In this document: positions 1-37,340 of the stretch, one piece after another
Layout of the letters: each line of letters begins with the position of its first letter
Numbering within the stretch: the stretch's first letter is position 1
UHGV virus genome: UHGV-1403306
Reading direction: 5' to 3' (one strand)
Length of the DNA: 37,340 bases
Source: a virus
The notes under the pieces: generated by a model
Seen by the model: only the letters and a program-made list of their open reading frames with translations
Databases searched by the model: none
Told to the model about the DNA's origin: nothing
Translations under genes and position numbers: made by a program

Positions 1-600
1 ATTTTTTTTTGCAATAATTTGCACTTTCCATGGCCATTCTAATTGACTGCAAGGAACAGTACCGCGATATTCAATCATTTTAGAATTTGTTATTTCTATA
101 TCATCAGGGATGGTAATTCCAAATGGTAAATCTACCGTCTTAAATGTTAGTGATACTTCGTATAGAAGGCCTACATCACTAAAGCCTTGAAAATCATAAT
201 TGATTTCTCCGTCTAATAACACTTTATATCTATAATGATATTGACGTTGCTTATCAACTCTCAACATATCGAAACCTTGCTTTTCTCCAGGTCGCTCATA
301 ACCATATAAGCTTTGATTAGTATACATTTTAGTTATATAAAATGGTTCTGTGTCTGCAAAAGTACCATTCAATTTATCTTTCATGTACTCATCTTGAAGT
401 TCATTTTCTACATAATAATAACCACTCACAGTGATTTTTTTCTCACTATGAGTGGCTCCCAAAAATAGACTTCGGTTAGTTCCGTCTATTTTTTTAGTAT
501 TAATTTCAACAATAGAATTAGTGGAATTAATATCTATCACAAGGACACCTAGGGAGGACATCCTTGTAGATAAGTTTTCCTTTTCTATTTTTAAGTCCAT
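1..600 (-). CDS. dit: Distal tail protein Dit, N-terminal part; the gene wraps across the window ends and continues at 37086..37340
   Basis: RBS GAGGAGGacact then ATG at 600-598, 4 nt after the TMP stop. Translation MDLKIEKENLSTRMSSLGVLVIDINSTNSIVEINTKKIDG... stays open to coordinate 1 and continues in frame at 37340. It sits at the Dit position between TMP and Tal. Confidence 0.6.
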   Translation of the reverse strand, partial: MDLKIEKENLSTRMSSLGVLVIDINSTNSIVEINTKKIDGTNRSLFLGATHSEKKITVSGYYYVENELQDEYMKDKLNGTFADTEPFYITKMYTNQSLYGYERPGEKQGFDMLRVDKQRQYHYRYKVLLDGEINYDFQGFSDVGLLYEVSLTFKTVDLPFGITIPDDIEITNSKMIEYRGTVPCSQLEWPWKVQIIAKKN

Positions 601-611
601 AGTGTCCTCCT

Positions 612-3600
612 CTATTTCTTGTTAACCAAATTAACTTTATTTTGATTTCTTGCTTCTTTTTGTTTAACAATTGTGTATATTTTATCTCCAACAAGTTCGG
701 TATGAACTTCAAATACTGGTTCTTGTAATTGACTAGTTTTAACTTCTTCGCTTAATTCATTCATAGATGAAGAAAGCTTATTAGAGACATTTCTAGTATC
801 CGCCGTTAAAACAGAATTTGCTTCATATTCTTGTGATTTTATTGATGTTGCATATGCTAACGCTTGTCTATCAACTTGCTTTTGCATTCTTGACATGCCG
901 TTAACTAAACCCATCCCAACAAATCCCCCAATTTTATCGGTAACACGTGATGGCGAATGAATATCCAGTGCTTTCCTCATAGTACGGGCTACGTTACTAG
1001 CTATATTACTAGCAGTTGCGTAAATAGAACCCGCAGAATTTGCTAAACCATTTCTCAAACCTATACCTGCATTATAACCGATATTAGAAAGCGTTGAAGT
1101 CAATCCACTAAAAATGGAGTTTATTCGACTCGTGGAAGAAATCATTATGCTTGTCATTGAATTCATGCTATTCATAACGGCACTATTCATTCTATTCATA
1201 CCATTTTGAACATTATTTGCCATTGAATTGAATGCTTGAGTATTTGCAGAATTTATCCTACTGAATCCCCCGTTAATAGTACTAACAACACTATTCATTG
1301 TACCTGTCACATTTGACTTCATTGAGTTCATGGACTTCGTTACATTGTTTGACATCTGTGAAATGTCTTGCGAAGATTTATTATTAATATTTTGTGTATT
1401 ATTTGATACATTTTGAAACATTTGGTTAGAGGCACTAGAAGCTTGTTGGGTAGCTTGATTCATATTAGTGCCAACAGCATTCGCAGTACCAGAGGTAGCC
1501 TGATTAACATTAGATAAAATACTATTATAGTCACTAGAGACACCATTTAGTGCACTATTAGACTCTTTTGTTGCAGCATTTGCTGCTTTAGTTGAATTTG
1601 AACTTACTACACTATTAAGGTTATTCATCGTTCCTGATACATTTGTAGCTAGTAGATTATAGTTTGAAGACGTACCATCTTTAGCTGCATTAGAAGCATT
1701 AATTGCATTGTTTGAGGCTTGTGTACTCAAATTACCTACATTTAAATTCATGTTGTTCATTGAATTAGCAACATTTGAACTTGCTTGTCCATAAGATGAA
1801 CTCAAATTTGTAGCAGTAGTAGTAGCATCATTTGATACTTTTGAGCTTGTTTCAGATGACTTACCCGTTATTGTGTTCCATAAATTTGAAAACCCATTTT
1901 TAATACCATCCCAAGCTCCTTTTAAAACATTAGGAATAGCCTCTAAAATAGCACCAGCAAGAGCTTTAATAATATCCCACCCAGCAGCAATAATTTGTGG
2001 TAGCATCTGGATTACCGTGCCAATCAACGTCATAATGATTTGTATTCCCGAAGAAACGATGTTTGGCAAATTCTCAACAATACCATTAACCAAGGCCATA
2101 ATAATTTGCATTGCTGCGTCTAGAATCATAGGTAAGTTTTCTACAATAAAATTACATAATGAATTTATAATTTGGACTGCTCCATCTAAAAGCTTAGGTA
2201 TATTATCCATTAAACCTTGGATTAATGTTAGAATCGCGTTTAATGCGACAGGTAAAATTTGTGGCAATAATTGAGTAAGACCATCAATTAAATTCTGAAG
2301 AATCTGAATACCCGTATCTATAATTTGAGGTAGATTTTCCATTACAGAATTAACAAACGAATCCAAGATTTTTTTCACTGATTCAACTATTTTTGGTATA
2401 TTTTGAATGATTCCTTTAACTATATTCAGCAAAAGTTCCATTCCCATTTTTAATAATTCAGGCAATGCACTTGCTATGGAGCTCAAAAATGAAGTAATAA
2501 CTTCTAACGCTGAATTTATAAGAGACGGTGCATTTTGCCCCACACCTTGTACAAGACTTCCAATAATTTTCATACCTGAATCTATGATTATTGGAATCAT
2601 TGTAGATATAGCACTAGCTAGTTTAGCAATTAATTCAGTGCCACTTTGCATAAGTTGTGGCAATTGTGAGGTAATACCATTAACAAGATTAGTTATAATT
2701 TCTGGGCCTTTTGTAGTTACCGTCTTTAATAATTTGTCAATTTGTGCTCCAAATTGATTATTGATTAGTCCCAATCCAGCTATAACTAATCCTAATATAG
2801 CTGCAGGTCCTATAGCTGATAAAGCTACTTGCATGATAGTTCCCATTGCAGAAGTCATGCCACCTAAGGCTCCCATACCAACAGAACTTGCCATGGATAA
2901 GCTACTTCCTATTTTAGGAATTAAACCTATCAAACCTGTTAATCCAGAACTAAACATTTTGAACGGTCCGCTTATCATACCTCCTAATATTCCTGAAAAT
3001 GCTGAAAATCCGCTTGAAAGAGATGCAATTGCAGGAACTGCTTTACTGACTACTAGCGCGCTTCCCAATACAGCAGCTATAGGTAATAGTCCTTGAATAG
3101 CACCTTTTAAAGCATCAATACTTTTTTTAGACAAATCAGTGCCATTGATAAAATGGTTTAAAACATTTGTAGCAACATCTACTGCTGCAGATATTTTATC
3201 CATATTAAAATCACCAATTTTATCTGTTAATTTGCTGACTGCTTCTATCCCTACTTGAGACAGTTGATCAAAAGCCGGTTGTAATTTATTGGTGATTGTT
3301 TCCTTTAAGCCATCCATTGCTTGACCGACAGTTTTATATTCGGTAGCCATTTTTGAAAACGTTTCGTTTGTACCAGTTTTAGTTATTGCATCAAAGAAAT
3401 CTTGAGTAGCAATTTTCCCATCTTGAACCGCAGTCACCATTTCAGAGGTTGACATGCCCATAGTTTTAGCAACAGCTGCAATACCCGCAGGAGTTTGTTC
3501 TAACATCAATTTAAAATCTTGCCATTGAACCATCGGTTTAGCAGCCATTTGTGTAGCTTGTTGACTTAGCGTTGTCATCGCTTGTGTCGGATTTTCAGCT

Positions 3601-4526
3601 GCCGCAGCTAATCCACCAAAACCCATAACCAATTTGTCAGTATTTTTTATTCCTACAGCTGCTAATTGACTATATGTAGTAGCCATTTCAGAAGCAGAAT
3701 AAATTGTTTTAGTGGCAAAATCCTGTAGCTCTTTTTTTACAGATGCTATTTCATCTTTTCCTTTACCAATATTTTCCATATTAGCATTGAAAGTTTTCCA
3801 TGTAGCTGAGCCTTGGTTCAAGTCACCTATAATTTCTTTAAATCCGCTAGAAAGTGCTGATATGCCTTTTTGAGCTACCGCGTATGCTGCACCAATACCT
3901 ATGATTTTTTTTACTAAATCATCTGTTGCTGATCCTGCTTTATTGGTTCCTGAAACCATCTTATTTAGTGCGTTAGACGCTTTTGATCCAGCACTATTAA
4001 ACGCTCCAGTTAATTTCGAACCTATATTAGTTCCCAAAGTAGTAATTTTTGAACTTATTTCACTAGCACTTGATCCAACAGCTTTAAATGCACTTTTAAA
4101 AGGCTGTGGTATTTTAGAAGCAACTGTCGAAAATGCTTTACCAATTATTGATGTTTGTTGTGATAGTCCAGCTCCCATTTCTTTAGCTGAACTTACAACC
4201 GCATTCTTGGCAGCTGACATCCCTTTTTTAATTGGTTGTGGTATTTTTTCGCCGATTCCAGCAATTACACGTTGAATACCGCCGCCAGCTTTTTCAAATA
4301 ATGCAACAGTTTGCGGTAAAACTTTAGAAACGCTATTTAGCATCGGATCAGCTAACTTACTCATAATTTGACCGACTTTTTGAGTAGTACTCATAGATCC
4401 GCTTTGTAATATGTTAGCAACATCATTCATAGTTTTATTCGCTATAGATGAAACTTTATTCATTGCAGCATTATATTGCGACAAATCAGCACCGATAACA
4501 GCGTTAATAGCACCTTCAAAAGCCAT
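612..4526 (-). CDS. tmp: Tail tape measure protein (TP901-family core region, tandem ~20-aa IxxNLPxI repeats, Asn/Ser-rich segment, C-terminal HSPSR motif)
   Basis: 1304-aa ORF with RBS GGAGGTGAGTAAATG. It contains the TP901-type TMP core (ASEMATTYSQLAAVG...QWQDFKLMLEQ). Hydrophobic stretches and position after the G/T chaperones fit a TMP. Confidence 0.9.
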   Translation of the reverse strand: MAFEGAINAVIGADLSQYNAAMNKVSSIANKTMNDVANILQSGSMSTTQKVGQIMSKLADPMLNSVSKVLPQTVALFEKAGGGIQRVIAGIGEKIPQPIKKGMSAAKNAVVSSAKEMGAGLSQQTSIIGKAFSTVASKIPQPFKSAFKAVGSSASEISSKITTLGTNIGSKLTGAFNSAGSKASNALNKMVSGTNKAGSATDDLVKKIIGIGAAYAVAQKGISALSSGFKEIIGDLNQGSATWKTFNANMENIGKGKDEIASVKKELQDFATKTIYSASEMATTYSQLAAVGIKNTDKLVMGFGGLAAAAENPTQAMTTLSQQATQMAAKPMVQWQDFKLMLEQTPAGIAAVAKTMGMSTSEMVTAVQDGKIATQDFFDAITKTGTNETFSKMATEYKTVGQAMDGLKETITNKLQPAFDQLSQVGIEAVSKLTDKIGDFNMDKISAAVDVATNVLNHFINGTDLSKKSIDALKGAIQGLLPIAAVLGSALVVSKAVPAIASLSSGFSAFSGILGGMISGPFKMFSSGLTGLIGLIPKIGSSLSMASSVGMGALGGMTSAMGTIMQVALSAIGPAAILGLVIAGLGLINNQFGAQIDKLLKTVTTKGPEIITNLVNGITSQLPQLMQSGTELIAKLASAISTMIPIIIDSGMKIIGSLVQGVGQNAPSLINSALEVITSFLSSIASALPELLKMGMELLLNIVKGIIQNIPKIVESVKKILDSFVNSVMENLPQIIDTGIQILQNLIDGLTQLLPQILPVALNAILTLIQGLMDNIPKLLDGAVQIINSLCNFIVENLPMILDAAMQIIMALVNGIVENLPNIVSSGIQIIMTLIGTVIQMLPQIIAAGWDIIKALAGAILEAIPNVLKGAWDGIKNGFSNLWNTITGKSSETSSKVSNDATTTATNLSSSYGQASSNVANSMNNMNLNVGNLSTQASNNAINASNAAKDGTSSNYNLLATNVSGTMNNLNSVVSSNSTKAANAATKESNSALNGVSSDYNSILSNVNQATSGTANAVGTNMNQATQQASSASNQMFQNVSNNTQNINNKSSQDISQMSNNVTKSMNSMKSNVTGTMNSVVSTINGGFSRINSANTQAFNSMANNVQNGMNRMNSAVMNSMNSMTSIMISSTSRINSIFSGLTSTLSNIGYNAGIGLRNGLANSAGSIYATASNIASNVARTMRKALDIHSPSRVTDKIGGFVGMGLVNGMSRMQKQVDRQALAYATSIKSQEYEANSVLTADTRNVSNKLSSSMNELSEEVKTSQLQEPVFEVHTELVGDKIYTIVKQKEARNQNKVNLVNKK

Positions 4527-4530
4527 TTAC

Positions 4531-4845
4531 TCACCTCCACTTTTTATTTTTGAAATAGTTCATCACTTCTTTTGCCTTTTCCACACGATTGTATGTTTCT
4601 TCCTTTTCGTTTGTCGTAGCAAAAATAGATTTTATTTTGCGTTCAATTTTTTCTTTATCAAATACTTTTTTTATTTTTGGCTTCTTTGCATTCAAAACAT
4701 ATCTTAAAGTAAACGCATAATGGGCTTTTTGTTCTTGTTCATCTACACTTTTCAAAGCTAATCCTTCTAAAATCGCTTCTAACTCCCACTTATAACAAGA
4801 CATAATTAATGGAATATCCACTAATCCTTGCCTAGCACAATTCAC
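4531..4845 (-). CDS. Tail assembly chaperone gpT-like extension ORF, in the -1 frame relative to the upstream gpG-like ORF (candidate G-T frameshift product)
   Basis: 104-aa ORF directly follows and overlaps the stop of 4845..5321 in the -1 frame. It lies immediately upstream of TMP, the canonical siphovirus G/GT arrangement. No slippery heptamer was positively identified. Confidence 0.4.
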   Translation of the reverse strand: MNCARQGLVDIPLIMSCYKWELEAILEGLALKSVDEQEQKAHYAFTLRYVLNAKKPKIKKVFDKEKIERKIKSIFATTNEKEETYNRVEKAKEVMNYFKNKKWR

Positions 4846-5321
4846 TATGAGATTTCTTTCTTGATTCGATCTGCTAAATCTTTGACCGCTTTTGCTTGTT
4901 GCTCTGGATTTTGAATCTCTTCGGTCGGTTGTTGGCTCTTCAAGTAATCTGCTGCTTTCTCTAGATTGTTGATATATTTCTTCAATTTCTTCACGAAAAA
5001 ACCAGAATCCAACATTTCTTGTTTAAGTGTTTCAAATACCATGCTGTATCCTTCTTCTTCATCTTCAAAAGTTTCCACAAAATCCTGAACAGACTTCGCA
5101 ATGTCTTCATCTGTTACTTTATCTTTTGAAGCCAGCTTGATAATATCAAAAAGCGCATCATCATCTTCTTCTAGAACTTTTACAAAAAGAACACCTGCGC
5201 CATCATTTTGTGAGTTACCTTGAGCATCTTTTGTACCTAGCTTTTTATTAGCTTTAAATAACATTCCATAATTAAACTTAATTTCTAATTGTTTCTCTTT
5301 TAATTTAACTGCAAATGACAT
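4845..5321 (-). CDS. Tail assembly chaperone (gpG-like), acidic
   Basis: 158-aa acidic ORF with strong RBS AGGAGGAAATAATATATG. It is the first of two ORFs between MTP and TMP, the conserved chaperone position. Confidence 0.5.
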   Translation of the reverse strand: MSFAVKLKEKQLEIKFNYGMLFKANKKLGTKDAQGNSQNDGAGVLFVKVLEEDDDALFDIIKLASKDKVTDEDIAKSVQDFVETFEDEEEGYSMVFETLKQEMLDSGFFVKKLKKYINNLEKAADYLKSQQPTEEIQNPEQQAKAVKDLADRIKKEIS

Positions 5322-6208
5322 ATATTATTTCCTCCTGTTTTAGCCATTTTTATAGCTTCTATATATTTTATAGTTGCTTTATCTTTAGCCATATTATCTA
5401 ACCTATCTTCAAAAGGACTAGTATTAACATATTTTCCTTTAAAAAATAAATCTTTATCTTTTTCAGTTACACCTGCATTGTGTAATATTTTTGTTTCGTA
5501 CCATTTATTGACTGGATCAGTTGGCCAGCAAAAATTTAATTCTTCATCGATTTTCGGGCCTATGTTAAAAACTAACATATTCCATAATTGAGCCCACATT
5601 TCCGCAGTCCAAATTTGAATATTACTGTCTTGGTAATTTAAATACTTGAATAAACGTATTGAATCACAATAAACCTTTTCCCAATATTCTTTTTTCGGAT
5701 TGGTTATAACCCATTGAGCCCCACCTGAATTACTATTAATTGTTTCAAGTGATTCAAGATTGACACCAACTATACCGGACATCTCCTGCAATATTTTGTC
5801 TCCATTTTTGCAGCTACGTATATAATCAATATTTAAATAGCCATTACAATCTGAACAGTACCAAACATCCTCTTTCAAATTAAACTTGTTGAAATCAATC
5901 AGTTCTCTAAAAATCACATCTGAGTCCATATAGAAGTATGTTTCTTTTTCTCTACTAGGGTCTTCTTTTAAATATTGCCACCACAAATAAGGCTTAATCG
6001 AAGGGATATAGCTTTTATCCCTTCGATTATCCTCATAAGTATGCACTGTTACACCATACTCTTCTTTAAAATACACAGGAATTGATGTATCATGTTTCGA
6101 AAAAAGCAATACGATGTCTTCAATTCCTACTTTTTTTAAATTAGTAAGACACACTTCTAATTCCCATTTAAATCTTTGAATCGCAGGCTGACATAATAGG
6201 TATTTCAT
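5300..6208 (-). CDS. Extra ORF between the major tail protein and the chaperones: Cys/Trp-rich enzyme-like protein with a hhhDxDhhh motif (YFYMDSDVIF); candidate GT-A-type glycosyltransferase
   Basis: 302-aa ORF with a Rossmann-like N-terminus (YLLC...IVLLFSKHD), a DSD motif near residues 92-94, and ~10 Trp and many Cys. It breaks the usual MTP-G-T-TMP synteny. Its neighbours carry poly-Thr tails. Confidence 0.35.
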   Translation of the reverse strand: MKYLLCQPAIQRFKWELEVCLTNLKKVGIEDIVLLFSKHDTSIPVYFKEEYGVTVHTYEDNRRDKSYIPSIKPYLWWQYLKEDPSREKETYFYMDSDVIFRELIDFNKFNLKEDVWYCSDCNGYLNIDYIRSCKNGDKILQEMSGIVGVNLESLETINSNSGGAQWVITNPKKEYWEKVYCDSIRLFKYLNYQDSNIQIWTAEMWAQLWNMLVFNIGPKIDEELNFCWPTDPVNKWYETKILHNAGVTEKDKDLFFKGKYVNTSPFEDRLDNMAKDKATIKYIEAIKMAKTGGNNICHLQLN

Positions 6209-6213
6209 TTTAA

Positions 6214-6843
6214 TTACCTTTGAGTTGTCGTTGTGGTTGTTGTAGGTCTTGTAGTGGTTGTTGTTGTTCCATTATCAATATTGCTATAATCACCAGTAGT
6301 TTCTCCTGGGCGTTGGAATTGATACAAACTTTCGACCATTGCAACGTCTTCATCTGACAAAGGAAATGTTCCGTCTTGCAATTTCCCTACAATATTTAAT
6401 GTGTAGCTAATTTCAACTAAATCTTCTCCTTCAGCATATTCTAATTCGTCAGGGATACCATAACCAAATTTAGCTGGATAAGCTTTAGTTCCGGCTCCTT
6501 CTTCCGTTGCAAGAGTATCGTCAACAACAACTCGCCATACTTTAACAGAATGTCCATTCTTTTTGGCTTCTTCAATAACATCAATTGATTCATCATCGGG
6601 AGCAAAGTATTGTGTCAATTCAATACTATGTTCATCAGTTGACTTTAAAATTATACGCCCCATTTTTGTTTGTTCATCGATGTTGTCACCGCCAATAGTT
6701 GTAGTACCATCTGTTTGAAATGCAGGCAAGAGAGCTGGAGATCCAATTGGTACTTGTGTGCTTTGAATAAAGTACCAAACACGGTTTCCTCTAATAGGTG
6801 TTCCTTGGAATTTTTTAATTCTGTTATTTACTGTTTCTGGCAT
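6214..6843 (-). CDS. Major tail protein with a C-terminal poly-Thr tail (…GTTTTTTRPTTTTTTTQR)
   Basis: 209-aa ORF placed after the head-tail joining genes and before the chaperones and TMP. The C-terminal 19 aa are TTTTTTRPTTTTTTTQR, coded at 6217-6273. Confidence 0.6.
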   Translation of the reverse strand: MPETVNNRIKKFQGTPIRGNRVWYFIQSTQVPIGSPALLPAFQTDGTTTIGGDNIDEQTKMGRIILKSTDEHSIELTQYFAPDDESIDVIEEAKKNGHSVKVWRVVVDDTLATEEGAGTKAYPAKFGYGIPDELEYAEGEDLVEISYTLNIVGKLQDGTFPLSDEDVAMVESLYQFQRPGETTGDYSNIDNGTTTTTTRPTTTTTTTQR

Positions 6844-6854
6844 ATGAATTCCTC

Positions 6855-7226
6855 CTAAAAAATATAATCAGATATTTTAAACACGACATGATAAACTTCT
6901 CTACCAATAGTGTTATCAGGTCTAATATTTGTACTAATTTTCTTTGTTCGTAGAGCAGATTTGGTTTGATATATTACATCTTCGACTTTTGCTCTACTAT
7001 TTACTGGATAAAATAAATCTATTTGTAAATCAGTGTTCACTATTGCAGCACCAAATTTTGCACTTTTTGTATCATCGTCAAAGTGATTGCCAATAACATA
7101 AAAAGGCTCAATAATTTCTGGCCCTGGAAGTTTATAGTAAATAGGGATTCCCGTTTTATTTAATTTTTCAGAAATCTCTTTTAAAAATTTAGTATTTGGG
7201 GCATGTTCCACTTCATTTACCTCCAA
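6855..7226 (-). CDS. Tail terminator / tail completion protein (positional call)
   Basis: 123-aa ORF immediately upstream of MTP in the head-tail joining block. Confidence 0.35.
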   Translation of the reverse strand: MEVNEVEHAPNTKFLKEISEKLNKTGIPIYYKLPGPEIIEPFYVIGNHFDDDTKSAKFGAAIVNTDLQIDLFYPVNSRAKVEDVIYQTKSALRTKKISTNIRPDNTIGREVYHVVFKISDYIF

Positions 7227-7560
7227 CTATCTTTTGTAAATTCTTCATTAATGTTGGATATTCTTCTTTAACAGCAGGATACAAGAAAGGTTGAGCAGCC
7301 ATGAAACGTGTTCCTTCTTCGATGAAAATTGAATAGTTAGCAGGCGAGTCTATACTTACACACATTCTGTACATCATATATGAATATATATTGTTTCTTA
7401 ACCATCCAGTATCTACCGGTGCTAATTGTTTAGCCCTTTTCTCAACTCTAAATCCTGATTTTTGCAATTCTTTATGAATAGACTGTTCTGTTTTTTCTTT
7501 TTGCTTCTTAACACCCCGAACAAATGCCTTCAGTCCAACAATTTGAATAACTTTGCTCAT
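7213..7560 (-). CDS. HK97 gp10-like head-tail joining protein
   Basis: 115-aa ORF with a …LAPVDTGWLRNNIYSYMM… motif typical of the HK97 gp10 family. Overlapping stop/start with its neighbours. Confidence 0.5.
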   Translation of the reverse strand: MSKVIQIVGLKAFVRGVKKQKEKTEQSIHKELQKSGFRVEKRAKQLAPVDTGWLRNNIYSYMMYRMCVSIDSPANYSIFIEEGTRFMAAQPFLYPAVKEEYPTLMKNLQKIVGGK

Positions 7561-7835
7561 GTTAATATTACAACTGTTGAATTGCGATGAAACTTAACAT
7601 CAAAAATATTTTTAGAAATACCGTCTATATTAATTTCATCAAAGAAGAAATATCCCTGTAAATGAACTTTAAGTGCATTCTTATTGTATTTTCCAAAGAA
7701 AGCTATTTGTTCATCAAAAGAAATATTATGGATACTACAAGGTACTGTTCTAACTTCTTTTGAAATGGCTTCTTCTCCTAAATACCCTTCAGTAGTAATA
7801 TTCTTAACTATTTTACAACGATGGTTATAAATCAT
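7557..7835 (-). CDS. Head closure / head-tail adaptor protein
   Basis: 92-aa ORF between the gp6-like connector and the gp10-like protein. Assigned by synteny. Confidence 0.4.
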   Translation of the reverse strand: MIYNHRCKIVKNITTEGYLGEEAISKEVRTVPCSIHNISFDEQIAFFGKYNKNALKVHLQGYFFFDEINIDGISKNIFDVKFHRNSTVVILT

Positions 7836-8215
7836 GGTAAAAACCTCGCAATTCCTTTACCAGCTCTAATTTCAGGCTTGGTATACTCGTCTAAAATGTT
7901 CAAATATTCATCCAAATAACTCTTTTCCCAAGTAAAAGAACGACCTTCTTCGCTGTCAGAACTTGTCCCTTCACTATTTCTTTTGTTGAAACGTTTAATT
8001 GATACATCTCTCAATATATAGTTCAAACTATCAGGTACAGCATCGTACTTATCTGTTCCATTTTTTTGAGCATATTGATTCAAGACAGATAAAATACGTT
8101 CTTCACTGTCTTGAATCACTAATGTTAACAATTCATCTTGGAGTTCGTCAGAAATGCCTAACAAAACTTTGATTTCCTTCAGACGATCACCGTATTCTTT
8201 TTCTGTCTTTCCCAT
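7832..8215 (-). CDS. Head-tail connector protein (gp6-like / Phage_connect_1)
   Basis: 127-aa ORF directly after the capsid gene. The …LGISDELQDELLTLVIQDSEERILSVLNQYA… pattern is typical of gp6-like connectors. Confidence 0.5.
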   Translation of the reverse strand: MGKTEKEYGDRLKEIKVLLGISDELQDELLTLVIQDSEERILSVLNQYAQKNGTDKYDAVPDSLNYILRDVSIKRFNKRNSEGTSSDSEEGRSFTWEKSYLDEYLNILDEYTKPEIRAGKGIARFLP

Positions 8216-8229
8216 ATCAGAAACCTACT

Positions 8230-9207
8230 TTACCCTTGTGTCGTAGTAGTCGTTGTTGTTGGTTTTGTCGTTGTCGTTGTTGTTTCACCACTAATTGTTG
8301 CTTCTACTACACCTTCTGGAATTTCAGGGAATAATGTTAAAGCATTCATAAACAATGATTCAAATGTTGCATTTCGTAGAGTACGTCCACGAGTCGCTGA
8401 AATAAAACCAGTTTCATCAACAAAGTCCACAAAAATATCACCTAAATCAGATGCCTTCATATCCAAGTATGCTAATACGATATTGTCAACGGCGGTAGAA
8501 TAAACCTTTCCTTCTGGGATTGCGTTTAATACAATAACGTTTGTTGCACCTAGAAAGTTTTTCAATAAGGTCATACCAAATACATTAGATGCATCTGCTA
8601 AGACTTTTGTATCCCCTAAGTAGGTTGCTACATCCATAGGATTTACAAAGGAAACAAATTGAGCGCCATCAAACTCTTCGAATGTACTTAGTTTCCCCCA
8701 TGATTGTGCTAACGCTTTTTGTAACCCTTCAGCTGGAATTTTAGTAGGAGCTGTCCCTAAAAAATTAACAAATTGCGTTTTAATTCCACCTTGAATTTGG
8801 CGCAATAATTTTTCGTCAGATTGATCAATCGCAATAGATGCTCCATGACGAGCAATTGCTTCAGCAGTTACTGCACGGCGCCATTTATTAAATGTTACTG
8901 TAAATGATTTTCCTTTAGCTCGAGTTACTTTGGATAAAGGAATATCATCGCCTTCCGCAACATTTCCATCTTTTAATGACGTTGTCCATTTGTACATTTG
9001 AATTTTCATATCTTTAGATAAAGGTTCTAACCGTGTTACACCTAATAACTCTAATAATTCTTTGATGCCTTTCTCAAAACGATTCACAAAATCAATGGAT
9101 TTAATTTCTCCTAAATCGTCCATTTTTGTAAGGTCTGGTTCTGCCGCAAATAGTTGCAAATCCATTTTTAATAAACGTTCTTTATTAGTTTTTGACATAT
9201 TTTTCAT
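8230..9207 (-). CDS. Major capsid protein with a C-terminal poly-Thr tail (…GETTTTTTKPTTTTTTTQG)
   Basis: 325-aa ORF after the scaffold gene. The N-terminus LKMDLQLFAAEP resembles that of the scaffold. The C-terminal TTTTTTKPTTTTTTTQG is coded at 8233-8289. Confidence 0.75.
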   Translation of the reverse strand: MKNMSKTNKERLLKMDLQLFAAEPDLTKMDDLGEIKSIDFVNRFEKGIKELLELLGVTRLEPLSKDMKIQMYKWTTSLKDGNVAEGDDIPLSKVTRAKGKSFTVTFNKWRRAVTAEAIARHGASIAIDQSDEKLLRQIQGGIKTQFVNFLGTAPTKIPAEGLQKALAQSWGKLSTFEEFDGAQFVSFVNPMDVATYLGDTKVLADASNVFGMTLLKNFLGATNVIVLNAIPEGKVYSTAVDNIVLAYLDMKASDLGDIFVDFVDETGFISATRGRTLRNATFESLFMNALTLFPEIPEGVVEATISGETTTTTTKPTTTTTTTQG

Positions 9208-9219
9208 AAGTTATTCCTC

Positions 9220-9879
9220 CTAGAATAAATCTCTATTTTGAGCAATCATTCTTTGACGCTCTTTAGAGTCTTTAATTTGCATAATTTCAGCTTTAGTCAT
9301 TTGACCACCGTTATTGCCTACTCGTGTCTTATTTTTGCTAGCAAGGCGCTCGTTCACCTTTGCTTCTACAGCTTTATCCCATTCATCACGAAATGCCTTT
9401 ACATCTTCCAGAATTTCTTCAGCTGTTTCTCCGGTAATTCTATGGGCAAAATCAGAAGGCATACCTTCGGCTTTTAACTGATTTCCTTTTTCAACGAACA
9501 GTTGCTGTTTTTGGAACTCAGCCTTTTGTTTTTCAAACTCTTCTTTTTCTTTATCAAGAATAGCTTGTTGTCGCTCTTTTTCTGAAAGTTTCGCTAAACG
9601 AGCGGCTTCATTCTTTTGTTCTTCTAAATCTTTTTGCCAACGTGATTTTTTACTTTTGATAATCTCATCAACATCTTTATCGTCTTTTAATCCGAACTTT
9701 TCTTTAATTGAAGTCAGCTGTTCTTCATCTAGTTCATCGAGATTCAATGATTTTTGTTCATCTTCATTTTGTTGCTGATGATTATCTCCTCCACCTGAAC
9801 TATTTCCATTATCTGCAGCAAAAAATTGTAATTGCATTGGTAATAAATTACATGTTTTCATTTGACTTTCTCCTTCCAT
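9220..9879 (-). CDS. Capsid scaffolding protein; likely true start is the Met at 9861 (MKTCNLLPMQLQFFAADNG)
   Basis: Coiled-coil, charged ORF with the N-terminal MQLQFFA motif typical of Gram-positive phage scaffolds. RBS GGAAGGAG lies 8 nt before the internal ATG at 9861. Confidence 0.65.
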   Translation of the reverse strand: MEGESQMKTCNLLPMQLQFFAADNGNSSGGGDNHQQQNEDEQKSLNLDELDEEQLTSIKEKFGLKDDKDVDEIIKSKKSRWQKDLEEQKNEAARLAKLSEKERQQAILDKEKEEFEKQKAEFQKQQLFVEKGNQLKAEGMPSDFAHRITGETAEEILEDVKAFRDEWDKAVEAKVNERLASKNKTRVGNNGGQMTKAEIMQIKDSKERQRMIAQNRDLF

Positions 9880-9957
9880 AGCTTTTATTGAGAATCAATG
9901 CTTGCTCATTTCCGTAGCTTTTTTTGTCATCCACGCCTGGACAAAATAAAAAGCCGT

Positions 9958-10305
9958 TTAAAACGACTCAACTTCTAATTCTTTGTAAATGTTTAATAAT
10001 TTAGGAAACTGAATAGCAATCCAATCAACGATTTCTTCATTTCTTGGCCATTCTGCGTTATTGTCTAATCCCGATTCAAATAAAATAGCATGGATAATTT
10101 CATGGCGTATGGTTCTAGCTTCATATATATCAATTTCTTGAAAATTATCTGGATCTCCGTTATCTAACTGATTAATAAAAATTTCTTTGGTCGTAAAATC
10201 AGTGACACCGTCTGCACCGCGCATAAAAGGCTTGTCTGCTTCTGTTGTCTCTTTATAAATTGTGTATTCTACGCCTAATACATTAACTTTTGCTTTTTCT
10301 TTCAT
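9958..10305 (-). CDS. Hypothetical protein with an HExxH motif (RHEIIHAILFESG) in the head module
   Basis: 115-aa ORF between the Mu-F-like and scaffold genes. A zincin-like HEIIH motif is the only recognisable feature. Confidence 0.4.
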   Translation of the reverse strand: MKEKAKVNVLGVEYTIYKETTEADKPFMRGADGVTDFTTKEIFINQLDNGDPDNFQEIDIYEARTIRHEIIHAILFESGLDNNAEWPRNEEIVDWIAIQFPKLLNIYKELEVESF

Positions 10306-10489
10306 TACTATTTTCCTTTCTCAAATGCTCTTCATAATCAGAGTCAAGGTAATCATATGGATCTGGTGGTACTTCTTTTTGTTCGTAATGAATTCCTGTC
10401 TTAATCAGCATAATCGTTATTGCTAGTGAAAACCCTAAGAAAGGCATGCCAATAATTAAAGCAATAAATCTTAGCAACATTTTAAACAT
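10283..10489 (-). CDS. Small membrane protein (one TM helix, acidic tail)
   Basis: 68-aa ORF with a hydrophobic N-terminal segment, in the head module. Confidence 0.3.
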   Translation of the reverse strand: MFKMLLRFIALIIGMPFLGFSLAITIMLIKTGIHYEQKEVPPDPYDYLDSDYEEHLRKENSNERKSKS

Positions 10490-11384
10490 CCCTCAATTCT
10501 TTTTTACTTGGAATGATCGTACTTCGACAGTTCACGTGCATCGGTGGTGCATTTAGACCAGGTTGAAAATCTGCTAATTTAAAGACGTCACCGTTTAGAC
10601 CTTTGCATATTTCGGTAGTGCGATTGTCAATATGAGCAAGGTATTCATATTCAGTGAAACCAGCATCTATATAGCGTTTTGCCGTAGCATTATTGATAAT
10701 ATTCGTTCCATCTGTACGAATGATTGCTTCAGCTCTTGAACGCGCTACATTGTATTTTTTTCTTAACTCCCTTGCCATTTCAGCAGGGCCCAATCCTCTT
10801 ACAAATCCTTTAACTAAAGTATTCCTCAAGTCATTAGCTAAATCATCTACATTTCCCCAAATACTTTGCGAATAGTTTTTTCCATTGAATGGTGTATTCA
10901 CTAATTGTTCTAAGGTAGGTAGATTTAAAGTACTCGCAGAATTTCCACCAGATATTTTTCTATATGCGTACTTCGCGACTTCTTTCAAATAGTCATTAAA
11001 TGATTGTTCAAGATCACCGCGCATCACACCTAATTGATAAAGCAAGTCTAGCTGTAACGCCTCTAATCGAGTGACTTTTCCAGCTCTATATTGTTCATTT
11101 AAGCGTTTCAATAATTCCGGGTCTTTTTTAGCCGCTTTGAAATATTTCTTGGCATTCTCTCTATAATCACTTAAGTCCTCCCTCATGAGCCGTTTTTTTG
11201 CTTCTTGCATAGAGATTCTATTTTCTTTAGCATACTGAGTATAAAATTTATATATCTCTTTCTGGATGTTCTGGCGATTTTCTGTGTATATAGATTGTAA
11301 TTCATCGAAGAAATCTAAATCCGTTTTATCAACGTAAGCCATGATTTCATCCATACGCTTTATCCAATATTGCTGTGAAGTCAT
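10482..11384 (-). CDS. Minor head / head morphogenesis protein (Mu F / SPP1 gp7 family)
   Basis: 300-aa ORF after portal. The C-terminal …ICKGLNGDVFKL…PPMHVNCRSTIIP motif is typical of Phage_Mu_F. Confidence 0.75.
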   Translation of the reverse strand: MTSQQYWIKRMDEIMAYVDKTDLDFFDELQSIYTENRQNIQKEIYKFYTQYAKENRISMQEAKKRLMREDLSDYRENAKKYFKAAKKDPELLKRLNEQYRAGKVTRLEALQLDLLYQLGVMRGDLEQSFNDYLKEVAKYAYRKISGGNSASTLNLPTLEQLVNTPFNGKNYSQSIWGNVDDLANDLRNTLVKGFVRGLGPAEMARELRKKYNVARSRAEAIIRTDGTNIINNATAKRYIDAGFTEYEYLAHIDNRTTEICKGLNGDVFKLADFQPGLNAPPMHVNCRSTIIPSKKELRDV

Positions 11385-11396
11385 TCAATCAGCCCC

Positions 11397-11621
11397 TTAA
11401 TTTGAAACGCCAGTCAGAATGCCAATAGTGAATCTTAAAGCCTGATTTTCATTAAACCCCTCATCTAAACATTTATCAAAAAGATATTTTCCCTGCTTAG
11501 CAATAAATTCTAAACTTCTTTGCGTTTCGAAAAATGTAGCTTCAAGTGTTTGATTATTCTCATTCATCTTCATTAATTCCTTTAGCTGCTTCTCGTTCAT
11601 CGTCGTCATTCCCCATTTCAT
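11397..11621 (-). CDS. Hypothetical small protein; start probably an internal Met near 11567
   Basis: 74-aa ORF overlapping the portal 3' end by ~60 nt. An internal Met would reduce the overlap to a few nt. Confidence 0.3.
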   Translation of the reverse strand: MKWGMTTMNEKQLKELMKMNENNQTLEATFFETQRSLEFIAKQGKYLFDKCLDEGFNENQALRFTIGILTGVSN

Positions 11622-13143
11622 TCTTATTCACTTCAGGCCTTCGTGGTTCTGGCTTATCATTTGTTTCTTCCTTAATACGTTTTAGTTCGACATCGGGATT
11701 GACACCCGTTACTGTAGACAATATTTCAAATAGTGTTTCATCTGAAACTTGTCCAACTAATTGACTAGCTAATGAAACAATCTCGTTATCTGATTTAGGA
11801 ACATTCGCAGTAAATATAATATTCGTATTATTAATATCATTGTAAGCTGTTGAATCGTTCCCTTTTATTTGCCAAATATTAATAGCTAGGCGCAATCGTC
11901 TCATCAAACCTTTTTCAAATAAGCGCTGTTGCATAACCCGCCGATTATCCGCAGCCATTAACTTGTATTTCATACTCTCACCTGATTGTGTACCACTGAA
12001 ATTGGCATCCAATGTATCTGGTGTAAAAGTAAATCGTAAAATATCATTAACCAATCTTTTCTTATAAGTCTCTGCACCTTCTGAGTCATATTCTTTTATG
12101 AGATATTTTGCATCAGGTTCTGATCCGTTTGGATTTGGATTATCATCTAAAATCATTATTCGTGCTTTTTTGAAAGCTAAAGAAACAGCTAACCGTGAAT
12201 TAGGAACAATATTACCATCTTCATCTAAGTCATTTTGAGCAGTCCCTGTGTATGGATTTCCTTTGATAAGCAAAATAGCGTCCATTGTGTCCTGCTGATA
12301 ATTAGCTAACTCAGATTGAGACAAATCATAAGCATCAATTGAATCTAAAACAGGTTCGTATGCACCTGTACGGTCTTCATTATTTGCGAATTCATTAATA
12401 GGTACGCCATTAAACGCATAATCTTCAAAGTCTAATAATGTCAATCCCTTTTTATTCTGGTTGTCATTGACATAGATGTATAACATGTCAGATGTATAAA
12501 CGTTTATAAAATCCTTACGCACCCCATCGCCATAATCTATTGAATAATAATAAACACCAAATAAAGAATTACTGTCAGTCGTATCATCATATACAATGAA
12601 TGTCTGCTCTGGGTTTAATTTAACTAGTTTTACAAACGCTTGTTCATCTTGTAAAGCAATTGTTTCCAACTCGTAGGCTCTGCCATAGATTGACAAATCG
12701 GTTTTGATAAGTACGTTGTGATAGGCTTCGTTGTTTTGCTTATTGAAGTCATCGATTTTTTCTTGCAGTTCATCATTTTCATTTTTGTACTGGACCGGCT
12801 GTCCCAACATATAGCCTTGCTCAAAAATAGTGATATATCTAGCAAAATCACTTGCTATTCTATTGTCGGCAGCGTATTCATCAGTTTTTGGAGGACGATA
12901 TTTGATGTTATTATCTGCTAAGTAATAGCGTTTAAGCTCTTTTAAACGTGGCACTTGTTCAGCAAGATGTCGATTAACAAATCTTTTTAGTTGAGTAATC
13001 CATGTTTCACTATCAAATTCTAGGCTTTCAAAATCTTCCTGTGCCATTCTAAAAACCGCATTCGCATTTTTATGATACCTGTGATTTCTTAAAAACGTTA
13101 CTTCATTCTTTTTATTCACTTTTTCATCCCTTTCTTTATCCAA
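11560..13143 (-). CDS. Portal protein
   Basis: 527-aa ORF immediately after TerL with an overlapping start. Size and position are typical of an SPP1-type portal. Acidic C-terminus. Confidence 0.8.
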   Translation of the reverse strand: MDKERDEKVNKKNEVTFLRNHRYHKNANAVFRMAQEDFESLEFDSETWITQLKRFVNRHLAEQVPRLKELKRYYLADNNIKYRPPKTDEYAADNRIASDFARYITIFEQGYMLGQPVQYKNENDELQEKIDDFNKQNNEAYHNVLIKTDLSIYGRAYELETIALQDEQAFVKLVKLNPEQTFIVYDDTTDSNSLFGVYYYSIDYGDGVRKDFINVYTSDMLYIYVNDNQNKKGLTLLDFEDYAFNGVPINEFANNEDRTGAYEPVLDSIDAYDLSQSELANYQQDTMDAILLIKGNPYTGTAQNDLDEDGNIVPNSRLAVSLAFKKARIMILDDNPNPNGSEPDAKYLIKEYDSEGAETYKKRLVNDILRFTFTPDTLDANFSGTQSGESMKYKLMAADNRRVMQQRLFEKGLMRRLRLAINIWQIKGNDSTAYNDINNTNIIFTANVPKSDNEIVSLASQLVGQVSDETLFEILSTVTGVNPDVELKRIKEETNDKPEPRRPEVNKNEMGNDDDEREAAKGINEDE

Positions 13144-14428
13144 AGAAGAACTTGGCAGCGTCCATACGTTCCTCTAATGATTGTGGATTCTTCAAGCTTA
13201 AGGTCCTAAGGAGACTGGCCGCGCTGTCTGGTGCATCGTCATGTTCTGCATTTTCTGTATAGTCCAAAATTTCGGCAATGTACTCTTTATCTGTATCTTC
13301 TAACCAAATAATCAAGTGCCAGTACTTACGCAAATAAGTAGATATTTTAATAAATTTATTCATAGATTCATGATATTCAGTAACAAACTGACCGCACTCA
13401 CGTAAATTCTTAGCTAAGTACCCTTTGTCTCCGTTCGTTTCTGTGTGGAAAGTTCCTGCCTGGTAGTGTTGATGCAATCGCAAAATTTCAGGCAAGCAAT
13501 CATCCACATGTTTCTGCCACTTCCTACCATATCCAATAATTGTTCCATCTTTTTGTTCTTTGAAGATGGTTAAGGCTGTGCTGTCATCGCCACCATAAGC
13601 CGCGTCGATGTGTGCTACACCGTTATAAATAAGATTAATACTGTCGGTATAGGTTGGTGCAGTAAATAGCGATTCACTGTCAGCAATATGTTTTAGCTCA
13701 TAGTTTGCCGCAAATAATGATGGTGTCATTGCTTGTTGCAATGCCTGACGTTGTTCTTTGTCAATTAATCCTGTTTCGTAACAATCGAATTTCTTGACGT
13801 TAGGCATTTTAGAGATTGCGTCTTCTTTGTGCCATGGTGTACCTGTGTTAATAAAACGACCACCGCGATTTTTAACGTTCTGCAATTCTTGATACTGAAG
13901 TTTCGTTCTCTCTCGTTCAGCTCGACTGACTCGGTCTTTAATGTTAACAATGTCATCAGTAATAACGATGTCCGCATGTTTACCAGTCAGAGAAGCGTAT
14001 ATTCCCATACCGAGTAATTGAGAGGTTCCTCGGCTAGATGTTTTTAAGTTGGTATCTATTTCCGTGGTGGTCTCTTTCAAAAGCACTAATTCAACGCCAT
14101 ATAATGCAAATACAAGCGTTTTAAAGTATTTGCTAGATAAAACCTTAGCCACTTGTAAAATAATCTCTACGACGTCAGTATCAGTCTTACGTAAGAAGAT
14201 AATGTTTTTATTTGGAAAAAGAACCATCAACAATGCAATTGCAATCGCCAAGGTAGTTGTTTTAAATGAGCCACGATGAGCCAATAACGTTTGATCGTCT
14301 TTCTCAAACAAAAAAGACTTTAACCAATCATTGTGCAATTCTCCTAAATCGTTAAACCCCACTAAATTTCCAAAAATTACCGGGTTCGTTTTGATTAGGT
14401 TCAAATATTTTCGCTTTTTAGGGCTCAT
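13136..14428 (-). CDS. terL: Terminase large subunit
   Basis: 430-aa ORF with a Walker A-like AHRGSFKTT motif, an ATPase N-domain and a nuclease C-domain. It overlaps TerS (ATGA junction). Confidence 0.9.
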   Translation of the reverse strand: MSPKKRKYLNLIKTNPVIFGNLVGFNDLGELHNDWLKSFLFEKDDQTLLAHRGSFKTTTLAIAIALLMVLFPNKNIIFLRKTDTDVVEIILQVAKVLSSKYFKTLVFALYGVELVLLKETTTEIDTNLKTSSRGTSQLLGMGIYASLTGKHADIVITDDIVNIKDRVSRAERERTKLQYQELQNVKNRGGRFINTGTPWHKEDAISKMPNVKKFDCYETGLIDKEQRQALQQAMTPSLFAANYELKHIADSESLFTAPTYTDSINLIYNGVAHIDAAYGGDDSTALTIFKEQKDGTIIGYGRKWQKHVDDCLPEILRLHQHYQAGTFHTETNGDKGYLAKNLRECGQFVTEYHESMNKFIKISTYLRKYWHLIIWLEDTDKEYIAEILDYTENAEHDDAPDSAASLLRTLSLKNPQSLEERMDAAKFFFG

Positions 14429-14874
14429 GTAGAATCATCCTCGAAAAACTGCTCGATTTCGACTGCTGCATCGGAAATATTAAGCGATCCTGAAACCTCG
14501 GTTTCTCTTCGATCTCTCCACTCATCAGGCTTTCTGTTCTTAAGCCAGAAAATTGCGGATGTAGGGTTGGGCGCCACTTGTTTCGTTACTTTTTTGGTTA
14601 CTTCCATGCCCGCTTCTGTTAATTCTTTTGTAACTTCGGTGTATTCATAACCCACCGCACTTTTAAACAGTGCATTTTCAACTTGACGATCTACAACTTC
14701 TTTTCCTCTTTTGAGGGCGGAAGAAATGGAAGAAAACCTCTTTTTCCAATCGGTAAATGTCCGTTCGGATACTCCAACATTTTGTGCGATTTGCTTATCG
14801 ACGAGGCCATCTCGTGCCCACCCTTCGATTTTAATTAACCCTTCGTCAGTCAGCCACTCTGTGTACTTTGCCAT
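14425..14874 (-). CDS. terS: Terminase small subunit (HTH-containing)
   Basis: 149-aa ORF with strong RBS AGGAGGTGAGGTCATG and an N-terminal HTH (…IAQNVGVSERTFTDWKK…). Directly upstream of TerL. Confidence 0.65.
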   Translation of the reverse strand: MAKYTEWLTDEGLIKIEGWARDGLVDKQIAQNVGVSERTFTDWKKRFSSISSALKRGKEVVDRQVENALFKSAVGYEYTEVTKELTEAGMEVTKKVTKQVAPNPTSAIFWLKNRKPDEWRDRRETEVSGSLNISDAAVEIEQFFEDDST

Positions 14875-14900
14875 GACCTCACCTCCTATGTAATTTTATG

Positions 14901-14933
14901 TATAAAAAGAGACACCCAGCAAGTGGATGTCTC
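14901..14933 (-). terminator. Rho-independent terminator (GAGACA-13 nt loop-UGUCUC + U-run) ~25 nt upstream of the terS RBS
   Basis: The inverted repeat gagaca…tgtctc at 14909-14933 is followed on the minus strand by UUUUUAUA. Confidence 0.55.
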
Positions 14934-14999
14934 TCGTGAAGGATAGAAACATCTATTGACGTTTCCTAATTTATTTAAGTAGCTATGCTACCTATTGGC

Positions 15000-15072
15000 G
15001 TGACAGGATTCGAACCCGCATCTTATCTCACACGTAATCAGTTGCATTACCACAATGCTACACGCCAAACCA
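15000..15072 (-). ncRNA. tRNA-like element / probable tRNA pseudogene (perfect 7-bp acceptor, D-arm and TΨC loop TTCGAAT, but a degenerate anticodon arm)
   Basis: On the minus strand: TGGCGTG-TA-GCATtgtggtaATGC-…-GCGGGTTCGAATCCTGT-CACGCCA. The acceptor pairs 7/7 and the D stem 4/4. The T stem has 2 GU pairs. No acceptable anticodon stem exists (best 3/5, loop TTACGTG). The terminator at 14901-14933 lies ~65 nt downstream. Confidence 0.4.
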
Positions 15073-15670
15073 GAAGGAGCGACCTTCTAGCAATTGCTAA
15101 TAAATCAAATTAACCTTTACACACTCTCGTCAGAATGTTTTCCCTTCAGGATGTAGCTTTCGCAGACTTTCACGGCTAAAATGATTATGTCACTGGCAAG
15201 GATTTGCACCTTGTAAGGTCTATATTCCACCACAGTGACCAATCAATCAAACACCAGCAAAAACAATTGATTAAGTTTATCCTAAACGTACCTAGCTGCT
15301 ACTCTATGAGTTTAGGAATTGCTCTCGTGCGTAAGCAGCTGCCGCAGAGATCTGGTTAATGTTCTTATCGTCATATGCTGGGATAGAGCAATATACCTAA
15401 CCTCGACTAGTATGAATCAGGTAGTTACTACTGCATTCCTAGCAACTATTTGTGTCACTTGCAAACCTGTAGAAAAAAGAGGAGGTTATTCACCTCACTT
15501 CATTTTATTGAGAACGTGAGTCTGCAAGTGACCATCGAAAGTCAAATCAAACGGTGACTAAACCAGAAAGCGTTGTGTAATGTGTCCATTTCTTTGACTT
15601 TCGATATTACTATATTAGCATTCAAATTCGTATAAAAACCGCCAACTTTACGCCAAAAAACCGCCAAAAA

Positions 15671-16138
15671 TTATTTATATGCAATTATTTTTCCATTGCG
15701 GTAAGCTTCTGCGAATTCAATCAAAGCTTCTGATTTCATTCTTTGAATACTTCTTTCGGAATAGCCGACTTCTCTAGCAATCTTGTAATTAGAGTAATGG
15801 TCCTGCACACAGAAACTATAGTGCAAAATTTGTCTGCTAGTTAGGCTTAATGCCATAAGCCCAGATAAAATTGCGTCTCTTTCTGCTTCTGCATCTGCTA
15901 ATTGTACTAGCGCATCTTCTGCTTTGTTCCCATGACTTTGGCTTTTAGGCATATCTGTAATAATTGGTGATTTTAAATCTATCAAAGAGCGACCAGCTAT
16001 TCGCTCTAAACGTCTAAAATTCTTCAACACATTTCTGGCATTCGCTTTTGTTTGTCGAAAATCTACTTCTTTTAGCAATTGAATCAAGTGGAATCGCTCC
16101 TTTTGTGGTATAATAACTATGTCGAAAATATTTCTCAC
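15671..16138 (-). CDS. ArpU-family late transcriptional activator (sigma-70 region-4-like HTH at the C-terminus)
   Basis: 155-aa ORF upstream of the packaging module. The C-terminal …YKIAREVGYSERSIQRMKSEALIEFAEAY is a region-4-like HTH. GTG start with no SD. A hairpin abuts the start. Confidence 0.6.
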   Translation of the reverse strand: MRNIFDIVIIPQKERFHLIQLLKEVDFRQTKANARNVLKNFRRLERIAGRSLIDLKSPIITDMPKSQSHGNKAEDALVQLADAEAERDAILSGLMALSLTSRQILHYSFCVQDHYSNYKIAREVGYSERSIQRMKSEALIEFAEAYRNGKIIAYK

Positions 16139-16165
16139 AGCCGGAGCAATCTGGCTTTTTTTATT
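16139..16165 (+). terminator. Plus-strand rho-independent terminator (GCCGGA-GCAA-UCUGGC + U7AU4) abutting the arpU start
   Basis: Hairpin of 6 bp including one GU pair, followed by TTTTTTTATTTT on the plus strand. Confidence 0.45.
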
Positions 16166-16204
16166 TTCTACTAAATAAACTTTTTACAATACGTACTATG
16201 AGAT

Positions 16205-16237
16205 AGTATTTTCAAATACATTTACTCATGATATAAT
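16205..16237 (+). promoter_or_regulatory. Candidate plus-strand sigma-A promoter (extended -10 TGATATAAT)
   Basis: catgaTATAATc preceded by TG, with a TTTCAA/TTCAAA -35-like hexamer 15-16 nt upstream. It points into an ORF-poor intergenic region and ends at the terminator at 16407-16437. Confidence 0.35.
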
Positions 16238-16406
16238 CATATTAACTTTCTTGGGGATTTTATTTCTGAAATAAATTTCTCCTTTTCTATGATAACTGGC
16301 GGAAAACAGTTATCGATAGTTCCTGTCTCCACCAGAGACACAATGTCAACCTTATTTGTTGGCACTATTAGCACTTTACTTGGGAAAAGTGCTAACTACC
16401 ACATTA

Positions 16407-16437
16407 GTCAGCCATTGGTCGGCTGGCTTTTTGTTTG
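16407..16437 (+). terminator. Plus-strand rho-independent terminator (GUCAGCC-AUUGGUC-GGCUGGC + UUUUUGUUUG)
   Basis: 7-bp stem with one GU pair, followed by a T-rich run. Confidence 0.5.
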
Positions 16438-16476
16438 CAAAAAATCGGCTAGTTATTGTAAAAAAGTTGCAATAAG

Positions 16477-16725
16477 TTAAAACTCCAATGTAATTGGCCT
16501 CCCGTATTTTAAAATTCTCCATTCGCCATCTTTTGTATTGGTTTTATTCATATGATTTCTTTCATCACGAGCTATCGTATAATCGAAAAATAAATCGGCT
16601 TTCTCTGCTCCATGTAAGTACTCAACATACACTCCATCAACTTGCCTTCCTAAGATAAAAACTTCTGGATAACTCATACGCTGGAACCCCCTAAATATAG
16701 CCCTAATCCCAAAATAAACGAGCAT
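16477..16725 (-). CDS. Hypothetical protein
   Basis: 82-aa ORF in the early accessory block. Confidence 0.3.
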   Translation of the reverse strand: MLVYFGIRAIFRGFQRMSYPEVFILGRQVDGVYVEYLHGAEKADLFFDYTIARDERNHMNKTNTKDGEWRILKYGRPITLEF

Positions 16726-16859
16726 GAAAGGAAATAAACAAGGTCACTGCTTGTTATGTCATTGCCATACACGAAATAGCTCACGGTTGCTTTGGCTACA
16801 AGAATCATTATTGCAATGCCACTAACTTTATTTATTACTCTTTTCCAGTTGCGTTTCAT
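16674..16859 (-). CDS. Small membrane protein (2 TM helices)
   Basis: 61-aa hydrophobic ORF overlapping its downstream neighbour. Confidence 0.3.
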   Translation of the reverse strand: MKRNWKRVINKVSGIAIMILVAKATVSYFVYGNDITSSDLVYFLSCSFILGLGLYLGGSSV

Positions 16860-17591
16860 TTATTCACCATCCACTTTCACAGCAAACAGCCAGTAACGTT
16901 CATCAATTGCTTTGATTTCTTGTTCTGTATGTTTCAGTCTTCCGATGCATAACCCTTTATTGCCTTGTGTATATACAGCTCCATCGGTATCAGTCCAAAG
17001 ATAACAAAACTCTGTGTCACCGATTTTTGGTAAAGCAACATAAAATAGAGGTTCTTCATTTTCATTCCTTAACTCTTCAATTGATATGCATTCTGAGCAA
17101 TCGATACTATTCATTTTTTTAACTTCTGTATTTATACCAATGAGATTAGCAACTTCCAACGCTTCTTCTTCCTTTTTAAAAACAATAATTTTCTCGTCGC
17201 ATCTAAAATAATCTGTAACACCTCTGACCGCCCAATACAACTGTTCTTTCTCGACTTCGTAGCCAAACAACTTCATTCTTATCAATGTTTCAATTGGATA
17301 ATTCGTGGTATCGACAAGCCAATCTTGAAAATGACTTCTCTCATTTCTATTTGTATTAAAAGCATTTATTAAAACACCACCAAGTTCCCAATCTAACTCT
17401 TCAAAATTATCTTCGAACCAATACGCCACAAACTTTGGAACAATGGCTTTTTCCTGTACTTTAAGCTCTTTTATGACCTCAATTGCTGCATTTACTCCAT
17501 CGTCATAACCTCTTGTCCATTCATCTTCTGCCTCGCAGCCCCCGATATCATAGAGCGCTTGAATTAAATCTTCTTTTTCTTGTTTATTCAC
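16860..17591 (-). CDS. Hypothetical protein (early region)
   Basis: 243-aa ORF with a GTG start overlapping a 55-aa upstream small ORF at 17581-17748. Confidence 0.45.
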   Translation of the reverse strand: MNKQEKEDLIQALYDIGGCEAEDEWTRGYDDGVNAAIEVIKELKVQEKAIVPKFVAYWFEDNFEELDWELGGVLINAFNTNRNERSHFQDWLVDTTNYPIETLIRMKLFGYEVEKEQLYWAVRGVTDYFRCDEKIIVFKKEEEALEVANLIGINTEVKKMNSIDCSECISIEELRNENEEPLFYVALPKIGDTEFCYLWTDTDGAVYTQGNKGLCIGRLKHTEQEIKAIDERYWLFAVKVDGE

Positions 17592-17747
17592 CGCTAATCC
17601 CCCTTGAAACTGTTAAAACAGTAGACAGATGTCCGTTATTACGCAAATATTTCAATAAGTCCTCAATATCAGATACATCTTCATCTCCTCCGTAATAGAT
17701 GCTTTCAATTATTACAGCTAAATCTATATAGCTTATTTTTAATCGTT

Positions 17748-18071
17748 TCATTTCACTTCCTCCTTGCGTTTCTCAACATCATCAGACCAAGCAGCGTAAT
17801 AATCGAAGTCCCAGCCATCATCTCTTGGGTTTTCGTCCAAACAATCTGGATCATGCATTAATACGGCCTGTTTCACTTCTTTGGATTCATCTTCTAGTTC
17901 ATCTATCAAATCATCAGGTACCTCAATTGAGACTAATTTTACTGTTTCGTCTTCTTCTGGATCGTCAGCCATTAAATAGTCTTTTTCCTCTTCAAATTCT
18001 TTAGTTGCTTGAATTAAGCTTTCTGTCCAACGTCCAGTATTTTGGGAACTTTCATATCGATATAGTTTCAT
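17748..18071 (-). CDS. Highly acidic small protein (candidate DNA-mimic / anti-restriction protein)
   Basis: 107 aa with a very high Asp/Glu content (…DDPEEDETVKL…DDLIDELEDESKE…DDGWDFDYYAAWSDD). Early-gene position next to the MTase genes. Confidence 0.4.
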   Translation of the reverse strand: MKLYRYESSQNTGRWTESLIQATKEFEEEKDYLMADDPEEDETVKLVSIEVPDDLIDELEDESKEVKQAVLMHDPDCLDENPRDDGWDFDYYAAWSDDVEKRKEEVK

Positions 18072-18403
18072 TCCGTTTCCTCCTGTTCAATCCAATCTGC
18101 AAAAGCTCGTAATACTTGCGCTTGTTGCTTTGAATTCAATCCACAATAAGCTATATCTACGTTCCTAAGTTCTTTTGAGCCTATCCTTGTCTGCCATTCC
18201 CCGAGGAGAAAGACAGCACACATTGGACTTGCGTTATCTTGTTCAACATTTGCTTTCAACCAATCCAGAACGATCTGCTGATTTTCGTTTAGATATGGCC
18301 TTTTAAAACCTTTGACGATGTACAAAATATCTTCTGCTGACATATTTGCTTCGATGCGATCCATTTCTAGTTGACGTTCAATTTCTTTTATTAGTTCATG
18401 CAT
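18068..18403 (-). CDS. Hypothetical protein
   Basis: 111-aa ORF overlapping its neighbours. Confidence 0.35.
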   Translation of the reverse strand: MHELIKEIERQLEMDRIEANMSAEDILYIVKGFKRPYLNENQQIVLDWLKANVEQDNASPMCAVFLLGEWQTRIGSKELRNVDIAYCGLNSKQQAQVLRAFADWIEQEETE

Positions 18404-18844
18404 TTAATTTCCCTCCAATAATTCTGGGTTATCCCATACATTTCCGATAACTTCATATTCTTCGCTGTCAATGAATCTAACAGATGTTAATTTTCCATTT
18501 CTTAGCATTTTGGTGCAGAATGAACCTTTTTCAAATACAACAACGCTATTATTTATATGCGATTCGAAAGGAATGTAATATACTACATCCCCCTCAAAAA
18601 TTTCAACGCCGTTCTTATCTTTCAACCCTGTTGATTGCATGATGACATAAGGAAATTCATCCCAATTAAAAGTTGTATCATAACTTCCTATCTCTATTTC
18701 AGACGTGCCAGGACTGCCTTTAATCTGAAAATCCGTAATTATGGCCATCATGCTATTCGAGTCATCAAACAAAGGTGTAACATTTTCTAGCATTTCTTTC
18801 TCGTAGGTATCCCACGCTCTAAACTTTGGAATCATCTTCTTCAC
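18404..18844 (-). CDS. YopX-family protein
   Basis: 146 aa. FRAWDTYEKEM… and …KDKNGVEIFEGDVV… match the YopX signature. Confidence 0.6.
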   Translation of the reverse strand: MKKMIPKFRAWDTYEKEMLENVTPLFDDSNSMMAIITDFQIKGSPGTSEIEIGSYDTTFNWDEFPYVIMQSTGLKDKNGVEIFEGDVVYYIPFESHINNSVVVFEKGSFCTKMLRNGKLTSVRFIDSEEYEVIGNVWDNPELLEGN

Positions 18845-18857
18845 TCACTTTCTTAAA

Positions 18858-19298
18858 TTACAACATCAAATCCCCAAGAAAAGCTTTTTTCATTTCCTTA
18901 TAGATGGTTAGTTCATTTTCTGCTGTCGCTATTTCATCCGTGATATGATCCATCATCCGAACAAAGGCTTTTTGGGTTTCTCGATTGAATAACTCTATTG
19001 GAAAATTACCAATTTCCTTTTCTTGTATATTGATACCTGTTGCATACTTTGCAATAAATTTGTCTACATTTCTTTGTAGAATTAAATTGAAATACTTAGG
19101 CTCGATGCCATTTTGAGGAATAATCACAACTTCCTTTGTTGGTACTTCCCTAGGATATTCTAGAAAATCTATTTGGCCTTTCGTAGCCGATATTTGAATG
19201 GTTGATGTTCCAGCAGGATAAATGTATCCTGCTTTTGCCCTTCCAAATTCTGCAACATCTTCTAATTTGACACGTTCAAAGTTATCAAAATCAATCAT
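18858..19298 (-). CDS. Type I R-M specificity-subunit-like protein with a single target-recognition domain (half-HsdS)
   Basis: 146 aa. The N-terminus …VKLEDVAEFGRAKAGYIYPAGTSTIQISATKGQ matches the conserved start of HsdS TRDs. Its start overlaps the MTase stop (ATGA). Confidence 0.55.
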   Translation of the reverse strand: MIDFDNFERVKLEDVAEFGRAKAGYIYPAGTSTIQISATKGQIDFLEYPREVPTKEVVIIPQNGIEPKYFNLILQRNVDKFIAKYATGINIQEKEIGNFPIELFNRETQKAFVRMMDHITDEIATAENELTIYKEMKKAFLGDLML

Positions 19299-20611
19299 AA
19301 TAGGCTCAATTGCTCCCCTTCCGTCGGTTCTGCTCTCTTTATTGGTCGTTTTGGTTTTTGACTGTCCTTATACCCAACATGTTCCGAAAAGAATGAAGCA
19401 AACTCTTTTATTTGTCTATCAGCTTCTGGCGTAGTCCCAACTAAATCATTCATCATTTTGGCTAGTTCGATATTATTCTTTGCAATCTCTTGCTCTGTTT
19501 GTTTCATTTCTGCCATTATTTCAGATAGTGGCTTTACAGGTTCTGGTTCAAAAGTATCAACATAACGAGGTATGTTTAGATTAAAGTCATTTTCTTTCAA
19601 TTCTTCGATAGTAACTACACTGCTAAACTTATCAACTGCTTTTCTTGATTGGAACACTTCTAAAATTTTAGCAACATGTTCGTCTTCTAAAACATTCCAA
19701 GCCTTTTCCTTTTTAAATTCCTTGCTGGCATCAATGAATAAAATATCTTTATTCAATCGGTTCTTTTTTAAAACTAGAAGAACCGTCGGAATATCAGTAT
19801 TCATAAATGCTTTTGCAGGTAGTCCAATAACAGCATCTAGCAGATTCTTTTCAATAAGTTTCTTGCGAATCTTTTCTTCTGCAGCACCTCGAAACAAAAC
19901 GCCGTGCGGTAAAATAATAGACATTATGCCATTATCTTCCAATTGGTGTACACCCTGTAGTAGAAATGCGTAATCTGATTTTGATTTAGGAGCTAAGACA
20001 CCATAATCCGAAAAACGCTCTTGCTCTAAATACTCTTTTAATGGATTCCAAGGGAGCGAGTAAGGTGGATTCATGATGACCGTTTCCGATTTATTCGTTG
20101 GTACTTCGTCAACAATTTCAATAGAGCTAAACTCAGTTGATTTTGTTAATTTGTATATTGTTTTAAACTCACGACTTAATGAATCACCATGCAGAACTAC
20201 GGCATTTATATTTCTGATTGCTAAATTAAACAAGAGAAATGGCAATGCACGATCTGAAAACTCTTCACAATGAAACTGTGCATCAGGATTTTCTGCATAT
20301 CGTTTAATTGTTAAACCGCCAGTTCCTGCACAGATGTCTGCATTGGAACGAGTTGCCCCAAGAACTCCACTGGCAACCCGAATGATTCCATCTGGTGTAA
20401 AATCTTGCTTCTTGCCTTTTCGGTCTGAATGTTCCGCTTGAAAATATTCTGTGAACCAATCAAATGATAGGTCTTGTTCTTCTTTTAAAAAGTTGGTAAA
20501 TAGTAGTTCTCGTTCGCTTGGACTACTTAATATTTCAATCAATTTATAGGAAGCATGAAAGCTTTCATCAACACCTAGCAGTTCATTTATTTTTTCTGTT
20601 GTTAGTTTCAT
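19295..20611 (-). CDS. N6-adenine DNA methyltransferase, HsdM-like (motif I DICAGTGG, motif IV NPPY)
   Basis: 438 aa. AdoMet motif DICAGTGGL and catalytic MNPPYS are present. It is translationally coupled to the HsdS-like ORF. No R subunit is in the replicon. Confidence 0.85.
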   Translation of the reverse strand: MKLTTEKINELLGVDESFHASYKLIEILSSPSERELLFTNFLKEEQDLSFDWFTEYFQAEHSDRKGKKQDFTPDGIIRVASGVLGATRSNADICAGTGGLTIKRYAENPDAQFHCEEFSDRALPFLLFNLAIRNINAVVLHGDSLSREFKTIYKLTKSTEFSSIEIVDEVPTNKSETVIMNPPYSLPWNPLKEYLEQERFSDYGVLAPKSKSDYAFLLQGVHQLEDNGIMSIILPHGVLFRGAAEEKIRKKLIEKNLLDAVIGLPAKAFMNTDIPTVLLVLKKNRLNKDILFIDASKEFKKEKAWNVLEDEHVAKILEVFQSRKAVDKFSSVVTIEELKENDFNLNIPRYVDTFEPEPVKPLSEIMAEMKQTEQEIAKNNIELAKMMNDLVGTTPEADRQIKEFASFFSEHVGYKDSQKPKRPIKRAEPTEGEQLSLL

Positions 20612-20663
20612 CGTTTTTAAGGAGCAAAAAGCTTTTTAATGCGGCCGCAAACCTCCGCTCCTT
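20612..20663 (-). promoter_or_regulatory. Conserved hairpin leader of the N6-MTase gene (7-bp IR AAGGAGC/GCTCCTT, 31-nt loop with GCGGCCGC and AAAAAGCTTTTT palindromes)
   Basis: The inverted repeat 20619-20625 / 20657-20663 ends exactly 7 nt from the ATG. A near-identical element precedes the C5-MTase gene. Confidence 0.5.
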
Positions 20664-20664
20664 T

Positions 20665-21408
20665 CTATTTATTTTTCTCTAAAACTTTTTTAAATATGTC
20701 ATCCACTAATTTTTCTGGAATATTTGATCGTTCATTATAGCTTTTGGAAAAATTGCCCCAGGCAATTTCTTGTTTAATAACTTTATTTTTCAATCCCAAA
20801 TGAATATTACTGGCAAATTTCGTAGGCTTCTGTAATGGATAATCATAATTGTTATACTTGGTTAAATTTTTAAATGGTAGTTTAAAATTCAAGACATCTT
20901 CAATATATTCCCAAATTTTACCATTAGCCGGGTTCTCAATAATGAAATATCTGGGTTGGTACTTTTTTATAATTTTTATAGTATTAAAAACCGTTAACTC
21001 TCCATTCACTCTTTTTAAAAATTGTCGTTCATAAACATAATTAGTATCTTCGTAATCTTTTGTGGTTCTTATAGTAAACGGGCTTGGTAATATCTGTGGC
21101 GCAAATAAATTATCTGTTACATCTTCTCTTTTCCAACATGCATTCCCATTTTTCATTGCACTAGCTACTGACCAGCTTTCACATGGTGGGCTTGCAATGA
21201 TTAAATCTGGTTTTGGTAATTTGTCTAAAACTTTGAATAATTTATTATCATTAAACATATAAGAATAGTCCGCTAAATTCAGATGAATAAAATGGTCATT
21301 CTTATTTTCAATATCCAAACCTATGCTGTATATTTCTATATCTTCAAACTTTTGTGCAGAACGTTTATAACATCCGTTCCCACTATCAAATAGTGCCCAT
21401 ACTATCAT
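20665..21408 (-). CDS. Compact DNA (cytosine-5)-methyltransferase-like protein (motif I FDSGNG, PC motif SPPCE, ENV-like IIENP)
   Basis: 247 aa. Motifs I, IV (PCE in place of PCQ) and VI are recognisable in the right order. There is no obvious TRD or C-terminal motifs IX-X. Confidence 0.55.
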   Translation of the reverse strand: MIVWALFDSGNGCYKRSAQKFEDIEIYSIGLDIENKNDHFIHLNLADYSYMFNDNKLFKVLDKLPKPDLIIASPPCESWSVASAMKNGNACWKREDVTDNLFAPQILPSPFTIRTTKDYEDTNYVYERQFLKRVNGELTVFNTIKIIKKYQPRYFIIENPANGKIWEYIEDVLNFKLPFKNLTKYNNYDYPLQKPTKFASNIHLGLKNKVIKQEIAWGNFSKSYNERSNIPEKLVDDIFKKVLEKNK

Positions 21409-21459
21409 AATTTCAAAGGAGTAAAGAATTCTTTGTGGTCGACCAAACCTCCACTCCTT
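21409..21459 (-). promoter_or_regulatory. Conserved hairpin leader of the C5-MTase-like gene (7-bp IR AAGGAGT/ACTCCTT, 31-nt loop with GGTCGACC and AAAGAATTCTTT palindromes)
   Basis: The inverted repeat 21415-21421 / 21453-21459 ends 7 nt from the ATG. Same architecture and same GGAGGTTTG core as the N6-MTase leader. Confidence 0.5.
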
Positions 21460-21464
21460 CCTGA

Positions 21465-21692
21465 TTATTTGATTAATACATAAAATCCATTTTTCTTTGC
21501 AACGTCTCCTCGAATTCCCAAATGGCCTTCCAAATCTTCAAAGGTCCTTTTTGTAATTTTAGAAAGTTGCGTGTCATACCCCAAATTTCTAAGTGTCACG
21601 TACTCATTGGGTGTTAATTGGTCTAAATCTATTGCCACAATTGGCGGAAACCGTTCAGCCGACGGCTTAAATGTCACACTAGTTAATTTCAT
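21465..21692 (-). CDS. Hypothetical protein
   Basis: 75-aa ORF. Confidence 0.3.
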   Translation of the reverse strand: MKLTSVTFKPSAERFPPIVAIDLDQLTPNEYVTLRNLGYDTQLSKITKRTFEDLEGHLGIRGDVAKKNGFYVLIK

Positions 21693-21819
21693 CTTTTTTA
21701 CCTCACAATTTCACCGCTTTATTTTTCGATTTAAGGCGTTTCAAATCATTTATGATTAATTACCCTAAACTAGTTTTAAAATCTAGCTACGGTTGAATCA
21801 CGTTACAAAAACCAACAAA

Positions 21820-22344
21820 TTATTTCCTATTCATCCAAGACTGATTGCTCTTGGTTTTCTTTTTAGGTTTTTCTTGAAATGATTCTTCTCTCACTTTTTC
21901 AAGTAATTGTTTTGGTTTTTCTGGTGGAATTACAACGTTTACGACCTTTCCACCTGCCACTTCTGCAGCAAGATTTGCTAATTCATCGTCTGTAAAATGC
22001 ATCGCCTGCTTAATTTGATTAGTGATGTTCCCGTCTTTATCCAAATACCCAGCGCATTTCACTACTTTTACTTTTTCCACGTGATCACCTACTCTGTTTT
22101 TAATGTACTGCTTCAATTTTCGTATACCTTTACCTCGGTCTTGTCCTTTGCGGACCACCCAAGTGCCATTTATCCCGAAGTAATCAATGACACCTATAGG
22201 CGTTTCAATCGCAAATTGGCAACTACCTTCGAAGTATTCAAAGGGATAGCCTAGCTCATAAATATTCTTCATTGCCTCTGTACTCATGAATTGCACATGG
22301 GTTTTTCTTTTGTTTTTTAATTCTTGTGTTGGGTACTTTGTCAT
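21820..22344 (-). CDS. Hypothetical protein (replication-module accessory)
   Basis: 174-aa ORF immediately downstream of the rep gene. No confident family assignment. Confidence 0.45.
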   Translation of the reverse strand: MTKYPTQELKNKRKTHVQFMSTEAMKNIYELGYPFEYFEGSCQFAIETPIGVIDYFGINGTWVVRKGQDRGKGIRKLKQYIKNRVGDHVEKVKVVKCAGYLDKDGNITNQIKQAMHFTDDELANLAAEVAGGKVVNVVIPPEKPKQLLEKVREESFQEKPKKKTKSNQSWMNRK

Positions 22345-22347
22345 TCA

Positions 22348-23208
22348 CTATTTCCCCTCCATGAACTCTTTTATTTGTCTATCAAGTTCCGCTTGCTCTT
22401 CTGGAGACAATTTTTCCTCTTCTTGTTTTTGTTCATTCACCCAATCTGGCAATTTTTCTTGCCTTACTGGTGGTTTCGAGTAAGTTGTCTGTTGAGTTGG
22501 TATAGATAAATCATATTCATCGTTGTAACGATCATCACGAATCCAACGAAACAACTCTTGGGGATGATACCAGTCGTTTAATTTGATATACTTAAGGTAA
22601 TCTTTATATCCTTTTTTGAACTGATCCAAATCTTCTTCTGACTTAAATTTCTTTAAGAATTGCTCTTTAGCTTTTTTCTTATTGGTTTTCTTCGGATATG
22701 TTTTCCAAACTTTTTCGAATAATTCAGACATGGTTGAGCTCTGCTCAACACTATTCTTTTTATTCTTTGTATTATTCTTTGTATTATTAATTAATGTATT
22801 ATTCTCTGTGAAGTTTTCTTCACCAGGGGTAGTGAAATTTTCTTCACCACCCTCATGAAGATTTTTTCCATAGGTGATGAAATTTTCTTCACTAGGGGTG
22901 TAGAATTCTGTATCAGTTGGAAAAGGCAATATATAAATATGTCTACGATCTACAATTTTGCTATCTGGTTTGTAAAAGACTTGTATCTTTATATATTTTC
23001 GTTTTTCTAATTGCTTCATCCATGATATGATCGTCCGTTTGCTAACGTTGTATAGGCTGGCAAAGTATTGATTTGTTGCCCAACAGTAGCCTCTTTCATT
23101 TGCTAATGCTGTCAGCTCTCCATATAATAGCTTTGCATTCCCATTTAATTGGTTATCGTAGCGGACAATGGCTGGAATGATGGCATAAAAGCCTCTATGT
23201 TCATTCAC
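22348..23208 (-). CDS. Replication initiator / replisome organiser with an N-terminal HTH (HTH_36 / Phage_rep_org_N-like) and internal EENF repeats
   Basis: 286 aa. The N-terminus …LYGELTALANERGYCWATNQYFASLYNVSKRTIISWMKQLEKRKYIKI is a wHTH. A mid-gene nucleotide iteron cluster encodes the EENFTT repeats. Confidence 0.6.
   Translation of the reverse strand: MNEHRGFYAIIPAIVRYDNQLNGNAKLLYGELTALANERGYCWATNQYFASLYNVSKRTIISWMKQLEKRKYIKIQVFYKPDSKIVDRRHIYILPFPTDTEFYTPSEENFITYGKNLHEGGEENFTTPGEENFTENNTLINNTKNNTKNKKNSVEQSSTMSELFEKVWKTYPKKTNKKKAKEQFLKKFKSEEDLDQFKKGYKDYLKYIKLNDWYHPQELFRWIRDDRYNDEYDLSIPTQQTTYSKPPVRQEKLPDWVNEQKQEEEKLSPEEQAELDRQIKEFMEGK
22751..22900. repeat. Candidate origin of replication inside the rep gene: AT-rich TATTATTCTTTG direct repeats plus three ~20-bp iterons (GAAATTTTCTTCACCA-like)
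   Basis: Direct repeats at 22752-22805 (tattctttg x3) and 22810-22829, 22834-22853, 22879-22898 (gaa[ag]ttttcttcac…). Confidence 0.5.
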
Positions 23209-23423
23209 TGGTTATCCTCCTCATCAACAACGACCGTATAGACATATTTATGCCTAAATTCTCCGTTAACGACTTTTTTTATTGTTTGTGTTTCAATAGC
23301 TATCCCTTTTCCATTTCTTGAACCGACATAGACAAATGCTAATAGTTCAAAAAATAGTTTTTGACTCGATGTCAATTCCCTGTATTTTTCAAGTAATTCT
23401 TCTACCAAACTGTTAACCTCCAA
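23205..23423 (-). CDS. Hypothetical protein
   Basis: 72-aa ORF overlapping its neighbours. Confidence 0.3.
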   Translation of the reverse strand: MEVNSLVEELLEKYRELTSSQKLFFELLAFVYVGSRNGKGIAIETQTIKKVVNGEFRHKYVYTVVVDEEDNQ

Positions 23424-24054
23424 TATTCAACTTCTTACGTTCTTCAACGTTTAGTTTTACTGGTTTAATTTGATACTTGTTTAAAAAGTTCTTAGTACCT
23501 ATCTGATGTTCTTCTTGATGATGTTGACGACAACCAGCGTAAAAAATAAATGTTTCGTGATTAATCTTTTGACGATTCCGCCCCATGCCGACTACCTCTA
23601 TATGACAAACATCGGCATGTTTCCCACAAATACAACACTTACGGTATTTAAGGCAGTAATAAAACCATTTGTTATTTTCTAGCAAGTATTGGTATCTCTT
23701 TTCTAGTGGTACATCATTTTTCAAAATGAATTCGATTAAGAAACCGATCCACTCAGTCGCTTCATTCTTGGTAGCTCTACTATGTTCAAAGTAAACACCA
23801 CTCTTAGCTTCGTAGTAGTATTTCAAGACACTTTCAATCCATTTAGGTTCGTCATAGCTCCAACGTGCCACATCGGCTATTAGAACGTGAGAAAGTGCAT
23901 TCTGTTTTTGAGACATCTGTCGATTATCTAAGAATTCAACTTTCGCTAAATTATCATCGTTATTAGCCAGAAGTTCGAGAAAATTTGAATTTATTTCATC
24001 CTCAAATTCGATGGCCAACATATTCCCTTTATGTTTTATGATTTTCCCAATCAT
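23413..24054 (-). CDS. DUF968-like Cys/His-cluster protein (putative HNH-type nuclease associated with the recombination module)
   Basis: 213 aa with …CCICGKHADVCHIEVVGMGRNRQKINH…CRQHHQEEHQ. Located next to the Sak4-like ATPase. Confidence 0.4.
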   Translation of the reverse strand: MIGKIIKHKGNMLAIEFEDEINSNFLELLANNDDNLAKVEFLDNRQMSQKQNALSHVLIADVARWSYDEPKWIESVLKYYYEAKSGVYFEHSRATKNEATEWIGFLIEFILKNDVPLEKRYQYLLENNKWFYYCLKYRKCCICGKHADVCHIEVVGMGRNRQKINHETFIFYAGCRQHHQEEHQIGTKNFLNKYQIKPVKLNVEERKKLNIGG

Positions 24055-24058
24055 TCAA

Positions 24059-25075
24059 TCACTTCTTTTCAAAATCATTTGCAATCGGAGGATTTGCCTC
24101 GTCAAATAATTCTGTTTGTTCTTCATCGAGTTCGTTTTCACTTTGTTGTTCCACAGTAGGAACTTCAATCTTTTCTAACATTTCTTTCATACGCTCAAGA
24201 ACTTTAGTTTTTACGTTTTTTAAAGGTACGTTGTTAATCTTGCTGTGCAACTCTTTAAACATATTTTCATGATTTTCAGATTGTGTAGCAAGTTCTGTAA
24301 TACTACTAATTAATTCATCTTTTAATTTTTCTAAATCTATTCCTTCGCTACTCCATTCATATATTTTTTCGCCTACTTCTTTTGTTATTTTAAAAGGCAT
24401 ATTAAACATATTTGAGTTATCTTTTGTAGCTTCCGCTATGTGGTCCTGATCAATACGTAAAGCGATAGCAAATTCATATTCCAAACTATCTTTTTGATCA
24501 GGTTTCAACCCTAGTTTTACTACTTGTGTTTTACCTTGTTCATTTTTTTCCATGTCGTAGGCTTGCTTACTTCTAGACGTTCCAATCACATACATTGAAT
24601 TTCCTGTTACTAACTTAAGAAATTCTTTCTCTAATGGTTTTACTTTATTCCAAGCCAACATTTGATTTTTAGAGTTGCCTCTCTGATGGTTTTCTACTTG
24701 TTCTAAAATGCCACCTTCACCACTCCAAGCATGCGTTAGAGAATCGACTATAACCACTTCAACCCCAGCTTGTTTGAATAAATTAAAAGCCTGTATATAT
24801 CGCTGTACAGTAAATGGTGCTTCAAAATCAATATGCAAAAATTCCCCTATGTCGACATTTCCAATGGTTGAATCAGCATATAACAACGATCGTTTGTGCT
24901 CAGTGTCAATGACACCTATTTTTTCCCATTGTTCTTGTTCTGATAAGTCTGAATGCATTTTTTCAATAATTCCTTTAGCAATAAACAACGCACTTACTGT
25001 TTTTCCACTACCACTTGCGCCAGTTATCATGATAGGAACTTTTATTTTTTCGCGTTTAGCCTTTTTTATTTCCAT
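24059..25075 (-). CDS. RecA-fold AAA ATPase (AAA_24 / Sak4-like recombination protein)
   Basis: 338 aa. Walker A GASGSGKTV and Walker B VVIVDSLTH. Gp157 then this ATPase is the usual gene order. Confidence 0.7.
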   Translation of the reverse strand: MEIKKAKREKIKVPIMITGASGSGKTVSALFIAKGIIEKMHSDLSEQEQWEKIGVIDTEHKRSLLYADSTIGNVDIGEFLHIDFEAPFTVQRYIQAFNLFKQAGVEVVIVDSLTHAWSGEGGILEQVENHQRGNSKNQMLAWNKVKPLEKEFLKLVTGNSMYVIGTSRSKQAYDMEKNEQGKTQVVKLGLKPDQKDSLEYEFAIALRIDQDHIAEATKDNSNMFNMPFKITKEVGEKIYEWSSEGIDLEKLKDELISSITELATQSENHENMFKELHSKINNVPLKNVKTKVLERMKEMLEKIEVPTVEQQSENELDEEQTELFDEANPPIANDFEKK

Positions 25076-25086
25076 ATTGAAACCTC

Positions 25087-25587
25087 CTATCTAATTCTCA
25101 AACTCTTAGTTTGAACTAATTCTGCACCTTTGATTTCCCCATGTTTCAGTTCTTCTTTCAAAGCTGTTTTATCAACTTTGGGAGGTTGAGGAATTAAAAA
25201 GCCAATAGGAATTAATTTTTCGTCTATAATATTCACAGAAACTGGATTGTTTTGAATTCCTACATTGAATAATTCGCCCTTGATTTTCGTTTTGCCGACC
25301 TTTTCCATTTCATCTTGCAGATATCCTTTTAGGTTCTTTACATTGTTAGAAAGCGTTGTTTTTCGTGACTGTAGCCGTTTGATTTCTTTTTCAACAATAG
25401 ATATGTTGCTCTCAAGTTCTTTAACTACTTTTGCTGTGTTTTCTACTTTTAAATCGATTGAATCGCTAATACTATCTAACGTATCTTTTAATGTTCCATC
25501 ATCAAGCTCTTCAGCTAATGACAAAACTTTTAAATAATCGTTGCTAAGTTCATAAAGTGTTGCCACGGCTATCTTCCTCCTCGTCAT
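25087..25587 (-). CDS. Siphovirus Gp157-family protein
   Basis: 166-aa coiled-coil protein with a C-terminal …IPIGFLIPQPPKVDKTALKEELK…, typical of Gp157. Upstream of the Sak4-like ATPase. Confidence 0.5.
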   Translation of the reverse strand: MTRRKIAVATLYELSNDYLKVLSLAEELDDGTLKDTLDSISDSIDLKVENTAKVVKELESNISIVEKEIKRLQSRKTTLSNNVKNLKGYLQDEMEKVGKTKIKGELFNVGIQNNPVSVNIIDEKLIPIGFLIPQPPKVDKTALKEELKHGEIKGAELVQTKSLRIR

Positions 25588-25872
25588 ATTCCCATTCTGG
25601 TTCGATTTTCTGTAATTCTTCTGACGGCTCTGTTAAAAATTGATCTAGCGCATCTGCTTCACTACGATTCATTCACAAGACCTCGTTTCTGTGATATAAT
25701 TTTCTTAGTATATTTTTGTATGCGACTTATTGCTTGCCGGCTTAAGTCGCTTTTTTGTCGTCATACAACACCTCTGCGCTCTTTTTGTTGTGCAATGTAT
25801 ATTTTATTTTTTTGTTGCTGGTACCATAAATCAGCAAGTTTTTTCGTTTGCTGTAATTTTTCTTTCCTTGTC

Positions 25873-26044
25873 ATTTATTTACCTCTCTATCTTCAAGTGC
25901 CAGATCATAAAACAATGTCCAAATGATGAATAAGCCGATATATACATTTTGGATAATCGGATTAAACTTTCCGCCTACTAGCAGTCCTAGTCCGAATACG
26001 ATTAGCAATACTGCAATTCTTCTTAAGTTATAAATTTTTCTCAT
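25873..26044 (-). CDS. Small membrane protein (about 57 aa, 2 TM) heading a string of mini-ORFs
   Basis: ATG at 26044 preceded by AAGGAGAAATGAAATG. MRKIYNLRRIAVLLIVFGLGLLVGGKFNPIIQNVYIGLFIIWTLFYDL… Below the 60-aa track cutoff. Followed by 36-, 19- and 40-aa ORFs with overlapping stop/start codons. Confidence 0.3.
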
Positions 26045-26055
26045 TTCATTTCTCC

Positions 26056-26259
26056 TTAAATATGCATTCTATTTTGAATCTCTAAGTATCTTAAAAATTC
26101 GAGTTCTTTTTCAATTTGATATGCTTTTCCTTCGGTCAGTTGTTCTGATTGTCTAAGCGCTGCTCTATCATCTTGTAGCTGTTTACGCTCTTTTTTGATT
26201 TGGTTGAGTATCCAGCTTTCTTGTTCAGTTGTATAAGCCATAATATTCTCCTTACGCAA
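26056..26259 (-). CDS. Hypothetical small protein
   Basis: 67-aa ORF overlapping the antirepressor stop. Confidence 0.3.
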   Translation of the reverse strand: MRKENIMAYTTEQESWILNQIKKERKQLQDDRAALRQSEQLTEGKAYQIEKELEFLRYLEIQNRMHI

Positions 26260-26962
26260 TGTCGTTTAAGTCAAAACTCATTTGTCTTACAACTGTTTTT
26301 GTGGCTGTAGACGGCTCCCAGTCATTGATATACTCAATTACCATTGGATAATGTTTTTCTCTTAATTGTGATCGGGTACCCACACCTGTGATTTGCTTAA
26401 TGCCTGAATTAATATCTTTGTATAGCTTGCCGCGCTGTTCCTTTGTGATTTTTCCAAATCCTCTTGCTACTTCTGCAACTCTCTGATGAACTCTACGTGA
26501 TAAGTAGCTATAATCATCTGCACCGATTTTTTGATTGTCTTTTAAGTCGGCTACTTCTTTTTCAATTACATCTACACGCTCATTTGTTTCTTCATTTGCT
26601 GATAAAGCAAGCATCGCTAGTTTTCTTTGTGAGGTTGGAAGTTTAGGCTGTTGAATTTCTTTTTCCATTTGATTAAAAGCCTCAATATATTTCAGTTTGA
26701 ACTGCAATGCCTTTTGACCAGTAAACCCCATTGCTAACAAAGTGAAGCCGTCGCGATTCATAATAACTTGGCGATAAGATTGTTTGTTTTGTGGATGAAT
26801 GTAGGTATCTTCGTAAAATAGGTCGGCATAATTTTGTGCCACCCCCTCTTTTAATTCATCAATGGCTTTTAGAACAACTTTGTGTTCTTTTCCGAAAGTT
26901 TCTGCAACTTGTAAACTACTTGTGACCGCTTGTTGGTCTTTCATAATTACTAAGTTGTTCAT
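26252..26962 (-). CDS. Phage antirepressor (Rha-family N-domain)
   Basis: 236 aa. The N-terminus …VTSSLQVAETFGKEHKVVLKAIDEL matches the Phage_pRha signature. Confidence 0.7.
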   Translation of the reverse strand: MNNLVIMKDQQAVTSSLQVAETFGKEHKVVLKAIDELKEGVAQNYADLFYEDTYIHPQNKQSYRQVIMNRDGFTLLAMGFTGQKALQFKLKYIEAFNQMEKEIQQPKLPTSQRKLAMLALSANEETNERVDVIEKEVADLKDNQKIGADDYSYLSRRVHQRVAEVARGFGKITKEQRGKLYKDINSGIKQITGVGTRSQLREKHYPMVIEYINDWEPSTATKTVVRQMSFDLNDIA

Positions 26963-26976
26963 TTTATTTTCCTCCT

Positions 26977-27261
26977 TTAAATCTCAAAAGTTTCTTTTAA
27001 AAATCGTTGTAACTCAGATCGTTCTATTCGTATATCCTGACCGCTCCATTGCTGCACTTTTAAGCCTTTTGAAATCCAACTGCTTAATTTTTCATCGCCG
27101 ATTTCTAAAATCTTCTTTACCTGAGATTTGTTTGGATAAGGCGGCAATTCAATAATCTTGGTCAACAAATTTAAACGTTTTTCAACCTCTTTTAAAACGA
27201 CAAAGGTAATATTATTAGCTAATTCATCTTGAATTACCTCATCAGGTATATTCAGCTGCAT
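26977..27261 (-). CDS. DUF771-like small DNA-binding protein (possible excisionase)
   Basis: 94 aa, directly downstream of cro, with …KSQVKKILEIGDEKLSSWISKGLKVQQWSGQDIRIERSELQRFL. Assigned by position and pattern. Confidence 0.3.
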   Translation of the reverse strand: MQLNIPDEVIQDELANNITFVVLKEVEKRLNLLTKIIELPPYPNKSQVKKILEIGDEKLSSWISKGLKVQQWSGQDIRIERSELQRFLKETFEI

Positions 27262-27264
27262 ATA

Positions 27265-27456
27265 CTACACCTCCTGTTTTGTCTCTAATTTAATATCAAG
27301 AAGCTCTTCAATTTGTTTTAAACGTTCAACTGGCTTACGATTTTCTAATAAAATATCTTGAAGATATGCCATCGAAATATCCATTTGACGTGCCAGTTCT
27401 CGTTGACTCCAATCTTTATCAATCAGAGCGTGTGCGACTTGTTTCTTTAATGACAT
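27265..27456 (-). CDS. cro: Cro-like XRE-family HTH regulator
   Basis: 63 aa with the HTH …WSQRELARQMDISMAYLQDI… and RBS GGAGGGAACCACAAATG. Divergent from the cI-like gene. Confidence 0.6.
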   Translation of the reverse strand: MSLKKQVAHALIDKDWSQRELARQMDISMAYLQDILLENRKPVERLKQIEELLDIKLETKQEV

Positions 27457-27737
27457 TTGTGGTTCCCTCCTATCGATTGAATATTTTCTCCACTTATATT
27501 CTTTTTACGCTTGACACAAAAAGGAATATAAGCTAACATGTAAGCATAAGAAATACAGCACACAAAAAGCGAGCTTTACTGATGTCCGGGAAGACTATTT
27601 AGTTTATGCTTACGATTTTTGTATGCCATAAATATCTTGCTTACATGAATACTATAACGGAATAAATTCCTTATGTCAACTAATTTTTAGTTTTTTTTCC
27701 TTATTTTATTTTGTAAAGCTGTGAAAGGTTGATAATA
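27457..27737. promoter_or_regulatory. Lysis-lysogeny switch region: divergent promoters and three GTAAGCA/TGCTTAC operator-like repeats
   Basis: Plus strand TTGACA(27512-17)-17 nt-TAACAT. Operator-like ATGTAAGCAT at 27538-27547. Inverted copies ATGCTTAC at 27606-27613 and TGCTTACAT at 27638-27646. Confidence 0.45.
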
Positions 27738-28172
27738 ATGGGTTTAGTACAAAGAATAAAATTGTTATCTGATGAAAAAAAGATGTCGTTTGCTGAGTTA
27801 GAACGAAAACTAGGTTTTGCCAATAGCTCAATCAGAAAATGGGATGAACGGACTCCAGGTATCGATAAGATTCAAAAAGTAGCCGATTATTTCGATGTGT
27901 CGACAGACTATCTTCTAGGGCGTACCGAAAAACGTCGTTATTATGATTTAACAGAGAAGGACGAACGTGATATACAAAAAGAATTAGAAAAAATTATTGA
28001 AGACATGGGTAATTCAGAAGCTATTGCTTTCTCAAAAGACACAGAAGAACTATCTCCAGAAGCACGCGCTGCTATTATTTCTTCTATAGAGGAATCTTTA
28101 CGTATTGGCAAAGCTCTTGCGAAGAAAAAGTTCACTCCGAAAAAATATCGTGATGATTCCACGGTAGATTAG
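27729..28172 (+). CDS. cI-like repressor (XRE HTH, ImmR-like; no LexA-type autopeptidase domain); likely start 27738
   Basis: N-terminal HTH …MSFAELERKLGFANSSIRKWDERTPGIDKIQKVADYFDVSTDYLLG. Followed by ImmA and the integrase on the same strand. Confidence 0.75.
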   Translation: MIIMGLVQRIKLLSDEKKMSFAELERKLGFANSSIRKWDERTPGIDKIQKVADYFDVSTDYLLGRTEKRRYYDLTEKDERDIQKELEKIIEDMGNSEAIAFSKDTEELSPEARAAIISSIEESLRIGKALAKKKFTPKKYRDDSTVD

Positions 28173-28185
28173 GAGGTGTCTTCTC

Positions 28186-28614
28186 ATGCTTTTATCTGAT
28201 GTACCCTATGCTATTGAAGAATTAAAACAGAAATATGGAACCAATGATCCGTTTGAAATAGCCGAGAAAAAAGGAATCATTATTCTCTATGGCTATTTTG
28301 GGAATGAAGTGTATGGGTTTTATAATAAATTCCGTAGACAAAAGTTTATTCATTTAGATGCTGAATTAGATGATAATGAACAAAATTTTGTCTGCGGCCA
28401 TGAGTTATTTCATGCTGTCTTTCATCCAGATGAAAACACGGCAAAAATGACAGCAAACAGTTTTTGCTCGACTTCAAAAATAGAAGCACAAGCAAATTGT
28501 GGTTCTACTTATCTTCGAATTGATGGCACCCATATGAATGAGTTGTATATTCCGACTAAACAAGACATACTAAACTTTTATGGTCTCCCTCCAGAAATGG
28601 AAAGGTACTTATAA
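28186..28614 (+). CDS. ImmA/IrrE-family zinc metallopeptidase (HExxH: CGHELFHAVFH), anti-repressor protease
   Basis: 142 aa with HELFH. Gene order ImmR-like then ImmA then int, as in ICEBs1 and phi105-type modules. Confidence 0.7.
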   Translation: MLLSDVPYAIEELKQKYGTNDPFEIAEKKGIIILYGYFGNEVYGFYNKFRRQKFIHLDAELDDNEQNFVCGHELFHAVFHPDENTAKMTANSFCSTSKIEAQANCGSTYLRIDGTHMNELYIPTKQDILNFYGLPPEMERYL

Positions 28615-29806
28615 TTTTTTGAATGTAGACGAACATGAGTTTTTGAAAGGGGTTTTATACATGGCAATGATAAAACAGTATCAAAAGAAAAACGGGGAGA
28701 AAGCATGGTATTTTAAGACGTACCTTGGAATTGATCCATTAACTGGAAAAAAGAGGTATACAACTAAGAGAGGTTTTCGAACGCAGAAAGAGGCAAAAAT
28801 TGCCCTTGCGAGACTAGAAGTTCTAGCTACAGATAAAGAGTTATTGAAAGAGACTAGTTATACTTTTGCGCAGGTAAAAGATATGTGGATGGAACAATAC
28901 AAACCTACGGTAAGAGAAAGCACCTATTTACGTGTTAAGTTTTTATTTGATAAAAACATTTCAGTTTATTTCGGAAATAAAAAAATCCAAAGCTATAACA
29001 TAGCTTACTGCCAAGAAACTATTAATAAATGGAAAGAGCAATATTCTACCTACAAAGCTTTAAAGAGTTATACATCTGCAGTTTTTGATTATGCGAAAAA
29101 GATGAAGCTTATTAAAGATAATCCCATGAAAGAAGTGACTTTTTCAAAAGGTGATCGAAAACGTAAAAAAGATAAAATAAAGTACTTCGAAAAAGAAGAA
29201 TTACAAAATTTTCTTAAATGCTGCCAAAAAGACAAATTTCCTTTAACTTATCCTTTATTCAGGATTCTAGCTTTTACTGGAATGCGAAAAGGAGAAGCTT
29301 TAGCTTTAACTTGGGATGATGTGGATTTTTTTAATAAAACGATTGAGATTAATAAAACAGTCGTAAGAAATTCAGATAATAAATTAGTCACCACGCCCCC
29401 TAAAACAGATACATCTAACCGAAAAATTTCACTGGATGATGAAACGCTTAATACTTTGAGGGATTGGCAAACTCAACAAAAAAGATATTTACTTATACAT
29501 GGTCAACATGTTAAAACAAAGGAACAAATAATTTTTTCTTCTAAAAATAATAACTACATCGATATAACCCGACCAAATACCGTTTTGTCTCGTATCTGTA
29601 AAGAATATGATTTTAACGACATTACAATACACGGATTTCGGCATACACATTGTAGTTTATTATTTGAAGCTGGCTTATCTGTTAAAGAAGTACAGGAAAG
29701 ACTAGGACATTCAGATATTCACACAACAATGAATATTTACACACATGTAACTAAAAAACAAAAAGAAAGGTCTGCCGATAAATTTGCAGCCTATTTAAAT
29801 TTTTGA
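28580..29806 (+). CDS. int: Tyrosine integrase (site-specific recombinase); probable start at 28661
   Basis: The C-terminal catalytic region …HGFRHTHCSLLFEAGLSVKEVQERLGHSDIHTTMNIYTHV carries the R-H-R-Y residues. RBS AAAGGGG lies 9 nt before the ATG at 28661 (MAMIKQYQKKNGEKAWYFK). Confidence 0.9.
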   Translation: MVSLQKWKGTYNFLNVDEHEFLKGVLYMAMIKQYQKKNGEKAWYFKTYLGIDPLTGKKRYTTKRGFRTQKEAKIALARLEVLATDKELLKETSYTFAQVKDMWMEQYKPTVRESTYLRVKFLFDKNISVYFGNKKIQSYNIAYCQETINKWKEQYSTYKALKSYTSAVFDYAKKMKLIKDNPMKEVTFSKGDRKRKKDKIKYFEKEELQNFLKCCQKDKFPLTYPLFRILAFTGMRKGEALALTWDDVDFFNKTIEINKTVVRNSDNKLVTTPPKTDTSNRKISLDDETLNTLRDWQTQQKRYLLIHGQHVKTKEQIIFSSKNNNYIDITRPNTVLSRICKEYDFNDITIHGFRHTHCSLLFEAGLSVKEVQERLGHSDIHTTMNIYTHVTKKQKERSADKFAAYLNF

Positions 29807-29830
29807 AAAGTATGGTCAAAAGTATGGTCA
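29806..29830 (+). repeat. Tandem direct repeats AAAAGTATGGTCA x2 (candidate integrase arm-type sites, attP left arm)
   Basis: gaAAAGTATGGTCAAAAGTATGGTCAat begins at the int stop codon. A second tandem pair lies at 30007-30030. Confidence 0.4.
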
Positions 29831-30006
29831 ATATAATTAAAAAAGACTAAAAACCTTTAGCATCAAGGTTTTCAGCCTATTAAAAATCGATATAATTATT
29901 TTACTGTTATGATTTTTGTACTTTTTGACGAACTCTAATTCTTTCTAGACGCTTTAATACCGGTATTTCTTTAGTTTATTTTTTCTGACAAGTTCCACTT
30001 TTTCAT

Positions 30007-30030
30007 AAAAAGTATGGTCAAAGTATGGTC
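30007..30030 (+). repeat. Tandem direct repeats AAAAGTATGGTCA / AAGTATGGTCG (candidate arm-type sites, attP right arm)
   Basis: Same 11-mer as at 29806-29830, same orientation, ~190 bp away. The intervening AT-rich DNA is the candidate attP core region. Confidence 0.4.
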
Positions 30031-30113
30031 GTTTTATTAAAATAATACTTTTCTTTATAAAATCTTTATTAAGTGATAGAATTGACTTAAATTAATAAGC
30101 AGGAGTGTATGTT

Positions 30114-30485
30114 ATGGATTGGAAAGAAGTTGGAAAAAAAGCGTTAGATGTTAGTAAAAAGGCTACTGAGAAAAGTATTGATTCGTTCCAAGAATGGAAA
30201 AATGATCCAGAAAGAATCAAAAAAGCTGAAGAAAGAAAAAAAACAATCGATAAGAAACAAGATAAAAAAGCACCCATGTTTCATAACGGGGTTCACTGTC
30301 CTAAATGTCGTAGTATGAATGTAGAATTTATGCAAAATAACCGTAAAAGTTTTTCTGTAGGTAAAGCTGCAGGTGGTGCAATTTTAACAGGTGGCGTGGG
30401 TACATTGGCTGGATTCGCTGGAAAAAAAGGGAAAAATCAATGGCACTGCAAAAATTGTGGAAACACATTTACTTCAAAAAAATAG
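30114..30485 (+). CDS. Zinc-ribbon protein with a glycine-zipper segment (moron gene)
   Basis: RBS AGGAG lies 9 nt before the ATG at 30114. Paired CxxC (CPKCRS…CKNCGN) flank SVGKAAGGAILTGGVGTLAGFAGKKGK. Plus strand, between attP and the tRNA. Confidence 0.5.
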   Translation: MDWKEVGKKALDVSKKATEKSIDSFQEWKNDPERIKKAEERKKTIDKKQDKKAPMFHNGVHCPKCRSMNVEFMQNNRKSFSVGKAAGGAILTGGVGTLAGFAGKKGKNQWHCKNCGNTFTSKK

Positions 30486-30496
30486 GAGCACTGCAA

Positions 30497-30648
30497 TGGC
30501 TAAAATAAAACATAGAATAACAAAAAGAAAAGAGCAAATTAGATGCATTTTCCACGACAGAAAACCAATTCAAAAACGAATTGCACTGTGGATAGTACTT
30601 TCAATCTTAATATTAGATATAGTATTTCGTTTCGGCGTTTTCAAATAG
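30497..30648 (+). CDS. Small tail-anchored membrane protein (50 aa)
   Basis: RBS AGGAGCACTGCAATG. MAKIKHRITKRKEQIRCIFHDRKPIQKRIALWIVLSILILDIVFRFGVFK. Terminator immediately downstream. Confidence 0.35.
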
Positions 30649-30658
30649 TTGTGTTTTT

Positions 30659-30689
30659 AATCCAACCTAAAAAGGTTGGATTTTTTTAT
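30659..30689 (+). terminator. Rho-independent terminator (AAUCCAACC-UAAAAA-GGUUGGAUU + U7)
   Basis: Perfect 9-bp stem followed by TTTTTTTAT. Ends the plus-strand moron operon. Confidence 0.7.
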
Positions 30690-30762
30690 GGACCATACAG
30701 GACTCGAACCTGTGACCGAACGGTTATGAGCCGTTTGCTCTAACCAACTGAGCTAATGGTCC
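30690..30762 (-). tRNA. tRNA with anticodon CAU; acceptor C4:G69/C5:G68 suggests tRNA-Ile2 (lysidine, AUA decoder) rather than initiator Met
   Basis: Minus strand: GGACCAT-TA-GCTCagttggttaGAGC-A-AACGG-CTCATAA-CCGTT-CGGTC-ACAGGTTCGAGTCCTGT-ATGGTCC. Canonical cloverleaf with T-loop TTCGAGT and no encoded CCA. The full-length gene sits inside a phage replicon. Confidence 0.85.
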
Positions 30763-30786
30763 TGAAAACTTTACTTATTAATTAAT

Positions 30787-31320
30787 CTATAAATTAAATG
30801 AAATAAGCTCTAAAGTTAGAATTTTTGCTCTTTTTGATTTAGTAAATGTTGGGCGACTACTCTTTGATACGTAGAAAGTGACTGGTGCATAGACACAATC
30901 GTTTACTTCACGTAATCCAAGTGTTAATATTTTATTTTTATGCGGATGGCTAAAAGCTATGTCTAGTTTCATAGATGAACCAAACTTATCTGCTTCAGAC
31001 ACATATATCACTGAATCATTGTATCCCTCTAAAAATATTTCTAGAATAAATTCAAATAGCTCTACTCGATCTTTTATAGTACCAAAATTGCGGTGCCTTT
31101 GCAGATGTTTATATGTAATAACTTCATCATTCAATTTTTGACAAATTATTCTAGGTGAATCCTTATAAATTTTGTGTAAACCCAATAAATGTGGGAGTTG
31201 TAAGATGTCAAATTTTACATAAAAACAGTCCAGTTTAACAAATGGCGTTGTTATAACAGCCATTTTGCCATCAAGATTTGATAAAAATAAGTTGTATGTT
31301 TTCTGCAAATCTTTAGGCAT
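30787..31320 (-). CDS. Hypothetical 177-aa accessory (moron) protein with its own promoter and a structured leader
   Basis: RBS AGAGGAG. Located between the lysis cassette and attP, the usual lysogenic-conversion or defence position. No family recognised. Confidence 0.5.
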   Translation of the reverse strand: MPKDLQKTYNLFLSNLDGKMAVITTPFVKLDCFYVKFDILQLPHLLGLHKIYKDSPRIICQKLNDEVITYKHLQRHRNFGTIKDRVELFEFILEIFLEGYNDSVIYVSEADKFGSSMKLDIAFSHPHKNKILTLGLREVNDCVYAPVTFYVSKSSRPTFTKSKRAKILTLELISFNL

Positions 31321-31349
31321 TTTTACAACTCCTCTATAATTTTAGACAT

Positions 31350-31433
31350 AAAAAAAAGAGTGCAAATCATGGATACCGTCCCATGCTGACCAACGCTAGG
31401 TTAACCCACCTGCTGGGGAACGTGGGTGCACTC
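31350..31433 (-). ncRNA. Structured 5' leader / attenuator-like element: multi-hairpin domain closed by GAGUGCA/UGCACUC followed by U8, 30 nt before the RBS of the 177-aa ORF
   Basis: The 7-bp closing stem (31358-31364 / 31427-31433) encloses CCCAC…GUGGG and CAUGG…CCAUG hairpins. An upstream GUGGG copy could form an alternative antiterminator. Candidate promoter TTGCAT-17-TATATT on the minus strand near 31510-31538. Confidence 0.35.
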
Positions 31434-31662
31434 AATTCCCACTTTGCTTGTAAATAATGATCTAAAGCTAGACTAGAAAACGAGGTAATGATATCCTTTC
31501 CTCACACTTAATATAACATCTAAATGTATCGTATGCAATAAAAATATCTCATGAAATTATTTAAAATACAACATAAAAACAAGTTTAAGAAGATTTTTTC
31601 ACTTACAAACACGTAAATGTGCCTGATCATAAGCTGGTTGCCATATTGTTAATTTTAATTAA

Positions 31663-31697
31663 ATAACAAAAAAAGAGCCACCTTGGGGGAGGTGGCT
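31663..31697 (-). terminator. Rho-independent terminator of the late/lysis operon (AGCCACC-UCCCCCAA-GGUGGCU + U-run)
   Basis: 7-bp GC-rich stem followed by CUUUUUUUGUUAUUU on the minus strand, 46 nt after the endolysin stop. Confidence 0.7.
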
Positions 31698-31742
31698 TAA
31701 GAGAAACTTAATAAGTGTATTCTTATTTTAACATTAGAACTA

Positions 31743-32984
31743 TCAATAGTTCAATGTTTGACCAGGATAAATTAAGTTAGGGTTTGCTAGTCCGTTTAAT
31801 GCAGCTAAGGTTTGATAAGTCGTGCCAAGCTTAGCCGCAATGCTTGATAAGTTATCACCGTATTGGACTGTATAAACGTTGCTTACTGCTGATCCATTGA
31901 CTTTCAAAACTTGACCAGGATAAATCAAATTAGGATTTGTCAATCCATTTAGCGAAGCTAAGGTTTGATAGTCTGTACCATGTTGGTAAGCAATACTTGA
32001 TAATGTTTCGCCATGTTGAACCACGTGTGTTGCTTCTGGCTGTTTATCAGGAATAGTTGTTGCATCTGGCAATAGCTCAATATCACCTTTACTAATCCAT
32101 GACAAGATACCTTCAAGCAATACTCTACTTCCAGTTACTTCTTGCACTTTATAGCTGTTTCCTTTTACCCATTGCGGAATAGCTTCACCAGTTGCCCAAG
32201 CATCTACATTAAATTTTACTTTGACTGTATCGCCAACTTTAACATCAGAACTTGGTGTATTTTCTACTTCTTTACCTTCCTCAATAGCTGGTGTGTTTGT
32301 TTCTGGTTGGTTATTTTTTGTATAACCATTATCGGTAATACCTGTTAAATCAACGTTACCATCTAGCCCTCCTGCAACGTAGGTTGACGTGAACTGAAAA
32401 ATACCGATATTTTCAAATGAAGGAAAATAATTGTAATTTGGATAAGGTGTCACTACATAATCTGGATATTCTGCCATCCATAATTGATACTTCTTTGCAA
32501 TTCGTGATAGATCATAAGCTGAAGTAAGATACCCTTTGTATCCGTAAAGCATCGGTGTATATCCAGCCTCTTTGATATAGTCTAACGCCCATAGCGTTAC
32601 ATCCGTCGATTGAACGCCATCTTCCGCATCTAAGGCGACAATTGATCCCTTTGGTGTTTGTACTTTAGGTAAAAAGTAATCTAATACTTGCTTTGCATTT
32701 TCGTAGGTAAGGACATTTTGCCACCATACATACGTATGCGCGCGTTTACCTTGAGCAATCGTACTAGCTACTTGACTAGAATAAGTAACTTGATCATAAA
32801 TTCCATAGTTATTTTGCCCACCAATTTGTGAAATTGAGAATTTATCATGTGAATAACCAAATGTTGCTTGATATCCATTCCAAATAGACAAATCAACGCC
32901 TTGGTCTCCTTTTGCAGCAAATGTACTAACTGGCGCTAAAAAAAACAGGCCTACCAATAATGTTACTAATAGTTTCTTTTTCAT
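31743..32984 (-). CDS. Endolysin: Sec signal peptide + GH25 muramidase + 2x LysM
   Basis: 413 aa. N-terminal signal peptide [28 protein letters not shown]25-like catalytic region. Two C-terminal LysM repeats (…[41 protein letters not shown]). Confidence 0.85.
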
Positions 32985-33287
32985 CTATTTGTCTCCTTTT
33001 CTATCTGATAATCCAGGTGTTGTATGGTCTGTCACAATTCCTAAAATAGTTAATACAACAAACACTGCATTGATAACATCTAGCAATTGCTGATTAATCA
33101 CATCAATTTGAAATTTATACCCAAAAGGAACTGCAACTACTTGAATAAGTAACAAAACTGCAGGAATAAGAGACAACCAGAATTGTTTATTTTTTATTCT
33201 TGACTTCCAATCAATCATTTTTATTTCCTCCAATTCCTCGAAAGAGGGTTTTATTTTGTTCTTCCAATCGACTAATGCGCACCTCAT
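32985..33287 (-). CDS. Holin (probable start at the internal Met at 33218, giving 78 aa with 2 TM)
   Basis: The ORF overlaps the upstream XhlA-like gene. The internal start MIDWKSRIKNKQFWLSLIPAVLLLIQVVAVPF… gives a typical small holin with a charged C-terminus. Immediately upstream of the endolysin. Confidence 0.65.
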   Translation of the reverse strand: MRCALVDWKNKIKPSFEELEEIKMIDWKSRIKNKQFWLSLIPAVLLLIQVVAVPFGYKFQIDVINQQLLDVINAVFVVLTILGIVTDHTTPGLSDRKGDK

Positions 33288-33432
33288 GGTTATTTAATCG
33301 GTCAACAGCTTGTTTTAGTTCTTTCATGCTATCCTCTAATTGAGAGAAGACATGATAGAATTTCATTAATGCGAAGATAATTCCGCCTAAAAATGTAATC
33401 AGCGCTAACCATTGTTCTAGTGTTAAGTTCAT
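33211..33432 (-). CDS. XhlA-like small membrane/coiled-coil protein (holin-associated)
   Basis: 73 aa: an N-terminal TM (LALITFLGGIIFALM) then a coiled coil. Sits between the receptor-binding protein and the holin. Confidence 0.4.
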   Translation of the reverse strand: MNLTLEQWLALITFLGGIIFALMKFYHVFSQLEDSMKELKQAVDRLNNHEVRISRLEEQNKTLFRGIGGNKND

Positions 33433-33512
33433 CCTGCACCTACTTTCTACTTACAAATAAAACCGCCTAGCTTTCGCTAAACGGTTTATCTTTAGTTTAT
33501 TCCATCATTATT

Positions 33513-34955
33513 TTATGTTTCCGGGAAAGCATCTGCAGTGTACCAACTACCACAAACATAATGATTCCCTTTTCTGTCACTACCAAACCTAATTCCATTC
33601 ACGCCTTCCTCATATAATGCTCCATAATTACCTTGAGGATAGGTATATTGCACAGTTGTTAATGCGGTATTCCAATATCCTGCTCTCATTTCTTGATCAA
33701 TCATAAATCCTTTAGGAATTTTAAAAATTTGGACCATGTTTGGCTTTAATTTTTCTACATCCACCACATTAACTCGCAAATAAGCATCGACCTTATTTCC
33801 CTTACGAACTAAAAGAATATTGGTTTCTGCTCCAAAAGCACTTCTGTATGCAGCTTCTACTTCATCCAGTCCTGCTTTTTTGTAAATAAACGTTTCATCT
33901 TTTAAAGCAACTTCTTTTCCATTTACTAAAGGAACTTCAGAAAACTCTTTAATCCCACCTATACGCTGGGGTTCAGTTAAATTCACAACATTCGGTGCAA
34001 ATGCGACTTCTTTCCAGTCTGTCCATGTTGAAGGGATTCCACCAAATTGGCGAATAACAACTGTCCGTTCTGTTTGAAATAATTGTCTGACTCCACCTGA
34101 ATCTTTATTAACAATCAAGCTTCCAGAGTTTGGTAATGGTTTATTTTCCACCCCTGTAGCTGGAATCGAATAAATACCTGGATCCACAGCATCATTTAAA
34201 TCTAATATTTTAGAATTTTTCCTTACAAATAGACCATTTTCTGCTGACGTTTTAGGGATGAATTTCTCATCTGATTCTGCCCTTGTATAAAAGTCTGCTG
34301 CTCTCAATTCTTCTAGGGCGGCATTCATAGCATCAGTAACTGTTTTTCCAATTGTTGTAATCTTGGTTTCGCTATCTGTAGCCACCTTTGATATACGACC
34401 TTCTGCATCGCTGACTGTTTTATCAATTTTCGCTTGTAATGCATTCATTTCTTTTTTAATTGATTCAATACGAGCAACTACCGCATCATAATCAGTATCT
34501 ATTTTTTCTAAAGCTGCTTGATAGGCCTCATTCAATGCTGTTACTAATTTGTTGTATTCTGTGATAATCGTTTCGGCTTCCTCTGCGTCAATGTCAGCAT
34601 TTCCATAAACCGTAATCTCAAAATCATCAGTAGATTCTCTCTTGTCATTCTTCATGAAAGAAAAATATGCTAGTTCATATGAACCAGCTACAGCAAATGC
34701 CATATTGGGGAAAGTATAGGTAAATTCCCCGTTTTTTCCATTTGTGATCTCTATTCCATCAGAATCAAAAACTTTTGTTCTTTCTTCATGAGTTACGCCT
34801 TCAAAAGTAGCTACCCAGTCAGTCAAGTCAAAGGGAGCTCCATCTTTAAATATTTGAACCCTCATTGAAAAACTTTCTCCGTCTCCGACTCGACCATAAA
34901 CAATTGGTCGCCCGATAGAATTTTTTGAAAGATCAAATCTTAATAAATCGCTCAT
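33513..34955 (-). CDS. Baseplate upper / receptor-binding protein (BppU-like N-domain, coiled-coil middle, C-terminal head)
   Basis: 480 aa. The N-terminus MSDLLRFDLSKNSIGRPIVYGRVGDGESFSMRVQIF…DLTDW resembles BppU N-domains. Follows Tal. Confidence 0.5.
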   Translation of the reverse strand: MSDLLRFDLSKNSIGRPIVYGRVGDGESFSMRVQIFKDGAPFDLTDWVATFEGVTHEERTKVFDSDGIEITNGKNGEFTYTFPNMAFAVAGSYELAYFSFMKNDKRESTDDFEITVYGNADIDAEEAETIITEYNKLVTALNEAYQAALEKIDTDYDAVVARIESIKKEMNALQAKIDKTVSDAEGRISKVATDSETKITTIGKTVTDAMNAALEELRAADFYTRAESDEKFIPKTSAENGLFVRKNSKILDLNDAVDPGIYSIPATGVENKPLPNSGSLIVNKDSGGVRQLFQTERTVVIRQFGGIPSTWTDWKEVAFAPNVVNLTEPQRIGGIKEFSEVPLVNGKEVALKDETFIYKKAGLDEVEAAYRSAFGAETNILLVRKGNKVDAYLRVNVVDVEKLKPNMVQIFKIPKGFMIDQEMRAGYWNTALTTVQYTYPQGNYGALYEEGVNGIRFGSDRKGNHYVCGSWYTADAFPET

Positions 34956-37072
34956 GTTTCATAACCCTCCTCTTTTTGTTGTGTCAGTCTAACCTCTTCA
35001 TAACCTTTTCGATACGCAACAAGGTTCCAACTAAATTCTATTAGCGCTGGGTCGCTTTTGACTACAAAATATTTTTCTTTAGTTTCTTCTACCCATATAT
35101 TTCCTTTACTATAAGGAGTTAACATAACATGATAATTTTCACTTTCAGTATTCACCGTTTCTAAAAAAATAGGTTCAATATCTATTTTTATTTCACCATC
35201 AGAATCTGTAATTGCTTTACCATAGTCAGCAAAATAATATTCTGGCGTTTCGTAGGCGTTTAACAGTCGATGACCGTATGACAGTGTATCCACAAGAGAG
35301 TTTTTGGAACCAGTAACACTAAGATTTCCTGTGAAGCTTGTAGAAGTAGCGGATATACTAATCCTTCCTCCAGATGATCCTAATACTTTAGTATCATTAT
35401 TCCCTATACTAAAACCATTGCTACTCACATTTAAACTAGGACTATTACTAGCTGTAGAAGAATAACCAAAGCTCCCAGGTGCAAAATTCAAACTATGACC
35501 ATTACCAACAACATAAAAGTTATCTAAGTTTGCAGATCCTGACATATTATTTGTTGCGCCAAAAAATGTTAGAAATGCCTTATTAAGCTTTTTATTAAAT
35601 ATCGTAAAAGAACCTTCGTCTGAAACATCTAATCTAACATTTCCTTCTTTTTGATTAATTAAAGTAGTGTAAAATTTAAATATTTCTTTTCCATCACTAT
35701 TTCGCGTCCAAGTTATTGCCCCATTGTCCTCTTTTAAAGAAAAGTCTTTTCCGATGGATGTAATAACTGAACCTGAAATTGTTACACCTTCAATAGCTAT
35801 CGCTTTTAAAATTCCAGTATTTATAGCAGAGGCGTTTATTCCGTTAGCAGTTATTGCATTCTCGAAGCTTTTCCCCCCATCCGTTGAAATTCCGATACCC
35901 GCAGAGTTTAATATAACTATTTTATTTGAGTCATTCTTATCAATGGCAAGAATACCTGTCTTGGCATATTTCACTTCCGTTTGTGAATTGATTAAATCGG
36001 AAGTTGCTTGCTGGATTGCTGCTGTTAACCATTCATTTGGAATAGGCTTTATTCCGTTAGATATATCTGACCATGATTGAGCGTTACTAGCATCAGCTTG
36101 GTTCTTCTTATCAACTAAGTTTAGTGAATTACATGTTATATTATTTTCAATTAAATCCCCAGTAACATTAAAATTCTCAGTTACTCCAACAATTCTTATT
36201 TTTTGTTGAAAACCTAACTGTTCATTAACAGCCATAATGTAATCTCCTGGTTCAGGCAACCCATATTGATACCCGACTTTTCTCAAATCTTCTACGGTTA
36301 AATTAACAGAGATACTATAAGAAGATTCAACAATTTCCTTTAAATGTTCAAGAAAACTATCTTCTTTAGTATAGCGTTCGTCAACAATTGGGTCCGCCTC
36401 AAGCTTCCCATAAATTTCCGCTAACGGGCTGGTATATTCAACTATTAATCTTCCTTTAGTAACATCATTTGGGTCTTTGTACGCCCCAAATCCTTTCGCA
36501 TACGTAACAAAAACACTTATATTGTGCTCTAACCCTAACTCTTGCATATTAAAACCTTTACGAACAATCGTTGATAAATCACTGCCTATCTTGTCAACGA
36601 TGTAAAGGTTATTACCAATAATTTGAAACTCAGTGTTAGTACTATTTATAAAGTCATTAAATAACGCTAATCTATTTTTCATTCCAAAATTTTCTTTTTC
36701 GAATGCTGGTATAGTAGCAGCTAGTGAATAAGTAAAACCACTGTTTTTAAAAATAAAATCTAGATAAGCTTTTGCAGTATTTGAACCGTTTAAAGTATCA
36801 TACACGCATGATTTACCCATTCTAAAGAAAAATTCATGTATGGCATCAAATTCAACAGTAATATTATTTCCATAATCAGTTGGCATGGCATAAGTTAAAT
36901 AGTATTTTTCATTTTCAAATTCTACTTGCCAACCTCTGTCTATTCTGTGAAGGACATCATTATTAGTATATATAGTACCGCTAATTGATTTTTCACCATT
37001 TAGGCTTCTAATGAAAGATATATCTGCCAATGCAATAAAAGTATTTCCATCTGTATCTATGAATTGAACCAT
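34952..37072 (-). CDS. tal: Tail-associated protein Tal (phage tail endopeptidase-family N-domain with a long C-terminal extension)
   Basis: About 706 aa starting at ATG 37072 (a GTG lies one codon upstream). RBS AAGGAG overlaps the dit stop. The N-terminal 380 aa have the Tal / prophage-tail pattern. Position after Dit. Confidence 0.75.
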   Translation of the reverse strand: MVQFIDTDGNTFIALADISFIRSLNGEKSISGTIYTNNDVLHRIDRGWQVEFENEKYYLTYAMPTDYGNNITVEFDAIHEFFFRMGKSCVYDTLNGSNTAKAYLDFIFKNSGFTYSLAATIPAFEKENFGMKNRLALFNDFINSTNTEFQIIGNNLYIVDKIGSDLSTIVRKGFNMQELGLEHNISVFVTYAKGFGAYKDPNDVTKGRLIVEYTSPLAEIYGKLEADPIVDERYTKEDSFLEHLKEIVESSYSISVNLTVEDLRKVGYQYGLPEPGDYIMAVNEQLGFQQKIRIVGVTENFNVTGDLIENNITCNSLNLVDKKNQADASNAQSWSDISNGIKPIPNEWLTAAIQQATSDLINSQTEVKYAKTGILAIDKNDSNKIVILNSAGIGISTDGGKSFENAITANGINASAINTGILKAIAIEGVTISGSVITSIGKDFSLKEDNGAITWTRNSDGKEIFKFYTTLINQKEGNVRLDVSDEGSFTIFNKKLNKAFLTFFGATNNMSGSANLDNFYVVGNGHSLNFAPGSFGYSSTASNSPSLNVSSNGFSIGNNDTKVLGSSGGRISISATSTSFTGNLSVTGSKNSLVDTLSYGHRLLNAYETPEYYFADYGKAITDSDGEIKIDIEPIFLETVNTESENYHVMLTPYSKGNIWVEETKEKYFVVKSDPALIEFSWNLVAYRKGYEEVRLTQQKEEGYET

Positions 37073-37085
37073 CACTACTTACTCC

Positions 37086-37340
37086 TTATCTATATAAGTC
37101 AACTTTATTCAATATATTTATTTCTACTTCACCAATGTTAAAAGATGTAGAAAACGGTATAAAACCAACCTCATTTGGCTTTAAAATAAAATATTCAATA
37201 TTTGTCTGATCATTAATATTTAAACCATTAAGAGTGAAAGATGTTCCTTCTAACAAAAATTTATCGCCGGATAAAATATTTCTTTTACCAACATACTTAA
37301 ACTCTCGTTCATCAATAGATAATTTAAATTCAGCCCCTAA
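37086..37340 (-). CDS. dit: Distal tail protein Dit, C-terminal part (continuation of 1..600 across the linearisation point)
   Basis: Reading the minus strand from 37340 in the frame set by codon phase at coordinate 1 gives LGAEFKLSIDEREFKYVGKRNILSGDKFLLEGTSFTLNGLNINDQTNIEYFILKPNEVGFIPFSTSFNIGEVEINILNKVDLYR, then TAA at 37088-37086. The full gene is 285 aa. Confidence 0.6.
   Translation of the reverse strand, partial: LGAEFKLSIDEREFKYVGKRNILSGDKFLLEGTSFTLNGLNINDQTNIEYFILKPNEVGFIPFSTSFNIGEVEINILNKVDLYR

Follow-up and report, generated by a model that had tools for sequence, protein, structure and literature searches.

A candidate glycosyltransferase gene co-inherited with poly-threonine tags on virion proteins in phages of Bacillota

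Introduction

What does an enzyme-like gene do inside the tail module of a phage, next to structural genes whose products end in long runs of threonine? The question is raised by an open reading frame (ORF) in the UHGV virus genome UHGV-1403306, a stretch of DNA of 37,340 nucleotides that we will refer to as "the window". A first-pass annotation, made from the letters alone, had proposed that this ORF encodes a virion-glycosylating transferase. That hypothesis is supported computationally by the fold of the product and by the phyletic pattern of the gene, the activity itself being predicted only; phages in which the gene and the tags are paired are thus predicted, and probably rightly, to coat their own particles with sugar.

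Genomic context

The 4.8 kb surrounding the ORF are 100% identical to Enterococcus phage 1_EfsPF36 (CP124927.1); their identity to phiFL1A/B/C and phiFL2A/B, temperate phages of E. faecalis in the genus Phifelvirus, is 93%. The phage genome is present in circularly permuted form: a 291-codon open frame, probably encoding the distal tail protein, runs from the end of the window into its start. The late genes lie on the minus strand in the order terminase, portal, minor head protein, scaffold, major capsid protein (MCP), connector/tail-completion proteins, major tail protein (MTP), the ORF, chaperone segments and tape measure. The features of this region referred to below are:

8230..9207, minus strand: major capsid protein, MCP (phrog_544, E 6e-70)
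6214..6843, minus strand: major tail protein, MTP (tail tube), SPP1 gp17.1-like (PF06199, Phage_tail_2; phrog_238; 39.9% identity to SPP1 gp17.1)
5300..6208, minus strand: candidate virion-protein O-glycosyltransferase, 302 aa, ATG start (predicted GT-A fold; PHROG 4417)
4845..5321, minus strand: tail assembly chaperone, gpG-like (PF12363, Phage_TAC_12; phrog_183)
4531..4845, minus strand: downstream chaperone segment, gpT-like (phrog_2567; the phrog_183 profile is also matched weakly, at its positions 197-279 of 305)
612..4526, minus strand: tape measure protein, 1304-aa ORF (counterpart, phiFL1A gp54)

The candidate transferase ORF starts 5 nt past the MTP stop codon, and its 3' end overlaps the start of the gpG-like gene by the 22 nt given in the first-pass annotation. 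In relatives devoid of the gene the chaperone directly follows the MTP, so the ORF is an insertion into the standard order; both the coordinates and the gene order of these relatives agree with the earlier description of a 302-aa frame breaking the usual tail synteny directly after the MTP. The same description had placed the ORF between the two threonine-tagged genes, which has to be corrected: it is situated downstream of both (MCP ... MTP, ORF).

In the nearly identical phiFL2A, ArpU-dependent expression has been measured for DNA-packaging, capsid-assembly and lysis genes, and a start site has been mapped upstream of terS (PMC3753634). As the ORF lies inside a late cluster of the phiFL2A type, its late co-expression with the proposed substrates is likely, a prediction made from the position in the cluster. 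The phiFL2A record carries a 1-nt frameshift in the transferase gene, and this phage still forms plaques; should the frameshift be genuine, the phage can do without the enzyme under laboratory conditions. No other sugar-related function was found encoded in the window or in phiFL1A, and thus a single type of sugar, taken from the host nucleotide-sugar pool, is the simplest expectation.

Sequence family, predicted fold and active site

The richness in Trp and Cys that had first drawn attention to the ORF product is borne out by its composition (3.6% and 2.6%, respectively, whereas the 12 remaining structural ORFs have 0.6% and 0.3%). The protein is matched over its full length by the profile of PHROG 4417, whose listed function is unknown (E 7.3e-146, residues 1-290 on positions 1-292 of 293). 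No Pfam family matched the window protein at E <= 1, and PDB sequence searches with the ORF and with profiles A1 and A2 produced chance-level matches only. The family comprises 1051 clusters at 90% identity in a word-indexed search and 866 cluster representatives at 50% identity in an exhaustive one, and 77 phage records are retrieved by tblastn with the window protein at E <= 1e-5. Hosts of the phages bearing the gene together with a tag include Enterococcus, Lactobacillus, Lactococcus, Staphylococcus, Listeria, Clostridium and halophilic bacilli, and the gene is also found in phages classified in Herelleviridae.

The AlphaFold (AF2) model of the ORF product (pLDDT 94.3, pTM 0.90) consists of a single Rossmann-like alpha/beta/alpha domain with a central mixed sheet, and contains the N-terminal beta-alpha-beta arrangement (E2-8, H11-27, E32-37) that the first-pass annotation had expected. 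Its best structural match is GlyE, followed by the Skp1 alpha-galactosyltransferase Gat1 (15.4), LgtC (15.3) and glycogenin (15.2), and then by WbbM, LARGE1 and the catalytic domain of UGGT (14.2-15.1); clostridial and Legionella toxins are also among the GT-A fold neighbours, and sugar-nucleotide pyrophosphorylases, which share the fold, reach a score of about 10 only. Foldseek searches against the PDB and the BFVD viral models agree with these GT-A neighbours. The model thus falls among the GT-A glycosyltransferases instead of adopting a non-transferase fold. In the comparison with GT-A families that had been suggested as a check, AlphaFold and Foldseek return the GT-A fold; no curated glycosyltransferase profile is matched by sequence, and hhalign against GT8 proteins stays at a probability of 9%.

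The segment YFYMDSDVIF, in which a DxD motif at the GT-A position had been recognised, corresponds to residues 91-100 at the end of strand 90-93 of the model, D95-S-D97 following this strand. Two sites of the gene are of interest in this respect:

5918..5926, minus strand: codons of D95-S96-D97, DxD motif after strand 90-93, predicted to bind metal and nucleotide sugar
5480..5482, minus strand: codon of H243, candidate third metal ligand within the H-N-A-G ... F-x-K-G motif, by analogy with the DxD...H sites of GT8

In an alignment of 48 relatives reaching down to 26% identity, Y67, D97, G163, W200, M204, H243, G246 and K257 are invariant, and D95, A164, Q165 and W205 are conserved in at least 90%. 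H243 sits in strand 241-243, and the invariant H243-N-A-G ... F255-x-K257 of the C-terminal strand differs in spacing from the H-x-x-G-x-x-K-P-W of GT8; by analogy with GT8, H243 is a candidate third metal ligand. We read the ORF product as a predicted soluble, cytoplasmic, metal-dependent GT-A transferase.

Two other assignments were considered for the protein and rejected. A structural or tail-assembly role is argued against by the fold and by the conserved acidic and His residues, and a membrane-bound polysaccharide transferase by the lack of a membrane-spanning hydrophobic segment in the window protein.

Sequence identity to the GT8-type fold neighbours is 9-14%, and none of the 48 relatives matches the PF01501 (Glyco_transf_8) profile. 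Hhalign against E. coli WaaJ/WaaO (GT8) gives a weak, local match (probability 9%, 73 columns), which nonetheless pairs FYMDSDVIF with LYLDADVVC, that is, DxD with DxD. Because PF01501 is unmatched and the hhalign probability is so low, we describe the protein as GT8-like by fold but place it outside GT8, in a sequence family of its own. Sub-threshold matches to PF23452 (HPAT, plant hydroxyproline O-arabinosyltransferase) appear in 3 of the 48 relatives (best E 1.3e-4), the window protein itself being unmatched; they hint, from sequence, at a distant link to peptide O-glycosyltransferases and at nothing beyond.

Poly-threonine tags of the capsid and tail proteins

The threonine tags that had been noted on both the MCP and the MTP are confirmed in their sequences. 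The MCP C-terminus reads ...GETTTTTTKPTTTTTTTQG and that of the MTP ...NGTTTTTTRPTTTTTTTQR, both tags being 17 residues long, and among the window ORFs of at least 80 aa runs of at least 5 Thr occur in these two proteins only:

8233..8283, minus strand: MCP C-terminal tag TTTTTTKPTTTTTTTQG, predicted acceptor (from sequence)
6217..6267, minus strand: MTP C-terminal tag TTTTTTRPTTTTTTTQR, predicted acceptor (from sequence; mixed Thr codons; absent from the orthologues of phages without the gene)

The tags are written in mixed Thr codons, with synonymous-site differences between MCP and MTP, which argues that the tag peptide is under selection. An origin of the tags as products of DNA slippage was rejected on the same grounds.

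Orthologues of the two proteins in phages without the transferase gene lack the tag. The MTPs of Streptococcus prophages (57-60% identical) and of L. plantarum phages share the end of the body and stop tagless, and the Streptococcus MCP orthologues end ...EIPEGVVEATIEA and a few further residues, also tagless. In terms of records, 42 from Streptococcus phages and 14 from Bacillus phages contain this MTP, and none of them is among the 77 that hold the gene. Other relatives without the gene display an Ig-like Big_2 domain at the same C-terminus; in one locus (L232), the MCP bears a Big_2 domain where the window MCP has its tag. The site of the tag is thus one otherwise used for a displayed decoration domain.

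Co-inheritance of gene and tag

The strongest result of this work is the near-perfect co-inheritance and adjacency of the enzyme gene and the tags across unrelated virion proteins. It was observed in 90 gene-carrying loci, of which 80 are IMG/VR contigs and the others the window and annotated phage records, many closely related prophages being included. All 90 have a Thr-rich C-terminal tail on an ORF of the same strand, a run of at least 5 Thr falls within the last 40 residues of some ORF in 88 of them, and the tagged gene is at most 100 nt away from the transferase gene in 84. The two loci devoid of a 5-Thr run belong to the most distant homologues, the Lactobacillus myophages SAC12B and LP65 (34% and 27% identity), whose neighbouring genes end in TTV[KA]P or TTTETQTQTQ repeats. 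Homologues are therefore not widespread in phages lacking Thr tags (88 of the 90 loci have poly-Thr and two have Thr-rich repeats), and this outcome favours the proposal of the first-pass annotation, which had named a wide spread in tagless phages as evidence against it. Grouped by similarity, the tagged proteins make up 22 families between which no resemblance could be detected; these include several kinds of MCP and MTP, the phiCTP1 portal and small FN3-type decoration proteins, as well as the prohead protease/scaffold proteins of SA2, VPE25 and 1706.

The association also holds within a single lineage of tail proteins. With the tail protein of Lactobacillus phage Bassarid, which lacks the gene, as probe, 74 loci of one MTP lineage were classified as follows:

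Gene present, tag present: 36 loci
Gene present, tag absent: 1 locus
Gene absent, tag present: 2 loci
Gene absent, tag absent: 35 loci

Fisher's test on this table gives p = 3e-17, a value uncorrected for relatedness. The three exceptions are each explained: a contig edge (L230, in which the contig ends 454 nt upstream of the MTP), a frameshifted pair (L288, with both genes affected), and a module swap (L232, with an orphan MTP tag and no transferase, its head module having been replaced by the one with the Big_2-bearing MCP mentioned above).

In the reverse direction, IMG/VR was scanned for seven consecutive ACN codons, and the first 80 of 120 loci were considered as uncentred fragments. Thr runs internal to proteins of unrelated environmental viruses account for the majority of the matches, which makes this a weak test, usable for enrichment and adjacency only. 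The gene is present in 3 of these first 80 loci, each time directly abutting the poly-Thr ORF, and the background of the family is about 0.02% of contigs. Several fragments have C-terminal poly-Thr ORFs and no gene within the fragment (L098, L102, L141, L151, L154, L164 and L169); such tags may be served by other enzymes, or by none.

Proposed mechanism and alternative explanations

We consider it likely that the ORF product binds a metal and a nucleotide sugar and attaches O-linked sugar to the poly-Thr tags of both MCP and MTP while particles are being assembled in the cytoplasm, generating a mucin-like coat; catalysis, the acceptor role of the tags and direct initiation on Thr are the predicted elements. 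The enzyme would be synthesised from the late morphogenesis operon alongside the capsid and tail-tube subunits; D95 and D97, probably together with H243, would bind a divalent metal as well as a nucleotide sugar drawn from the pool of the host, and the sugar would be moved onto the hydroxyls of the C-terminal tags, its configuration probably being retained on transfer, by analogy with the nearest folds. The resulting virion would present a mucin-like glycan brush on both head and tail. The biological role of this brush could be shielding, solubility or adhesion, the last one being suggested because Ig-like Big_2 domains fill the same C-terminal sites in the relatives without the enzyme.

The nearest folds also bear on how the first sugar might be attached. 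GlyE and Gat1 extend existing glycans and do not start them, so that direct initiation on Thr by the phage enzyme is not assured by this kinship. The first sugar on the poly-Thr tags might come from a host enzyme, in the way that GtfA/GtfB start the glycans of serine-rich repeat adhesins, the phage enzyme acting as an extender only. This is a variant of the same idea of tag glycosylation, and we find it unlikely: the gene and its tag are found in phages of many genera, each of which would require a host initiator acting on foreign cytoplasmic proteins, and direct glycosylation of protein side chains is known from other GT-A neighbours, namely glycogenin and the toxins of clostridia and Legionella.

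A different substrate has also to be weighed, since prophage GT-A enzymes altering wall glycopolymers are well known. The enzyme might modify the host surface (teichoic acid, the Epa polysaccharide or some other glycopolymer) and so serve lysogenic conversion or the exclusion of superinfecting phages, as in the prophage-encoded glycopolymer modifications by S. aureus TarP and in the O-antigen glucosylation of Salmonella and Shigella, the tags being unrelated linkers or spacers. The polysaccharide enzymes LgtC and WbbM, present among the fold neighbours, would be in line with it. However, the gene is on the structural strand inside the late structural operon, not at a lysogeny or moron position, it occurs in phages classified in Herelleviridae, and its product has no membrane segment; furthermore, the distribution of 36, 35, 2 and 1 loci in the MTP lineage and the adjacency to the tagged genes would be left unexplained, and altogether we judge a host-surface target to be very improbable. 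The co-inheritance with the tags is left equally unexplained if the acceptor of the sugar is phage DNA or a small molecule, or if the protein is a nucleotidyltransferase and not a glycosyltransferase, for which we see barely any likelihood. Least of all do we expect a catalytically dead protein that would bind the tags in the manner of an assembly factor or a chaperone: the gene does adjoin those of the tail assembly chaperones, but the invariance of D97, H243, G163, G246 and K257 and the conservation of D95 in at least 90% over deep divergence are typical of a working active site, and such a protein would not account for the co-inheritance either.

Within tag glycosylation as the preferred reading, a broader proposal can be advanced, although tentatively and with rather less conviction than the mechanism itself. 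PHROG 4417 and the poly-Thr tail may form a self-contained, portable cassette, in which the short tag alone would be sufficient for recognition. Phages of Bacillota would have grafted this cassette repeatedly onto virion proteins that are unrelated to one another (capsid, tail tube, portal, protease/scaffold and FN3 decoration proteins), and would thereby have built a mucin-like coat where others use Ig-like decoration domains.

Relationship with known systems

Phage-encoded glycosyltransferases that modify capsid and tail-tube subunits and shield the particle from antibodies are described for mycobacteriophages (Che8 gp110, Corndog gp38, Myrna; Freeman et al., 2023, Cell Host Microbe 31:1216, as summarised in PMC12363180), the closest precedent and the only phage system of this kind found in the literature searched; two essential transferases are described for it, and methyltransferases are mentioned alongside. 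The capsid and tail-tube subunits that are targets there are the predicted targets here, and the Ser/Thr-rich C-terminal extensions of the Che8-type system resemble the 17-residue poly-Thr tags of MCP and MTP. The glycosylation target sites of the mycobacteriophages are reportedly also C-terminal. The two systems differ in their hosts, the phages named in that summary being actinobacteriophages whereas Bacillota are the hosts here, and in that a single enzyme, homopolymeric Thr tags and an enzyme gene abutting the tagged gene are found in the present case. Mycobacterium phages are absent from the 77 phage records matching the window protein by tblastn (E <= 1e-5), so that this search shows no sequence relationship with their transferases. 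The configuration, which the first-pass annotation had regarded as new, is so in part: the concept of phage-encoded capsid and tail-tube glycosylation has its precedent in the mycobacteriophages (PMC12363180), while novelty appears to lie in the enzyme family, in the tag and in the breadth of their occurrence, the homopolymeric tags, the one-gene arrangement, the adjacency and the spread over Bacillota being undescribed in the literature searched. In that literature, most subscription journals lying outside its coverage, neither poly-Thr tags nor the PHROG 4417 gene family were found described for Bacillota phages, and glycoprotein staining or mass shifts were not found reported for them either.

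Retaining GT-A enzymes of GT8 type (GlyE, Gat1, LgtC, glycogenin, the catalytic domain of UGGT) share with the window protein the fold, a DxD that comes after strand four and, with a different spacing of the surrounding motif, a conserved His of a C-terminal strand, and several enzymes of this type act on cytoplasmic proteins. They are unlike it in their N-terminal nucleotide-binding motif, the place of which is taken by C-Q-P-A in the window protein, and the Pfam GT8 model does not match the window protein. Cytoplasmic O-glycosylation of long, low-complexity Ser/Thr-rich segments is known from the serine-rich repeat adhesins of streptococci and staphylococci (PMC6973325). That pathway (GtfA/GtfB, then GlyE and others) resembles the proposed one in being a Gram-positive cytoplasmic O-glycosylation and in including GlyE, the best structural match; it concerns surface adhesins, accessory Sec export and several sequential enzymes, whereas virion proteins, short C-terminal tags and a single enzyme are concerned here. 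On the other hand, Ig-like Big_2/FN3 decoration domains (e.g., SPP1 gp17.1*) occupy the same C-terminal display site on homologous MCPs and MTPs, presumably exposed at the surface, but are folded domains needing no partner enzyme, unlike the low-complexity tag that would be modified here.

Significance

If the proposed reading holds, heads and tails are sugar-coated in many phages that infect Enterococcus, Staphylococcus, Listeria, Lactobacillus, Lactococcus and Clostridium, medically relevant phages among them, and the enzyme responsible is currently annotated as hypothetical, for instance in VPE25 and in the Sextaecvirus SA2. Virion glycans alter antibody recognition in mycobacteriophages (PMC12363180), and could likewise influence how therapeutic or dairy phages are neutralised and cleared, how they adhere to mucus and how stable they are, with relevance for phage therapy. 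A new family of protein O-glycosyltransferases would also be defined, with the 866 representatives mentioned above. If the proposal of a portable cassette holds as well, it would be a founding member of such a family, and one 300-aa enzyme together with a 17-residue tag would constitute a ready-made, genetically encoded glyco-tag tool. Some distant relatives of the window protein are fused to a second glycosyltransferase-like domain, to a methyltransferase domain or to a radical-SAM domain, and these fusions fit a role in glycan building.

Matching Tag Ends on the Major Capsid and Major Tail Proteins

Within one phage, the two or three residues that follow the final Thr run tend to agree between the major capsid protein (MCP) and the major tail protein (MTP), as in the pairs QA/QA, KKV/KKV, KKA/KKA, HHD/HHD and SHA/SHA. 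Such a match was found in 26 of the 47 non-identical sets, as against 19% in random pairs. The nucleotide sequences behind these ends were compared in the following loci:

E. faecium prophage contigs L059 and L067, 3' ends of the MCP and MTP genes; tag-end comparison, also made in L013 and L003

The two genes share an identical DNA sequence over the 30 nt that precede the stop codon in L059 and L067, and this identity indicates gene conversion between the two tags. In L013 and in the window the tag ends differ at synonymous sites, a pattern that indicates selection on the tag peptide.

An MTP tag is also found in a mosaic phage from which the transferase gene is absent:

L232, 7429-8547 and 10001-10651, MCP and MTP loci

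Its MCP bears the Ig-like domain Big_2, and its MTP, despite the missing transferase gene, ends TTTTTTVAPTTTTTSHA. This orphan tag is presumably a remnant of head-module exchange, and the poly-Thr tag and Big_2 appear to be interchangeable at the same C-terminal sites.

Thr-Rich Tags and Transferase Homologues in Other Loci

Two further loci carry Thr-rich ends in other arrangements:

Staphylococcus phage SA2 (L085), 19117-19713 and 19658-19930, tail protein gene and an ORF in another frame overlapping its 3' end
IMG/VR contig 3300034152_000419 (L098), 5731-6324, 6334-6528 and 7780-8355 (reverse-complement coordinates), minus strand, three poly-Thr ORFs

The overlapping ORF of SA2 encodes about 55 further residues, nearly all Thr or Ser, and translation might enter it through a programmed frameshift, for which SPP1 gp17.1* offers a model; if so, a minority of the tail subunits would carry a long mucin-like tail. 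On L098, 12-17 consecutive Thr stand directly at the stop codon in each of the three neighbouring ORFs, and the 13 kb examined of this 77 kb contig contain no homologue of PHROG 4417, the family of the transferase; either the enzyme is encoded elsewhere on the contig, or these tags are served by another enzyme.

One homologue lies in a locus that lacks a phage-like appearance:

L292 (ENA metagenome contig, GC 31%), 3239-4276 and 8001-10292, locus of a fused transferase homologue

The fused protein (763 aa) is accompanied by a C39-peptidase ABC exporter, a hexapeptide acyltransferase, a GT25/LicD protein and a nucleotidyltransferase. The locus also encodes a protein with Thr-rich repeats of the TTTPH type, which looks as if it carried a putative double-glycine leader (...NILGG). 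Secreted bacterial proteins may be among the targets of the transferase family as well.

The Transferase Gene of phiFL2A

The gene was compared between two phages:

phiFL2A (NC_013643.1), L001 6001-6907, transferase gene
phiFL1A, L290 25916-26824, its counterpart

The phiFL2A record has a T6 run where phiFL1A has T5, and the one extra T, which splits the gene, is the sole difference in the compared stretch besides a one-base gap at the extreme end of the alignment. Either the record contains a sequencing error or the phage is a natural knockout. phiFL2A forms plaques, with a titre of 1.3e7 PFU/ml (PMC3753634), and the enzyme is therefore dispensable for plaque formation if the frameshift is real.

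Genome Form and Early-Region Methylases

One open frame spans the junction of the window's two ends:

37089-37340 joined to 1-621, minus strand, open frame of 291 codons

It probably encodes the distal tail protein, the one after the tape measure gene. Since this frame continues across the ends and a terminal repeat is absent, the window represents a circularly permuted phage genome and not a prophage with flanks.

The early region contains:

19295-20611, minus strand, N6 DNA methylase
18858-19298, minus strand, short type I specificity-domain ORF adjoining the N6 DNA methylase
within 18858-21408, minus strand, ORF of 247 aa whose C5 cytosine methylase domain is only fragmentary

The genes of 18858-21408 are likely orphan anti-restriction methylases.

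Follow-up and report, generated by a model that had tools for sequence, protein, structure and literature searches.

Virion glycosylation has so far been treated as a mycobacteriophage rarity, and mycobacteriophage Che8 is the only precedent for it that we found; Freeman and colleagues are said to have placed the Che8 glycans on C-terminal extensions of both the capsid and the tail-tube subunits. According to three papers (PMC13445384, PMC11256854 and PMC10568470), the Che8 capsid carries glycans added by phage-encoded glycosyltransferases (GTs) (Freeman et al. 2023, Cell Host Microbe 31:1216, as cited there), and the O-glycans of mycobacteriophage virions act as a shield that alters antibody recognition.

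The DNA considered here (the window, by which we mean the whole analysed stretch of 37,340 nucleotides) is that of a temperate siphophage of Enterococcus faecalis, a member of the phiFL (Phifelvirus) group. Like Che8, it carries a phage-encoded predicted GT, and its major capsid protein (MCP) and major tail protein (MTP) have 17-aa C-terminal extensions that are missing from 57–62% identical homologues without the GT-like gene. The differences are equally plain: the host belongs to the Firmicutes rather than the Actinobacteria, the acceptor would be an explicit, portable poly-Thr tag, and the single GT sits in the structural operon, whereas GT genes of the Che8 kind lie near the right end of the genome and apart from the structural genes. 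The enzymes also come from different families, so that the two systems are likened by their way of working only; a tblastn search with the window enzyme matched 77 of 50,697 phage records, none of them a Mycobacterium phage.

A second likeness is to the serine-rich repeat adhesins of streptococci and staphylococci, in which hydroxy-amino-acid tracts of a Gram-positive surface protein are O-glycosylated in the cytoplasm. GlyE, the closest structural neighbour of the window enzyme, belongs to that pathway, where initiation requires the GT-B pair GtfA/GtfB and GlyE and other GT8 enzymes follow; it extends an existing O-GlcNAc rather than acting on bare Ser/Thr. The adhesin substrates, however, are huge and exported by accessory Sec, whereas the window has 17-aa Thr tags on virion proteins assembled in the cytoplasm, and the window proteins covered by the Pfam scan included neither GtfA/GtfB-like genes nor accessory Sec. 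Membership in that pathway was rejected on both counts, the missing pair and the nature of the substrates.

More distant systems differ in kind. The atypical capsid glycans of the chlorovirus PBCV-1 (A64R) and of giant viruses are N-linked, on Asn of folded protein; these are eukaryotic viruses with many GTs and without a terminal tag. Ig-like/FN3 decorations (SPP1 gp17.1*, lambda gpV, phi29 gp8) hold the same C-terminal position on MCP and MTP as our tags, and both are taken as dispensable surface decorations, but the former are folded domains presumed to bind carbohydrate, whereas the tag would itself bear it. Two further enzyme types were set aside as models: DNA glucosyltransferases of the T4 alpha/beta-GT type (the window fold is GT-A, not GT-B, and the DNA enzyme of phage VPE25 is a different gene) and lysogenic-conversion GTs of the Gtr or TarP type (given the late-operon position, the lytic carriers and the zero transmembrane segments).

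Threonine tags at two C-termini

The initial annotation had seen that MCP and MTP share a poly-Thr tail, T6-[K/R]-P-T7-Q-[G/R], and the translations agree exactly: the MCP ends in TTTTTTKPTTTTTTTQG and the MTP in TTTTTTRPTTTTTTTQR (Table 1). It had also held that no other structural protein is so tailed. When all 37,340 bases were scanned in six frames for runs of at least five Ser/Thr, only four runs lay within open reading frames (ORFs) of more than 100 codons, and all four belong to these two tags; such tails are thus confined to two proteins of the phage. With Thr at 6.2% among the 9,870 residues of long minus-strand ORFs, about 0.0006 T6 runs would be expected, against the four T6/T7 runs observed; a chance origin of the runs is excluded.

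Table 1. Genes and tags of the window that figure in the argument
Feature	Coordinates	Strand	Size, basis and remarks
Tail assembly chaperone (TAC) gene	4845..5321	-	PF12363 Phage_TAC_12, E 3e-10
GT-like gene: predicted soluble GT-A (GT8-like, retaining-type) glycosyltransferase, proposed tag modifier	5300..6208	-	302 aa; predicted fold and motifs
MTP (tail-tube) gene, proposed substrate 2	6214..6843	-	209 aa; TIGR02126, PF06199, phrog_238
MTP tag, T6-R-P-T7-Q-R	6217..6267	-	17 aa, after ...DNG; read directly; stop codon 6214..6216
Head-tail connector gene	7832..8215		PF05135
MCP gene, proposed substrate 1	8230..9207	-	325 aa; phrog_544 major head protein, E 6e-70
MCP tag, T6-K-P-T7-Q-G	8233..8283	-	17 aa, after ...ISGE; read directly; stop codon 8230..8232
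Scaffold gene	9220..9879		PF14265

Is one tag simply a copy of the other? The annotation had thought not, and the DNA bears this out. The two 54-nt tag stretches are identical at 43 of 54 positions because the AC of the Thr codons forces likeness; the third base is shared in only 6 of 15 same-residue codons (about 0.31 being the fraction expected from the phage's Thr codon usage), and the 60 nt upstream of the tags match at 19 positions. In the 93%-identical phage phiFL1A, the MCP ends in T5-KP-T5-KP-T7-QG and the MTP in T5-S-T6-SS-T7-QASSK, so that the kind of tail is conserved and its length is not.

The identity of the tailed proteins is supported by their company and by their profiles. The MCP gene is flanked by the scaffold and head-tail connector genes, and the MTP, with a match to TIGR02126 (phgtail_TP901_1) at E 1e-33 and 116.2 bits, above the curated cut-off of 37, is assigned by that profile to the TP901-1 family of major tail proteins.

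A predicted glycosyltransferase gene behind the tail-tube gene

The GT-like gene interrupts the order of MTP and TAC genes; relatives that lack it have the chaperone gene directly 3' of that for the MTP. The ATG of the GT-like gene lies 5 nt past the MTP stop, an AAAGG ribosome-binding-like site falls within the last MTP codons, and the gene is probably translationally coupled to that of the MTP.

What kind of protein is this? The product falls in phrog_4417 (“unknown function”), has zero matches in Pfam-A or NCBIfam, PF01501 included (E <= 0.01 to 0.1), and PDB sequences gave no GT, even when searched by profile. Its AF2 model (pLDDT 94.4, pTM 0.91) has a GT-A Rossmann-like fold that is nearest to GT8 structures, and Foldseek searches of PDB and of BFVD with the model both return GT8, GT24 and GT6. 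The fold is like that of CAZy family GT8 (GlyE, LgtC, glycogenin, AgtA), but identity to known GTs is 10–13% and the TM-score only about 0.5, and we regard the protein as a separate family with a GT8-like fold rather than as a demonstrated GT8 member. Its assignment as a putative GT comes from fold and motifs, not from sequence membership in a known GT family.

In the model, D95-S-D97 is placed after strand 90–93, like a GT-A DxD motif. Across 40 homologues, D95, D97, H243 and K257 are invariant, and these four together with N244 and G246 are invariant also in 31–38% identical multidomain relatives, whose fusion partners (GT2, Glyco_transf_7C, PqqD peptide-recognition, radical-SAM/SPASM or methyltransferase domains) would fit a sugar-transferring, peptide-directed enzyme. 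A transmembrane segment is lacking (Kyte-Doolittle means over 19 residues reach 1.15 at most), and the protein is the only predicted GT encoded in the window among the proteins scanned. Since GlyE extends an O-GlcNAc that is already there and the window has this single GT, direct O-glycosylation of protein is a step that we infer.

Gene and tags come and go together

Relatives of the GT-like protein are encoded in 541 IMG/VR contigs, and among the best 80 of these all 76 usable loci have a poly-Thr end on one or two same-strand virion proteins, although these and the following counts are not phylogenetically independent. Of these 76, 23 loci have a tail of T5 or longer on one protein only; in L023, the sole one of the 23 to be inspected, the tail of the MTP has degenerated to VVTTTATQSQ. 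Prophage loci with the gene, from different bacterial species, have C-terminal poly-Thr virion proteins in 47 of 48 cases (the opposite-strand control gave 1 poly-Thr-ended ORF over all 48), and the six isolated phages checked (VPE25, 1706, SA2, Bacchae, phiCTP1 and bIL285) all have both gene and tags. This co-occurrence spans unrelated capsid and tail-tube families, gene orders and host genera: at least six families of MCP (phrogs 544, 10, 840, 29, 247 and 3270) and at least five of MTP (phrogs 238, 117, 88, 2645 and 14018/341) are tagged, and elsewhere the gene lies directly 3' of whichever gene is tagged, be it that of the MCP, of the MTP or of the small FN3-plus-poly-Thr proteins that adjoin it in other phages.

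Absence is likewise shared. Streptococcus phages Javan47 and 315.6 have the same gene order as the window and MCPs 62% and 61% (MTPs 60% and 57%) identical to its own, and neither has the GT-like gene or the tags: at the tag position the Javan47 MCP ends ...EATIEADKEVPGAVPGG, and the MTPs end ...DYDNIQKKEVSGSLPGAVPGISSERH (Javan47) and ...DYDNITK (315.6). Within Coetzeevirus, R3.3 has gene and tags, and Lactobacillus phiJL-1 and Bassarid have neither. Among the IMG/VR relatives of the R3.3 MTP, both proteins are tagged in 29 of 29 loci that bear the gene, and tagging is seen in 1 of 16 loci without it. In relatives without the gene, Big_2 Ig-like domains occupy the C-terminal positions of the tags; domains of this kind decorate other phages externally, and by analogy we take this as support for exposure of the tags.

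The pairing has its exceptions. One locus (L150) has kept its MTP tag with no GT-like gene in its 10.6 kb of sequence, and another (L220) has the gene and, on the neighbouring protein, a weak tail only (TTPATTAG). When T7-x-x-stop was scanned for without bias, poly-Thr tails turned up on MCP, adaptor and MTP in environmental phages, and 11 well-flanked cases had no member of the GT family within 3 kb or more.

Within a genome, the two tags also resemble each other at their very ends. The three terminal residues after the Thr tract are the same in 26 of 50 within-genome pairs and in 5.8% of between-genome pairs, whereas synonymous third positions of paired tags are only slightly more alike (40.5% vs 30%). 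To judge from these sequences, the tag ends of a genome evolve in concert at the level of protein and not by recent copying of DNA. Their covariation between the substrates of one phage suggests that the residues after the Thr tract form part of the recognition signal of the enzyme.

A probable cassette for coating the virion

The initial annotation had proposed a shared fate for the two tails, most plausibly O-glycosylation. The predicted GT-A gene downstream of the MTP gene supports that reading, as do the co-occurrence of gene and tags and their joint absence in close relatives; it had counted tails without any transferase gene against itself, and in the window phage and its relatives that is not the pattern found. 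We consider it probable that a cassette of tag and transferase O-glycosylates the virion surface of the window phage. One part would be the short, disordered, almost all-Thr C-terminal tag (T6-[K/R]-P-T7-Q-x) on what would be the two most abundant proteins of the virion; the other would be the 302-aa soluble GT-A, GT8-like enzyme, encoded in the late operon directly 3' of the tail-tube gene.

Late in infection, the enzyme, if it is catalytically active as its model suggests, would draw on a host nucleotide-sugar, most likely UDP-hexose or UDP-HexNAc, with D95-x-D97 and H243 binding the divalent cation and the diphosphate. It would then move the sugar, probably in alpha linkage, onto the hydroxyl groups of many Thr residues, of which each tag has 13; this would happen in the cytoplasm, ahead of or during assembly. 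With their C-termini facing outward, as we expect, the modified proteins would give capsid and tail tube a dense, mucin-like glycan brush. Its benefit could be shielding from antibodies and proteases, colloidal stability, or adhesion to mucus or cell-surface glycans.

We lean, with less assurance, towards a wider claim, namely that this is a horizontally mobile and self-contained cassette of Firmicutes phages, in which one small enzyme of an unannotated GT-A family serves a tag of about 10–20 residues that any capsid, tail-tube, adaptor or decoration protein can take on at its C-terminus. In environmental phages, too, distant members of the enzyme family are encoded no more than 1 kb from ORFs with poly-Thr tails, so that the system may extend far past Firmicutes. 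A full-text literature search found no prior report of virion glycosylation by way of such tags in Firmicutes phages, as the annotation had supposed.

Other readings of tag and enzyme

Could the tails be bare after all? They might be unmodified, hydrophilic, disordered surface spacers, with the enzyme acting on teichoic acid, on Epa polysaccharide or on phage DNA; modification of wall teichoic acid or Epa would be a matter of lysogenic conversion or superinfection exclusion. Prophage-encoded GTs that act on cell-wall polymers are common, and tails without the gene do occur, at L150 and in the environmental phages, where the flanking DNA examined held no homologue. However, the gene follows a tagged gene in the late structural operon rather than lying in a lysogeny or moron region, its product lacks a membrane segment, and its carriers include phages described or classified as lytic: VPE25, 1706 (which we take to be virulent) and the Herelleviridae myophage Bacchae. 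VPE25, a siphophage described as lytic, does glucosylate its own DNA, which would favour a DNA target, but this is attributed to a separate T4-like beta-glucosyltransferase (PMC4999554), and hydroxymethylcytosine pathway genes were not found among the window proteins scanned. Bare tails would also fail to account for the joint gain and loss of gene and tags in related loci (29/29 vs 1/16) and over at least 11 structural-protein families, and we think this reading improbable.

We give still less credence to tails that are transient or modified in some other way, by host glycosylation or phosphorylation, by clipping during maturation, or through slippage-prone, ACA-rich DNA whose repeats yield length variation or frameshift products. 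Tail length does differ between 93%-identical phages; in Staphylococcus phage SA2, an other-frame ORF that overlaps the MTP 3' end encodes further Thr/Ser tracts, which suggests frameshifting there; and MCP and scaffold have in common an N-terminal LQ(L/F)FA motif, from which we presume that proteolytic processing of both is likely, at least N-terminally. In the window, however, no extended alternative-frame ORF runs past either tag and the next gene comes directly after the stop, models with a host enzyme leave the dependence on a phage gene unaccounted for, and tags destined for removal would not be expected to hold matched terminal residues under protein-level selection.

Least credible is a GT-like fold with no transferase activity, that is, a poly-Thr-binding chaperone for assembly or solubility, or tails that are an assembly motif it recognises: the gene does adjoin that of the tail assembly chaperone, its product lacks sequence-level membership in any GT family, and binding would equally yield strict pairing of tag and protein, but the DxD pair, H243 and K257 are invariant over 31–100% identity as in a metal- and nucleotide-sugar-dependent active site, the fusions with second GT domains and methyltransferase point to glycan building, and the same MCP and MTP folds assemble in close relatives without tag or protein.

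Implications

If the virion is indeed glycosylated as proposed, a simple mass ladder is predicted on two abundant proteins, and isolated phages are available in which to look for it. One soluble enzyme and an encodable 17-residue tag would make an attractive tool for protein glycosylation in the bacterial cytoplasm, and phrog_4417, a large family of “hypothetical proteins,” would gain a function as a GT family for which Pfam and NCBIfam have no model.

For the phages themselves, virion glycosylation would be common among those of lactic acid bacteria, enterococci, staphylococci, listeriae and bacilli, on a scale set by 541 viral contigs, 77 isolated phage records and 865 enzyme clusters at 50% identity. 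Hundreds of phages would wear a mucin-like coat, including the dairy phages 1706 and bIL285 and Lactobacillus phages, and so would candidates for therapy (Enterococcus phages VPE25 and 9183 and SA2-like phages of Staphylococcus). Such a coat on capsid and tail would alter antigenicity, serum neutralisation and clearance, with a bearing on phage therapy, and it may change stability, aggregation and adhesion to mucus or bacterial surfaces, both in the gut and during dairy fermentation.

Results

Two Tags Alike as Protein

Over positions 5000-9500 the window matches Enterococcus phage 1_EfsPF36 (CP124927) at 100% identity and the temperate E. faecalis phages phiFL1A/B/C and phiFL2A/B (genus Phifelvirus) at 93%. 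The region has the layout of a standard siphophage late operon and lies on the minus strand, in the order portal, Mu-F-like minor head protein, scaffold, major capsid protein (MCP), connector/head–tail joining genes, major tail protein (MTP), a 302-aa ORF, chaperones and tape measure. The MCP ends in TTTTTTKPTTTTTTTQG and the MTP in TTTTTTRPTTTTTTTQR, both poly-Thr tails being present exactly as the initial annotation had written them. Its statement that no other structural protein is so tailed agrees with a six-frame scan, in which runs of five or more Ser/Thr were confined to these two tails (ORFs of more than 100 codons); given a Thr content of 6.2%, the phage proteome would be expected to contain about 0.0006 T6 runs.

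How, then, do two proteins come to carry the same tag? The two coding stretches are identical at 43 of 54 nt because Thr codons impose it. The third base is common to only 6 of 15 same-residue codons and the 60 nt upstream of each tag are unrelated, so the similarity is maintained at the level of protein. The same evidence rules out recent copying of the tag within the window, whether by DNA duplication or by gene conversion, bearing out the earlier view that the tag is not a simple sequence duplication. In phiFL1A the tails are kept at other lengths (MCP, T5KP-T5KP-T7QG; MTP, T5-S-T6-SS-T7-QASSK).

The two or three residues past the Thr tract tend to agree among the tagged proteins of one phage and to differ between phages (QA/QA, SHA/SHA, KKA/KKA, HHD/HHD, TSA/TSA, SGAGA/SGAGA and EAQ/EAQ within single phages), the last three matching in 26 of 50 pairs from one genome vs 5.8% of pairs from different genomes. 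At synonymous third positions the likeness is 40.5% within genomes and 30% between them, a modest excess, and a few loci (L224, 11/11; L243, 7/8) resemble recent tag copies. The window's own tags end differently, QG in the MCP and QR in the MTP. Judged from these sequences, the matched ends look like selection by a common partner, not copying.

Several other features of the window deserve mention. The N termini of the MCP (..LKMDLQLFAAEPD..) and the scaffold (..LPMQLQFFAADNG..) have an LQ(L/F)FA motif in common. It resembles the site at which Prp, a host protease, cuts ribosomal protein L27 and, in staphylococcal phage 80alpha, the capsid and scaffold proteins. The portal-to-scaffold interval shows no obvious gene for a prohead protease. 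Between the Mu-F-like head gene and the scaffold gene lies a 115-aa ORF with a metalloprotease-like HEIIH (HExxH) motif; a Pfam search of this ORF found no match. The window also encodes an N6-adenine DNA methyltransferase (PF02384, 438 aa), and the adjoining ORF matches a mere fragment of a C5-cytosine methylase profile.

Coordinates of the features discussed (MCP, major capsid protein; MTP, major tail protein)
Feature	Sequence	Coordinates	Strand
Tape measure protein gene	window	612..4526	-
Tail assembly chaperone genes	window	4531..4845 and 4845..5321	-
302-aa ORF	window	5300..6208	-
MTP gene	window	6214..6843	-
MCP gene	window	8230..9207	-
MCP N-terminal motif region	window	9130..9207	-
Scaffold gene	window	9220..9879	-
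Scaffold N-terminal motif region	window	9800..9879	-
115-aa HEIIH ORF	window	9958..10305	-
N6-adenine DNA methyltransferase and adjoining ORF	window	19295..21408	-
Javan47 MCP and MTP	L137	3701..4597, 5968..6600	
315.6 MCP	L138	3699..4586	
Recombinant Coetzeevirus-like contig	L150	2429..3547, 5001..5651	
Three successive tailed proteins	L255	4640..8486	-
Small FN3 + poly-Thr protein	L003	7302..7718	
Small FN3 + poly-Thr protein	L007	7642..8001	
Small FN3 + poly-Thr proteins	L204-L207		
Small FN3 + poly-Thr proteins (Bacchae gp068/gp069)	L134	14057..14996	
1706 orf3	L132	964..1368	
SA2 MTP 3' end and overlapping ORF	L133	11117..11930	

A Predicted Glycosyltransferase Beside the Tail Gene

The 302-aa ORF starts 5 nt past the MTP stop. 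It has no match in Pfam, NCBIfam or PDB sequences (the last searched by phmmer and with a 40-sequence profile); it is a member of phrog_4417, "unknown function" in PHROGs, and its more than 1,000 close homologues either lack a name or go under "prophage pi2 protein 34." For its annotation, only structure prediction and fold search are informative. The AlphaFold2 model, with 40 homologues as input, is very confident (pLDDT 94.4, pTM 0.91), and Foldseek searches of PDB and of viral models both return the same retaining GT-A classes, GT8, GT24 and GT6. The fold is like that of GT8, whereas membership in GT8 failed by sequence in Pfam, NCBIfam and the PDB profile. D95-S-D97 lies directly after strand 90-93 of the model. 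All 40 homologues retain D95, D97, H243 and K257, and these four residues, together with N244 and G246, are still invariant in relatives at only 31-38% identity. The protein has no hydrophobic segment.

The family is large: grouping at 50% identity gives 865 clusters, of which 495 score E <= 1e-30. Some of the relatives at 31-38% identity are two-domain proteins. In the fused distant homologues P0157, P0179, P0175, P0163 and P0252, the partner is a PqqD (RiPP peptide-recognition), radical-SAM/SPASM, GT2, Glyco_transf_7C or methyltransferase domain. These fusions are consistent with glycan building on peptides and hint at peptide-modification roles outside phages.

Where the Gene Is Present

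If this predicted glycosyltransferase (GT) gene and the tags belong together, how faithfully do they travel? Relatives of the enzyme are encoded on 541 IMG/VR contigs, and among the best 80 of these, T5+ tails end one or two same-strand proteins in 76 of the 76 loci that could be delimited, with the GT gene directly downstream of one tailed protein gene. In bacterial genomes of 48 different species, 47 of 48 loci have one to three tailed (T5+) same-strand proteins, vs a single tailed ORF in total on the opposite strand; as with every co-occurrence count here, related sequences are included and the events are not independent. The hosts include Lentibacillus, Oceanobacillus, Gracilibacillus, Halobacillus, Virgibacillus, Staphylococcus, Salinicoccus, Enterococcus, Lacticaseibacillus, Lactiplantibacillus, Latilactobacillus, Lactococcus, Listeria, Trichococcus, Sporolactobacillus, Clostridium, Anaerorhabdus and one Saccharimonadales MAG. 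The gene also occurs in 77 isolated phage records, and all six of the GT-positive isolates inspected (Enterococcus VPE25, Lactococcus 1706 and bIL285, Staphylococcus SA2, Clostridium phiCTP1 and Lactobacillus myophage Bacchae) have poly-Thr tails on the MTP, often with tailed head proteins too.

The tagged proteins span at least six MCP families (phrog_544, 10, 840, 29, 247 and the protease-MCP fusion 3270) and at least five MTP families (phrog_238, 117, 88, 2645 and 14018/341), as well as small FN3-plus-(T7-x-x-P)n proteins, a connector-region protein (phrog_749) and phrog_909. The GT gene may follow the gene for the MCP, the MTP or a small protein, and because gene order varies in this way, the association was not inherited from one ancestral operon. 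Tags beside the gene are weak or decayed at locus L220 and in the MTP of locus L023.

Some of these loci have peculiarities of their own. The small proteins (113-170 aa), whose genes immediately precede the GT gene in prophages of Bacillaceae and in L. plantarum myophages, have an N-terminal FN3/Ig-like domain and then mucin-like (T7-x-x-P)n repeats; one of them, Bacchae gp069, is annotated "major tail protein." In 1706 the capsid and tail-tube proteins both end in T9-10-HHD, and orf3, annotated as a holin, has a T7 run near its C terminus. In SA2 an annotated 87-aa ORF with more long Thr/Ser tracts runs across the 3' end of the MTP gene in a different reading frame, which suggests a programmed frameshift giving the tail-tube protein a longer Thr-rich tail; the SA2 "assembly protease" ORF has three T7 runs.

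Scans of DNA for the tag itself gave a wider picture. A narrow scan (T7-Q-x-TAA) recovers almost only the window's phage group, and its 11 stretches with an MTP tag and no GT gene end short of the position expected for that gene. The matches listed from a broad scan (T7-x-x-TAA) include environmental phages whose MCP-like, adaptor and MTP proteins are tailed, many of the other environmental tails reading Cys-x-Pro-T7 and then two hydrophobic residues. Within that same set, 12 loci encode a remote relative from the enzyme family (E 1e-45 to 1e-155), always on the strand of the tag and 20-850 nt from it in 11 of them (2 kb in the twelfth); the family was not seen in 11 other tailed loci flanked by 3 kb or more on each side, these being fragments of large contigs. 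Environmental tails reach T13 (contigs L255, L314, L271 and L342). On L255 poly-Thr is found on three successive structural proteins, MCP-like (phrog_1623), head–tail adaptor (phrog_477) and MTP (phrog_807), with no member of the GT family in the 13 kb covered.

Where the Gene Is Absent

The Streptococcus prophages Javan47 and 315.6 have the window's gene order, with MCPs 62% and 61% identical and MTPs 60% and 57% identical to its own. In both, the chaperone gene follows the MTP gene directly with no GT gene between, and the proteins terminate where the tag would start (...EATIEADKEVPGAVPGG and ...DYDNITK). Phages of Streptococcus, Bacillus and Pediococcus account for none of the 77 GT-positive records, yet for 58 of the 76 MTP-positive ones. 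In Coetzeevirus the gene and both tags occur in R3.3 and are missing from phiJL-1 and Bassarid. Where relatives of the R3.3 MTP in IMG/VR have MCP and MTP both covered, both proteins are tagged in 29 of 29 GT-positive loci, and there is a tag in only 1 of 16 GT-negative ones.

That lone locus, L150, is a recombinant Coetzeevirus-like contig in which an MCP-Big_2 fusion replaces the MCP tail and the GT gene, the MTP tag (T6-VAP-T5-SHA) being kept. Big_2/Ig-domain decoration and tag-plus-GT decoration appear to be interchangeable modules. Several GT-negative relatives have Big_2 domains at the MTP C terminus, which argues that these termini are sites of external decoration.

At the tag position, the Javan47 MCP (..EVPGAVPGG) and MTP (..SLPGAVPGISSERH) have a different short C-terminal motif in common, and the 315.6 MCP ends ..AAVPGIGG; this may be another shared tail.

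Discussion

What are these tags for? The initial annotation held O-glycosylation of the Thr tracts to be the most plausible answer, and that reading is supported and substantially strengthened by the fold and motif of the adjacent enzyme and by the joint gain and loss of gene and tags. The best-supported account is that this enzyme O-glycosylates the Thr tags in the cytoplasm. The sugar donor would be a host nucleotide-sugar, and the outcome would be a glycan brush covering capsid and tail tube. A Pfam scan of 30 window proteins found no second GT, no nucleotide-sugar synthesis genes and no flippases.

One might instead imagine that the tails are unmodified spacers and that the cell wall or DNA is what the enzyme modifies, a reading weakened for DNA by VPE25, in which a separate T4-like enzyme is credited with the DNA glucosylation (PMC4999554). 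The 302-aa protein could also be a noncatalytic chaperone that binds the tags, or the tails could be modified by the host or removed in maturation. All of these alternatives are weakened by the gene's place in the operon, by its occurrence also in phages described or classified as lytic, by the conservation of the catalytic motif and by the way in which gene and tags come and go together.

The closest known system to the proposed O-glycosylation of the tags is mycobacteriophage virion glycosylation (Freeman 2023, as cited in PMC13445384, PMC11256854 and PMC10568470), and the system here would work like it. The host phylum differs, and so does the enzyme family, with no Mycobacterium phages among the 77 GT-positive phage records. 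The Firmicutes phages are further set apart by a single in-operon GT gene and an explicit, portable Thr tag. The suggestion that nothing of the kind had been described for Firmicutes phages agrees with full-text literature searches, which returned no glycosylated virions or poly-Thr tails there and no relevant report of glycosylation in the phages named here. One study saw no glycostain signal with ten other phages, for which carriage of the cassette is not shown. The pairing of gene and tags described here is broadly distributed across phages.

Follow-up and report, generated by a model that had tools for sequence, protein, structure and literature searches.

A nested-palindrome element that precedes exchangeable DNA-modification genes in phages of Gram-positive gut bacteria

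Phage-borne orphan methyltransferases (MTases) are a main route of escape from host restriction, and their acquisition and exchange are poorly understood. In the Enterococcus prophage analysed here (UHGV-1403306; "the window" denotes the whole stretch of 37,340 nucleotides), two such MTases, both orphans without an endonuclease, are encoded one behind the other, each behind the same short palindromic leader. The question raised by this locus is what that leader is and what it does there. A sequence-only reading had described each leader as a hairpin with restriction-site palindromes in its loop, and had offered SD-sequestering translational control or a methylation-sensitive operator as its function. 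The features that are needed below are as follows.

21465-21692, minus strand: upstream 75-aa ORF, PHROG 5677 (unknown function)
21416-21459, minus strand: element A, arm to arm (covariance model 55.4 bits)
21459-21453, minus strand: element A 5' arm AAGGAGT, followed by the purine tract GGAGG and then TT
21445-21436, minus strand: element A palindrome 1, TGGTCGACCA, followed by a single C
21434-21423, minus strand: element A palindrome 2, AAAGAATTCTTT
21422-21416, minus strand: element A 3' arm ACTCCTT, followed by TGAAATT (7 nt) and the ATG at 21408-21406
20665-21408, minus strand: first cassette gene, 247-aa short C5-MTase-like protein (PHROG 2882 'DNA methyltransferase', 7e-128)
20619-20663, minus strand: element B (covariance model 66 bits)
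20663-20657, minus strand: element B 5' arm AAGGAGC, followed by GGAGG and TT
20649-20640, minus strand: element B palindrome 1, TGCGGCCGCA, followed by TT
20637-20626, minus strand: element B palindrome 2, AAAAAGCTTTTT
20625-20619, minus strand: element B 3' arm GCTCCTT, followed by AAAAACG (7 nt) and the ATG at 20611-20609
19295-20611, minus strand: second cassette gene, 438-aa type I HsdM-like N6 adenine MTase (PF02384, 1.4e-66)
18858-19298, minus strand: 146-aa half-size HsdS-like specificity subunit of the second cassette (PF01420, 2e-4, just under the family cut-off)
18810-18857, minus strand: conserved 3' junction of the MTase slot, TTTAAGAAAGTGAGTGAAGAAGATGATTCCAAAGTTTAGAGCGTGGGA, with the RBS and start of the YopX gene
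28580-29806, opposite strand: ordinary phage integrase (arm-binding domain present), about 8 kb from the slot

Each copy of the element occupies the entire interval from the upstream stop codon to the MTase ATG, with the TAA of the 75-aa ORF (21465-21467) 5 nt ahead of element A and the TAG of the 247-aa gene (20665-20667) 1 nt ahead of element B. In the 247-aa protein the Pfam match to PF00145 is confined to residues 50-86; the 438-aa HsdM-like protein ends in ...GEQLSLL, and the HsdS-like gene overlaps its stop. At the other end of the slot, the YopX gene (PF09643) has its ATG (18835-18833) inside the 3' junction, and the same junction is found after several unrelated MTase genes in other phages.

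The nested-palindrome element is 44-45 nt long and is present in just the two copies in the window, both on the minus strand. A covariance model run over the whole window with filters off gave 66 and 55 bits for them, 18.7 and 16.8 bits for the opposite strand at the two sites, and at best 9 bits (E>3) elsewhere; the 16-mer AAGGAGYGGAGGTTTG occurs exactly twice. On re-reading the sequence, the perfect 7-bp inverted-repeat arms, the 7 nt between the 3' arm and the ATG, and the lack of a conventional SD (none at -4 to -14) were confirmed for both leaders, while the loop given as 31 nt has that length in element B and 30 nt in element A. The palindromes, which had been described as 8 bp (GC-rich) and 10-12 bp (AT-rich), are present and extend further, to 10 bp (TG...CA) and 12 bp (AAA...TTT). 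The rarity claimed for the GC-rich cores holds, with one GCGGCCGC site against about 0 expected and one GGTCGACC site against about 0.1 in a window of 34.6% GC. AAGCTT (22 sites, about 19 expected) and GAATTC (12, about 16 expected) are not rare. Palindromes of at least 10 bp as a class are not enriched in the window either (57 versus 53 expected).

The search of other phage genomes that the sequence-only reading had called for recovered about 376 copies in 335 phage, prophage and metagenome loci, with 103 unique sequences. Their anatomy comprises a conserved GGAG(Y)/(R)CTCC inverted repeat, an SD-like purine tract and two adjoining zero-spacer palindromes. In E. faecalis phages the element is always followed by a DNA MTase gene, and these MTases represent 8 or more unrelated families; a ninth family (PF05869, Dam) follows it in Enterococcus sp. 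AZ126; only in distant relatives, from Clostridia-type gut phages, does the element also stand before unrelated genes, which are PAPS-reductase-like and zinc-ribbon genes. The Rfam 15 covariance models gave no relevant match in the window region at E<=10 and no match at four related loci at E<=1, no description of the element was found in the literature searched, and a cultured-phage collection searched with the metagenomic consensus gave no match. The element belongs to a large family that neither Rfam nor the papers searched contain, and that stands at the head of exchangeable DNA-modification genes in phages whose hosts are Gram-positive gut bacteria. Most likely, it delimits on the 5' side a plug-in slot into which such genes are placed in temperate Firmicutes phages.

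The position of the element relative to the translation signals is tightly constrained. It is always in the sense orientation and fills the whole intergenic gap; in 70 of 76 unique contexts, which comprise 51 distinct upstream protein C-terminal ends, 1-13 nt separate it from the upstream stop codon, and 127 of 158 unique variants have a CTC core that ends 9-11 nt ahead of the ATG. Most genes neighbouring the window MTases have an SD at -4 to -14, whereas both MTases have none. Instead, the CUCCUU arm occupies -8 to -14, the SD-like 5' arm lies about 50 nt (45-52 nt) before the ATG, and the ATG is outside the helix. With the SD-like arm so far from the ATG, an anti-SD-like arm at the SD position and the start codon outside the helix, the element is not a classical SD-sequestering hairpin. 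From the earlier proposal of SD sequestration, what survives is the placement of the 3' arm exactly at the SD position with tight spacing to the ATG, and translational control through the AAGGAG/CTCCTT helix is plausible. The purine tract of the element matches the 16S 3' tail over 9 nt, far from a usable start codon.

Other kinds of signal were also considered. In most copies a TTG lies 6-8 nt past AAGGAG, well placed as a start for a leader peptide of the erm/cat type or a bicistronic coupler. This candidate was rejected, as the stop position is not conserved (among the 158 unique variants, the mini-ORF has 4-5 codons in 39, extends over the ATG in 22, continues beyond the ATG in another frame in 55 and is fused in frame in 9) and the TTG is absent in 3-5 unique variants (sets of 158 and 39). 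Neither a sigma-70-like promoter nor an intrinsic terminator was found by scanning the two elements, where the sequences after the 3' arms are UGAAAUU and AAAAACG, and both identities were therefore rejected.

We now consider whether the element acts as RNA. The sense RNA is predicted to fold with -19.6 kcal/mol (z -2.4) for element A and -15.9 kcal/mol (z -1.4) for element B, and a long, imperfect sense-strand hairpin of about 20 bp is predicted at -14 to -20 kcal/mol in every variant tested, with no covariation seen in its extra helix. The antisense RNA is predicted to fold more weakly, down to -11 kcal/mol, which favours an RNA leader. The folds predicted for single-stranded DNA are weak on either strand (-6 to -8 kcal/mol, z from -0.1 to -1.4), and a single-stranded DNA hairpin was rejected on this ground. 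In 55 distinct sequences, 93.6% of the cells are paired versus 85.4% in shuffles, and the covariation score is 0.267 versus 0.100, a value reached by none of 500 shuffles; shifting the pairing partners lowers the paired share to 60% or less. Pair 3 of hairpin 1 appears as CG, UA, GC and AU and pair 4 of hairpin 2 as GC, AU, CG and UA, without an unpaired cell in either. These pair counts were taken from parsed sequences and a model-fitted alignment, a MAFFT alignment having misplaced hairpin 1, and in the covariance seed alignment four rows were adjusted by one base each for equal length. The outer helix behaves differently from the palindromes. The four pairs of its core GGAG:CUCC never or almost never vary, so that covariation speaks neither for nor against it, and its innermost pair is U-A in 38 cases, C-G in 5, U.G in 3, G-C in 1 and unpaired in 7. 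A two-state RNA switch, in which the purine tract and the 5' half of palindrome 2 compete for the pyrimidine strand, is predicted thermodynamically; it was rejected because the native combinations of purine tract and half-site are no more complementary than permuted ones.

We propose that the element acts as a portable RNA leader: it would cover the ribosome-binding region and tie translation of the MTase to that of the upstream gene, and it would also be the crossover point for cassette exchange. This tentative reading, to which we give a probability of about 0.4, builds on the observed anatomy and conservation, the covariation of the inner palindromes, the fixed spacing to stop codon and ATG, and the shuffled flanks; that RNA rather than DNA is the active form, and that the effect is translational coupling or attenuation, we infer. 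In the model, the SD-like 5' arm (AAGGAG, then GGAGG) would pair with the CUCCUU arm, which takes up exactly the place expected for the SD of the downstream gene (-8 to -14); the 30-nt interior would be compacted by two short local hairpins, and the folded leader would prevent independent entry of the 30S subunit. A ribosome ending the upstream ORF would halt 1-13 nt before the helix, melt it and be held by the exposed SD tract, so that translation from the SD-less MTase ATG would keep to a low, constant proportion of that of the upstream gene, whichever gene is plugged in. The imperfect variants of palindrome 2 are consistent with the RNA leader, since, read on the sense strand, 8 of 8 deviate by T.G and never by A.C. 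Against it stand the facts that the SD-like arm cannot serve as the SD of the MTase whatever the fold, that palindrome 2 alone is too weak to fold as RNA, and that the three-way junction is predicted to be 6-9 kcal/mol worse than the long hairpin.

At the DNA level, the model takes a unit of about 55 bp as the place where homologous recombination would swap the MTase cassettes, because this unit is 96-100% conserved between phages with unrelated flanks. Comparison of 3429 locus pairs shows the element as a homology island (-15 to +58), with the flanks on both sides shuffled, in 2366 of them. Moreover, tandem arrays have the order element-MTase-element-MTase with no element behind the last gene; they contain at most 2 genes in the sample, and their two elements differ in the palindromes in 38 of 38 cases, as is expected if identical repeats are lost by deletion. 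The element is linked more tightly to the downstream than to the upstream gene. In a linkage test for a fixed crossover point inside the element, which paired palindrome 1 with the upstream and palindrome 2 with the downstream gene, everything was correlated through lineage, with the downstream linkage somewhat stronger. The homology island and the tandem arrays, together with the at least 8 MTase families, strongly support the earlier suggestion that a common 5' module moves with the MTase cassettes.

They also raise the alternative that the element is in essence a DNA-level recombination site, with expression effects being secondary. It would be either an integron-like cassette crossover served by a site- or structure-specific enzyme or a pure homology handle for RecT/Erf-type recombinases, with one site per cassette, and with phages and prophages trading cassettes in circular or linear form. 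The independently shuffled flanks, the tandem arrays and the differing palindromes in all 38 of them would be explained, as would the conservation of the 3' junction of the slot, the perfection of the palindromes including their centres, and the fact that palindrome-1 and palindrome-2 types combine in all ways, which by itself indicates exchange inside the element. However, a recombination site needs neither the fixed ATG spacing nor the constant sense orientation, the window has no dedicated recombinase, only the distant ordinary phage integrase, attC-type core sites are absent, the single-stranded DNA folds are weak, and the homology breakpoints lie at the edges of the element rather than at one internal point. 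We therefore regard this alternative as unlikely. A dual role is rather unlikely too, namely that the element belongs to an undescribed, widespread class of cis-elements in Firmicutes phages, a plug-and-play adaptor for anti-restriction genes that is both an expression module and a structure-recognised recombination site. If that were true, the MTase slot would be the phage counterpart of an integron, and the changing, perfect palindromes would be selected to stop recombination between tandem copies or as specificity determinants.

A signal for RNA processing or stability is another alternative. RNase III (or RNase Y) could cut at the hairpin and so detach the MTase cistron from the upstream message, or the long SD-like tract (AGAAAGGAG...GGAGG) could bind ribosomes as a stabiliser of the STAB-SD type and shield the mRNA downstream. 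The stable sense hairpin predicted in all variants tested, the 16S tail match away from a usable start codon and the intercistronic location fit with this. On the other side, the extra helix of the long hairpin lacks covariation, and the two conserved palindromes, the fixed ATG distance and the restriction to DNA-modification genes are left unexplained, so that we consider it quite improbable.

The remaining alternatives concern the palindromes themselves. Their sequence changes while their palindromy is kept, with 32 and 19 distinct perfect versions of the two. Across some 100 unique variants from Enterococcus and Clostridia phages, their positions stay the same, as do their outer bases (TG..CA and AAA..TTT); apart from single T.G changes, non-palindromic or decayed versions are not seen. 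Both are perfect through their centres, where the deviations are all C-to-T (e.g., CCGG to CTGG and GCGC to GTGC). Since an RNA hairpin needs no perfect centre, this points to a DNA-level constraint or to palindrome-copying mutation. Neither a plain RNA-hairpin model nor a simple operator accounts for palindromes that are centre-perfect and yet vary with compensation. Template switching (quasipalindrome mutagenesis) is expected to end in centre-perfect palindromes, and those of the element might accordingly be functionless passengers of an ordinary conserved ribosome-binding or junction sequence, persisting and diversifying by arm-to-arm copying and not by selection. The C-to-T centre deviations and the commonness of 10-12-bp palindromes in the AT-rich genome of the window agree with this possibility. 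It is at odds with two palindromes whose positions and outer bases are fixed across all these variants from both phage groups, with the lack of decay beyond single T.G changes, and with the strictly conserved spacing, and we give it a low probability.

The weakest alternative is the operator, in which the adjacent MTase, or a restriction enzyme, would recognise the palindromes, and methylation or binding there would autoregulate MTase transcription. Self-regulating MTases are known in restriction-modification systems, the spacer-free, perfect 6-8-bp cores (GTCGAC, GCGGCCGC, GAATTC, AAGCTT) are of the type II recognition kind, and the palindromic centres are kept as symmetric protein-DNA recognition would predict. 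However, the palindrome type does not track the MTase family: an identical GTCGAC+GAATTC element precedes at least 7 families, among them C5, N6, N4/N6, HsdM-like and small SAM MTases, while the HsdM-like and the 247-aa families each stand behind 2-3 palindrome types. As the same palindromes precede different families, the earlier suggestion of autoregulation through the enzymes' own target sites was rejected. In addition, element B is followed by a type I HsdM/HsdS enzyme, a kind whose targets are bipartite and asymmetric, relatives of the element sit before non-MTase genes, no sigma-70-like promoter overlaps it, and the palindrome sites are otherwise not avoided in the genome. An operator is thus very improbable.

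The family provides a discrete 45-55-bp module, found ahead of at least 9 MTase families in phages of Enterococcus and ahead of other DNA-modification genes in those of gut Clostridia. The module is a sequence tag by which anti-restriction slots can be located in genomes and metagenomes, a defined substrate for studying cassette swapping, and a candidate context-independent translation adaptor of Gram-positive phages.

Finally, we compare the element with known systems. Palindromic DNA directly upstream of the MTase gene is also a feature of the self-regulating MTase operators and C-boxes of restriction-modification systems, but here the palindromes do not track the enzyme, the MTases are orphans, and there is neither a controller-protein gene nor a promoter-like site. 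With the STAB-SD or polypurine 5' stabilisers of Bacillus (cryIIIA, phage SP82) it shares a very strong SD-like purine tract that serves no start codon, in Firmicutes or their phages, whereas the tract of the element is predicted to be paired to an anti-SD arm in cis and appears to lie inside an operon, not near the 5' end of a transcript. In phage Mu com-mom, a hairpin masks the start of a DNA-modification gene and is opened by the zinc-finger protein Com. Similarly, the element is a structured leader directly ahead of a phage DNA-modification gene, and some relatives have a 46-53-aa Cys4 zinc-ribbon ORF directly upstream of it; however, the leaders have no sequence similarity and the upstream genes are mostly unrelated to each other. 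A Com-like activator was rejected, as the zinc-ribbon ORF occurs in a subset of relatives only, none is present near the MTase slot (18.8-21.7 kb of the window), and the small zinc ribbons of the relatives do not match the Com family in Pfam.

Integron attC sites, like the element, have 7-nt conserved inverted ends around a variable palindromic interior, with one site per promoterless gene, and integron cassettes likewise form tandem arrays and show a functional bias in the gene pool. The differences are that attC cores are RYYYAAC/GTTRRRY while the element ends in AAGGAGY...RCTCCTT without such cores, that it seems to lack conserved extrahelical bases (the model is gap-free, with an occasional 1-nt insertion in variants), that it lies 5' of the gene at a fixed ATG distance in arrays of at most 2 genes in the sample, and that neither an integron-type integrase nor attI or Pc was noted in the window, the only recombinase found being the standard phage integrase about 8 kb off. 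Intercistronic hairpins that occlude the RBS and couple translation, as in the MS2 coat-replicase and lysis genes and in ribosomal-protein operons, resemble the element in having a helix next to the start, the end of the upstream ORF within the ribosome footprint, and a downstream start without an accessible SD. Unlike them, the element has its SD-like strand about 50 nt upstream and an anti-SD-like strand in the place of the SD; it forms a discrete portable module, common to unrelated genes, with two additional zero-spacer palindromes. Mosaic phage genomes have conserved module-boundary (linker) sequences, and, like them, the element is a short conserved stretch at a gene boundary that joins unrelated flanks and would act as a crossover point; what sets it apart from these linkers is its compensating internal structure, its translation-related spacing and its specific class of downstream genes.

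The window, a temperate siphovirus or prophage of Enterococcus faecalis, is akin to the phiFL and phiEf11 phages, with the region of interest being 97.5% identical to Enterococcus phage 1_EfsPF36 (megablast). Most of its genes are carried on the minus strand, and from high to low coordinates they run in the order of the integrase, the replication module, two small ORFs, the place where methyltransferase (MTase) genes interchange (the MTase slot), and then YopX, DUF1642 and the terminase. The features concerned are as follows.

28580-29806, plus strand: integrase
22348-25075: replication module (HTH_36 initiator, AAA_24, HNHc_6)
21416-21459, minus strand: element A
20665-21408, minus strand: 247-aa short C5-MTase-like protein, with Pfam PF00145 matching on residues 50-86 only, around a PPCxxxS motif
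20619-20663, minus strand: element B
19295-20611, minus strand: HsdM-type N6 MTase (PF02384, 1e-66)
18858-19298, minus strand: half-size HsdS-like ORF, overlapping the end of the HsdM-like gene (ATGA)
18810-18857, minus strand: 3' junction of the slot, RBS and YopX start, AGAAAG(T/C)GAGTGAAGAAGATGATTCCAAA, kept in many related loci

Two observations lie apart from the slot. The HTH_36 replication-initiator-like ORF (22348-23208) contains within 22750-22900 three copies of a ~22-nt direct repeat, spaced by 24 and 45 nt and reading (A/G)CCCCT(A/G)GTGAAGAAAA(T/C)TTCA on the minus strand, with the 12-nt tandem repeat AATAATACAAAG adjoining; these look like candidate origin iterons within the replication gene. 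The open frame 30099-30485 (plus strand), which adjoins the integrase/lysogeny region and is unconnected with the slot, has two CxxC pairs and is zinc-ribbon-like.

The two elements share one anatomy. As was claimed from the sequence alone, the arms of each form a perfect 7-bp inverted repeat (A, AAGGAGT/ACTCCTT; B, AAGGAGC/GCTCCTT; minus-strand reading), the distal arm is 7 nt from the ATG in both, and there is no conventional Shine-Dalgarno (SD) sequence, with both ATGs lacking one at -4 to -14 whereas most window genes have one. The claimed 31-nt interior holds for B, while that of A is 30 nt. The interior consists in order of GGAGG-TT, a 10-bp palindrome (palindrome 1, TGGTCGACCA or TGCGGCCGCA), a 1-2-nt linker and a 12-bp palindrome (palindrome 2, AAAGAATTCTTT or AAAAAGCTTTTT) directly against the 3' arm; the stop codon of the upstream gene precedes A by 5 nt and B by 1 nt. 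The claimed rarity of the GC palindromes applies to GCGGCCGC and GGTCGACC, each occurring once versus ~0-0.1 expected; GAATTC, AAGCTT and 10-bp palindromes as a class are not unusual in the window. The covariance model of the element, run over the whole window with no filters, gives just two copies (66 and 55 bits), with the next-best match at 9 bits when the opposite-strand readings of A and B are set aside.

Concerning the genes behind them, the 247-aa protein is much shorter than ordinary C5 MTases and, among the matches listed, its gene in arrays always has an HsdM-like gene after it; the protein is possibly not a cytosine MTase that acts on its own. The HsdM-like and half-size HsdS-like pair (18858-20611, minus strand) looks like a phage orphan type I methylase, no HsdR-like gene being noted among the annotated window ORFs. 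In related loci the YopX-start junction lies 3' of several unrelated MTases, and in some phages a remnant of a different MTase's C-terminal coding sequence (...CAGCTGTCATTATTTTAG) is present between the resident MTase and the junction, which is a trace of cassette replacement. It is also noted that a QLSLF-type pentapeptide is present at one terminus of several unrelated DNA-modification enzymes behind the element (e.g. in the related loci L118, L032 and L317): the window HsdM-like MTase ends in ...GEQLSLL (19295-19320, minus strand), a 252-aa N6 MTase in ...EPEQLSLF and a D12 Dam in ...NEQINLF, while a PAPS-reductase-like protein begins with MRQLSLFE. Since QL[SD]LF is the bacterial beta-sliding-clamp binding motif, this resemblance suggests that these enzymes may be clamp-tethered.

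The element recurs in other phages. In phiFL1, phiFL2, phiFL3, EFC-1 and phiEf11 the megablast match stops in or is limited to the ~55 bp that run from AAGGAG up to the ATG, and in every case an annotated MTase gene starts there; in phage AE4_2 a DNA polymerase gene and an adenine MTase gene flank the element. Pattern scans with the interior unconstrained matched more than 116 viral contigs as well as 104 metagenome contigs, and the species-representative genomes with the element belong to Eremococcus and to non-faecalis Enterococcus species. The sequence-only reading had suggested looking for the element upstream of MTase genes in other phages; among the matches listed, the proteins encoded behind it in the E. 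faecalis set form seven clusters, every one a DNA MTase (HsdM-like, 154-aa SAM MTase, 247-aa C5-like protein, full C5 MTases, N4/N6 MTases, 252-aa N6 MTase and D12 Dam). In Enterococcus sp. AZ126 a PF05869 Dam follows, and a few further Enterococcus species have one or two small ORFs without assigned function between the element and the MTase.

Relaxed patterns reveal, among the matches listed, a far larger family in gut-type viral contigs, with the consensus of stop, (A/G)AAGGAGT, (A/G)AGAGG, TTTG, palindrome 1, N1-4, AAA-N6-TTT, ACTCC, ~8 nt, ATG. There the downstream genes encode PAPS-reductase-like proteins (at least 53), a multi-zinc-ribbon protein (at least 36), SNF2-MTase fusions (at least 15), C5 MTases, short C5-like proteins and Dam MTases; of two cultured Clostridia phages with the element, phiCs5676-1 has it in front of an MTase gene, and Villandry in front of a PAPS reductase gene. 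Because PAPS-reductase-like and multi-zinc-ribbon genes are included, the element is not strictly MTase-specific, with mostly DNA-modification genes behind it. A divergent copy (L234, 4160-4204), in which both palindromes are GC-rich (AAGGAGCC TGGAGC GGCGGCCGCC ATAA CGGGATCCCG GCTCCTT), shows that palindrome 2 can do without its AAA..TTT frame.

The palindromes vary while remaining palindromic. Among the matches listed there are 376 copies, or 103 unique elements, with 32 distinct perfect versions of palindrome 1 (cores e.g. GTCGAC, CGGCCG, TGGCCA, GCGCGC, ACCGGT, TCCGGA, GTGCAC, CCCGGG) and 19 of palindrome 2 (e.g. GAATTC, AAGCTT, GAGCTC, GACGTC, GCCGGC, GCTAGC, GATATC, TCATGA, CAGCTG, CTGCAG, AGCGCT) inside near-invariant outer bases, TG..CA and AAA..TTT, respectively. 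Palindromy was no requirement of the search patterns, and the 12-mer is perfect in 71/87 unique matches listed versus 1/64 by chance. On the model-fitted alignment of 55 distinct sequences, compared with 500 shuffles, 93.6% of cells are paired versus 85.4%, and the covariation score is 0.267 versus 0.100, reached by 0/500 shuffles; sliding the partners lowers the pairing to at most 60%, and at the variable pairs each of the four Watson-Crick forms occurs, with zero unpaired cells. The outer helix core GGAG:CUCC is invariant and thus uninformative for covariation. All eight imperfect variants of palindrome 2 deviate by T.G and none by A.C (sense-strand reading), which mildly favours a sense-strand nucleic-acid structure, with biased C-to-T mutation being the other possible source.

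The sense RNAs of the two leaders fold with -19.6 kcal/mol (z -2.4) and -15.9 kcal/mol (z -1.4), while folding is weak for the antisense RNA and for either DNA strand. The predicted sense structure, a long hairpin, pairs AAGGAGYGGAGG with UUCUUUACUCCUU by means of G.U pairs. As the three-way junction with its two local hairpins is less stable than this hairpin by 6-9 kcal/mol, and no covariation was found in the extra helix of the long hairpin, no one model explains the thermodynamics together with the conserved palindromes and their perfect centres.

The placement is fixed. All copies are oriented in the sense direction. In 70/76 unique contexts the stop codon of the upstream gene precedes the element by 1-13 nt, and the upstream genes are many and different, as seen from 51 distinct C-terminal 12-mers. 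In 127/158 unique variants the 3'-arm CTC comes to an end 9-11 nt ahead of the ATG, placing the pyrimidine arm exactly at the usual SD position. In some relatives a 46-58-aa Cys4 zinc-ribbon ORF (e.g. MTCIKCKGQMIVWEKDRFGHSKATSCPLCNK...) lies immediately upstream (L001 2383-2496, in the phiFL1A gp23 region, L230, L234, L207 and L200), with no Com family match to these ribbons.

Based on these data, we tentatively propose, with a probability of about 0.4, that the RNA leader would block free translation initiation at the plugged-in gene and would couple the translation of any such gene to that of the upstream ORF. This coupling leader is the best-supported reading because it is placed between a stop codon and an SD-less ATG, its anti-SD-like arm sits at the SD position, a strong SD tract is within the reach of the terminating ribosome and the stability is specific to the sense strand. 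High conservation would moreover make the element unit the crossover point in cassette exchange.

The contexts show shuffling at the element. Among the 3429 pairs of 94 unique contexts with the element in common, 2366 are similar nowhere else, 444 on the upstream side only and 404 on the downstream side only, with the homology beginning at -15 to +5 and ceasing at +52 to +60 relative to the element, which strongly supports the earlier idea that the MTase genes were acquired as cassettes with a common 5' module. Among the matches listed two-cassette tandem arrays are common, with the palindromes differing between both elements in 38/38, and all combinations of palindrome-1 and palindrome-2 types occur. 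That the element is a dedicated DNA recombination site is unlikely in our estimate; less probable still are an RNA processing or stability signal and, to an equal degree, palindromes kept by template-switch mutation only. The least credible is the proposal of the sequence-only reading that the palindromes are the enzymes' own target sites within an operator: enzymes of many families have the same palindromes upstream and several palindromes occur before one family, the window scan found no promoter-like site at the elements, and one window enzyme belongs to the type I MTases, for which a short palindrome would not be a recognition site.

With no match in Rfam and no description in the literature searched, the element is a widespread family of unusual nested-palindrome design, of which we infer the mechanism. 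Its architecture and its behaviour in arrays are reminiscent of attC sites, but these have core sites and an integrase, both of which the element lacks. As in Mu com-mom, a DNA-modification gene is preceded by a structured leader, and some relatives have zinc-ribbon ORFs upstream, although the window has no such ORF near the MTase slot. The closest in working is the intercistronic RBS-occluding coupling hairpin, the defining trait of which, the gene's own SD in the helix, is absent here; as regards the SD-sequestering control suggested earlier, it is the anti-SD-like arm that stands at the SD position.
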